DNA of 64,000 nucleotides from Paragordius varius (Eukaryota > Animalia > Nematomorpha): NCBI GenBank assembly GCA_964247055.1, contig OZ176059.1:2418001-2482000 (forward strand). The letters are read 5' to 3'. The position numbers were made by a program, and so were the translations under genes. The notes under the pieces were generated by a model that was not told where the DNA came from, did not search any database, and was given only the letters and a program-made list of their open reading frames with translations. Of the stretch, positions 1 to 64,000 are shown piece after piece (the stretch's first letter is position 1; every line of letters begins with the position of its first letter).

Positions 1-49
1 ATTGAGTATTGATAAATTAAACTACAATATTTAACAAGGATATCAATAC

Positions 50-193
50 CCATTCATGACCATCCAATGGCTTTGAATATGTGCTAATAATTTCACCAAG
101 CCGTGATTGTACAATAGTTTGAGCAGATTTATATATGAAATGCTTTAAAAACTTTTGAATATTAGACGCATTCTCGCAAAACGGTTTATTCAT
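50..193 (-). CDS. ATG13: Autophagy-related protein 13, first coding exon (HORMA-domain N-terminus); gene continues beyond the left edge of the window
   Basis: ATG at 193 with an in-frame TAG 8 codons upstream. Translates MNKPFCENASNIQKFLKHFIYKSAQTIVQSRLGEIISTYSKPLDGHEW, then a GT donor at 49-48. Matches the ATG13 N-terminal motif (human [26 protein letters not shown]...GSDWF). Too short for the ORF track. Confidence 0.85.
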
Positions 194-754
194 TATGTCA
201 AAAGGCCCACTAGCCTATTACCATGTGATTATATGCGTTTCTTCGAAGACTAATGATGTGCATATGTACCATTCTTTGTAAGTTATATGGATGCATAGCT
301 TTTGATATTATTAATTATGCCATCCTATTTTTAACAGACATCTTAAATACCCAAAGCTAAATAAATAATTTTGAAAATAGTTAGGATATTAAGACAAATA
401 CAAATATACGCCTGAGTGCATCTAACGAAAAAATTTTCATTCTGCCATTTTTAGCAATTTTTATGCCGCTAATCAGTAAATTATTAGATTAATAAATCCC
501 GATAATTATTATCATAGGTTCTGCATAACAGAAAAACCTTTCGCATTTCAAATATCTTACAAATATTAATATATAACTACAGTATCGTGACCAGATATTT
601 TTTTTAACGGAGTACAAAATTTAAACATATTTTGCCTGTTTTTACAACAACGGTGTGGTATATTACACAGGTTCTACAAAAAATACCCTGATTAACTATA
701 CAGATTCTTATAGGAAATCAGAATTATCATACTTTTGGTTTCAACCTTTACGAG

Positions 755-1400
755 TTAAGGAAGTTAGTTACACTTTTGTGGTAAGGGCTCAGTATAAAAT
801 TGCAAAGGTGGACAATATTTCAAATTTTTTCAAAAGCTAATTGCTTTATTTAAAATATATCACTAAAATATATCATATATAACAAATCAAAACAATATTT
901 TTAAAATTTTAAATTTTTAGATGTGGGCTCTGAAACCAAATTTTTTGGCTCTTTTGAAATAGACTATTCTCTTAAAATAAACGCAAAAATTGCATTGTGC
1001 AATATTTTAAATATAGGCTAAATTTTGACATCAACCAAATATATTTTTAGAAAAATGCATATTTTCAAAAATTTAATTTTTAGCAAAATTTTGTTGAAGT
1101 CAAAACACTATTTTGAGATGGAAAAGATAAACGGTTGAGATGTTATATATAATTTGATAATGCTAATACACCCAAAATTTTGATTGAAATATTAGTTCGT
1201 TTTCAAATTTATGTTAATAAAATTGGTTTTTTTACAAATTTACCAAAGCAAACACACTAAATTAAAATTCTTATAGTAATGTTCAACATCATCGAATTAT
1301 TTAGAAAAAGGGTTTTATATCTCAAATCGTTATGCAGTTTCCATCATTCATCGAAATAGTTAAAAGTACGCTTTAACAAACTCAAATATGTTTATGCAAA
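755..1400 (+). repeat. Dispersed ~650-bp repeat, probably a non-autonomous DNA transposon; second copy at ~27990-28640
   Basis: Collinear similarity between the two loci (CTTTTGTGGTAAG..., ACAATATTTTTAAAA, GCTCTGAAA, AATAAACGCAAAAAT, TATATATAATTTGAT). No coding capacity. Confidence 0.65.
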
Positions 1401-1659
1401 AAATTAAGAAAACTAATAAAAAAAAAGTTTAAATCATACCTCCCACCTAATGAGTATAGAAAATGTAACTCTGAATTAATTTATACGAAAAAAAGGTTGA
1501 AATCATATACCATATATAATAAATAAATAATATATTACGGGAATAACAATTTTATATATAATTTTCCGTTTGGTAATTATGACAAAAAATGAACTTTTCT
1601 AAGCTTGATCAAACGTTTATTAAAATAATCTAAATTAATTTTGTTAATTTTAAATTTTG

Positions 1660-1810
1660 AGGCTCTTTTTGCGGAAGTCCTGAGCGAAAGAGCCATTAGC
1701 CTGAATCTTGCGGTGGAATCCGAGATTTATAGTTTATCACTGCGCGAAAGGCTGAATCATAAGCAAATTGACCGATCCGAAATCCAATTTTCTGTATAAT
1801 TCGAGCAGGA
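1660..1810. other. GC-rich, hairpin-rich island: candidate promoter of ATG13 or an unidentified ncRNA
   Basis: Stems GGCTCTTT/AAAGAGCC, AATCT.GCGG/CCG.AGATT and AGCCT/AGGCT. ETS-like CGGAAGT at ~1672. Confidence 0.35.
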
Positions 1811-3239
1811 AATAAAAAAATAATCATTTTAAAATAGGCCCATTCTTAGTTATTTACCGCAAAATAAACCATTTCTTTACAAATTAGGGGTTTTTTTTAC
1901 AGAGGGTACCATAAAACATAAAATAACTTTTTTGAATAATAAAAGGTATTTAATATATATTTATAAAAATTATATTTTTTATATCTTCCAAAAGCAGTAT
2001 AAAAGAGCGCAGTACAGTCGCAGTCTTTTTATGAAAATCCAGTACTGTACTGCAAAAAACAGCATATCTGGTCACATTAAACAAGAAAAATGCAAAACTT
2101 TCTCCATTAACCGTACTGGTAAATTTAATATTATAATTACTATTTATACATTTAAATAGGTATTGTCTTAAACTAGTTAAAGAATTAGACATTCTTTAAG
2201 ACTATTGGTTGTAAAAAATTATTTTTAGGTTTTTAAATATTTAATTGATTGAATTTATAGACTGCTATCGGTTTTTCTGGATATATGTTTGTAATGCGTC
2301 CTGCCGTTTTTTGAGTCAAAAGTTCGGACCGTAAAATGTGTTTGTCAACCTTGATCTAGAAATTGAGCTTTAAACTGGATAAATGATATATTATCTTATA
2401 AATGAACTTATTTTGTAACAAAATATTGCCTTTTAATCAATGTTATTGATTCCAAATATGGATTTTTAGCATTGTTGCTATTAAGGCTTCTTACCTTTTT
2501 GGGAGTTTTACAGATCCATTCATATATCTTATAAAGTATCTCTGTTATTGAAATAATAAGCATGCATTCTTTAGCCTTTAGGTGCATGTGTCAAATTTTT
2601 TTGTATTAATTTTCATCTCATAACATCTTCGTAACCAATTTTTTACTTTGGAGTCTTTTTAACGCTTATAGGACAGGCAAATAAAATATATTAATATAAA
2701 AGTAAGTAAACTTTGGTACTTTGAATTACATTCTACAAGCATTTTAAAAAAATAGATGTTTGCCTCAATTGTGTTTTGATATTATAATTTGGGACTTTGA
2801 AAGTTTAAACTGTAAAAAATAAATCCTGAAAAAATATTTTATTATTCAAAAAAAGAATATCAGCATATTTTCATCATTAAGGGGTATCGTTTTTCCCTAT
2901 TTTAATGGTAATTGTATTTGATGATCAAAATTTTGTTGTTTTGATATCATATTATAATTCATTTACCTTAAAAATTGGCTTACAATACATATTAAATAAT
3001 GCAATATTGAGGTACTTTTTTCATGGGTATGCATATACACTCCTATAATAAATTACGAAAACAATCCTTAATAAGTTGGCTTAGATTTCGTTTAACTACT
3101 TTTTTGAAGGCGGGAAATGGTCGATCATTACTTAAAAGATATTTTCATATATATTTATAATGACACATGCCCAAATATGGGATAATAATCATTAACATAA
3201 AATTCTCCAACAAAATTAGTTTATCCAATAAAAATATTA

Positions 3240-4916
3240 ATGTGTCATAAAACAGACTTGTTACAGGGATACGGATTGTTGGTTGATATTCCACTACTTT
3301 TAAATCCTATTTTGCATAAATTATATACTTAATAATTCGCACTCATGTAAGAATCCAAAATAAAACAGTATAAATTTTTTACACATTCATAAACCAGATG
3401 ACAAAAAAATGTAAAAATATAAAACAATATTTTTTGGTTTTATGTTGATATATAAGTTTTTTTTACTGAATAAAATATGGATGTTAAGATTTTAATAGTG
3501 AGTTTAGGTAGTATAAATATAGTATCATCAAATATTTTTTTTAAATGTGTCAAAAGAAAAACGCCATCTTTTGAGCTTAAATTATATAGAAATCCTAACT
3601 ATATGATTTTAGGCTATTGAAAATATCTCCTAAAATGATAATAAACTATAATATTTCAAATTTTATCATTATTTTTTGATTTACCCTAATTTTCACTTTT
3701 TGCCCGATTTCGATTTTCTCTCAATATTTCAAAAACCAGGTTGTTAGCAAATAAAATTTTTTTCGGCAAATGAATACGCTGGTCATTAGCTATCTCACAA
3801 AAAAAAATTTTCGTTAAATCAAAATGACCCGCTTATATATATATATATATACATATATTGTGTGCAAAAACAGAGGGTTAATTTTTTTAACAAAATTTTT
3901 TTTATCATGAGATAGCTTATAACAAGTTAACATTTGCCGCAAAACTTTTAATTTGTTGACGACCTAGTTTTTGAAATATTAAGAGAAAATAGAAATAGGG
4001 CAAAAAAAATTAATAATTAAGGATAATTTAAATAATAATGATGTTGAGATATTATCGTTGATAATCTATAAAACTATAGAAAATAATTTTTTTAATTATT
4101 TACTTTCTAAGCTAACTATTAAAATGTTAACATTCATATTTTTTTCAAAAAAATTTCTATGTCAAAATAAAACTAAAAATAGTGTTTTTTGTAATCTGGT
4201 TTATAAGTTTATGAAAAATTTATACTGTTTTATTTTGGAATCTTAAATGAGTGGGAGTTATAAAGTATATAATACATGCAAAATAGATTTAAAAGTAGTG
4301 GAATATCAACTAACAATCCGTAGAAATCCATGTACAGGTTTATTATAACACAAATTAATAACTGGGATATGTACAGATATTTGGTTGTTCCGCTAATTAA
4401 AAATTCTATTTTGCATAAAATATACACTTTATAACTTCAATTCATGTAAGATTCCAAAATAGAACAATATAAATTTTTTGCACACTCATAAACCAGATGA
4501 CAGAAAAATAAAAAACAATATTTTTTAGTTTCATTTTGTCTTAGTAGTTTTTTTAACCGAATAAAATATGAATGTTAAGATTTTAATAGTGAGTTTAGCT
4601 AGTAAATAATTAAAAAAATTATTTTAATATAGTTTCATAAAATTAATTAACGTTTAAGTGCGTTAAGAGAAAAACGTCATTTTTTGAACTGAGATTTTAT
4701 GGAAACCCTATTTATATGATGGCTATTTATATGAAAATACCTCCTAAAATGATAATCACCCAACTATAATTATTTTTTGAATTATCCTTAATTTTCATTT
4801 TTGCCTTATTTTGAATATCTCTTAATTCAAAAACTAGTTCATAAATAAATATAAAATTTATAGGGCAAATGAATACGCTGGTTAAGCTATCTCATGAGAA
4901 AAAATTTTTTTGCCAC

Positions 4917-4920
<4 letters not shown>
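3240..4920. repeat. Three diverged copies of a ~550-bp unit in alternating orientation (+ 3240-3830, - 3860-4330, + 4380-4920); fold-back/MITE-like, bounded by (TA)n
   Basis: Shared blocks CATAAACCAGATGAC, GTTAAGATTTTAATAGTGAGTTTAG and GGCAAATGAATACGCTGG, with their reverse complements in the middle copy. Termini TGTGTGCAAAAA / TTTTTTGCCACACAG. Confidence 0.75.
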
Positions 4921-4947
<27 letters not shown>

Positions 4948-4951
4948 TTTA

Positions 4952-5743
4952 CAGTGGTATTCACAATCAGCCACTAAGCCGCATGCGGCACAGAAATGGT
5001 TTTCATTGCCCTAAACTATTATTACCTAATTTTTTTAAATAGAAGGTTGTTTTGGAATACACATAAGTGATAAATTATTATTAATTTTGATTATTTAATT
5101 TTTTTATTTGGTTAAAATTTCGTAAGTTTAATTATATTGAAATTATATTATGGATATATTTTACGGTTTTTTGCTCGAAATTAATTACCTATATTATGCT
5201 TGTTCAAAATTAGAGAATATATGGCGAATATTAGGCAACTTATGCAATTCGGTTTCGATCAAGCGCATGTAGTTGGATCTCAATAATATTTCCAATTTAG
5301 GAGTCTCATTCAAAACTCAGAAAAGAAAATATATTGAGTTTTGGCAAGATATGTCAAGAACTAAAAAAAACATATTTATATTATTCATATTTTCTACCGT
5401 CCCCCAAATCGTTATTTTAAAAATACGTAGAGAAATCGGTCCGAAGCTCATATGGATGATTTAAATTTGTCCTGTTATGATAAAAAACAGTTTGTATAAA
5501 ATTGTTGATTATTTTGGGCGGTAATTAATAAATGTCATTATCAAAAAAATTTCGTATGCTAAATGAAACAAGTGACATTGAAGTTGCTATTTGTATGCTA
5601 CCCGCAAAAAAACTCGTTCTGATTATATATACAAATATCTGCATACGTGTCAATCGGCTGTGTTGTTGGTATCATATAATGTTGGCCCTTGAGACAAAAA
5701 ATGTTTTTTATCGGCCGGTCAATTTTTTTGGTGAGTATGACTG
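4952..5743 (+). mobile_element. Decayed hAT (Charlie/SPIN-like) element with a remnant of the transposase C-terminus
   Basis: Imperfect TIRs CAGTGGTATTCAC / GTGAGTATGACTG and subterminal GCCGCATGCGGC. Broken frames ...EFWQDMSRTKK...FIFSTVP... and KKFRMLNETSDIEVAICMLPAKKLV resemble the hAT dimerisation region. No clear TSD. Confidence 0.5.
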
Positions 5744-7005
5744 GTATATAGAGAATTAAAAAATTTATATCCCTTAATTTTGTACAAATTTTTTATATAT
5801 ATCATCAAGTAATAGAAAAATTTATAAAGCTATCTTTAATATCTAATTATACCGATCGAATTTATTAAAAAATAGCTTATTAACATCAAATATTTAAGGT
5901 TCAATTTTTAAATTGTATAGGAATTTTAATCTACAAAATAATAAAATTCCAATATTTTTATTTTAAAAAACAATTTCATAAACTAACCTATAGGTCCAGA
6001 TAAAAATTTGTGGTCAACATAAAGGAATAGACGCGGTGCTGTACATAACGTTTATTATAAATGTTAAAAAATTATTTTATTATATGTTCCCTTAATTAAT
6101 AGGTGATTTTTGCATATATTCCTTAAATAGATGGCCTTTAAAATTCTATCGATAGCATGGACCAAAGATTAAATATTTTTTTGGATATTTGCTATTGTAA
6201 GCTTAGGCATTCAAATTTTGACTAATTGGTACAATATATAGTTCAAAAGGTTTATATAAAATAAATTATTTATAGGGTAAAATATGGCCCTTTTTATGTG
6301 AACTAACAGCAAAGGCCAGTTTGACTAATGATGCAAACTGCAATTTTTGCAAATTTTATTGAATTTTCTATTGAATAAAAATATAATAAGTTGCATAATA
6401 GATATCTATCTCTTAATTTTATTAATCAAGCTCGTTTGATTTGTTCCTTTCAGCCTAATTAACTTTTTTAATTTAAAAATTCTAACCCATACACAATATT
6501 TATGCATTATTAACTAAAATTTGGTTTGAAATAAAAAGTTTTCATAAAAAATTTTTTGGCAAAAGAGGAAATACCTTTTCAACCCACAATTTTCCCATAT
6601 AAAGCATTTAATTTAATAACTATTTTTAATTTTATATGATTGAGTGTTAAATGCGTTATCAATTCACATATCTATAGCTTAATTTGGAATCCAATAAGAT
6701 GGCCTGTATTTTAATAGGAAAAATTAGGTTTTAAAAAAGTATGTTTGTTTTTTGGAAAAAATATTTGTCCTAATGATTTTAAATTTTGTCTCTATAATTC
6801 ATTTTTTACTGCAAAAGGATTCAGATATAAAAATTTGGTGCCGTGATTGATTTTACACGTTTTTATATGCCTCAGTTCTTTTCTATACTCTCTATGGTAT
6901 TATTGAACACTATTTCAAACAAAAAGGGATATTAAAAATTTGGATAGAGCCAAAACACCTATCAATACATTGTAATTTACACATAATATTGGATTAACAA
7001 AAAAT

Positions 7006-7173
7006 TACCGTAGCGTATGGCATAAAACAATATTAGTCCATAAAAAATGTTTTTTTTTAAAAAAAACAAAGGGCTATTATGGATATGGGTATATGCAACT
7101 AGGCTTGTTTTTTAAAAAAACATTTTTTCATTTCTTTGTGGATTAATATTGTTTTATGCCATACACTACTGTA
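7006..7173. mobile_element. Tc1/mariner-type MITE (~170 bp, TA|CAGTAGCGTATGG termini); other copies at 18940-19114, 25298-25473, 25633-25791, partial at ~22585-22650
   Basis: Near-perfect palindromes TACAGT(A/G)GCGTATGGCATAAAACAATATTAGTCCATAAAA ... TTTTATGGACTAATATTGTTTTATGCCATACGCTACTGTA, flanked by TA. Confidence 0.8.
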
Positions 7174-7902
7174 ATTTTACGAAATGGTAGCCAAAGGCTT
7201 CACACATTTGCAATTCATTACATGATGTAAAAAATGTAAATAAGAAATTTATTCAAGATGGTCAGCAATAAATGCAAAAATATAATAATGACAAATAGTT
7301 ATGTAATAAAGGTAATTAAAAATTAAAGTAATTAAATAAAAAAATGCATATAAAAACAAGGTAACAAAAAATCAACAAAAATGGACAATAAAAATATGGT
7401 CAAGTCGAATTAGAGGGGTGATTAACGTCCGAAAATAACATTAAATTACAATATAAAATAAAATAAGTATTGTTAACAAATTAAAATGTAATGTTAATGA
7501 ATATAAGCAGAGTAGGCAAATAACGCAAAAAAATAGCATGATGAAAATAAATGCCCTTAAATATCAAGAAAATTAATTTATAAAATAAATATAAATATGT
7601 GTCAATAGCAAAAATCAAAAAAGGATCAGGATATAATTGAAAATATTGTGCAAAAAAGTACCAATCAGACTGATCTCACTTATCTTGCATATGAAATTAT
7701 TCTTTTCAATATATATTTGTATAATTCTGTTGAAAATATTTAGATTTATAGTATTATAACATGTATAAAATTTAGCATTTGTGTACATTTTTTAAGCTAA
7801 AGGCTTATTCAAGAAAAAGTATACTGGGTAATGTGATTCATTTTATTAATGGTAAATTAATTTTATATTTTAAATACATATATATATATATATATATATA
7901 TA

Positions 7903-9610
7903 TCATTTTGTAGATAAATGTTGAAATGTATTTATCATGTCTCTAACCCTATTACGCTTAATTGTTGTATTATTCATATTAATAATGTTATTGGCTGTCG
8001 TCTTGTCAGTTCGTATTATTTCATTGATTGGTTCCTTAATAACTGGCAATGATCCATCATTTAATTTTACGTTTGTTTGTATCTCAGTCATAGCTGATAA
8101 TAGAGGTGAGCCATTCTAATATATAATATACATATTAGCATTTCAATGTTGATAATTCAACATTATAGTTGCCAATTGGCACCACAGTAGTGTATGGAAA
8201 AAACAACAAAAAGTTGAAATTGAACAATAATATACAATCTTACAACAGCTATGGACAAAATTTTTTGTTGTTTTTTCCAATACACTTCTGCTTTGTCCCG
8301 ATTAAACAACTCTAGTGTGTGAATGAGTCAGCTTTAAAATGCATACTATATACAAGATTTTTTTAATATCATAAGAATATCAAGAAATGGGTGATGAATT
8401 AATTGATGATCATATAACATTTTATTGGTTATTATTCCGGTAATCGAAAAATGAATAGCCATTTTTTTGGTTAAAACTACCCAAAAAAACCCAATGCATA
8501 GGAATAAAAAAGTTCTTAGGACCATTTGAAGCGCATATATTAACTAGAACCTAATAACACCATAAAAAAATATTTTATTGCGTATGGACGTTTTTCTCGA
8601 AAACCTTTTGTTTATATAAATAAAGGCAATTTTAATATTAACTATTGTTTTACTGCGTAGTTTTTTCCAGTTATTTTTCTTGTTTAAATAGTTCCATTGT
8701 GTAAATTAATTAGAGGGAGGGGGGAGTTTAGATTATTCTCATTTTCTTTCAAAAAATTTTTCCAACGCCCAAAACTACATCATGTATGTCCGAATTTGTT
8801 CATTAGATGGGATAGATGTATACTACAAAGTTATCATGGAATGCTCGCGTGATTACCCCTTTACCCATGGAATTCAAAAAATAAATTTATTAGCATTAGT
8901 GATTCTTAGTGGTCCAAAACTAATTATTAATCTTTTGTTTTTTTAAAATAATTAAATAGTATTTAAATGAACATTTAAAGGTAAATTAGGCCTGGACAGG
9001 AAGGCAGACGACTGTATTAGTATACTATTCTCATGATAAAATTTGGGATCCTTAACCTTTAATCATAAAAAGGGAATAATCTAAACACCAGGCGTGTCCA
9101 ATACAAATGGCTTTGCGGGCCGAATTTCAGGCTTCAAAAAATTCAACGGGTGGCTAACATATGGGAATTAATTAATATAAAACTACTGTGTAGAATTCTA
9201 TTTATTTTGCCCATCATTTTTACGAATTCATTGCCTTAAGTCAAAAAGAACTATTAACAAAATTTGTTTAAAAAATAATTTTTACTTTAATTTCATACAA
9301 AATTCAACATTTACTTAAAAATGTATGCATATTTTTTGTCCCTATATTTTAAGTTTGTTTATAGGCAACCGATAATCAAAAGGAGGCAAAATTAATCAGT
9401 TGTTCGATACCCTTTTGGTTTTACGAAATATATCATTGATATTTATTTTGGATATCCTATACTGTATCTAAAAAAATACCTTATTTATAAAATTATAAAC
9501 ATATCTTCCCTACAAATATAAGAATAGTAAACACCAATAATTTAAAATCGAGGAATAAATAGCAGTTGTTCCAACAATTCAAATTATTTGTGAGCAAAAC
9601 TGAAATACAA

Positions 9611-9647
<37 letters not shown>

Positions 9648-12600
9648 TTATTTTTTCGCAAAACCGGGGATAATAATATTATATATACAACATTTCCTTG
9701 CAGAAATATATAATCCTTATCATTTAATATTTATTTAGGGAAAATTAAATATTCAATTTACCTCGGAAGCAAATTCCAATTGTTGTACCATTTCATCACT
9801 TGATAGCGAGTTGTTACGTGTTGACCATGGTCTTTTGTTTCTATATATATATATATATAACAATTAACAACGCATCTTATAAAGCATTAACCACTATAAA
9901 CCAAATGGCTACAGATTTAATAGGAATTTTATTTTTTATACAATTTTAAAAAAATGCATTGGCAAAAATATATATCACACCGAACAGAGCGATATAAAAA
10001 TAATTTACCGAAACACAATTTTCGGGTCCCAATCTCTACCTTTTTAATATAAACACTTAAATATATTATTATGATTCAATTAAATTTGGAAGCTTTGACA
10101 ATATTATGTAACTTCACAAAATCTAATTAAAACAGTGATGATAATTTAATTCAGATAAATTATAAGTAAAGAATCAATAAGTTGTCAACTAATTTAATTT
10201 CTTTTGGTTTTCACTGTTCTGAATCATTTATTCTCCCCTCTAAATCCCAAAATAAAAAAACCAGTGAATCAATAAAAAATCATATAATTGGATATATATA
10301 TAGTCATGTATCCTTTATTTTCTCAAAAATTTTTTTTCGTTAAATGGGTATATATATTTGGTAAAGAATGGAAAAAACAAGAGCTATATGGTATTTTTAT
10401 ACTTTTTGATCAATATGATATTGTTAATACCATAGAGCTCTTGTTTTTATCCATTCTTTAACAAATATTTACACCCATTTAAAGAAAGAAAATAAATTTT
10501 ATAAAAAATAAAGGATAGACTGTATGTATTTATGTACAAAAGTAATTTTAATCCTTTCTTACTGTTTAATCAAAGATAGTGATGATGATGATGTAACGCA
10601 CATGGTTAGCGGATCATTTTTACTGACCTGTAACATTGACAACCGGTTTTCCGTCATAACCGGTGTTTCATAACCGCTATTAATAGAAGAAGCGGGTAAT
10701 ATTCGATTACTTACCCCTAGAGCTTTAGCATGTAAGGGTGGCTTATTATTCGTAATAGCTTTCTGTTTAACGTTCTTATCTCGTTGTCGACTGCATGGTT
10801 GTGGTATATTATTAATATGATTATTGGGGCTAGGTTGCAGTATAAAACAAGATTTTGGTCGAGCCGTAAGTATAGGGGGATGTTCACGCATTATATTGTG
10901 GGGCGTCTTTTTATCTTGTATATACAGTTAGTGTGAGTAAAGTAATAAATTGGGACTTTTTTCCCTAATTTTTGCCAGAAGGCATTAATAAATACGGCAA
11001 AGGGCAATATAATTGGCAAATAATTTTTTTTATGTTTATTACTGGATATGCTATCTAGCATATCTGATCAAATAAAAACTGGCAATAGACTTTCATTCAT
11101 ATTATATATATATATATATATATATATTGTGTGTGTTAATATGTTTTGTTAGATATTAATACCCTATTAATATGTTTTGTAAGATATTAATACCCTAAAA
11201 AATAGTTTACTAACAGTCCAAAATCCGACAAATAACAATTTTATATTATTTTACTATAAATAAAAAAAATATAATCCAAACATGGTTAACAGATCTTTAA
11301 TCTCTTTGTAAAAAAACTGCAATATTATTTAAGCGCATAATTAGTCTTAAATATGTTTGCTGTATAAATTAACTTTTGAATCGTCTGCGCTAAACATAAA
11401 TGAATTTATCATATTTTATTTTAATTCATTTCGATCCAGTGTTTTACACATAAAAGAGATTTTTAACTGTATATACCTCCTTTGAATTGGTCCTTTGTAT
11501 CAATGGACGATATAAAATTAATCTCGGGTCCAAGGCTGTTATCACTTTTTGGTGAAGGAAAACATACATAATTTTTGCTCTTTGGGAGGGTGCTATTGTT
11601 TCTTTCACCAATGTTTATAATGCCGCGAGTATCATGAAATATAGGGTTTGTAATGATACTCGATTGTACCTTATCATCAATGTTATGGTGTTGAGGAGTA
11701 GTTGTAACAAATAATGAAGAATATGATGATGATGATGATGAGTCAACACTATTTTTATGAGTGTCCTGCTTTTTATCATTATCATAATGGGTTGTTTTAA
11801 CATAATTTTGTGTTGGTAATTTCAGTACTATGTTAGTGGCTGTTGAAACGCGCCTATTAAATAATAAGCCATCATTAATGGGAGAAATATTCGTATCTGA
11901 AGCGCATGTAGGCACCTTTTGGGGATCCCTAAGTATAAAACCATTGTAAACGTATGTTGTTGATGGCTCAATAGTAGTATTACGTTGTGATGATGTTGAA
12001 ATAGTACCAGTATTTGTGGTTGAAGTGTTAGAACTGGTTATTAAGGCTATTACTTGGGAATTTGAATTAAACTTATTGTCATTAAAGTTATTTGTAAAAC
12101 TATCCTTTTCAATCTTCTTGGAACTTGTCAAGGGATCATTAGAATTATTAATTAATGGTGAATGAGTTGTGGTAGGATTATGAGAGGACGGACACCCAGG
12201 CCTTGTAGGTGATTCTAAATGCGTTATAAATACGTTAATATCCTTGTTTTTGGGTTTTCTTTCATTAACGGTATCATTGGTAGTTGCGTTGGAGAGATGC
12301 CTCTCAGATATATTTTGTGTGTTAGATTCCCATAAACGATTGATTTCAGATAGAATATCGTTTTCATTGCTAATGTATGGTGGATTTGTCTCAATTACAT
12401 CCAAATGCTTACTTGGACAGGTAGGTAGGCAAACAGTGTCAACATATGCGCCGTTGTTTTGCTTTAAATTATTGTCATTATTAACATGATTTGTACCAGG
12501 GTAATCGATTTTAGGTTCATATTTAGACATTTTATCATTATTTATTTTGGGGCTTTTGTTTGATAAGTTATTTAAAGGTCCAGTAGTATCATTTTTATCA

Positions 12601-15600
12601 CAATAAATCTGTTTACCCATGCCACTAGTTTTGGGAAACAACGATGAAACAGACAATGGCGAAAGTGGGAATAAAAATTCCCCTAAATCATCGGCCGTAT
12701 TTGCCCGAGTGTAACGAGTAGATACACTATATCCTTTAACTCTGTTTGTATTCGGGGAAGAATCATTACTTTTACTAAAAATATTATAAGTATTAGGATC
12801 ATCTCTAACAAGTAAAACATCCTTATTATTATTATTGTGGTTCTTGTCAACAATATCATGATTATCATTTTTTGAAAGATTGCCATTCGGAGAAGGGCCT
12901 ATTTGCATAGAACTAAAAGAGCTTTTATCATTTTCACATGATAAGGACGTGTGATTTTTAGCTTCGTTTTTAGTTATATCGAGCTGTATAGGTCCACACT
13001 TACGCCGAAGTGAGCACCGAAGTTTAGCCAATAACGATGTTTTAGCTGATGGGACATATCGGTTCCTATGAAGAGGAACGGATGACTGATTCTTGCTTTC
13101 ATTAATGGTACAGTCATGTGGTTTGTTGCAAAGATTATCTAATGGTGAATCATTTCCAAAAGTATATAAGGATGATGAAATATTAGGGTTTGATTCTGTG
13201 GTCAAATTAGTTTGAGTGTGACCGATTACATTGCGTTTCTGAGTTTTTGCCAGGAAAACCTGCATTTTTGACATATCAATCATGTTATTACAAACAGGTG
13301 CGGAATTACAAGTTATAATATCAAGGTCATCTGTGACAAGATTATTCTTAATGGTACTTTGTGAAAATACATCATCATTCTCTAAAGGAGCTAATTGGTC
13401 CCCTTTATTGTTTGTATGGCTTTGAGATGATAGATTATTATTATTATTGCTACATGAATGTAACATAATCATGGATTGACTCATTTTTGACATGACGTTC
13501 AAAAAGGTGCGATTATGACCCCTTTTCGCGTTAGTACTGGTGACTAAGTCAGAACCATTGTTATAACATATGTTGGCATAAGGGCGAGACATACTGTCAG
13601 TTAAACTACTTAAAAATTGAGGAAAAGGACTCTCAGTGTTATTATTAGTGATGATCACGTCTTTGGAAATTGTCAAACGTTCGTCCTTAGGATATTGATC
13701 ATGTGACCAAAAATCGCTAAGGGAACATGATTTCTTATCACAACGATTGGAATTATTTAAAATATCAGGCGGTGCATAAGGATACGAAAGTCTATCACTA
13801 CACAATAAAAGCTGACTATGAGTTACAACATATTGACTGATATCATTAATATTATTGTTGTTGTTTTTATTAAAATGATTATATACGTTATTAGGGCAAG
13901 CTTCTGTAATGTTCGCTGATGTCATATTTTTATATATTAATCGTCTGTCTAACAGACTTTGGCCATCATGTATCGTCTGCTGATGGGAGTTATCGGCTTC
14001 GTAACATGGTTGATTCGAAGTATGTAAAGATTTGTCATGTTGTGTTTGAATCGGAGTATGTATCGGAACCGGTTTAACAAAATTTTCACTAGTACTAGTA
14101 CCCTTTACGGGTTTTAGCGAAGTTTCCTGGCAGGTAATTTTTTTGGTTTTATTATTAGCTGCTAAAAAAGAGGTGGTTGAATGCATATAATTGGTTTCTT
14201 CTTCTGTGGATTTATGTTGATGATGTTTCAAATTCGATGATTTAACCAAATTTTTTTTGCGATTACTGCTATTATTTTTATTATCGCTTAATGTAGTGGT
14301 ATTGCTATTCCCACCACCTCCAAACCGAAATAATGAGCTTAAAGAAAAATGGAATTGACTGGTACAAGTTTGTGGCTCAGGTACCTTATTAACTTTTTGT
14401 TGTTGAGGTGAAAACTTGGTAGAAGGAATTATTTGATCCTTACATTGATTTTTAGGAAGGATTGAAGTTGGAGAACCACTAGTAAATACTGGATTATAAG
14501 TAAATGGATTCATATTCAAAATTCTAGTAATCACTGATTCCGAATGAATTGGTTCATTGTTTTCGGGAGAAAGGTTCAAAGAGACATCATTGAATCCTAT
14601 AATTATAGAAATATTATTTATTTATATAACTGCCAAAAAATGTTGATGTGAAAAAGTATATTTTATGCATCATTTTACCAAATTTTAATATTATACATTG
14701 GTTAAAATTAAACGAGTGTCTGAAATAAAATTATATGTACTGACCATTATTCACCTCCTCATGGCCATCATCAAAATTTGCAGAGGTGGTCCTTTTTTTA
14801 AATGAAACCATTTTCATTTCTTGTATCAATTGATTGATTTTTGGATTTTGACAATGACTTGAACTGTAATCTATACATGCATAAGTAGGATTTTTAGTTT
14901 TAGAATATTCTTTAATAGTTCAATATTATTAATTTTATCCAGCCACCACAGCTAACAATTTTACTATTCATATCTGAAATAATATATAAAGATAGCATTA
15001 ATCATACGCCGAGAGTACTTTAATAATTATATATATAATATATACAAATAGTTTTAAATTCGTTGCACTAACAAATTATTATTGTATTTAATAAAAATAA
15101 AAAGAGAGCCAAAAATATTCATTTAAATTGTTATGTTGAAAAAATTTTAATACATGCAATTTACATAAATTATAAAACCTGTTTTTGGGGTTTTGGGAGA
15201 CTGGGTTGAGATAAATTCGGGATCACCTAAATTTAGGTATAATTATTATATATGAAAATCCTTACTCATTCGCAAATATTCATCGTTAATTAATATATTA
15301 GTTTTGTAATAATATTAATATAATGAGCTTAAAATTCTATTCTATGCGTTGTTTTGGATATAGCCATGGAAAATGGTGAAATGAAACAAAATTGAAAGGA
15401 TCTAATCTAATGGATACCAAGTTTATTAACGTTATCACATGATTTACAACCAGAAACATCGCGCTGAGAAATATCCAATATTTCTAAAAACTCTATGTAA
15501 AACAACTTCCATATATGTTGTTGAAAAATGGACGCACCAATTTAGTTTTATATATAAAAAAGAAATATATTTAATCAATTACCTAAGAAACAAGAGATGA

Positions 15601-17428
15601 AAAGTTCTTAAACAAAAACAATGATTAAATATTACAGTTAAGACATGAAATACAAATTGAGTTTGTTGAGAATGTAATTAAAATTATGAAAAGGAAGCAA
15701 ATAAGATTGAAGATTGAAGTTTATTTTATTTATTACTTGTAATAATATGTTAAACGATGCCAAATTTTAGAAATAATAACTATAGAAGCCCTCAAGGTGA
15801 TGACTTTAAACCATTCTACATTAATTATTTCGCGTTGCAAAAGGCATATTTTTATAGGTTAAATAAGAGAAAATCAAAGCTATTTTATGATAATAAATTA
15901 AATCATTATTTTTTTTTAATTCTCTAAAATATCATAAAAGATCGTTTTTTACATGATACGATGGACTTTGTTTATATATAATTTAATTTAACGATCATAA
16001 ATAAATTTATAAAAAGAGTAATCCATAGCAAATAATATGATATGATTCCGACATAGTTTAAGACACCCATTCCTAAATATGGTTTTAATTTTATAAATAT
16101 GAACTAACTATCAAATAATGTAAATTCATATAAAAATGATGAAAATTCCTTTAGCAACCAGATATTTTTTGCCTTTTTAGAGAAAATGCGAATATTTTTT
16201 AGGGAATAAACACTAACAATTATATAGATTCTACGAAAAAATTCTCTTCAATACATAAAGTGACCCCTAATTTAGCGTACGAGATATTTGCAAAATATGT
16301 ATTTCCTATTTATACCGGATATCATATGGGCGTAAGGACGACCAGATCCCGAGGCAACGATCAAACTACTATTCATCGTAACATTGTTACAGCAATCTAT
16401 TTCATTCCCATTATGGGTAAGGCAACGACGATCTCCTTGTGTCCAGCTACATTGATGAGTTTGATGATTTGATTTATCATCAGCGTTGTTTTTAGTATTG
16501 ATTACATTGGCACAAGCAAAAGATGACTGATTCTGATTTGTATTTAGCGCAGTAGTAGTAGTAGTAGTAGATATTAGCACATTAGATGATGTAGGGTTTG
16601 TCGTACTACTAACGAGAGCAAAACTCAATTGATTACATGAAAATTTTCCTTCCTTCTCCAATTTGGTTAGGGCATCTTTTTGCCTTGTAACTATCATACG
16701 TTCTTCAAGTTGTTCGAAATCTGTGCTAACTTCAGCCATGGTAGGTAAATCATAATGTTGTGTACCAGTAAAACAATCAAGCATGGTTGAGTTATTACTT
16801 ACATTAGTTGTATGAATGTTATTGATTATTGCATGGTGATTCTGTAGATATATTATTAAACAATATATACTAATCTATATTAAGTATGATATAAACTATA
16901 AAATTTTAAAACAAGGCAAGTTATAAATGTTACACCAAGCTATTAGTTAAAATAACAAGTTTATGTCTTAAATTTGTTTCTTATTTTTTGAAATTGATAA
17001 AACCTCCGTACCCCATATATAATAATAATTTACTCAAATTGATTTTAATTATCAAAAATTAGATTTATTTAACAACACCACATCTTAAAAACTCAAAACA
17101 AGCATTGAGACATACTTTTCAAATTCAACTAATCACGCCAAATCATATATATATATATAACCGCCCACTGGGTTTCAAAATATATAAATTTTAAGGTGCA
17201 GTATATTACCGTAGTGGCGGATGAACATGGGGCAAATGGGTGCCCCCTACTACTGCTATGAGCCTTTTTATTTCTCCGAGGTGCACGTCGATTCCTTTGT
17301 TGCACGGCTATTTTGTGGTAGGCGGCATCGTTCCGGAGCGAACTAAGGTTCGTATAGGATGGAACCGTACCTACACTACCGCTAACATTGGTAGAAACTT
17401 CAAGTACAGACGAGGAGCTATTATCTGT

Positions 17429-17467
<39 letters not shown>

Positions 17468-20400
17468 CCATTTACAAAATTCAAATTCACCCTTAAACAA
17501 TTCAAATTCACCCTCAAATAAATTATATGTTTTTTATGATTAATAAATTACCTATATTTTATTATATTTTTTTAAAAAAATAATTTTGTTTTATATAAAA
17601 TAAATACTGAAAAAATTATAAACTAAGCCATAAAGTTTTATATCAATAATGTGTTATATTTGTTCGAAAAGACATAATTTATTTTTAGGATAAATGCATT
17701 TGAATGGGAGGGTGAATTTGAACTATTATCTGCCATATAAACGTAAATATGAATTTTTTGCATGCAATCAATGTTTACCATTTACACCTCAAATCAAATT
17801 CACCCTTAAAACAAATTATGTGTTTTCCAGCGAAACATAGCTCACTCTTTAATAGTTTATTTTTTGTGTTTATGTTAATTTTATTTTTAATTTCGAAATG
17901 GATAAATTACCTTTTTAATTTAAAAGCATAGTTTATTTTTAAGGTAAATCGAAATGTTCAAGGCAAGGGTAAATTTGATCTATTTAAAGGTAAAGTTGTT
18001 CCTAAAATCAATTTGAAGTATTAATGGTTATAACATATTTCTATCTATATAATAAAACAATAATGTTTAATAATTTTATAAGGGATATTATGAAATGGTT
18101 CTAAATGAACCTGAAATAAATAATCTGTCGGAAACTATTTGGGCAAAACTTAACTTTTAACATTTATATTCTAAAAAGTGGAGTTATATATAGAAATTAG
18201 AAGCCTTTAATTTCATATATATATATTTAAAGCCTTGGGGATATATACAATTATATAAGTCTTGAAGTATATTATGTAAATTATTTTTTACACATTTCCT
18301 GGTATAATAATTTCAGATAAATTAAAAACTTTATGTAATGAAAAATCAAATGCAAAATTAATTAGCCATCGCTTTTATTTAAAAAAAATATATTTTTACA
18401 TGTATTCTATACTCAAATCATTATTCATTCATCAATCAATATCACTTTCTTACATGTATATATATTAATGCAAGTACAATACAGTGTATTAAAAACTAAA
18501 ATCTAAACAGTCCCTTTTATCTATTCTTATACTTCCTACTCCTTGCTAGGTAAAAAAAATAAATGAAAATTACAAATAAAGAAAAATTTAGAAAAGTAAT
18601 GTTTATTGCATAATTGATATTGTTGATTGCGCAGGTATCCACATTATTTGGTAAAAACAATATTACATTACAATTTATGCACAGAGAGGTATAGTACATA
18701 TACAGTAGCGTATGGTAAGACACAACAAATGGTTGAAAATAAAAACCTTTCCCCCCTATACTTCTCATTAATTTTGTGCATTTAATTATGGATCATTACC
18801 ATTTTTTTTCTACCGTACTCCTAGTGTACACTATATCAACTTTGGCTAAGATATAAACAATAAAAAAAATTTTCTTCTAAATATAAAAGTATAAATATTG
18901 ATGCAAAAAAGTGTAATTAATTACATATTATATCTTAACTACAGTACCGTATGCCATAAAACAATATTAGTCCATAAAAGAATAAAAAAATGTTTTTTTA
19001 AAAAAACAAGCATAGTTTTATTTACACATATCCATAATATTCCCTTGTTTTTTTAAAAAAAACATTTTTTATTCTTTTATGGACTAATATTGTTTTATGC
19101 CATACGCTACTGTATACTATATTATACCAAATAAGGATAAATACAGTATAAGAAATGCAACGAAAACAAAAAAAAAGCCTGCCTAGCTAGTATACACCAT
19201 TATCTATTTCTTCTCCCTTCAGGTATAGGACAATGGTTGTTTCATATATAAGTAAGTGTATATAATAAAGTGCGACAGAGATAAATGAATTATATAATAG
19301 ATTAGTGAAAAAAACAAAATAATTATAAGTGAAAACTGATTCGATCTACATATAAAATTTAAAGGAGAAGCGTTTTTATTTAACACTAAATGAAATAGTC
19401 TTTAAATACAATAGAAACCAAAGCTAGAAACCGAAACACTCGGAATTCCATGAAATCATTAAGGATTGGGAAAGAATAAATTGTATAGCTTAAATTGGGG
19501 GTATCCAACACTCAGCCCGTGCGCTGCATGGGGCTTTCCAATTCTGTAGCACGCGAGAAATTTTAAACGCAAAATTTTACGATAATTAATGTTCATTTCT
19601 GAAATAAATCTTTCCGTATTTTGGCAATGAAGCAGCAAAAATTGTTAAAATAAATAATAATATCTTTATGTTTAAACATAACCCCCTCAGTTTTAGTAAA
19701 AAAATCGTCTTTATTTAATTTTACATTTCAAAACACCTAAATATGGTATGATTGAAATACTATTAATATGGTATATTACTTGGATAAAGTAAATATTTTT
19801 ATATTTTTTTACTCACCTTTTACTATTATTTGACAATAATAATTCTCTTTGCTGTATATGCTATTTGGCAATAATTAATATATACTTACACATACTGGAC
19901 TTACTTCTAAACAAAAGTAACGCAATACGCTTGTTAAATTAGAGAATATGTGGAGTACTGTGACCCCTAATTTTTATTTTCAAATATCTTAGGCTAAAAT
20001 TGTTTAAATTATAACTTTGCAATATATATATATAAATATACAGTTAATATATTCTATGGAAGATATAGCAAAAAAATGTATGATATGGATGGTATTAAAA
20101 ATTTGATTCCCTATAATTTGACAAAAACCAAAAAGAAAACGTAATAACTTTCATCTCATTGGAGATGAGGAAATACGAATTCTTAAGCTCAAATAATAAT
20201 ATACAAGTAATATTTTATTTTTATGTTAAAAATATCATATGTAATCTAATCAAATTTTTACGTTAAAAATATAAGTTACGTAATTTAGTAAAAATTACGA
20301 TTAGTAATAATTTTTTGCGTATAAAAATATATGGCAAACAGCTAACCCTACTAAGGCATATAACACAAAAGAAACTTAAATTCATATATATAAATATATA

Positions 20401-20556
20401 TTATAATTGCTTCCATATATTTACCATTCATTCATGGTTTTAAGTGTGTTAATGGTAAATTAGTTTAATCATACGATTGTTTAATACGGATCATAACGGT
20501 TTAACTCAAGAGGTTTCCTAAATCCGGCGGGCCGTATTTAATATAATATATATATA

Positions 20557-20591
<35 letters not shown>

Positions 20592-23500
20592 CCAATTTAC
20601 AATTCAAATTCACCCTTAAGTTTAATGGTTATGAATTGTTTAAGGGTGAATTTTGAACTGTAAATGGTTACATATAATGTATAAGGAAATTCGATATTCG
20701 ATTACAAACATGGGATTATAAAGCAATGGCAAATAAACAATTCAGGTCTGTTGCAAAATAAAAGATAGGCTTATTTTAAAAAAAAAATATTCAAAAAATA
20801 TCAATTTTACACCAAATTTTATGACCATTTTTTGCGTAGGCCATACAAACAATGCCTGCGCATGTTGGAAACTTAAAAATATCGTAAAAAACAAAACATT
20901 ATCAGTATTAATTCAATAATTTAAGGTTCAAACTAGGGTTGTGCCCTTTAGTCAATGACCTAGGGTCATGACCATGGTCACGACCACGAAAAAACATGAC
21001 CTAGGTCAATTTTTTTAATTTTTTATTTTTTTAATTTTTTTTAATTTTTTATTTTTTTAATTTTACAATTTTTAGGAAAACAAAACCTTTTATTATTTAT
21101 ATATGAATTATTTTGTTTTAAATATCATATAATCTTTACTTCCTAACTCATAATGAAACCAGCCTTGTGGAAATTTTTCGATCAAAAAAATCAAGTTACA
21201 TGCAAGAAATGTAATCACACTATATATTTTAATAAAAACCGAATGAAGAAACATCTAAAAGAAGTTCATGAAATAAATGACAGAAGGCGATGATCGAAAG
21301 CAAGCTAAATATTTATTTCTTAAATTTAGCCTTAAAACAAGAGAAATTAGCCAGAATTTAGCAAAATTTATTTTTACATCCTCAACTCTTAATATAGTTG
21401 AAAATAAGCATTTTCGGAGTTTCATTAATAGTTTAAAACCCAATTATGCTATTCCAAATAGAAAACTTTCCAATAATTACTAGATTCATGTTATGAAGAT
21501 ATAAAAATAGAAGTTGTTGGAATATGTAAAGATAATATTTCATTAATCGTCGAGCCCTTTACCAATATTCGTAGGGAGCAAATAATTAATATTATTGACC
21601 AAGGATCCCAAAAATCATTATTTATTAACTATTGATACATATCATTAAGACTGCCGTATATCTTTAACATAATCGAACCAATTATTAAAGATATTGGAAA
21701 TTTAAAAATTAATGCCATTGTGACCGATAATGCAGCGAACATGAAGGCTGCTGAAAATTTGATTAATAAAGAATATCCTACTATAACATGGCATGGATGC
21801 CAATGACATTTTAAATAATTTGATCAAAGAATATATTAAACCTAAAAGATAACTGAAATTTTAAATGTAGTGAGCACGATTATATATTGTAAATCTAATA
21901 AATCGTATAAAAAATTTCAAAGTATAAAAAAAACTTTAAACCATTTTAAGTTAACGTTAAGTTCATGGACAGTGACTTGTTTTTACACAATCTAAATAAT
22001 TAGAGCATAAATAGGTTTGAATAAATACATATTTTCTCGTTAGTATTAACTTTCTGTGATTTGCTTTCTATAAGCCTTTATGTATGATTCCAGGAAAGAT
22101 CGTTAATTATAGAAATTTAATTTATCAGGATTGGTGAAAGTATAATTTAAAAAAATATATACTTTAAAACCTTTTTTACGTGATTTAATCAAGTATTTTT
22201 GTATGTAGTTATTTATTATTGGCAATAACATATGGTATGACCTAGGTCGGACCTAGGTCTGACCCCCTTTTTCAAAAAAAGGGGGTCAAAATCACAATCC
22301 TAGTTCCAACACCCTTCTTACAGCTGAAGGTGTAAATGTACAATGAGTGGGCTTATGCTTAAAAACCAAATAAAACTAAAAATATTGAGCAAGGGAGAAA
22401 AGCATACAATTATTACTAGCTTACAATTATTACAGAAGAAAGTCAGAATTTATACACATACAACATAGTCTTTATTCAATCCACATTTTTGGGGGCTTAC
22501 TAAAATTTCTCAGGATTGATTATCTCAACACCTGACATCAGAATAGAACGGGAGTAAAGATAACAAAAGTGTATAGGAATATATAATAGCGTATGGCATA
22601 AAACAATGTTTATTCTTAAAGAATAAAATGTTTTTTTAAAAAAAAACAACTTGAAAAGTCCTTGATGTTGGTAAAGTCAGGGGCCGAAGAAGGATAAAGT
22701 GAATGAACAATATTCAACAAACCTTGGCAGATCTTAACATTAGAACTAAAATTTACAATATTGCAAATAATCGACCTCGACTGTAGCAACACACACACTG
22801 TGTCAACAATGAACACAAAATTATGAACTGAGAACTAATCAAATATGTTGACAATTCTTAATAACATTACAAAAATGTATTTTTAAACCCATTTCTCATT
22901 TATATATATGGTTTATATTTTAATTTTCTTTTTACATTTGACAAGGATTACTCTTATAGTAATCGGAAATTTATTTTTTAAATAAATGCAATTATTGCTG
23001 AATTTAAATGATTCCAATATTAAAAAGGTTATTTTTTTTCAATCGTTTTTCTCTTAAACAAATGACTGTTAGATGTGTTGGCGTAGTGTGTGCTTGGAGA
23101 TACTCGGGAAAACAAAATTAATAATGTAAAAGCTAAAACTGCCCATATGGCAAAAAAACAAATATCTGAACACACCACCACACAAAAGAAATGTCAACAT
23201 ATGTATTTATTGGTATGCCGGTTTGATTCGATCAAGAAAGAAAGATATAGCTATTATCAGGCACGCCAAATGATACCAGATGAAACGAAATGGATAAATA
23301 AGGCATGAATGATAAAAAGAGAAATGCTAAGATGACACTGCAACCATTTTCAATAGGGCCCAACTACGGTTGTCCTGACCAAGTCTGAAAAAACAGCTTT
23401 TTGAAAATTGCTGGTAAAAATTTTTTTGGAGGAGAGATAGTAAGATTTTATTGTATTTTAATTTATATTTTAAAAAATGTAAATTAAATATTTAAATATA

Positions 23501-24376
23501 TACATATTAAAGATTGTTAAACAAGCATCCTTATAACATTAAAGCATATCCAGTTATTTGGAAAAACAAAACAATCAAGCCTGTCCAAAATATGCAATTA
23601 TTCCACATATATGAACCAATATTTTGAAAAAACATTTTATAATTGGATACAATGATGAAAGAACGCGTAAAACAAACTAAGTAAAATTAGTTGTGTCCAG
23701 TATAAAGCTATGTTTTAGAAGATTCAGAAGGCCATAAACATATGGCAAAGTCCATAACGAAATTCTTGATTTGATTGATTATAATAAATAATAATATCAA
23801 AAATATGTATAACACAAATTTTTTAGAAAAAACATGACATTATTAGTGAAACGGAAGTGTCGTTCGAGCATTATTTTTAAAGCTCCAACATTGCATGATA
23901 TTTGTTTACGTAAGTATCATGACCATGGTGTGACTCGGACGGACCGGACTTTTTGTAAAAAGGAAGTCAAATGCACAACCCTAGGCCTAACACATTCTGA
24001 TATTCAAAAAGTCGTTTTTTGACTGGGAAACAACCAATCATTAATTATATAATTTAGTATAAGAAAGTGTAACTATGATATAATTTTCAACACTATACAA
24101 ACACACATACATTTAATTTCAATAACTTACGAATGGTAGCAAGATTTATACTTTAGCAATAAATATATAGCCAACGAAAAAGTTTGCCCAGATATACTAT
24201 TTTTGAGTCAAAAAACACTTTTTCAACAAAACGCAACATTTTTATTCCGTTTGGATGTAAAACTGTTGCGTTTGCTTGAAAAAAATGCTGCTTTTTTGAC
24301 TAAAAAATGGTATACAAATTATTACATAGGACAGGATTGTAAAAGCAAACCTAATGAATAAATATTTCATAATTGG

Positions 24377-24416
<40 letters not shown>

Positions 24417-25029
24417 CCAAATTTGTCAAGTAGGTGAAATGAAACAGTAAAACCATATTGATGACAGAAATTATGAAATAATTATACATGCATTTATATT
24501 TTTTACACTATTTACCAATAAAAGTAGCCAAAAAACCCAAATATATTGCAATTCACTGTGATAAAAATGGCTATCATGCAAATGTGTTTGAAAATTTTTT
24601 GATTTAAATTTTAAAAATGAATGCGAAAATTATGTATAGATCTAATAATGTAGACTGTTTATTTAAATTTTATTTAAACCCTTTATATTCTATCTATTTT
24701 GATGATTAAGTTTGTTAATATCGGAAAGAATAAAAAAATGTAGCATCCAATATACCATTTACAATTGAGATTCAATCTTATACACAATTTAAATCACATT
24801 GGAACCATTCAAATTCACCCTTAAACAATTCAAATATACCCTAAAAATACATTATGTGTTTTCGGGCTAATATAACTCATTATTAATATGAAATATATCT
24901 GAATGGCAGAGTTTATCATTATTTCAGTATTATTATAATTTTAAACAAAAATCTATTAAAAATATAGGTACTTTTAATATTCAAAAACACTTAATTTATT
25001 TTAGGATGAATATAAATTGTAAATGGTGT

Positions 25030-25105
<76 letters not shown>

Positions 25106-27038
25106 ACAGAAGCGTATGAAAATAAACAATAAATGTTTAAAATTAAACAATTTTCCCCATGTTTTAACATTTAAATATATGTTAATATAAGGACAAACTT
25201 TTTTATATCATACGCTACTGTAATATAAAATTAAATAATATATAATAATGATATGGTACATATGGTCTATGTAACATTATATATATATATATATATATAC
25301 AGTGGCGTATGGAGTAAAAGATTGTTAGTGCAAAATAGAAAAAAAATGTTTTTTTTAAAAAATCAGGAAGGACATTATACATATGTGTATTTACAACTAG
25401 GATTGTTTTTTTAAAAAAAACATTTTTTTATTCTATTTTGCACTAACAATCTTTTACTCCATACGCCACTGTATATATATATGTATGTAAAAATTAAGGT
25501 AAATTTTACTATATTAAATTTCATTGTGCTTTCATTTCTATATACATAAAATAGTAAAAAATTAAAAAAACCACACAACAAACACCAAATGTATGCAGTT
25601 GGCGTTAAAAGTATAATATAATACAAAAATATTACAGTAGTGTATGGCATAAAACAATATTGGTCCATAAAAGAAAACAACATTTTTTAAGGAGATTCTA
25701 TGAATATGTATATATATAACTAGGCATGTTTTTTTAAAAAACATTTTATTCTTTTATGGACTAATAATGATTAATGCCATACGCAAGTGTAAATATATGC
25801 ATTAAAAAACTATACCAAACTTGTAAAATGGAAATAAACATTTTTTCCAATTAAAAAGTTTTAGAAAAATTCACTAGTTTATGTATTTTGCGGTCATTTT
25901 TAAAACTAATTTTGACCAATAATAGTCAATAAATTCAAATATAAGAAACAAAAAGTAAAAATGTATATGGGTAATTATGGTAACCAATCAAAAGAGGAAA
26001 TATTAAAAATTTAAGGGTATAATTAGGTAATTATGCGTATTCTAAGAATGGATATAAGATATTCTATACAAAGTATTGTTTCAAAAGTATGGAATCTAAA
26101 GCTTATAGGTTAATTTTAAACGGAGAATAGCAAAATATAATTTAATTCAATGTTAAACCAATATATATAAAACTTATAAAAGTTAAACTTTTTTTCGTCA
26201 CAATAAATATGTACGTATTATTGGATGTGTTTATGTTGAAGGCACAATGGTTCAAAAAAACAATACCACTATTGTCTTGCTAAGAAATGTCGATATCATG
26301 AACACATAAGAAATTTTAATTATAAAATTTAAACTTATTCTTTATACGTTTCAAGAGCAAGCAAATGTAAGAAAGGTAATGGCTATAATTATTTAACAAA
26401 AAACAATTAAAAAATATTGAGATCTTTCAAAAAAAATTGTTAAAAAAATATTAAAAACAAAAAATATGAACTAATAAAAGTATGAGAAATGTTTTAATGG
26501 GAAAAAAGGCTAAAATTCGGTCTTATCTTTGAAAAAAAACAACAAATAATCATCATGCAAACGCAACCAAAAAATAATTTTGAATATAAAACTAAAGAAA
26601 ATGTTATATGTAGACCATAATGTAATTTAGAGGATAAAATTCAAATAGTTCTGGAGAAAAAAATTATTGTATAGTATATTGGATTGAAATATAAATCTTT
26701 AAAAAGGGCAAAAAACCGATATGATAAACAACATGCAAAAATTTATAAAAAATTAAAATTTACCGGTCATGTCTATTTCCGCAATATTTTGCCCAAAACT
26801 CTTTGAGACATGTCCTAGATAATCCTGATTTTGACTACTTTCCCATGTGCCTATGCTACTTGAACCAAAACTACTGTTTTCGCTTGTTTGACCATGATTT
26901 ATGAAATGGGAGGAATCATCATACAAATGAGTGTTGGAATCATTTTTTGCCATTTGATTTGGAGTGCATTTTAAATTATCATGTGAATTCCCTAACATGC
27001 GTTTTAACTCATTCTAAAATAATATGAATTAAATTATA

Positions 27039-27069
<31 letters not shown>

Positions 27070-27331
27070 GATTATCAAATAATGGTAATGATTATATATA
27101 TTTATACTTGAATTTGAATACGAGGTAAAGGTGATATATTGGAATTAGCTGCATTTACCCTATCCTCCGATATACTATATATTACAACTAAATAAACCTG
27201 ATATTTTTGCTGTCTAAAAACGTGGATTTATAATCTTCAACGTCAATAGTATCGCATATATCGGCCATAGATGTTGATTTAGAAGAGTTTTGAGCAGGTA
27301 GCTCTTTTTTATTTCCACGAAAAAATTTCAT
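7903..27331 (-). CDS. Large (~1,690 aa) low-complexity Asn/Ser/Thr-rich protein with CRACD/KIAA1211-family (DUF4592)-like short motifs; 10 coding exons
   Basis: Phase-consistent GT-AG exon chain: 27331-27222 (or -27198), 27174-27108, 27013-26764, 17424-17210, 16841-16316, 14870-14745, 14596-11477, 10914-10563, 9840-9762, 8115-7903 (TGA). Start MKFFRGNKKE has an in-frame TAG 3 codons upstream. The motif LRNDAAYHKIAVQQRNRRAPRR resembles DUF4592 LDNSAAKHKLSVKPKNQR. Gene structure is strong; family assignment is moderate. Confidence 0.8.
8160..8319. mobile_element. Short MITE with CACTA-like termini, same family as the 49370-49975 array units
   Basis: Left CATTATAGTTGCCAATTGGCACCACAGTAGTGTATGGAAAAAAC; right GTTTTTTCCAATACACTTCTG...CAACTCTAGTG (reverse complement CACTAGAG). 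Confidence 0.5.
19495..19970. mobile_element. hAT (Charlie-like) non-autonomous remnant
   Basis: Left end GGGGTATCCAACACTCAGCCCGTGCGCTGCATGGGGC, right end TGACCCCT. Minus-strand fragment ERFISEMNINYRKILRL resembles the hAT C-terminal ERxFSxMNINKxKxRxRL motif. Confidence 0.4.
20934..22302 (+). mobile_element. Internally deleted hAT DNA transposon (1,369 bp) with BED zinc finger and a broken DDE transposase
   Basis: TIRs TAGGGTTGTG / CACAATCCTA. 8-bp TSD GTTCAAAC (20926-20933) / GTTCCAAC (22303-22310). Subterminal TGACCTAGGTC repeats. From ATG 21153: MKPALWKFFDQKNQVTCKKCNHTIYFNKNRMKKHLKEVH (BED), then LAKFIFT...IVENKHFRSFINSLKPNY and AIVTDNAANMKAA...WHGCQ*H, with stops and frameshifts. Confidence 0.9.
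22650..22830 (+). mobile_element. Decayed 3' fragment of an RTE-clade LINE
   Basis: With one frameshift and one stop it reads LEKSLML-GKVRGRRRIK(W)MNNIQQTLADLNI...IANNRPR, similar to the RTE ORF C-terminus (LEKTLMLGKIEGRRRRGR..W). Confidence 0.5.
23365..23983. mobile_element. Second hAT non-autonomous element (619 bp), same TIR type as 20934-22302
   Basis: TIRs TACGGTTGTC / CACAACCCTA. 8-bp TSD GGCCCAAC (23357-23364) / GGCCTAAC (23984-23991). Subterminal GACCATGG/GGACC motifs. Confidence 0.75.
24200..24320. mobile_element. Small palindromic MITE (TATACTATTTTT...AAAAATGGTATA); related copy at ~58070-58162
   Basis: Inverted arms ATACTATTTTTGAGTCAAAAAAC...CAAAACGCAACA / TGTTGCGTTTG...GACTAAAAAATGGTAT. 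Confidence 0.6.
25031..25102. repeat. (TA)n microsatellite; other long tracts at ~42560-42590, 47206-47270, 53111-53180, 53362-53407, 54228-54282
   Basis: Direct inspection. Confidence 0.95.
26040..26450 (+). mobile_element. Highly decayed Penelope-like element remnant (GIY-YIG region)
   Basis: Fragments KVLFQKYGI and DVFMLKAQWFKKQYHYCLAKKCRYHEHIRNF resemble the Penelope GVYxLKCxxCxxxYIGxTxRxxxxRYxEHxR pattern. Multiple stops. Confidence 0.4.
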
Positions 27332-30248
27332 TGAGCGCTATCGTGGTCATATGGTGACAAATAAGTCATCATTATACATTCATCTAAATTGTTGATTGTC
27401 CAAATAAACATTTTCAATTGTTTGTACACGATAAAACAAACTACTGTAAAGTTAAAATTAAATTATTACCTCTCTAAATTAGGGCAAAAATGATTGGATA
27501 ATTTATCTTCTATAGTCCCAAAGTCGGATAGATGCAAATTCTAGAAACAGACGGCTGATATTAAAATCAATCAATATTAAATATTTACTCGTTTGAATGC
27601 TTCAAAGTTTATAATTTACAATACATTCAATTGCATGTTATTTTGGTAAAAAATAAAGATAGCGCCGAAACTAGATATAGATTTATATTATTTTTATAAT
27701 AAATATTATATGCGCATAACAAGCGAAGATTATATTATTTAATTCGCTAAAGGTTTTGTTTTAAATTTTATGGCTTTGGGGTACTAAACTACCCCAGTGC
27801 CAAAGTTTTTTCGCGAAAAAGTTAATGAGTATAAAAAACATTTATCTAATCTAATATTTAGAATCGCTATATTAATTGCACAGTGTCCACAAAAACGTTT
27901 AATGATGATATACATGTATATATCTAGATAAGTATTGATAGGTAAATGCGTCAGGATTGGCATGGTGTTTTGTTTTGGTCTTTACGCATCTAGGAAAGTT
28001 AATCACCCTTTTGTGGTAAGTGCTCCATATCAAAAAATGACAAATTTGCGCACATTTTTCAAAAAAAAATTTTGTGAAAGCTAAAGGCTTCATCCCAAAA
28101 TATATCAAAAACATTTAATAAACAAGATATAAACATCAATACAATATTTTTAAAAATTTAGTTTTTAGCTTTAAGCTCTGAAAGTCCCAAATTTTTTCGC
28201 TGTTCTAGATGGGCTAGTTCTTTTAATAAACGCAAAAATGCCTGGGTCGAGCTATAAAATTTTAAATTATAAACTAAATTTTAATAAACTTTAAATATTG
28301 TTAAAAATGCATGCTTTTTCAAAAATTTAGTTTTTTGCACAATTTTGTTTACTTTTTGAGGATGATGGAAACGGTATAAAAATGCTTTAAGATATTTTAT
28401 ATATAATTTGATGGGAAATTTTTAGCAGCTCAGAATTTCCAAAATATTATTCATCGTAAAATTTATGTTAAATATAACGTGTTTTTTTCAGAAATTTCCC
28501 AAATTAGAAAGCAAACTACCTTTAAATTAAAGTTTTGAGCAGATAGAAATATTCATCTCAATATACAAAAGGTGTTTTTATTATCGTTTTTATACTGTTT
28601 CAGTCACCCTCAAAATAGTATGAAGCTTAAAAAAATTTTGCTAAAAAAATAATTTTGAAAAATGTATGTATGCTTTTCAAAATATTTGTAGTTGATTTAG
28701 AATGGCTTTCAACGTTCACCAAAAAAATTTATTTAATAAATGTCAAATTTCGCCATTTCCTGATATAGAGAACTTACCACAAGTCTAAATAACTTTTTAT
28801 ATCTTACATTAGGGCTAAAACCAATAGCACCATGATAATAAATTTTCCTATCAGAATATAAATATATCAGGTTATTTTACGCCCCCCTCTTCCTTTTGCA
28901 CGGAGTGTTGTATAGACTTATCAATAAAATTACAAAAATTATTCATGCATTCGACCTTTAATCATACATTTTATGTACAGCCCTTGAATGTTAGGCAGTC
29001 AATTAAAAAATTTTCCCAAATAAATAGTGTAAAACTGATGTTTCTACTTCGACTCAATTGAGGTGTCTAAAGATTCGAGACCTATTTTTAATTCACTAAA
29101 AAATACCGAATAGAATGGTCAATGTAATTTATGCTTTTAATTTAAATTAAATTATATAAAGAAGCCAAAAAATCCAAATAAAATTTAGTTTAGAAAAAAA
29201 GTTCCATAAACCTACTTCGACGCCATTTTTACTTTACAATTGCAAAGTATCATGTTTATTGGATTCTAACGCTAAAATTAAAGCTAATTTTTGTATTTTT
29301 CTCACATCTAACATTGATAAAAATTAAAAAATAGTTTTTTTTCCATGATTTTTATATTTAGCTTATGCACACATGTCATGTTTAACTTTACCTTCAAGGA
29401 TATCCATAAAAGATGTGTTATTAGTTTTCAAGAGAGTCTTTTTTCGGGACATCAATGTTATATAAGTGGATTGTTCCATATTTTTAAACTATTTGATTTT
29501 AAACAGACTTGGGCCAGAGACCCCAAATTGAATCGGAAGACTAAAATGAATGTGTTGTATCCAGTTAAATTATTTGGATTGCAATTAAAGGTGATTCAGA
29601 AACATGGGTAGGGAAAAAGGATATGAATTTTATCGGTAATGAGCAGGTATTAGGTATTTCATAAATTAGATTTTATCATTGAATTAAACACAAAAAATAG
29701 GTCTGATAATTATTATAGTGCACGGCCTTGATCACACCAAAGTTAGAGTGATTCAAGATATGTCGTTAGATCATACATTATAATATACTAGAAAGGGCTT
29801 ATGTCAGGGATTAGTTGATACGTCGCTATTTCATGCAAGAAAAAAATTCAAATGATGAACAATTTAAACAAGTGGTACTCACCAAAAAATTTGAAGGGCT
29901 ATATAAAATATTATTCTCATCTCAAGACATGCACCATAAAATATCTAGCATAGCTCTTTGACACATAGCAAAAGTAAATCAAAAAAATTAATGAATAAAT
30001 CAGGGCCATAAAAAACTTTTTGGGAGGTTTGAATATCACTGATGCAGACAAAGGGTTCGGTGATAAAAAAACTAGCACGACTTGTAAGTCAAGCGTAATA
30101 AGTTAAGCAAATTTACTTAACCAAGCAAGTTTACACTTGAATATTGATAAAAAACACAAAAGTCAAGTCTTTATGAATTTAATATTTTTTTCCCACTCAA
30201 ATCGAATTTTACGGAAATTATTTTGATCTTCAGCCAAAATTTATAAAA

Positions 30249-32595
30249 TCTATATATTTAAATGGAAAGTGGTGGCTTTGTAATCTGTTTCCGGAAAAAT
30301 CGAAAAAATATAATCATAAATGAATGCCCTGAAAATAGCCTCACCCTTTTTTGAATTAGGTCCTCAGTTCGGGCCCACCCCGTGTAAAAAAACGGTTTTT
30401 TTAAAACAGAAGTCCACAATAATCGTGTCTTGAGACAATTTTCCGGAAAACGTGTTAGACCATTCGATTTAAAATATCATTTTTAATTACTTTTTTACTG
30501 TTGCAAACATAGTCGACTCGCTTTTTTAATTTAGGCCTTCTTTTTCGCTCCCTCAATAAAATGCCATTTGTTTCAAAAAAATTAAGTCCACAAAAATAGT
30601 TTTTTAAATCTAAGGTATGAGAACGTAAAAATTCAATAATTACAGGCATTCCCCATTAAAAGGCAAAAACTTTAGTAGTGCTTTTTTTTATATTGGCTGC
30701 CTAAGTACCCGCTAAAAAGTGATCGGTCATACCGAAATAGCGTGCCTTTGGGGCTAAATTTCAGAAATCAGGCCATATGAGTTCAATAGCTGCTTAAAAT
30801 ATTACCCGTACAAAATAATTTGCCGTGCGGTTTTTTGATATTAGCCGTTAATTAGGCCCTTGCCCTGAAAAATACGCCACCATAGAAAGATTCCTTAGTT
30901 TGGAGGAAATTTTTCCAAAAACTAACGAGAGCATATGGAATCAATCATGATTCCCGGTATTCTCCGTGAATAGGCAAAAATTTTAATCAAGCGCTTTTTT
31001 GTATCAGTCTCTGGGTAGAGAGCTACCCGCCCAAAAACTGCGCCTCTATGTCTAAATTGCGTTGTATAGGAGTTAATTTTCAGAAAACTTATCAGGCCTA
31101 AGTTTAATAAGGGCCTGAAATATTACCCGTAAACCAGCGGTTTTTTAAAATTAGCCGTTAATTGGGCCCTTTACGCCCTAAAAATGCGCTATCATTGAAC
31201 TATTATTTAGTTTAAAGCCATTCTTCCAACAACTATTGAGAACATATAGATCAAATGATGATTCCAGGTATTCCCCTATAAAAGAAAAAAATTTTATCGA
31301 ACGTCTTTTATATTGGCTTCTGAGTAGGGGGCTACCCCCTAACAACTGAGCCTTAATATCGATATAGCGTGACTTTGGAGGCAAATTTTAGAAAACTATC
31401 AGGCCATATGAGTTCAATAAGGGAATATTGCCCGTAAAGAGGCAAAAATTTAAGGAGAGCGTTATCAAATTACCCCTTAATTAATCCCTTGCCCTGAAAA
31501 ATGCGCCACCATAGAATGTTTTGGCTTTGAGGCAAATATTTGAAATTCCTACTAGAGCACATTAAATCAATCATGATTCTAGGTATTATCCAAATTAAGG
31601 CAAAAATTTTAATCAAACGTTTTTTTGCTTCGCCCTTGGTTAGGGAACTTCCCGCTTAAAACTGCTCACCATATCGATACAGCCTGCCCTTGGAGCCAAA
31701 TTTCAGAAAACCCATGAGACTAATAGGAACATATGGAATCCATGATAATTCCAGATACTCTCCCTATGAAGGCAATAATTTTGCCCAACGCTTTTTTTAT
31801 ACCTGCCCCTGGACAAGGAGCTACCCGCCAAAAACTGCGCCACTATATAAAAATTGCGTTGTTTTGGAGCTAATTTACAGAAATTTTTCGAAGTCATATA
31901 ATCTCATTAGAAGCTTGAAATTACCCGTAACTAGGTAAAAATTAAGGTCAAGTGTTTTCTGATATCCGTTAAGTTGGGGCTCCTATTCCCAAAAAATATG
32001 CCATCATATAACAATTTTTAGTGTTGAGGTATTTTTTCGAATACCCCATGAGACGATGGTATCAAATATTCCAAATATTTGCCCTATAAAGGCAAATAAT
32101 TTAACTCAGCGTTTTTTCCATATAGGTGTATGGGCAGGGGTTTACCGGCTCTGAGACCCATACAAAAAGGGTGTGGTTTTGGAGCTAATTTTCAAAAAAC
32201 ATAGAAGCCATACGAGTTATTAACACATTTCTGGAGAATTTGTAGGATATCATTCTTTCCTTTAAAAAGGGACCACAAATGATTTATTTATATTTAATCC
32301 CAGCTGTGTGAACACAATTTTTAAATAAAACTTTTAACCGTGATTTCGTTAAACGAAAATCTATAATATATCCAATGATAGTCGAATATTAACTTTTAAG
32401 GGACATTTTAAATATGGTCAATTTCGAGTAAGCAATATTTGAGCCTATGAAAAAACCCGTAAAAGAAAAATTAAAGACATTCTTTTTACTTAATAAGTTT
32501 TTTATTATTTTTTTCCATTACCTCGTTTTATTGCAAATTATTAAGAATAATTATCGGTGAGACTACGTCACAACGAAGCGTGACAGGGCAGTTAG
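30249..32595 (+). mobile_element. Non-autonomous Helitron (~2.35 kb) with internal degenerate tandem repeats
   Basis: 5' end A|TCTATATATTTAAATGG at 30249. 3' hairpin GTCAC-aacgaagc-GTGAC (32567-32584) followed by ...GTTAG|T. Inserted between A and T with no TSD. The 3' end is TTAG rather than canonical CTRR. Confidence 0.65.
30650..32230 (+). repeat. Degenerate tandem array, ~315-bp period, about 5 units
   Basis: Recurring CTACCC(G/C)C at ~30707/31023/31333/31650/31822 and ATCAATCATGATTC-like motifs at ~30940/31255/31567/31740. GC is higher than in the flanks. Confidence 0.75.
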
Positions 32596-34435
32596 TAAGG
32601 CATAAAAAGATAAACAATTAATAATTAAAGTTATTCAAACAGTGGCACGTATCTTGTTTAACATTAAAGATTTTTCTAAATATTGAAATTTTTAAGATAA
32701 AACCATTGGCCCTTAAAACACTCTCTATTTTACCACACTACTCATTTGGTTAGGATTCCATTTGCAAATATTATGGGAAGATGTTTATACAATATAACAT
32801 ACTATTTTTAGATGATTATCAACATTATATTTGAAATAAATTTATGATAAAATCTTTTACATGTTTTGATGGTGAAGTAATCTTTAGCGATCATTTTATG
32901 TGAAACGAGGAAAATTTTAAACAAGATTAATATTTAATTATTAATTTTAAGATATTTTCTATAATCAACTTTTGCGGGTTCACGGAAATGATAAATTTAG
33001 CATATGTTTATATGCATTGTTCTCAATAATAGCAGAGTTTTTCTAAAAAAATATGCTCTTTTGCAACCATCCATGAATAGGTTAATTAGCCAAAAATTAT
33101 CTAGTTTATACATTAACAAAGGCTCTAATTACATAGAAAACCTAAATTTATACATAAATATTTTCCAAAATAATTTTATCCATATTTTAAAATCTGCTAA
33201 GTGTGTCCTACACCACACTTGCATCTTTAAGTTTTACTTGATCATATGATATTTTTAGCACGTCCAAATTAAGTTTTCTTGCTTGTGAAAGTCAAGATAT
33301 TTTTTAATACCCCACCCAAAGACACACTAATGTCTACTTTTTGATATCAAGGATTTAACCTAAAAGCAGAGGTGTTTACACAGGTCCCTACGATACATTT
33401 GTATCCTGCCATCTATAAAAAAATTGGATTTGTTCATGATATTTACAAAAAAAAGCATATAAAATGTTAGAAATTGATAATAATAAATCTATCCATTTGG
33501 ACGTTAATGGGTAAATATGATACATTGCGCTTGCATTTTACAGTCTTGTGTACAAAATTAATGCATATATATACTTCAAACGCGAGCTTGCTGATTTTTT
33601 TTGAGTCTAAAATACGGCTCACGAAGTCCTTTTTATTGGACACCTTTGGTTTAAAGAATTGAAAAAAAATGAGATAAAAGATAAAAAAGAGTTTTTATAT
33701 TACAAAGATGCGGTCTAAAATTAAATAAAATGAAAGCAGGACCCATTAATGGTAAATTACAAACATAAAAATAGTACCACAATTTGGATATCAAAAGTTT
33801 AAGAGAATTGCAAATATTTGTGCTAGTGGGTCCCACCGAATGGTAAAATTTAACAAATTACGAAATTTATAAAAATATGAAAGGCTCTATTCGTTAAAAT
33901 ATTGATTTTAAAAGTTAGAGATGTTATACAGCTTATGTTATTCAACCGGTTACCGATATGATTGATCTAAAGAGTGATATATTGTATTATCTATTTCTTG
34001 TTAAATAAAATTATATAAAAAATAATCAAAGCAGTGTTTTAGTAAATTCTAATTTTTTTCTAAAAAATGGTCAGAAAATATAACATTTAAGAGGATTAAT
34101 TTATTAGTTAAGTTATTTTATTTATTGAATTGACAAAAATGCATATGAAAATGACCTCTTGCCTATTTTCTTTCATTATGGTACTTAAATTTAGCCGAAA
34201 AAAAGTTTAATCCTTATGTACATTTAATTTATATACTTAAATAAAAAAAGAACCTCTCCAAGGCTATTTCCAAAATTTTTTTAAAGTTTATAAATAATTT
34301 TTACAGGTCGCACACACTTATTTGAATGATAAAGCAAATTTATTTATTAAACACCACCTCTATATTTAGTATATAATTTTAAATTTTTTTTAAAAAAATA
34401 ATAAACTATTAATATTTATATAAAACATTTAAATC

Positions 34436-37400
34436 ATGATGATTCATTTTGGTATACAAATCATTACAGTTTATCATTTATTTTGGCTTATATTAAGTCA
34501 GGAGCCTAGATCAGAACCTGAGGGTATTATTTTCTTCAAAAAATATTTTTCATTTATCATTTAATTTAGTTTGCACTAATCCTATACCTCGTACGTGCCA
34601 ACATGGTTTTACAACAAATAATTTGGGATGTCCGACCTGTCAATGCAGTGAGTATATATTTAAAAAATTGAACTTACAATAAGAATTAAAATTATACGGA
34701 CAAAACTTCAAAATAGACAGACAAATACTTTTTCAAAATTGAATTTTTTCGTTATTTCAATCGCACAATATGAAATATAAATGTCTATGGTAATATATTC
34801 AATTAAATAATTTACGTTTGCATATAATAGTTTATGGAAAATAAATTACGGATGAAAAAAACATGGTTGTCTTTTGAAAAAAAAACATTTGTCTTTATGT
34901 TTTTACGTTTTGTCCGAATCAAATTCAATTTTTTTGCTTTATTTTAAATTATATTTTCTTTACCGATTATTTTATAATTTTTAATTTTTTTATCCATGGC
35001 TTAAAAACGGTTAAAAAATTTAATATAATTAAAATGGGTTTTCATTCCATAACTTTTGAGTTCATACAATTTTAGCCACTGCTTTATTAAACTATCGGTT
35101 TTTGTTGGATTTTATGAGGGTCGGAGAGTTAAAAATTAAAATTTCAATAATTGTGGTTTTGGTTACACCCAGATTTTTACCATAAATTTTAAACGGTTTC
35201 AACCATAAATTAGTGAGTATAAAAAATATTGCTAAGGTCAAATAATATTGCAGTGTTTAAACTAGATTAAATGTAATACATTTAAAATTATAATATTGTT
35301 CTTTGGATTCAATAAATTTAAGATATTTAACATTTTGTAAATTAAATATTTAAGGATGCCCGCATATCTCTTGTTCAAACACTTGTGTGGGTGATCATAT
35401 ACCGGATGATTATGGATGTCCAACATGTCAATGCGGTATTTTTTCTAAACTTGTTGATTTTTTTTGATCTACGATGCTTAAAAATATTAAATATGAACAT
35501 AATATGAGGGTCAGTTTTATCGATTACACATTTTAAATAGCATATACTTTATACAATAAAATAAAATTGGAAATTTTAATTGACACCTTAAAAACATTTT
35601 TAATTGCTTAATTTTATGTATATGATATTTATAACCAATATTAGACCCACTTTATTCTTAGTTTTGGCGGCTATTTTTACAAATATTTATACCAATGTCC
35701 AACACGCCTCCCGCGGTTCACATGCGGCAGACTTTGTAAAGGCCAGCGAAATACAAAATTCCATAATTCACAAGAATATACTAACAAAATCATATTTTAT
35801 GAAGAATATTTCGAATAAGCTATCCAATTAGCAAAAACTAGAAAATATGGTTTTGCATTTACAGTCTTATGTTTGAAATATATTAAATTTTTATGAATGG
35901 CCGTATATCTTATAAATGAAGCCCGCGAACCCATTTGTGTTGGAGATCCTTGGTTTAAAAGTATTCAATATACACTCTTTTTTATAATTTTTTTTTATTG
36001 TAAAATATTTTTCTTGGCGACACACATTGGTCAAAGCCTCTTGTCATAATGGGTCATATGGCATTTTGTCATAAAATTGTTAAAACAATGGACAAATGGC
36101 ATGCATGATGTATATTTCATTACAAAAATAGAGCAATACTCTAAAATTGTGCTTATATAGTTTTGAGATATACTGTTTCAGATTAACAGCCTATTTTATT
36201 TAATAGTCATTACACAAGGTTAATTCTATGTAAACAGTGTTCATATCGTAATGGTTAACACCGGATTGGTTATGTTTTGTAATAACAGTTGTTAAAATCC
36301 GTAATATAACGATAAAGGATAATTAAATAGAATTAAATGAAAGTATAAATAGAAATTAAGATTTTTACAAAACTAAAACTTGTATCATTAAGATCATCTT
36401 TCTCTAATATTTAAGCAATTGGGGGTATCTGGACTTCTATTTATATATTTTGATTAATGTTTGGAGAGCCAATTTCTTTTTTTCTAAGGGATCGATGTTT
36501 TAAAAAATAGTGCTGTTTTGAGAACAGTGGTGCACCATAAAATTTTTAAAGGGCCACTAAGATTATTTTCTTAAAAGCCATAATACCGATAATATGTTCA
36601 TAGTCTTTGACACATTTGCAGATATTAATAATCTAATTCAGTATTATATCAAAAAATTTAATAAATAATTTAGGACCATAAAAAAGCGCTTTTAGGACCG
36701 CGGCTAATAAAAATACTTAGACGGATTTTTTTGAAATCAAAACGGTAGCAGAATGATTAAGTAATAGGTATAACGTAAAAAAACTATAGCACATTCATTG
36801 AAGGACAAATTTTAATTGTTGGTATCATATACCGAATTTTACAAATGGAATTACGTATCTGTTTCCCAACAGACAAGCTAAACGAGGATTCATTTTTTCA
36901 ATTAAAAAGACGTTTATGTCTTAAAAAGTATTCCATATTCCTTATATTATGCTAAGACTTTGATTCTTTTTTTGATAATTTACAATTGATTGATCCTCTT
37001 GTCTTGTTGCTTTGAAATAAATAATCATGCATAACCATACACCACTTTAAATCGGTTAAGATTTGATAATAGTCTAAATTTTTAAGGGGTCACATACCGT
37101 CCTTAATTGTTTCTGGAAACTTTAGGTTTTTCAAATATGAGATTAAACTTTGTAAATTTTATCCATAAGATTTTTGTTGTCCTTTTGTCAATTTTGTCAT
37201 TTATTTATCTCAATCCTGGTCATCGCAATTTTATTATAGGAAGATAATTTATTTTATACCATTTCACTAATTCTTCCTTAAACAATTCAAATTGACCCTA
37301 AAATAAATTACATATTTTTTAAGATTAATTTTTATTTTTATAAAATGAAATTTATAAAATTAAAATATTACTGAAAAAATAAAGTAAGCCATTGTGATAT

Positions 37401-40400
37401 ATTCATATTGATAATAAAGAGTTATATTAGCCCGAAAACACAATTTATTTTAGGGTGAATTAGAATTGTTCAAGGGTGAATGAATTGTTTAAGGGTTGAA
37501 TTGTTTAAGGATGAATTTGAATTGATGTGATAAAAACTCTTTGGTGTGCCTGGTATATAACAATCATATTATCCTTTAACAAATTTATATCAATATAAGA
37601 TGACACAAGTTTATTATATGAAGTTAAAGATATTCACAAACTTATTATATGATGGTTTTTTGATAAGATAAAATAAAATTTTAAGCTAATCAATAATCTT
37701 TTAAAAATAATTAATAGCATGCCCAAGCATATCCTGTCCGCCTGGCCTAACATGTCCAAACGGATTTCAAACCGATTCCAATGGTTGTCCCACTTGTAAA
37801 TGCTGTAAGTTTATCTATATATGCATATGCTTATTACAAACTGGTACAGTTTTTCGTTTCATTTAGTGAGTTCAAGAGTGTCCTTGAACTCAAGTGGTTC
37901 TTGACACTTTTATTGTGTTTTTACTCTTATCAATCAAACCGTGTATTATTCATCTATTCATTTTTAACCTATACTTTTGATTTAATATAAACGTTAAAAA
38001 TAATCAACTTTTAATCATTCAAAAACCGTGTGGTAAAATCCAAAAATAAAAATTTTAAGGACTACTTAAAGTGCTCAAGGACACTTTTGAATTGCAAATG
38101 GTTTATCTTAATTATCGGTTTCAGCTTTGACTATTTTTTTTTTTTGGGGGGGGGGGGGGGGGGAGAAAATACGGTTGAAAAATTAATAGTCCTTAATTTG
38201 GCTAAAAATGTTTCTGATCTATAATTCTGATTTTAGTCATTTTTTTCCACTAGAGTTTACTGACTTATTATCATTATGACGATTATACCATTAGCCTCAA
38301 AAATGACAATGTTAAATAAAATACTTTTGCCGCCGAAATATTTCTGCAATCCGCTAGAAATTTCAAACACAAACATTTACGATATCTGAGCAAAATTGTT
38401 TTTTTAAGAAAGTCTTTTGAATTAAATCTTTCTGAATTTTGATGAGCTAGCGAAAATTGTTAAATAAATTATACTACAGTTTCGCGTTTAAAACCTAAGA
38501 AAATATTCGTTAATGCCTATTGATTTTGCGAATGCAGCCCATCGACATTTTTCAAACCAAATATGTCGCCCGCGAGGCCATTTAAACGGCTTTGTTCAAA
38601 CTTTATGTAAATGATTGCGGAAATAATGAATATATTTCATTATTCAGATTGAAAAAAAATTAAAGCATAGTTTAAGACAATTTTAAATTTTTCGGCTTAT
38701 TTCACAATTTAAGGAACTAATTGAGGGGTGTATAAAATGTACTGCATCAATAAACACCCAAAATATGTTTCTATTATAGTAAAAATTCAAGTTATAAACG
38801 TAAAATTGAAAAGACAAATATTATTTTAACAAAGCCAACTCGAATAGGGGTAGTCAGAAGGTCAAATTAAATATTTTAAAAAATAAGGAATAAATATAAA
38901 CCATGGCAAAAGTTTGTATTTGCGTAACATTGATGAATCGAAATATAGAGAAAATTCACTCAAAAATACTTGATATTACTTATACAAAGGTAGTAGCATA
39001 ATTTTAAATTGGAACCGTTCAATGTTTTTTTAAAATATCAACTTAAATATTGACCAGGGTATTTAGATACCCCTTCTTGAATCAAAATGTTAAAGCGTTT
39101 ATTTTTCTTACATAAATTCTATGATTTACGTAATTAATTCTTTTTTTGCAACATAAAACAATAGATTCTGATAGGTTAAAAAAGAATTTTAGTCTCCTCT
39201 ATTCATCATTTTCTTGGGGAATCTTATACCCCAGGACCATTTAAGTTTTAAATATATTAAAAAATATTTTTTCCCCAATGTTAAATTTTAAAATATGCTT
39301 ACTTTAGTCACATATGTCTAATACAAATTTTAGTTTTTTGCTCCTTTTTTTCAATCATGACAGACATATACATAAATATTATAATTAAAATATATAAATT
39401 ATTAACTATGAAAAGCTTTTACTAACAATTTACCGCAAATTTTAGATATTTATTGATTTAAATATCAGCTGTTTGTTTCAATCCTTGGAGCTATCTGAAT
39501 TTGTAAATGATGTTGGAATCGTCGTAAAATAACGCAACTTATATTATATATATTTTTCTTAACTAATCTCCTGATGATGCCTATGGCGAAAATTGAGAAT
39601 TGTTAAGTTATATTTTATTTTTGCGTTATTTTACGACTCATATTATTATACTTCATGGTTTATTGAGGCAATTTTTTAGGTAACACATGCCCTTGTGTAC
39701 AACTAATGATTTTACAGATCATTACCAACAAACGCTGGACTACATCAGGGTTCAGTCCTAAGTCCACTCCTTTTTATTACTATAATGGATGCGGCAACGC
39801 AAGACATAAGAAGTGAATGCCCTTGGGAAATGTTATTCGCCGACGACCTCGTGATAACGACACGATCATGGGATCAACTGGTAAATACATATTCCAAGTG
39901 GAAGAAATGCCTTGAACAATATGGAATGATCATAAACGCCACAAAAACAAAAATAATGATAACGGGTGAAAGTGAAACACCCAGATACCCCTGTTCCATT
40001 TGCAGTAAGGAAGTACGTTCAAATTCCATTAAATGCATATCATGTCAATTGTGGGTACACAAAAAGTGCTCTAAAATAAAAGACAAGTTAACAAATGTAA
40101 TAAATTTTAAATGCTTAAATTGCTTAGACCCAAACAATAATAATTTTAATCGACCAAAGCTACTTAACATTGATGGACATGACATCGAATTGGTTGACTC
40201 TTTCGTATACCTAGGAGATGTCATATCATCTCAGGGAAGCCCACAAAAGGCTATCAAAAGAAGAGTACAACAAGGTTGGATAAAATATAATCAATTAAAA
40301 TATGTTTTCCAAAACAAAAATGTTAACAATCGTAATAAATGGTATCTTTACAAGGCAGGAATAAGACCTGCTCTTACCTATAGTTCTGAAACCTGGGCAT

Positions 40401-42547
40401 TAAACAAAACAAATCAAACAAAACTCCTAACCAGTGAGAATCGAATACTCAAAAGCTGCTTTCGTACACAAGAAATACCAATTTTCATTAAAGAAAACGA
40501 TAAAATCGATTATATAATTCAAACAGATTGCGTCTCTACGGTCATACTCAGAGAAAAGACGCCACCCATCCTTTAAAAACTGTTGATAACATTAATGTTG
40601 ATGGCAATAGAAGAAAGGGACGACCACTCTTTTCTTATAATGATAATATAAAAATGGACTTGAATCAACGTAGCCTTTCCACAGAACAATGTAAAGATCG
40701 TAATTTATGGAGGAAACTACTTCGTGGATACATAACTCCGAATATAGAGTCCTAAAATTATCCATCCATCCATTTTACGACTCACAACATCATTTACATT
40801 ACGAACCCTCGTCGTTACCCACTCAATTATATCTGAGTTTGTTTTAGAAGTCATAAACTGTAAACTTTTACTGTTTTTTATAAACAAGATGGTTTTAATA
40901 ATAAAATATCAACAGCAAAACAACTTTAAAAACAATAGTTTGAGTACTACTTTAAACAGACTTTTAAAACTACCTTAAAATGTCATTTCGAACCATGAAA
41001 TGAATATGTAATCAGGAGTATGTAAAAAAAATTTGTTTTTTGGCGTTTACGTTTTATCATTATGATATTATATATATATATATATATCTAGTGTGTCCCC
41101 CGTTTACATGTCCGGGTATATCGTGTCCCCAAGGCTTTCTTACAGACGCCAATGGATGTCCCCTTTGCAGATGCAGTTAGTTATTTTTTCAACATTAAAT
41201 TTATTATTTTCGTTCATTTAAGTGATCATGAATTTTTTTATAACAATCAAATAAAATAATTACATTATTAAAAAAATAAATTTTTATGTTGAAAGGGTGC
41301 CCGAATGTATCATGTCCCTTGTTCTGTCAACAAATTACTGGTTCAAATGGTTGTCCCGTGTGCGATTGTATAAGTAATTTTTTTCTTTAATATTATAAAG
41401 TAAAAACTAAAAAAGTTTTTAGATATAAGTTTTAAATTGCTAATACACTAATCAATATATTAAACATTTTATTCATAATTTTTACATCAGGGTTAAAAGA
41501 GAATGGTTTTTTAAAATATTTCTTTAATTTCGTTTCCCTATAATTTGAATTTTAATCGTACGTTTGTTTTTATTTAAATATTTGATTCGTCATTCAATCA
41601 TATGTTAACATTTTTACTGCTTGGTTTAACACTTGGATACAACACACTCATTTTAGTCCGATTCAAATTGGGGTAGTTGGATACCCCAGGCCTGTTTAAA
41701 ATCAAATACTTTAAAAAGTATGGAAGGAATCGGAACCATGACAAAATTTTGCACTTATATAACATTAATAAACCGAAATATATAAAAAATTTTATTCAAA
41801 AATAATTGATATTACTTATTTTGAGCTAAAACTGAAAGGTAAAAATTTAGCCAACGTGACATGTGTCGAATTGTAATTAAAAAATAATACAAAATAAACC
41901 GCTTTTTCTATTTCTATCAATGTTAAATATAATTTATATAAAACATAAGCTTTAGTTTTACCCTTAAAATTAAATGAAGACGATATTTTGCAAAAAAATA
42001 AAAATGGCGTCGAAGTAGTTTGAGATGGAACTTTTTTTCAAAACAAAATTTTATCAAGATATTTTGGCATATTTATATAAAATTTATCAGGATAAAAGCA
42101 TGAATTTAAATTGGGACCGTTTCCTTCAGTAGTTTTTTAAAAATTTTAATTAATTTTTTAGTCTGGGGTATTTACCCCAATTTGAATCGAAGTGTTAAAA
42201 TACGAATGCACAACATTCAATACTTTATGTGCGGGTCAAAAAATTATATAATTTGCATAAATGTTCCCACAAAATCTTTTTTAAATTGATATTTATACAA
42301 TTTTTTAAATACGTATATCCTATTGGCAAGAAGAAATAGAGACAAATGTTATATTGTGTTTTCATTTTACAGTTTATGTATGAAATATAAATAAATCATT
42401 ATGGATGCCCATATAAATTTTGCATACGGTCCGCTAAACGTTTGAGTAAAAAATGCGGCCTGTAAAGTTATGTTAACTACCCCTGGTTTAAAAGATCAGA
42501 ATGGTGATTATTTTATGGACAGAATATCGGAAGCTAATTTTTTTAAA

Positions 42548-42594
<47 letters not shown>

Positions 42595-44076
42595 ATGTAT
42601 ATAATACCATTTAAATAAAACTGTTAAAAAAATAATTGTATTCTTTTATCAATGTCCAATTTTGACTGTAAAATGAATACTGATTGGATATTAGGTGGTT
42701 GTCGCTGTCCCATAAGATGTCGAACATTCACAAGGCGATTTGATCCAGATCGATGTCCGCCCTGCTGTTTTGAATGTAAGACATTGTTTTAAAACTTTGA
42801 TTTAAAAAAGTAATTATTCATTTTTTTCCTATTTTGAAAATATAATTTAATATGATAATGCTTTTATTGATCCTTAGGGTTATATCATTAAAGAATTCCT
42901 TTTATAGGCCCGTTTTTGAGGTCATGTAAGAATAGGCGATAAAAAACTCAAAAGTATTGGTAGTCACCAAAAAAATTTTTTAGGACCTGAAAAATAATTA
43001 TCTTGACTCAAGGGTCGTGATAAATTTTTATAGCTGTTTGATACGTGAGATATTTAATAAATATTTGGGGCCACTGAAAAGTTTTAGGGCCCGGTTGGCC
43101 ATTAGTCTGAAGTAATAATTTATGTATTATGATTGAATGTGAAAATACCAGCTAGTGTTTAAAAAATAAGCATTTAGACCCCAATTCCTTACAATTAAAA
43201 CATTAAAATATTTTTAATTTCTTTCAAAGGACTTAAATATTTCCGATAACTCTTATGAGCAGCTAAGTGTTGAAAATCGAGTTTTACCTTATTCATAGAT
43301 TTAATGCAAAATGACGTAGTATTATTTTTTTAAATTTTGCAAATTGTTGTTTGTCCAATACTATATATATATATGACACAAACTGAATTATACATATATA
43401 AAAAATAGCTGTATTTATTATACAAATTAAAAATGGTAATATTTGTGTGTAATATTTATATTAAATTTCATCACCTTATGGGGTAGCTTTATACACCAAG
43501 GCCATTTAAATTTTTTTATCTTAAAAAAGTTTTTGGCTTCGGGCCTTTAAAAATATGCTTTCTCTACCCGTTTAGTGGCATACTTAAATACTTTGTCTAA
43601 AAATTATAAAATTTTAAGAATTCCTTCAAACATTTCCGCCTCCATTTTTTTATTTTTTTAATCTTGAATACAACAGGCAAATAATTGTTATAAACTTAAA
43701 TAACTTCGAAAAGCTTTTAAATAACAATTTACTTGTAAAAATATTTATATTTATCGATATTATTATCAGTTTTTTGCTTCTATAATGTTATAGTCCTATC
43801 CTAGGGACTATAGACGTTAAAAAACTGTAGACGTTTCAAGTTTATCATTATACACAGGATCCAAGGGTTTGATAATTAAATTTTAAGCAAAACGACTTTT
43901 AAGCTTACTACTTTAAGCGATGGGGTGGAAAAATCCCCCATAATGTCATCACTTACAAAAATTTTAAATGATATATAGTGTCGCTATTTATACATTATTT
44001 TATAGTATTTTCTCCAGATGAAATAATTGAAGGGGGAAGTGGAGGTAATAACAATAATACTACCAACACTGTATGA
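34436..44076 (+). CDS. Secreted multi-antistasin-domain cysteine-rich protein (~211 aa; signal peptide, 5 antistasin-like modules and 1 atypical Cys module)
   Basis: Exons 34436-34523 (MMIHFGIQIITVYHLFWLILSQEP..., hydrophobic leader), 34570-34647, 35355-35435, 37718-37804, 41092-41175, 41296-41373, 42695-42775, optional 42908-42925, 44018-44076 (TGA; AATAAA at ~44083). All introns are GT-AG and phase 1. Modules such as CPSISCPPGLTCPNGFQTDSNGCPTCKC fit the antistasin consensus CxxxxCxxxCxxGFxxDxxGCxxCxC. Confidence 0.88.
34690..34920. mobile_element. MITE family with ATACGGACAAAAC...GACAAATA...GACAACCATAC arms; further copies at ~47400-47950, 59130-59400, 61995-62280, 63625-64000
   Basis: Recurrent inverted blocks AATTATACGGACAAAAC / GTTTTGTCCGTATAATT and AAAGACAACCATAC / GTATGGTTGTCTTT. 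Confidence 0.65.
37872..38092. mobile_element. MITE whose termini are related to the fold-back element at 59455-61620
   Basis: Inverted ends TTCAAGAGTGTCCTTGAACTCAAGTGGTTCTT / AAGGACTACTTAAAGTGCTCAAGGACACTTTTGAA. Confidence 0.65.
39641..40771 (+). mobile_element. 5'-truncated RTE-clade non-LTR retrotransposon (reverse transcriptase remnant with PHD-like Zn finger), in intron 4 of the antistasin-like gene
   Basis: GLHQGSVLSPLLF...MLFADD RT motifs and C-terminal LRLYGH...GRP. (ATCC)n 3' tail. 13-bp TSD ATTTTACGACTCA at 39628-39640 and 40772-40784. Frameshifts near 39720 and 40530-40570. Confidence 0.92.
41630..42194. mobile_element. piggyBac-like MITE with TTAA target sites; related inverted partial copy at ~29040-29350
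   Basis: TTAA at 41626-41629 and 42195-42198. TIR CACTT...CGATTCAAATTGGGGTA...TACCCCAG mirrored at the right end. Confidence 0.65.
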
Positions 44077-45492
44077 CACAATAATAAACCTGCAATCAAA
44101 TTTGCAATAATATAGACAATTCAATTTCCTTTGATTTATTGGCTCCGAAAAACTACAGATATCATACATTAACCAATATCCTAAAATAAATTAATTCTTA
44201 TTATGCATAATATATATAAATTATGTCCTTATAAACTGGGTAGTATTTAATATGATGCCGTCTGTGTGAAAATACATAAAAATGGAATATAAGGGACTAA
44301 TAATGAAATATAATTTTGATATAATCGTTTACAATGTAAATAAAAATTAGTTAGTAATTTATTTCGATACAAACGTTAGTAATTTTTTAAAACTCACTGT
44401 CAAACTTTTATAATTTATTATAATTATTTTTTTCTTATCATTCTTTTGGGGGCAGTTTTCTTACTTAGAGCAATTAAAAATGTGAATATATTCAAAGAAT
44501 TTTAGATATGGGGCCCAATTTTAAAATAAACATTTTTAACCTGTTGAGCGCCTGATTTAAAAAAAAATTTATAAAATGCCAAATTGTAGGAAACTCAAAC
44601 TTTTTCGCCACTAGATTATTTGTAAAGAGTTAATGCAAAGGCCAATCATGTATTGTGGGTAAAAAATGTAAATCAAATTAGATAACATTTTTACAAAAAT
44701 TGCACCGCAAATTTGTCTATATTTTTGATAAAAAAGTCAGCTGCTTATTCAGTTTGGTTTTGGAGACATGACTAAAAAGTGCAAAATATATAACTTTTTA
44801 TCAAATAAAGTAAATATTTTTAAAATTTAAGTGAAACAACCATTAAAACACTAGTTTCTTAAAAGATTTTGCTCCTGGCTACAAAAATACCCCAAAATGT
44901 ATTATCACCCCCAAAAAATGATAATCAGGTGTTTTATATTTTAAACTGTTTTCCACCCTAATAATATCTGCTATGAAGTTATAATATATTTCAAAATAAG
45001 GCGCATATATTTACATCCATAATAACTATATTTTACCCATCATATATTTAAGAATTGTCCCAATATATTGCGTTAAAAATTATAGCCGTATAATTTTTGC
45101 AACAAAGCGGAATTGACTTTTAATTTCTACAAAAATCTATATAAATAATTCAATGTAGGTAAAAGAGGTTTATACATCAAGCACTGTTGATGCTTTTTTT
45201 CTGCATCGAACTGTACACTATGAGCAAGTGTATTTTGCTAAAAATTTATTAGCCAATAATACTGCCCTTTGTTGCATAGGCTATTTGGCAATAAATAATA
45301 ATTTTCTAGCAATGTATACTTACCAAAACGTAATAATATTAAAAAACGTTTTAGATTATAAAAAAGAATATTTTTAAATATTACATTTTCCATTTTTTTG
45401 TAAAAATTGACTTGGAAAATATAAAAAAATCTGTCAGCATCAAACTCTTGGTTGGTAGACCCGCGCTTTGAGATACTCATTCGAATTTCAAT

Positions 45493-47202
45493 ATGTCCTC
45501 CTCTCTCAAGAGTGTTTCCCCATTTTCATACCTGAAACAAAATCCACATCATAAAGAATTTACATATATTATCAGCCAGAAACGTAAAATTGTATTTTTT
45601 ATTTTTAGTTCCATCAACATCACATACATGGGAAGAAGTTTTACGGAATCATTTATTAAATACGCCGGCTCCTGTCTATTTTTTTAAACATGTAATATTT
45701 TCATAATTTCAATATGTTTTTTAAATTCTTTAATCTTTATCTGGTTTCTCTAGTTACCGTTATCAGATGGTTGGGATCAGGTCAAACCTGGTTTAAAAAT
45801 TGAAACCATTAATATAGACAGTGATTTAACCCTGCAAGGTTATTGGATCTCAACTATTATCAAAGTTTTTGGATATTTTGCTCTTATCCGTTATGACGGT
45901 TATGAGGATGACAGTAGTCGAGACCTTTGGATAAATTTAGCCAATCCTGATGTACATGAAGTTGGTTGGACCTCGAACCATTGTCGACAATTGATACCAC
46001 CAAAATGTAAAACATGAATTTAGTTTATTAATTTTAACTCAATCTCGGAACTAGATTAAAGTTTTAAAGCTTTTTTTTAAATTTTTTTTATAATTTTGAT
46101 TACTAAAAAACCATATTGTTACAAAATTAATAAATAATTTTATATTTAACTTATTTTATTGGAAAGATAATATTTATATGCTTTAACTTAAATTATTGAG
46201 TAAGTCCATACTAAAAAAATATGATTTTACCCATCATTTTATATTAAAATTTATTAGCATTATTATTTCAATAATAATTTTAGTTTGAAATTAAAATATG
46301 ATATTACCCATAATTTTATTTTCAAATTATTGATATTAGAGCAGGAGGGGGGCAAACGCGGCTCGTTATGGCGGCCCTCAAAAATTTTAATATTCACATA
46401 ATTTTTAAAAATATTTAGCAAAATCAACGTTTCTTGGACAATTTTTTAATACTTTTTATATTCGATTGGCATGAACTGGACTAATTGTTATATGGTGTGT
46501 TTGCATTCTACAATTTTTCATACTTGAAATCTATAATAAATTTATATGGGTTATTTTAAAGGCGGCTCGCTAAGCCATTTGGGTTGGATTACCCCTGCAT
46601 TATAGAGTCTTTAATTATTTTTAACGCTAAAATATTCATATTTTTTATCTTTCATCTATTAATATCTTTATATATTTTGTAAAATTAAATTTTTTATTTT
46701 ACATATATTTTTATAGCTATCCAAGATAAATTTAGTGATTGGAAGAATTTTTTGATGAAAGCCTTGGTTGGGGCTAAAACATTACCCTCAAGTTATCATG
46801 ATAAGGTGCATTATATATAAATAATTTAATTTTATTTCCGCATAACAATCCTTTTTTATAATTTTAAATTTTAATTTTTGGTTTTCTAAATGTCCTTATT
46901 CTATTTATTAAACTAATATATGTTTTACAGAATTTTGAATGAATATGTTTTTTTTTCGTAATTTTTATGTGCAATTTTATAATTTACATCTTTTTACTTT
47001 GGTCGTAAAAAATTAATATAATTAACATAAGCTAATTGGTAATTTATAAACAATACACTATATAATTTTAGATAACAAGTTACATTATTTTTTGAATGCC
47101 AACCTTTTATTAGCTTGAACATAAGACAATTGATATAATTTCATATATTTTCCTGTTTCAATTCCTAACTTATTGCGTTTTTGGAGTCTTTTTATGTAGT
47201 TA

Positions 47203-47271
<69 letters not shown>

Positions 47272-50200
47272 CATTTCCTGTATTGATAAGTTTGAGAGAC
47301 GGTTACTAATTTGAAGAAAGGTATAATAACTAAAATTGAATTGATATGGACAAAACATATACAAATATAAAGACAAATATTTTTTTTCAAAAGACAACCA
47401 TACTTGTTTAACTTTAATTTTTCCTATATAAACTATGTATAATAAAAATTGTAAAATATTTAATTGATTATGTTAACATTATACATCGCTATTCTTTACT
47501 TTTCAATTTTAAACAATGAGTTAAGGATTTTAAAAAAGTATGGTTGTCGTTTAGAAAAAATATTTGTCTTTATATTTTAACGTTTGGTCCGTATAATTTT
47601 TATTTTTATTATACCAGTTTTAATTAACTAATTTATGCACTTATCAACCATTAAACAGTTTGTATTTTAAAAACCTATAAACACTTTTATAGTAAAAAGT
47701 GAAATTATGCGGACAAAACGTTAAAATAAAAGGACAAATATTTTTTTATAAAAAACAACATTTTTTAAATCTAGATTTATATTTGAATGGCAAAGTGTGA
47801 AATAGAGATGTCTAACACTAACACAATCAATTTTATATTTTACAATTGTAACTAAATAACGTTTCAAAAGTATGGTTGTCTTTTAGAAGAAATATTTGTC
47901 TTTAAATTTTTATGTTTTGTCCTCACGTATAATTTCAATTTTTACTGTACAAGACCGTGTATGACTGACCGCATGTTAAAGCGGTTATTAGTCCGGTTAT
48001 TGTATATTTGCATCGGTAAACTTGGCTTGATATAACCGGTTATAACTGTTTGTTTACATGCAACAATTAGAGCAGTTATGGATATTGGGTAGCGGTCTAA
48101 AACCCGATTGTGAGATTTTTCATATTTGCGACCTTATCCGATTATTTTTTGATAATTGTTAAAAGTTTTGTTATTTATTAAATGGTGTTATGATGTTTTT
48201 TACAACGGGTATCGTTGGTTATAACTGTTGTTTGTGTAGTGTTGAGAACCTCGTTATTATTCATGAGATATTAAACCGGATGGTATCAATTGACTAGTTA
48301 TAACTGTCATTTTTTTCTTCAAAGTAGTAATCAGATTCCGTTTTATTAATTTTAACATAAAATATATTCTATTCATTTTTATTACATTCCAAATTATAGC
48401 TAAATTGTTTGTTGGAATGTCGTTTCAAAGTTGGTCAACGCCTTGAAGTGTATGATCGTGATGATATTTCAGCCATGAGACCAGCTATCATATCTGAGAT
48501 TCAAGGATGTCGCTTACGACTTCAATACTTACGTAGGGGTCGTGAATGGCCCCGTTCAACTAACATAACGAATTTACCTCATCCCAAAGGTTTTTTTGGT
48601 TTTATCATACTTTTTTTTTCATTCTTCACATTACTTATATCGCTTTTTTTAAATAAAAATTACTTGAAAATATTGGTCTTTTATCTGTTTTTAATATTTT
48701 CATATAAATTGAAATATATAATGTTTAATATACAAGGCTATAATGGTTATGACTTTGATTCTATCTTGTAACTTAACTGTGATGTATTTAGATGGGCTAA
48801 ATAAGTTTTTTACTTAATTTTTGACATTTTTTTGATTTTTAAACCAGTGATGTCCGACAACACGCTTTTTTCGGTATACAAAACTGCTTTAATAAATAGA
48901 TGTTAAAATAATTGAAAATGTTGTATAACAATCAAAAATTTACGATTATTTAGAGGATATATAATCCAAAATTAGGCTCGGGCTCAAGATTAAAAAATAA
49001 TAAATATCAAATCGGCCGTGAAGATATTTGTGTTTGACATCTCTGGTTTAAATGCTAAAATAATTTTAACTTATAAGTCCATACTATTAATACGGGTTTA
49101 AGATAAATTTTATTTAATTACCATAAGCATATATAGTATTTAGCGATCAGTCAGTTATAACTCCATTACCCTCCCCCCCGCCCCCCTTTAAAAAAATTAG
49201 TTTTTAGACCAAGTGTTCTACTAAACTTTTTATGTTTAGATATAAAAGAGGATGTTGATCCTAACACTGAAGATTTTTGGTGTCATGCAAATTCACATAA
49301 TATACACCCTGTTGGCTGGTCCCTTGTTATTGGACATCGTATTAATGCTGATAAAAGTTAGTGAGTGTGGTTATGAAATTTTATTGCATATAGTTTTTTG
49401 CAGAAAAAGGAAAGGAAAATTGTTTATTATTTAACATTTTGTTATATTTTTTCCATACACTACTGTCCTGTGTTGCAAATTGCCCTACTATAGTGTTGTG
49501 AAATAACCATTTACTGTATATAGAAATTTTGTTTTATATAATTTTTTACAGGGAAAAAAGAAAGGAAATTGTTTATTATTCAACATTTTATTATTTTTTT
49601 CCATACACTACTGTCCTGTGTTGTAAATTGCCCTACTATAGTGTATGTTAAATAAGCAATCATTATAATGCATACTATATATAAAAATTTTATTGCATAT
49701 AGTTTTTTGCAGATAAAAAAGGAAAATATTGTTTATTATTCGACATTTTGTTATTTTTTTCCATACACTACTGTCCTGTGTTGCAAATTGCCCCCTACTA
49801 TGTGAAATAAACAATCATTAAAATGCATACTATATTTAGAAATTTAGTTTTATATAATTTTTTGCAGATAAAAAGGAAAAAATTTATTCAACATTTTGTC
49901 ATTTTTTCCCATACACTACTGTCCTGTGTTGCAAATTGCCCTAATATAGTGTATGTTAAATAAGCAACCATTAAAATGCATACTGTATATGTATATATCA
50001 TTATAGAATATATGGTAGAATCCAAGAAATTTTATTTGAATCGCCAGGAAGATTTGTGTTCAGGGGGCCAAAATATCCACAATACCAATTCGTACGTTGG
50101 ATTCGCACCCTTTGAAAATTTTTGTTTGCCAAAGGTTATTTTATTTAACAAAGCTTGATAAAATTATTTAGTTAGTTTACACTTATATAATATTTAAGTA

Positions 50201-53107
50201 TTTTATTGATTAAACATGTTTAAAATTTTTTTTAAATCCATAATCTAATATTTAAAGGTGGAAATTCGTTTGGTATAGAGCTGCAAATACAAAATGGTGA
50301 TATCCATTTTTCTGAGTCTATTTATATATACCATTTATAGTTTAAATTTACTTGAATATCAAAAATTAACTATTTTTTTTTATATTTTTGTAAAATGATA
50401 ATTTCGTTTAAAGTTAACCTCTTATTGATATTATAAAATGTGCTATGGAATAAAAAAAATATTTCATAAAAACTAAATAATATTAGGCCGAAAACATATA
50501 ATTTATTATTAGGGTGGATTTGAATTGTTTAAGGACGAATTTGAGTTGTATATGGTTTTTTGTATTATTAACGTTGTCTAATATATCATTTAAAGTGATC
50601 TAATATAACTCTGTAAACTTCGCTTTAAATCATACACAATATATGGAATAAATATTGAATACATGAAATTTCTTCAATTTTCCTTTCTTTTTTCAAAAAT
50701 GCGATTTTTTTTGTTAAAAACCTCTGAAAAATATTTTATCCTTCTTTTTAGTATTTCTAAGTGACTTAAAAATGTTTATTAGGGTAATTTTATACTTTTT
50801 TATGCAATTTTTCTTATATTATATTATATATATATTTAATATCTATATAGTTACCTAAAGACCTTTTGGAGGAAGAAAATCATACAAATTTACCCGCCAT
50901 AGAAGTTAATATGAAATGCGAAGCTTTGGATCCTTTAAATCTATCCAGTATAACTGTGGCTACCGTTATTCAAGTTTTTAACTTTAATTATAAGTATTAA
51001 TAAAGATGTTTATTTCATGTATTAAAATATGGGGGGGGGAATTGATATATTTTAACCATTTACCTGTTTTTTACAGTATTTGTAAGGTTTAAAACCTTTT
51101 ATGTCAATATATATATTATATATAAATAATATGTGTTGTACCTAGATTAAAGCTAGTTTTTTCTCTATATTTTTATGTTTATTTTTAAATTATACTTTAT
51201 AAAGGACTATTTTTTGTTTCTTCTCTAAATAATGCATTTGGTTTGAATGTACAGTTATAACCGATTTAATACTTGAATAGCCCAGTAGTTATGGCAAGCT
51301 TAAGTTTAATACAATGACAATTATTTATTCCCTATGAATTATGTTTGAAACCGGTTAGACCAAAATTTTTTAAATACAAAGATCGCAGCTATAACTGTTT
51401 TATAAACTTATAAGATTACTTGTCGAAAATACATACACGCACATAAAACCGCTTATTATAAGTTAATAACCTTTAAACCAACCTCAAGCATTTTACAATT
51501 CAGTTATAACCCCGAGATCATACCTGAATTTTATACAATAGTTGTGTTATAATATGTTAACTGCAAAATAGAAAAATTAGAAAACAGACAAAACCTAAAA
51601 ATGTAAAGATAAATTTTCCCAAAAGACAACCATTTTTACATAAACATTTATATTTCCTATAAAAATAAAAATTTATTAATTGCAATAGTGAAAAAATGTA
51701 TAATTTATTGTGTTACCAATATACATCTCTATTTCATACATTGCAGATTAAAACAATGAATTATATTAAAAACAAATCAAGTTAAAAGTCATTTGTCTTC
51801 ATATATTTTCACGATTTATCCGTATAATGTCAATTTTTTTCGTAATTTAATTTCAGTTTTAATCGATTTAGACTCTATCTATCTATGTATCTATCTATCT
51901 TTAACTATATAAATTCAGTTATAACTGTTAAAAACTTTTGTTATATAAATCGCTAAAACCTATTAATAATATAATGCTAACCCTTACACTGCGTGCCAGA
52001 GTTCGAGCGAGTATTAAAAGCCCTCACATGTCCGAATACAATTTAAGTCCTTACCCTTTAATAAAAAGGGAAAAAGAGACTCTAAACTGTATATTTTTTT
52101 AAATTTGAGTTTTAATCGATTCAGACTGTATCTATCTATCAATCTATCTATCTTTAACTATATAAATTCAGTTATAACTGTTTAAAACTTTTAGTATATA
52201 AACCGCTAAAACCTATTACTTAAAAAAACTACATAGGTACTACAAGACGGTTACCTCATGATAAAATTGGATAATGCCGCACCTGATGATAAGCAGAATG
52301 CTTTTTGTTATCACACCACATCACCTTGTATATTCCCCCCAGGTTTTGCTTACAAGTATGGGTTAGAACTTGACCCGCCTCACACCGAAGATTATAACGG
52401 TTTCTTTTATCTTACGTATTAAAAATTGAGTTTTTCGAAAAAATTGTAAAATAAAGTTAATTCAAGAGTTTTTTTACTTACTTATTTTTTTGGAGGTTGT
52501 TTAAAAAAGTAATAATTATTAAAATCATCATGACAAAATATTTCAAATATAAGACACTATTATTTTACGGGGAAAACTTTAATCTTTTATTTTTGGAATA
52601 CAAACTTTTGTAGAGATTAGCGAAATAAGATTAATTATATTTCAAGTTTTTATACAGCATTTTAATTAATTGTAGTTGTAAAATATGTATAAATGATTGT
52701 GTTCTCCAATACTACTCCATACTTACTTTACAATTTCAAATGTTTTAAATAATTTTTAGGTTTCAAACAATGATTTTTGTTTTAAATAATTCTCAAGATA
52801 TAAAACGTATGAAAAAAATAAGTTTCTTTATATTTTTTACGTTACGTTTTGTCCGTATAATTCAAATTTTACTGTATTGTCTTTTTATCTTTTTAATTTT
52901 AAAATTTTAAATGCATATTTTGATCAACTATGTTTTTTTACCTTAAAAGCAGATGAAGAAATAAAGAAGGATGATGATGGTGATAACGAATCGAATATCA
53001 ATACTTTTTCTTGGGACAAATATTTTTCGTAAGTTTTTTTTTTATTTTTTTTAATTTAAACTTTATCAAATTTTTTAATAGGACAGTGTTTGTAACTCCC
53101 TCTAAAA

Positions 53108-53184
<77 letters not shown>

Positions 53185-53357
53185 TTCTTATGATGATTTT
53201 TGAAAATAACATGGCTAATAAATTAATTGCTTATGAGGATTATGGTATGTATGTTAAATAGGATTTTTAATGGAAGTTTTTAAGTTGGATAGGTAAATTT
53301 AAAAAAAAATTAAAATATAACATAATGAATATTATTTAAAGAGCCTAAATTAAAAAC

Positions 53358-53410
<53 letters not shown>

Positions 53411-54225
53411 ACAATTCAAATTTACCCCTAAATAATTCAAATTCACCCTCAAATAAAATATATGTTTTTTAAGATTTAAATTACCTACTTTATTTTTTTT
53501 TATATATTTTTAATTAATAAATTTTTTTTTAAAATAATATTGAAAAAAGAATAAACTATGCTATAAAGATTTTCATATTTATAATGAGTTATATTAGTTT
53601 AAAAACACATAATTTATATTTAAGGTGAATTTGAATTGTTCTTGTCAATTGTCAATTTAAATTGTTCAAGGGTCAATTTAAATTGTTCGAGGGTGAATTT
53701 GAATTGTTTAAGGGTGAATTTGAATTGTTTAAGGGTGAATTTGAATTGTTTAAGGGTGAAATTAAATTATTAATGGTATATTTTCTCAAATATTTTTGGT
53801 ATAGGGATAATCCTACACATAAACCCCTACCAGATCTTTACCATGTATTACATGGTTCAGTATCTAAAGATTTGTTAAACACCATAAACTCTATGAATAA
53901 TACTAATTCAGCCAAAAATAAGGATTCTAAAACAACAGCAATGATAACAGAAGAACGACGGAATTCGGAAAACAATGATGATGGGGGCGAGAGCCATGTT
54001 AAATTTTATTTTATATATAATATTATATTTATTTATTATTAAAATAATTTTTTTTTGGGGGGGGGGGGGGGGGGTGTAATTTTAACAAAATTTAACCATA
54101 GGTAATTGTAAATAATATGATAAATATACCGTTTTTAACTACAAAATTTTAAAAATAAAATAAATCTAAAATGTTTGGTGCTTACAAATAAATAAAGGTT
54201 TAATATGATTATGGTTTATCTATTT

Positions 54226-54287
<62 letters not shown>

Positions 54288-56941
54288 TTTTTGTTAAATC
54301 AAAATTTTAATTGAAATTTTTTAAATATAAGTTGTCGTTTTATGGATATCGCAATAAAAGGAATAGAAATATATATATATATATATATAGATATATGGAT
54401 ATTTGAAAATTGTATCAAATAGTTTTCGTTAGAAAAAAATTAAGATTTAATTAATATTAGGGGGGCGGGTGTCATTTAAACATTAAAGATTTTTCTTTAT
54501 ATTTTTTCCACTTTGTCTACTGCTGTTGTGAATTTTTGTGTGTGTGTGTGTTGTCATTGCAAAGTACCCTACTATAGTTTATTGCTTATAAAAAGTAAAA
54601 TTAAAAAAAACATTATTATAACAATGAATAATCTTATCAAATTTAAACTTTATATCTAATTGATTTTTTTTTAACGTATTATAATATTTTTTATGTTATT
54701 CGATTTCCATATTTTTATATTTAAGCAGCAAAAAAAGGCTTATTTTAAAATATACCTACCTATATTGCGCTGTTTCATTGCCTAATTGTTTGGTTTTGGA
54801 TGATAAAAAAATGTTATCCCCCGTGATTAATTGCGCAATGTTGCCTATACTTGATATAAATGGATACCATTTACAATTAAAGTTCACCCTCGAACGAACA
54901 CACTTCAAATTCACCCTAAAAATAAATTATGTGTTTTCGGGCAACTAATATAACTAACTCATCATTAATATGAAATATATTTTTACGACATAGTTTATTA
55001 TTTTTTTCAGCATTATATAAATTTTAAACGTGATTTCATTTTTTAAAAATATTATAATAAAATAAAGGTAATTTTTATCTTAAAAAACACATAAGTTATT
55101 TTTAAGGTAAATTTGGCTTGTGTTTGAGGGTATATTTAAATTGTTTAAGGATGAATTTGAATTGTAAATGGTATTATATTATTTACATATTTGCCCTTTT
55201 GTTTTGACTTAGCAGAATAAAAATGATTCACCATTCATAACGGAAGTGATTGATTTACAAAACGTGACAGCGCATTTATACAAATCCACAAACACCAATG
55301 AAACAATGAATGGCATTGAAAAAAGCAGCCTTCAAGACTCAACAAATGTCCAAAAACATATAACAGTTGGTATGCTTTTGTTAATTTTATTAATTTTAAG
55401 CCTTTTTACGGAATTTATATATATAAATAAAAATTTGAAATTTCTGTTGATATATATATATATATATATAAGAAGCATACTATTTACAATTCAAATTTAT
55501 CCTTAAACGATTCAAATTCACCCTAAAAATAAATTATGTTTTTATTTGGGTTTAAATAACTCATTATTTATATGAAATATATCTTTATGGCTGTCTAAGT
55601 TTATCATTTTTTCAGTAATAAATTGTAATCAAAATTTTGTTTTTTTAAAAGTATAGAAAAAAATATATGTTATTTTTATTAAAAAGACTAATCTATTTTT
55701 TAAGGGTGAATTAAAATTTTTCAAGGGTGAATTCAAAGTGTTAATGGTACATTAATTTTACTTATAAATTTTCAAATTTTTTGCGCCCTTATGTTTTATC
55801 CCCCTGTTCTATACTAACTTTCGTATGCAATTTATAATTTTTTACAAAATAAAATAAAAAATTCCATTTTTTTAAAAAAAATAAGGTATGAAAGTTGAAG
55901 CAGTCGATTTGATGGAACCACATCTTTTGTGCGTAGCAACCATAGCCAAAGTTATATATCGGCCATCTAAATTACCACAACATAAACCAGAAGAAGTGTC
56001 GAATAAACATCTGTTGTTACCCAAAGTAAGTTTGATTTTCTTATTTTAACAGTCTATATGATATCTGATCTGAATTGTTAAGAGAAAAAGTTAAAGGCAC
56101 ACCTTTTTTTAAGAAAATTTGCTAATTTTTTATACACTATTTACATGTAAACTTTACCCTTGAACAATTCAAATTCACTACCTAAAATAAATTATAAAAT
56201 TACCTATATTTTTAAAAAATGAAATTTTGTTTAAAATTAAACTAATCCATAAAGATATATTTCATATTAATAATGAATTATTTAAACCCCTAAAAACACA
56301 TAATTTATTTTTTGGGGCAATTTAAATTGTTAAAGTTTGAATTTAAATTGTAAATTGTATATATTTATCACGTAGGCAACAACATAAACTAGAATTAATC
56401 TCTAATTATTACTCAAAATTAAGTAGTGTAAGAAATAAAAAGTATAATACTGATTTTTTTATATATTATAAAACATGCAGTAAAGTGAAATTAAAAATAT
56501 TATTTTTATAAAAACCAACCATACTTCTTAGAATTTGCAGTTTTTTATTATAAATAATACATCTTAAGTTTACAAAATGGTAATTACATATGTCTAACTG
56601 GTAATACACTCAACTATAAATAATTTAAAATTGTATTTTTATAGTTTGTAGGAAATATTAAGCTTTGAAAAAGTATAGTTCTCTTTTTCTTAAATATTAT
56701 CTTTCAATTTTCCCGTTTTATTTGTAATTTCATTAAATGTATTTTTTGTCATTTCAAACGTTACTTTTTTTAGATATATTCTAATTTTTTATATGTATAA
56801 ATTTTCAATTAATACTCAATTAAAAATATTTCCAACTGATATTAATTCATTTTATTCATCTATATTCAAGTAATATTTTATTTAGTCATAAGGAGGTTAA
56901 TTGCTTTAAAATAACCACAAATTTATAAATTTTCTGGAAAG

Positions 56942-56972
<31 letters not shown>

Positions 56973-59900
56973 CATTTCATATTCACCCTCAAATCGAATT
57001 CCTCAAATAAAATATATGTTTTAATGATTAAATTACCTATATTTTAATATATTTTCAAAAATAAAATTATGTTTAAGTTTAAATAATACTGAAAAAATAA
57101 TAGACTCTGCCATAAAGATATATTTCATATTAATATGAGTTATATTAGTTCGAAATAATTTATTTTTCAAATTTGAATTGTTTGATTGTCAATTTTAATT
57201 GTTTGAGGGTGAATTTTAATTGTTCGAGGGTGAATTTGAATTTAAATGGTATATATAACTTTGAAATCAGGATTTTTTTAAGACGATATATAATTTAAAA
57301 ATATATAGGATAATGTATGTCTATTTTTGTAAAAGTAACATATTAAAAATAGGGCATACATCGCATATTAGCATGAAAATTATGAAATAATTTATTTTTT
57401 GGTTGTTTTATACCTTCTTAGGTGTAATTTTATTTTTTGTTTTGGGTTATTCTTTTTTTTTCATTACATTTAACAGTAATTTTTTACTTTAAAAATCATT
57501 TAATACACTGTATATTGATTATTTACATTTTTAACCATAATAAATGCACATTAAGTTGTATTAGCGATTTAAAAAAATACTGCGAAAAAGTTTGAAATTA
57601 GGATTTTATTTAACAATTTCACATTAATTATAAAGATTTTTAGAAACCATGCTCCTTAAAGCTCTAACGAAATCATATTTTTAAGTAGCGTATGATATAG
57701 ATTAAATTTTGTTTATAATTTAATGCATCATTGTAATGTTTTATGGCAAGATGGGCAAAATCGCGTTTAGTTTTTTAACCGATCATTTGTTGTTTTTACC
57801 CATACGCCCCTGCAATGGTATTTAAACCGCTGCCCTAAAAGTGCTTTTTTATGACTCTTAATTATTTTTTTTATTTTTTGGATTATAAATACATGTGCAA
57901 ATGTGTTAATAAGCAGTTATGAAATTTTAACAATATTTTAAGGTGGATGGACGGACGACCCTTGAGAGACAATATTAATATTTTTTAGCGGCCTTTCAAT
58001 TTTTTGAGGTGCATAACACGTGATACTGCATTTCTCGCTTATTGGTTAACATAAATGTGTGCCTACTGTATACTATTTTTTAGTCTAAAGCACATGTTTC
58101 TCTGGGTGAGAATATGTTGCGTTTGCTGGAAAAAATGTTGCTTTTGCCTAAAAATGGTATACTGTATTTAACTTTAGAATGCTGATAATGATGGTGAAAT
58201 GTTGACTACTACTGTTGACATGGTACCACACTTGGTTAAAGTACATTACGATGGATGGGACAATGATTATGATGCCTGGATGTCGGCTAACGGACCCGAT
58301 TTATTTGCACCGGGTTGGTCTGAGCTTGCGGGTTATAAACTTGAAGCGCCACAAAATACGACTACAGTTATAACTGCTTCTACCAATTCAACCAATAAAA
58401 TAAAGGCCTCTCAAACAACAAAAACAACAGAATTTGCTAAATCCACTACCAAAAGTCACGCATCAGGTAGCAGTTTAAAAGTGTTTAAAATACTTTTTAA
58501 CATCAGTTTTTTTTTCGTTGATATATAACAGGGGTGTCAAGTTTTGATTATATTCCGACATGTCGCATTCATAAAATATATAGGCATTAACAAATGTTTC
58601 AGTACATTTCAAACATGAGATAGTAAAAACTACTTTTTATTACAACAGATTTGCCTAAATTTGGAGAGATTTATTTAGAAAATTAGTTTAACATAATCAA
58701 TTTTTTTTGATTGTTTTAACATTTTTTATTTTTTCGCGGACTGCAGAAATATATCGGAGGGCCGCATTTTGCACACCCTTGAAATATACTATGTATTTAT
58801 ACTTTTCAACATTGTTTATATTTTTTATATAAAAATTGTTATCAAACAAACCAAAGATCATATACAGTATATACTATGTATTTATACTTTTCAACATTGT
58901 TTATATTTTTTATATAAAAATTGTTATCAAACAAACCAAAGATCATATACAGTAGCGTGTGGTATAAAAACAAAAACACCATTAAACAAATTTTTTTCCC
59001 TATATTTTGACATAAAATGTGTTTTATTGAATAATTGTCAAATTTTTTTTTAAACCATACGTACGTACTTATTGTATACTATTCATATAAAAATATATTT
59101 TTTGTACTGTTTTGGCGGTTTGTATAATTATTCGGACAAAACGTTAAAAAAACATAAAGACAAATATATTTTAAAGGTTAACCATATTAAACCCTATTAT
59201 ATTTCCAATATAATAATACATTTAATTGCAATTACAAAATAATAATGATAGTGTTACCAATTTACATCTCTATTTTAAACCTTGTAATTTCAAACAATGA
59301 ATTATTATACAAATCAAGTTTGTAAAAAGTACAGCCGTCTTTTGTAAAAATATTGGGATTTATATTTTTAAGCTTTGACCGTATAATTTTAATTTGTCCT
59401 GTAAAATACCGTCAATTTTTATCAAAGGAATCATTAAAATGCATGCTCTATTATATATTATAGTTGGCCCTTAAAAATTTAAGTGATCTTTGAACACTAG
59501 TTGTTGCTTGAATTTTTAACTATGCCAAAAATTTAAACCATAGAAATTTAATATTTTTTATTTATCAATTTTTAATCCATAATTCTTATTTGCTACATTA
59601 TTAATTTTAACTATCGTAATAACGTGAACCTATTTATTGTTAAAATCTTATCAGAAACATTTTATACAACCATTATTCATTATATATTTTTATAAAATAT
59701 AATTATTGGATATGATGCAATCACAATATATTAATGTATATAAATATTTCCCGCCGCTGCATTTTATAAAGCTTTTGGTTAAATATTTTGTGTAATTCTT
59801 CACATTCGATTTGATGATGGCTGTACAGGCCTTTAAAATTAACTCAGACAGTGATGTCTCCACTTCCCTTAATAACATGTTACAAACATAATTTTTTATT

Positions 59901-62900
59901 TTGGAAAATGTATTTTCTTGATCGGATTTAGCATAAAACTATAAGGTGATAGAAATCAAATTTTATAAGAATATTTGGCGGAAATATCAGTTAATGAATT
60001 TTTACTATGAATTTTAGCGTTATTCAAAATAAAATGTATGTCTTCTAAATTATAAATTAATGAATATGTATGAAACATATAGATCTTGAAAAAAAATTGC
60101 AACAATATTAGAATTAACATTTCTTTCAGACTCTATATGGGAGTACACTATTCCAGCACATTCTAGGGCTGCTACAGTGGTTATTGAAACGCCTGACTCA
60201 TCAATGAACACTAATTTGGAATAGTTGCGACCAAAGGTTTTACAAAGGGCGAATTAAACTTAGACAATCATTTACCTTTTAATTTCAAAATTAGTTTGTT
60301 TCATCGTAATCCCCCCAAGCTTTGTGATATCATTATTAATAGTTGTATTAGATAGGCGGATATTTTATCAACTAGAAAACATTTTAGTGTTATAAAAGTG
60401 GATTTATGTTATTTTGGCTTTGACTAAAATTCTTTTTCTTCCATAATTTGTGTTTTCATTTATATTTGATTTATATTTACTAATGAATAATGCGTTTGGC
60501 AGTAGTATATTTAATTTCTAGACATATTTATTATTATACTTTCACCCTTTATAATTCGTTTTTTATCTTGATTCGATAATGTATGAATCTAAAATGTAAG
60601 ATAAGAATAATACTCATTTTATTTTTTGGAATGATAAATTGAAAATAATGGTCTGTTTTTTAACTAATACGGTCGGTTTGATTATATTTCATGTCAGATA
60701 TGCAAGTCAAGTATTACAAAATAAATATAATGGTTTTCAGTTTTAACCCATGTTCATGTGAAACTGTTTCTATCTGGGGAATAAAAGATGAAGACATTCG
60801 TTTACGACAACATTCCCAATACATCTAATAGCGATTCCTGTCTTTCTAAACACGTTTGTCAATGTAGGACGCGACATTTCTGACAGCAAGGTTGTCTTGA
60901 CAAATATAGATTTTCCATAACAAGCGTCTCATACGCTAATCATAGAGATTAAAAAACACTTAGGGTTTTATACTGTCCTTATTTGGTTTCATGTGCTAAT
61001 ACAATAACAAATTAACAACTTTATATCAATCCATTGTGTATAACACAATCGATTGCACACTTATCATGATCTATGTATGTCCTTTTATAATATTGTAAAA
61101 GTTGTTTTTTTCCATTATCTACAAAAATTTTAATAAAATTTCATTTCTATCACCTTATAGCTTTATGCTACACCGGGATAGAGAGTACATTCTCTAAAAT
61201 GAAAAATTATGTTTGTGATATGTTATCAAAGGAGGTGTGGATACATTACTGTCTGAATTAATTTTAAAGGCCTGTACAGCCATCACTGAATCGAACGTTA
61301 CGACGGGTTCAAAATAGAACTAAAAACCTCAAAATGCAGAGGACGGAAATAATTATATAAATTAATATATATTTTATAAAAATATATAATGAATGATGGT
61401 TGTTTTAGTAGATGCTTCTGATTAGATTTTTACAATAAATAGGTTCATGTTTTATAAAATTTGAATTATGATAATTAAAAGTAATAATATAGCAATTATG
61501 GGCTAAAAATCGATAAATTATATAAAAAATATAAAATTTAAATGGTTTAAAGTTTTTGGCATAGTTAAAAATTCAAGCACCAACTATAAGTGTTCAAGAA
61601 CCAACTCTTGGAGTGCAAATCGTATGTATCTATATATAATATATATATATTGTATTACGTATTGTATAAAAAGGGGGCTCAACCGCTAAAACTACATCCA
61701 CAAAACAAACTTTAAGTTCTGTTACCGCTAAAAAAACTCGTACTTCAGGATTAGGAACAGATGCCACTTTGGATGATGGAAAAATTGCAGGGGAAAAAAT
61801 TAATAGAAATGCAGGTATTTTATAGTATTTTTTTTTAATTTACAAATTATAATCATAATATTAATATAGTATAAATTGAATAGTAAAATTGAGAGAATTA
61901 CGCGCATTATATGTTATGCATTTTAAAAAATATTATTATATACGCATGTAAGCTAGCTTAATTTAAAATAAATCACATAGGTATAAATTAAAATTATACG
62001 GACAAAACATATAAAAAATATAAACATAATTTTTTTTCTCCAGGACAACCATACTTATTTAAACACCTTTTTATTCCCTTACTAAAAATCATTCAATTAC
62101 AATCGTAAAATACATATTTAATTGTGTTATCAATTTTTACATATCTTTGTTTAATATATTAACAATTCAACACAATTAATATATATATATATATATATAT
62201 AAAAATCAAAATTTAGAAAGTATGGTTATCTCTTAGAAAAAAATATTTGTCACCGTTTTGTCCTTATAATTTCAATTTTTAATGTAATTATATTATCCTC
62301 TCATGTTTTTTATCATTGTTAAAAAACGATTGTGTTAATGGTAATGTAATGTTTTGTACACCACGCCTATAGTGAAGTTAATTCAAAAATTTATCTATAC
62401 TTTCATTATTTTCTCTTTGAAATAAACCTTACCCACACACGTGTGATGATTTAAAATCCAATTGATTTATAATTGAAAGTTTATCAATAATATCGGTGAA
62501 TATAGTATAGTTGAGGCGATTTATGTTTAAAGCTTAATGCGCCCATGTATGTTAAGTATAAATATATTTTTGAAAATATTGAAACGACTTGCCTTTACTA
62601 TACTAGACCATTTAGAGTTTAAATTCACCCTAAAATAAATTATGTGTTTTCGGGCACTAATATAACTCATCATTAATATGAAATGTATTTTTATGGCATA
62701 GTTGATTATTTATTTAGTATTACTTTAATTTTAAACACGAATTTCATATTATAAAAATATTAGAAATGAATAATTTTATTCTAAAAAAACACATATTTTA
62801 TTTTAGGGTGAATTCAAACTGTAAATGTTATATTTGTTAAAGATAACCGATATATATATTTAATATGCAAAGTATAAGAAATAGCCATGTTAATTGGTAA

Positions 62901-63594
62901 TATAATCAATTTATTCTTATCATTGTTAGGTTATTGGAGAATTAATCAAGCAAATAACAAATCATATATATTTTACGTTGTGTCTTTGTGATTTTAATTG
63001 TAACATATAGCATTAATTTATATTCAACCTAAAAATAAATTATGTGTTTTTGGGCTAATATGACTCATTATTAATATGAAATGTATTTGGCATAATTTAA
63101 ATTTTTTTATTAAATTCCAAACAAATTTTTATTTTGTTAAATAGGAAAAACTATATAGGTAATTTTGAATCTTAATAAACACACATGATTTAATTTAGGG
63201 TGAATTTAAACTGTTAATGGTATAATATATATCTATTTAGATAAATCTATAGCTACTAAGAATCTCGTTACATTTACAAACGGAGATCAATTACCTAACA
63301 CTAAAGATTTGGAAAATGAAATTGAACGAAGCATAAAAACCGTGAATAATGAACACGTTGAAGACATCACAGATGATATCTGTAATGCTTCTATAGAACC
63401 AGAAAATGAAGTAACGATTGCCAACTCAACGAAAAATAATGGTAAAACCGGGGGTTATAACCGTACCCGAGATCGCCAACAAAGTCAAAGTGATAGCGAT
63501 CAAGAGGTTCTGCATAGCGGTTCAGCTTTGGATTCCGAAAATAATTCAAGTGTAGACGACGATGAAGATTATCTTAATGATGGTGGTACTAAAA
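45493..63594 (+). CDS. Sfmbt: Four-MBT-repeat Polycomb-type chromatin reader (dSfmbt/MBTD1/L3MBTL2 family), ~790 aa within the window; 3' end uncertain and may continue
   Basis: Phase-consistent exons: 45493-45511 (or -45583; tentative), 45609-45691, 45754-46006, 46717-46805, 48400-48589 (or -48532), 49240-49356, 50007-50134, 50851-50973, 52237-52399, 52953-53028, 53805-53997, 55216-55369, 55886-56025, 58178-58466, 63241-63594 (or stop at 63608). Diagnostic motifs: APVYFFKH-LPLSDGW, RYDGYEDDSSRDLW, VHEVGW, DWKNFLMKALVGAKTLP, FWCH..IHPVGW, EALDPLNLSSITVAT, FCYHTTSPCIFP, GMKVEAVDLMEP, KVHYDGWDNDYD. Confidence 0.93.
46343..46598. mobile_element. hAT-type MITE; similar elements at 58529-58781 and ~9089-9415
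   Basis: CAGG(A/G)GG termini with inverted ...CCCCTG/CCCTTG, subterminal GCGGCTCG/GGGCCGCA, and imperfect 8-bp flanking duplications (6/8 match). Confidence 0.55.
49370..49975. repeat. Tandem array of four ~150-bp units, each ending in a CACTA-like transposon terminus, in an MBT-gene intron
   Basis: TTTTTTCCATACACTACTGTCCTGTGTTGCAAATTGCCCTACTATAGTG repeated at ~49450, 49600, 49760, 49910. Confidence 0.85.
51850..52220 (+). repeat. Direct duplication of ~110 bp (51850-51965 and 52105-52220)
   Basis: TTTTAATCGATT.AGACT.TATCTATCTAT...TTCAGTTATAACTGTT...CGCTAAAACCTATTA occurs twice. Confidence 0.85.
53405..53778. mobile_element. Most abundant MITE family (TA|CCATTTACAATTCAAATTCACCC... ~280 bp, 21-bp subterminal repeats); about 13 copies in the window
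   Basis: Copies at ~17466-17735, 17765-18030, 20589-20670, 24752-25026, 37258-37525, 50328-50552, 53405-53778, 54865-55173, 55488-55749, 56140-56360, 56970-57251, 62605-62829, 63020-63222. Palindromic ends ...GGGTGAATTTGAATTGTAAATGG|TA. Confidence 0.85.
58786..58954 (+). repeat. Near-perfect tandem duplication of an ~84-bp unit
   Basis: TATACTATGTATTTATACTTTTCAACATTG...CCAAAGATCATATACAGTA occurs twice. Confidence 0.9.
59455..61620. mobile_element. Fold-back/long-TIR element: ~550-bp imperfect inverted arms (59455-60000, 61100-61620) around a ~1.1-kb core
   Basis: Mirror blocks GATGGCTGTACAGGCCTTTAAAATTAA / TTAATTTTAAAGGCCTGTACAGCCATC, CTATAAGGTGATAGAAAT / ATTTCTATCACCTTATAG, and TTTTTAACTATGCCAAAAA / TTTTTGGCATAGTTAAAAA. 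Confidence 0.8.
60130..60224 (+). CDS. Candidate alternative terminal exon of the MBT gene
   Basis: Strong acceptor TTCTTTCAG at 60121-60129. In phase 1 (matching the 58466 donor) it reads DSIWEYTIPAHSRAATVVIETPDSSMNTNLE*. GC is higher than in the flanks. No homology support. Confidence 0.4.
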
Positions 63595-64000
63595 GTATAA
63601 TTATATGATATAATTTTATACTGAAGTACGGACAAAACGTAAAAATATAAAGACAGTTATGTTTCTTCAAAAGTTTAAACCTTAACTTTTCTCATATAAA
63701 GCATGTTATTACAATTGTAAAGACTTTGCAATTTTAAACAATAATTTATATTCTAGTAAAGTATAGTTATGTTTTAGAAAAATATTTGTCTTAATATAAA
63801 TATAAACCGAAGTTATACGGACGAATGATATAAAGACTATGTTTTTGCCTTTAAAAGACAACCAAACTCTTTTAAACCTTGATTTTTTCTAAAAAAAAGC
63901 ATTTAATTACGATAGTAAAAATTTGCAATTTTAAACAATAATTTATATTTCGGTAAAGTATGGTTTTGTTTTAGAAATAATATTTGTCTTTATCTTAGTA

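What the first reader, a model, noticed from the sequence alone, without database searches (positions are those of the whole stretch)
34436..44076. Secreted antistasin-repeat gene missed by the ORF track, one module per symmetric exon
Sequence: a signal-peptide exon, then six 78-87-nt exons, all phase 1/1, each encoding exactly one Cys module joined by single-residue linkers (CxC-x-C), then a Gly/Asn-rich tail. No exon appears in the ORF track. Established knowledge: antistasin (MEROPS I15) modules are serine-protease inhibitor folds known from leech saliva and also occur in structural proteins such as the Theromyzon cocoon protein. Inference: a gene built by exon duplication in which any module can be skipped in frame, allowing a combinatorial isoform repertoire; a candidate secreted effector or structural protein.
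Basis: partly seen in the sequence, partly recalled or inferred. Interest (0 to 1): 0.75.

Follow-up and report, generated by a model that had tools for sequence, protein, structure and literature searches.

The report
Six-module antistasin-like secreted protein gene
This is a real-looking, unannotated gene in a probable horsehair-worm genome. It encodes a small secreted protein made of six leech-type cysteine knots, one per mini-exon, a build already known from Hydra, snails and hydroids, so it is an ordinary new family member.

Summary
On the + strand there is an ATG exon with a hydrophobic leader. It is followed by six exons of 78, 81, 87, 84, 78 and 81 nt, all GT-AG and all phase 1/1, each holding one cysteine module. 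A short Gly/Asn tail exon ends with TGA and has AATAAA 7 nt downstream.

Four modules pass Pfam's Antistasin cut-off, one falls below it, and the sixth is only weakly alike. Exon G+C is 41-52% against 14-30% in the introns.

The genome (110 Mb, probably a horsehair worm) holds at least 62 such module exons. One is part of a five-module paralogue of identical design, and this scan had already noted several similar genes elsewhere in the genome.

Signal peptide plus six 25-28-residue antistasin repeats is the published Hydra antistasin architecture. It is also annotated in Hydractinia and Biomphalaria. Phase 1-1 module exons are the classical exon-shuffling pattern.

The residue at the inhibitory P1 position is Ser, Pro, Pro, Pro in modules 2-5. 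A classical multi-headed protease inhibitor is therefore unlikely, and a disulfide-rich extracellular scaffold or binding protein is more likely.

In-frame skipping is arithmetically possible, but nothing supports it. No RNA evidence and no orthologue were found.

Verdict: new member of a known kind, low interest.

The parts
34436..34523 (+). Exon 1: start codon, hydrophobic leader (putative signal peptide) and a short polar stretch. It ends in phase 1 at donor GTATTA. An alternative phase-1 donor GTCAGG follows 34496.
   Evidence: There is an in-frame TAA two codons upstream of the ATG. Hydropathy peaks at 2.15. A paralogue's first exon has the same layout and a GTATAA donor, which favours 34523.
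34570..34647 (+). Exon 2, 78 nt, phase 1/1. Module 1 has 5 Cys; the second family cysteine is missing.
   Evidence: Pfam PF02822 28.4 bits against a cut-off of 21.2. Acceptor TTTAG, donor GTGAGT.
35355..35435 (+). Exon 3, 81 nt, phase 1/1. Module 2 has 6 Cys; the P1-equivalent residue is Ser.
   Evidence: Pfam 24.7 bits. Donor GTATTT.
37718..37804 (+). Exon 4, 87 nt, phase 1/1. Module 3 has 6 Cys and a five-residue C2-C3 loop; the P1-equivalent residue is Pro.
   Evidence: Pfam 42.3 bits, E 1e-10. The AF2 model has pLDDT 85.8, and its top fold hits are guamerin and hirustasin.
41092..41175 (+). Exon 5, 84 nt, phase 1/1. Module 4 has 6 Cys; the P1-equivalent residue is Pro.
   Evidence: Pfam 37.5 bits. 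Donor GTTAGT; the acceptor is preceded by a (TA)n run.
41296..41373 (+). Exon 6, 78 nt, phase 1/1. Module 5 has 6 Cys and a shortened middle; the P1-equivalent residue is Pro.
   Evidence: Pfam 16.0 bits, below the cut-off. It aligns with the family over all six Cys.
42695..42775 (+). Exon 7, 81 nt, phase 1/1. Module 6 is divergent and Arg-rich, with 6 Cys in altered spacing.
   Evidence: No Pfam match. hhalign to the family profile gives probability 25%. The donor GTAAGA is strong. Read-through would stop at 42790-42792.
44006..44076 (+). Exon 8: acidic then Gly/Asn/Thr-rich tail, stop TGA at 44074-44076.
   Evidence: The phase-1 acceptor follows a T-rich tract. The sequence is unique and not part of the dispersed repeat that ends near 43981. 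The join to exon 7 is inferred only.
44083..44088 (+). AATAAA, a candidate polyadenylation signal.
   Evidence: It lies 7 nt after the stop. Chance occurrence is not negligible in DNA of 26% G+C.

Best explanation
A single-copy nuclear gene of an AT-rich animal, probably a horsehair worm. It encodes a secreted protein of about 206-215 residues.

Shown:
- The layout is a leader, six directly abutting antistasin-like disulfide-knot modules of 25-28 residues each, and a short Gly/Asn tail.
- Each module sits on its own phase 1/1 exon, and the intron splits the one-residue linker codon. This is the expected trace of tandem exon duplication.

Inferred:
- The product is a rigid, disulfide-rich extracellular rod.
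- Modules 2-5 carry Ser or Pro at the position that is P1 in the leech inhibitors, and the modules hold 35 cysteines in all, an odd number. I therefore think it acts mainly as a scaffold, binding or cross-linking protein. That is the role proposed for CRIM1-type and cocoon, adhesive or shell-matrix antistasin repeats.
- It is probably not a classical multi-headed serine-protease inhibitor.

Odds, given that the gene is real: roughly 45% scaffold or binding protein against 30% inhibitor.
For: - Pfam Antistasin is above the cut-off for four modules, and the same exons are recovered in the genome-wide scan.
- GT-AG boundaries, uniform phase and in-frame closure hold throughout. Exon G+C is 0.41-0.52 against 0.14-0.30 in the introns.
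- Cysteine codons differ synonymously between modules while the cysteines are kept.
- A five-module paralogue on contig C6 has the same design: a leader exon in phase 1, then 78-nt 1-1 module exons. Of 39 paralogous modules, 25 have the same phase-1 acceptor.
- The AF2 model of module 3 (pLDDT 85.8) has guamerin, hirustasin and bdellastasin as four of its five best PDB fold hits, at 1.2-2.0 A.
- Six-module proteins of about 200 aa named antistasin-like exist in Hydractinia and Biomphalaria.
- The P1 position was mapped on guamerin. Ser or Pro sits there in modules 2-5.
- Pro at that position occurs in 13% of 777 modules of relatives, including CRIM1-like proteins.
Against: - No transcript, orthologue or database protein matches the spliced product. 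The library of 1.84 billion proteins gave no protein collinear with the exons.
- The leader is only moderately hydrophobic and has no basic N-region.
- The exon 7 to exon 8 join and the exon 1 donor are ambiguous.
- Introns of 1.2-3.3 kb are long, so a split into two genes cannot be excluded.
- The only biochemically established activity of this family is protease inhibition. Arg sits at the P1-equivalent place in the two aberrant modules, 1 and 6.
Confidence: 0.7

Rival explanations
1. It is a classical multi-headed, standard-mechanism serine-protease inhibitor. As is assumed for Hydra antistasin, each module would present a reactive loop, here perhaps aimed at host or own protease cascades.
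For: - Family membership and the same six-repeat architecture as Hydra antistasin (PMC7851590).
- Paralogous modules in this genome carry Arg, Lys, Met or Leu at P1.
- Arg is at the P1-equivalent place of modules 1 and 6.
Against: - Modules 2-5 have Ser, Pro, Pro, Pro at P1. From established work on canonical inhibitors, cited from my own knowledge, Pro is among the worst P1 residues.
- Modules 3 and 4 have lengthened loops.
- Module 1 lacks the cysteine that anchors the loop.
- The modules lack the N-terminal four-cysteine subdomain of the leech inhibitors.
Confidence: 0.25
2. The exons do not form one gene as drawn. They may belong to two or more transcripts, or the leader or tail exon may be wrongly assigned. 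For example, the gene could end by read-through of exon 7 at 42790-42792.
For: - Introns 3 and 4 are 2.3 and 3.3 kb long.
- Since all exons are phase 1/1, phase cannot discriminate between joins.
- Read-through of exon 7 gives a stop after five more codons.
- Other ATG/hydrophobic/phase-1-donor candidates exist in the introns.
Against: - All six modules lie on one strand within 8.3 kb and nowhere else in the 64 kb.
- The GTAAGA donor sits exactly at the module end.
- The alternative leader candidates overlap exons out of frame or lie in TA repeats, and they are about as frequent as in control DNA.
- AATAAA follows the tail stop, but no AATAAA follows the read-through stop within 150 nt, only one ATTAAA 95 nt downstream.
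- The paralogue shows the same leader-plus-modules design.
Confidence: 0.15
3. It is a decaying or silent family member, that is, a pseudogene.
For: - Module 1 has lost a cysteine, module 5 is shortened and module 6 is barely recognisable.
- No product is in public protein sets.
- Transposon fragments lie in the introns.
Against: - No stop or frameshift occurs in any exon, and all fourteen splice dinucleotides are intact.
- The exon/intron G+C contrast is strong.
- Five-cysteine repeats are known in functional antistasins (PMC6719055).
Confidence: 0.07
4. It is a combinatorial isoform generator. Regulated skipping of single module exons would produce a repertoire of secreted variants.
For: All 28 forward exon-exon junctions are in frame and stop-free. 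Several donors depart from GTAAGT: GTATTT, GTTAGT and GTAATT.
Against: - This property follows automatically from 1-1 exons and is shared by most modular extracellular genes.
- GTAA and GTAT donors are the norm among paralogues, so these sites are not demonstrably weak.
- There are no RNA data.
Confidence: 0.07

Closest known systems
Hydra antistasin (Holstein et al. 1992, as described in PMC7851590), with the annotated 'antistasin-like' proteins of Hydractinia symbiolongicarpus (XP_057307790.1, 198 aa) and Biomphalaria glabrata (XP_013074753.2, 215 aa)
   Same: A signal peptide is followed by six tandem 25-28-residue six-cysteine repeats, about 200 residues in total.
   Different: - No orthology: module identity is at most about 70%, and no protein is collinear with the exons.
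- Linkers here are mostly one residue, against 1-5 in those proteins.
- The Hydractinia modules carry Lys, Arg, Ile or Thr at P1, whereas here it is Ser or Pro.
- This gene adds an Arg-rich aberrant sixth module and a Gly/Asn tail.
Leech antistasin-type inhibitors (antistasin 1SKZ, hirustasin 1BX8/1HIA, guamerin 3BG4, bdellastasin 1C9T; MEROPS I15)
   Same: The same six-cysteine knot. Sequence hits are 1skz at E 4e-4 and 3bg4 at E 0.002. The fold hits superpose at 1.2-2.0 A.
   Different: The leech inhibitors have ten cysteines per domain, with an extra N-terminal four-cysteine subdomain, and a basic or hydrophobic P1. Neither feature is present here.
Antistasin-like repeats of CRIM1-type proteins (e.g. 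the CRIM1-like protein of Gigantopelta aegis, XP_041355414.1, 958 aa, 20 matched stretches)
   Same: It is the best-scoring relative in the big search. Many of its modules have Pro after the second cysteine.
   Different: It is a much larger protein, and its relatives combine the repeats with other domains. Here there are only antistasin-like modules.
Theromyzon cocoon protein (Mason et al. 2004, via PMC7851590)
   Same: A six-fold repeated, antistasin-like, cysteine-rich structural secreted protein.
   Different: Its repeats are antistasin/notch-like fusions and are longer. No sequence comparison was made here.
Five-module paralogue in the same genome (G000 contig C6, about 5,464,990-5,467,830, minus strand)
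   Same: A leader exon ends in phase 1, followed by one module per 1-1 exon. It holds the closest module matches outside this gene, at 57-65% identity.
   Different: It has five modules, a stronger signal peptide and a different set of P1 residues.

Membership tests
Antistasin family (Pfam PF02822 / MEROPS I15) | HMM match above the curated cut-off (21.2 bits) | tested here: met
   Modules 1-4 score 28.4, 24.7, 42.3 and 37.5 bits. Module 5 scores 16.0, below the cut-off, and module 6 has no match. The genome scan confirms the same four exons.
Antistasin family (Pfam PF02822 / MEROPS I15) | Six cysteines spaced C-x4-C-x3-C-x10-C-x2-C-x-C, with Gly before the fourth Cys | tested here: met
   Modules 2-5 keep all six Cys and the Gly, with loop-length variation. 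Module 1 lacks the second Cys. Module 6 has six Cys in altered spacing.
Antistasin family (Pfam PF02822 / MEROPS I15) | Fold of the C-terminal subdomain of hirustasin or guamerin | tested here: inconclusive
   The AF2 model of module 3 has pLDDT 85.8. Foldseek ranks guamerin, hirustasin (twice) and bdellastasin among the top five, at rmsd 1.2-2.0 A over 25-28 columns. E is 0.6 or more because the domain is only 30 residues.
Antistasin-type standard-mechanism inhibitors (leech) | A suitable P1 residue (Arg, Lys, Met or Leu) directly after the second module cysteine | tested here: not met
   The alignment to guamerin places its loop residue Met, after the second Cys, opposite Pro of the consensus. 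That this residue is guamerin's P1 is from memory. Modules 2-5 have Ser, Pro, Pro, Pro.
Antistasin-type standard-mechanism inhibitors (leech) | A ten-cysteine domain with an N-terminal four-cysteine subdomain | tested here: not met
   The modules abut through one-residue linkers, which leaves no room for the extra subdomain.
Antistasin-type standard-mechanism inhibitors (leech) | Measured inhibition of a serine protease | not testable with these tools
   This needs the recombinant protein and enzyme assays.
Hydra-type six-repeat antistasin-like secreted proteins | A signal peptide plus six tandem 25-26-residue repeats, about 200 aa | tested here: met
   The exon model gives a leader, six modules of 25-28 residues and a 22-residue tail. 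The comparison set is P0024 and P0013 and PMC7851590. The signal peptide itself is inferred from hydropathy only.
Class 1-1 module exons (exon-shuffling type) | The domain is bounded by phase-1 introns on both sides | tested here: met
   This holds for all six module exons and for 16 of 39 paralogous modules with both boundaries in the simple test.

The most novel reading that the evidence does not exclude
In a host-manipulating parasite, this gene would yield a set of secreted isoforms by regulated skipping of single module exons. Alternatively, it would act as an effector on host extracellular protease or signalling cascades through non-canonical, Pro-loop antistasin modules.
Probability: 0.06. 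Interest if true: 0.6.

Novelty: new member of a known kind. Interest (0 to 1): 0.22.

Why it matters
It adds one well-defined, unannotated member to a large antistasin-like family, at least 62 module exons, in a phylum with almost no molecular data. No paper in the searched library links antistasin to Nematomorpha.

It is also a clean textbook case of domain multiplication by phase-1 exon duplication, with the intron inside the single linker codon.

It opens no long-standing question. The architecture is known from Hydra, hydroids and snails, and the scan had already noted several like it in this genome.

The only point of wider interest is why most modules carry Pro at the inhibitory P1 position, a trait shared with CRIM1-type repeats.

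Tried and rejected
- Spliced product or orthologue: I searched the 1.84-billion-protein library with module 3 (33 aa, by reference). It gave 171 hits. None exceeded 62% identity over its matched stretches (at most 19 of 27 residues, about 70%, for a single module) and none was collinear with the exons.
- Word search (search for homologous proteins): not used. Its length window (0.55-1.75x) cannot reach a protein of about 210 aa from any stop-free reference of 61 aa or less.
- Joined (spliced) protein: never built for a search or a fold.
- Close paralogues: DNA searches of the own genome found only intronic repeats.
- Intron-level duplication traces: none found.
- PDB phmmer with module 3: it gave spurious 'Pizza' repeat-protein hits through summed weak matches, which I disregarded.
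- Module 6 against the family profile: only 25% probability.
- A TATA-like string 11-19 nt before the ATG: too close to the ATG to mean much in DNA of 26% G+C.
- Organism identity by COX1: the word search was not run, because six TGA codons break the frame. Instead I checked for the nematomorph-type mitochondrial palindromes (PMC10380579).
Full report
**What is there**

The window has about 26% G+C. A scan of all six frames for cysteine-dense open stretches finds six on the + strand between 34.5 and 42.8 kb. The only other dense one in the 64 kb is a reverse-transcriptase fragment.

Reading the DNA around them and checking by script gives this model:
- E1 34436-34523, with an alternative phase-1 donor after 34496.
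- E2 34570-34647 (78 nt).
- E3 35355-35435 (81 nt).
- E4 37718-37804 (87 nt).
- E5 41092-41175 (84 nt).
- E6 41296-41373 (78 nt).
- E7 42695-42775 (81 nt).
- E8 44006-44076, with TGA at 44074-76 and AATAAA at 44083.

Every intron is GT-AG and every internal exon is phase 1/1. Exon G+C is 0.41-0.52 against 0.14-0.30 in the introns. A module regex hits four times in the window and never in 50 shuffles.

- The linker between modules 5 and 6 is three residues, not one.
- Module 1 has five cysteines.
- Modules 5 and 6 are sub-threshold and unmatched in Pfam, respectively.

**Domain identity**

Searched exon by exon, by reference, Pfam Antistasin (PF02822, cut-off 21.2 bits) scores 28.4, 24.7, 42.3 and 37.5 for modules 1-4, and 16.0 for module 5. 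Module 6 gets nothing.

Against solved structures, module 3 hits antistasin 1SKZ (E 4e-4). A profile of the six modules hits guamerin 3BG4 (E 0.002). The 'Pizza' designer-protein hits are summed weak repeats and are spurious.

I built an AlphaFold model of module 3 with 37 paralogous modules as its alignment. It has pLDDT 85.8. Its best PDB fold matches are guamerin, hirustasin (two entries) and bdellastasin at 1.2-2.0 A. The E-values are not significant for a 30-residue query.

Module 6 aligns to the family profile only weakly: hhalign probability 25%, with a C-x-C-x3-C...C-x2-C-C spacing. I take it as a degenerate derivative, not as proven.

**Genome context**

The assembly is 110.6 Mb in 44 contigs, and the window is C10:2,418,001-2,482,000. 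The Antistasin model finds 62 module exons genome-wide, a lower bound, and many lie in clusters.

The gene is single copy. DNA searches find only intronic repeats elsewhere. The nearest modules outside this gene are 57-65% identical.

A five-module paralogue on C6 has the same design. Its ATG leader exon ends in phase 1 at a GTATAA donor a few polar residues after the hydrophobic core. One module then follows per 1-1 exon, and the first of these is exactly 78 nt. Of 39 paralogous modules, 25 have the phase-1 acceptor at the same place and 16 pass both simple boundary tests.

By analogy with the paralogue, and because no paralogue donor starts GTC, I prefer the E1 donor at 34523 (GTATTA, 46-nt intron) over 34496 (GTCAGG).

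**Organism**

Earlier notes of this scan call it a probable horsehair worm. I tested this only partly. The mitochondrial contig (C44) carries COX1 with TGA codons in frame and long perfect palindromes. Such palindromes are published as typical of nematomorph mitogenomes (PMC10380579).

**Is the product known?**

The joined (spliced) protein was deliberately not built or searched. All searches were exon by exon.

The search of 1.84 billion cluster representatives with module 3 gave 171 hits at E of 1e-3 or better. None exceeded 62% identity over its matched stretches. No protein matched the exons collinearly. The best single-module identity was 19 of 27 residues. So neither this product nor a clear orthologue is in the public protein sets, and I have no RNA evidence.

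Transcript contigs and the gene structures of relatives could therefore not be examined.

Named relatives include:
- a CRIM1-like protein of the snail Gigantopelta (958 aa, 20 matched stretches);
- 'antistasin-like' of Biomphalaria (215 aa, six modules);
- 'antistasin-like' of Hydractinia (198 aa, signal peptide plus six modules).

PMC7851590 recounts that Hydra antistasin consists of six internal repeats of 25-26 residues. These share the cysteine pattern of the C-terminal part of leech antistasin domains. The architecture found here is thus a known one. PMC6719055 notes five- or six-cysteine repeats as normal in the family.

**Function**

In the guamerin alignment the residue directly after the second module cysteine is Met. 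From memory, this is guamerin's P1; antistasin Arg34 and hirustasin Arg30 occupy the same place.

In this gene that position is Ser, Pro, Pro, Pro in modules 2-5, and modules 3 and 4 have lengthened loops. Paralogues elsewhere in the genome show Arg, Lys, Met, Leu and others there. From established work on canonical inhibitors (my knowledge, not tested here), Pro is among the worst P1 residues.

Pro at this position is nevertheless common in relatives: 101 of 777 modules, notably in CRIM1-like proteins. It therefore marks a conserved and probably non-inhibitory module subtype.

The modules also lack the N-terminal four-cysteine subdomain of the leech inhibitors, and together they hold 35 cysteines, an odd number.

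My best reading is a secreted, rigid, disulfide-rich scaffold, binding or cross-linking protein. A classical multi-headed inhibitor is the main rival.

**Exon skipping**

But this follows from 1-1 symmetry, the classical mark of shuffled extracellular modules (Patthy, as cited in PMC3632108), and nothing indicates that it is used.

**Uncertain points**

- The leader is only moderately hydrophobic, and no predictor was available.
- The exon 7 to exon 8 join is inferred. Read-through of exon 7 would end the protein five codons later. However, no AATAAA follows that stop within 150 nt (only one ATTAAA 95 nt downstream), whereas AATAAA follows the tail stop by 7 nt.
- The tail exon is unique sequence just past a dispersed repeat.
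- Alternative leader-like ORFs in the introns are no more convincing than in control DNA.

**Verdict**

This is a real-looking, unannotated member of a known family and a known architecture. This scan had already met the same kind of gene elsewhere in this genome.

Noticed in passing
window 34675-34934 (intron 2): A repeat of about 260 bp that matches 100 or more places in the genome on both strands at 66-91% identity. It looks like a MITE-type palindromic element.
   Followed up: partly
window 39710-40573 (intron 4, + strand): A 288-aa open frame with the C-terminal part of a reverse transcriptase (RVT_1, E 3e-16), followed by a PHD-like zinc finger (below the cut-off). It is a 5'-truncated non-LTR retrotransposon fragment in the same orientation as the gene.
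   Followed up: partly
window 43450-43981 (intron 7): A dispersed repeat of about 500 bp with 40 or more copies at 66-76% identity. It ends about 25 nt before the acceptor of the tail exon.
   Followed up: no
window 41068-41087 and 42553-42606: (TA)n microsatellites. The first sits directly upstream of the exon 5 acceptor, where a pyrimidine tract would be expected.
   Followed up: no
window 48409-48560 (+): An exon-like open frame with a weak MBT-repeat match (19.7 bits, cut-off 22). It may be the next gene downstream.
   Followed up: no
window 11463-14579 (-): A 1038-aa open frame, Asn/Ser/Thr-rich and of low complexity. It was not examined.
   Followed up: no
L031 (G000:C44) 773-1472 and 53-314, 4064-4257: The mitochondrial contig has a tandem array of perfect palindromic units at about 72-bp spacing upstream of COX1, and zero-loop palindromes of 97-131 nt. 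This fits the hairpin-rich mitogenomes reported for Nematomorpha.
   Followed up: partly
P0137 and P0112 (big-search hits, ENA metagenome contigs): Antistasin-like modules occur in proteins that look bacterial: lipoprotein-like leaders and Gly/Thr- or Cys/Asp-rich regions. They are among the best single-module matches to modules 3 and 4.
   Followed up: no
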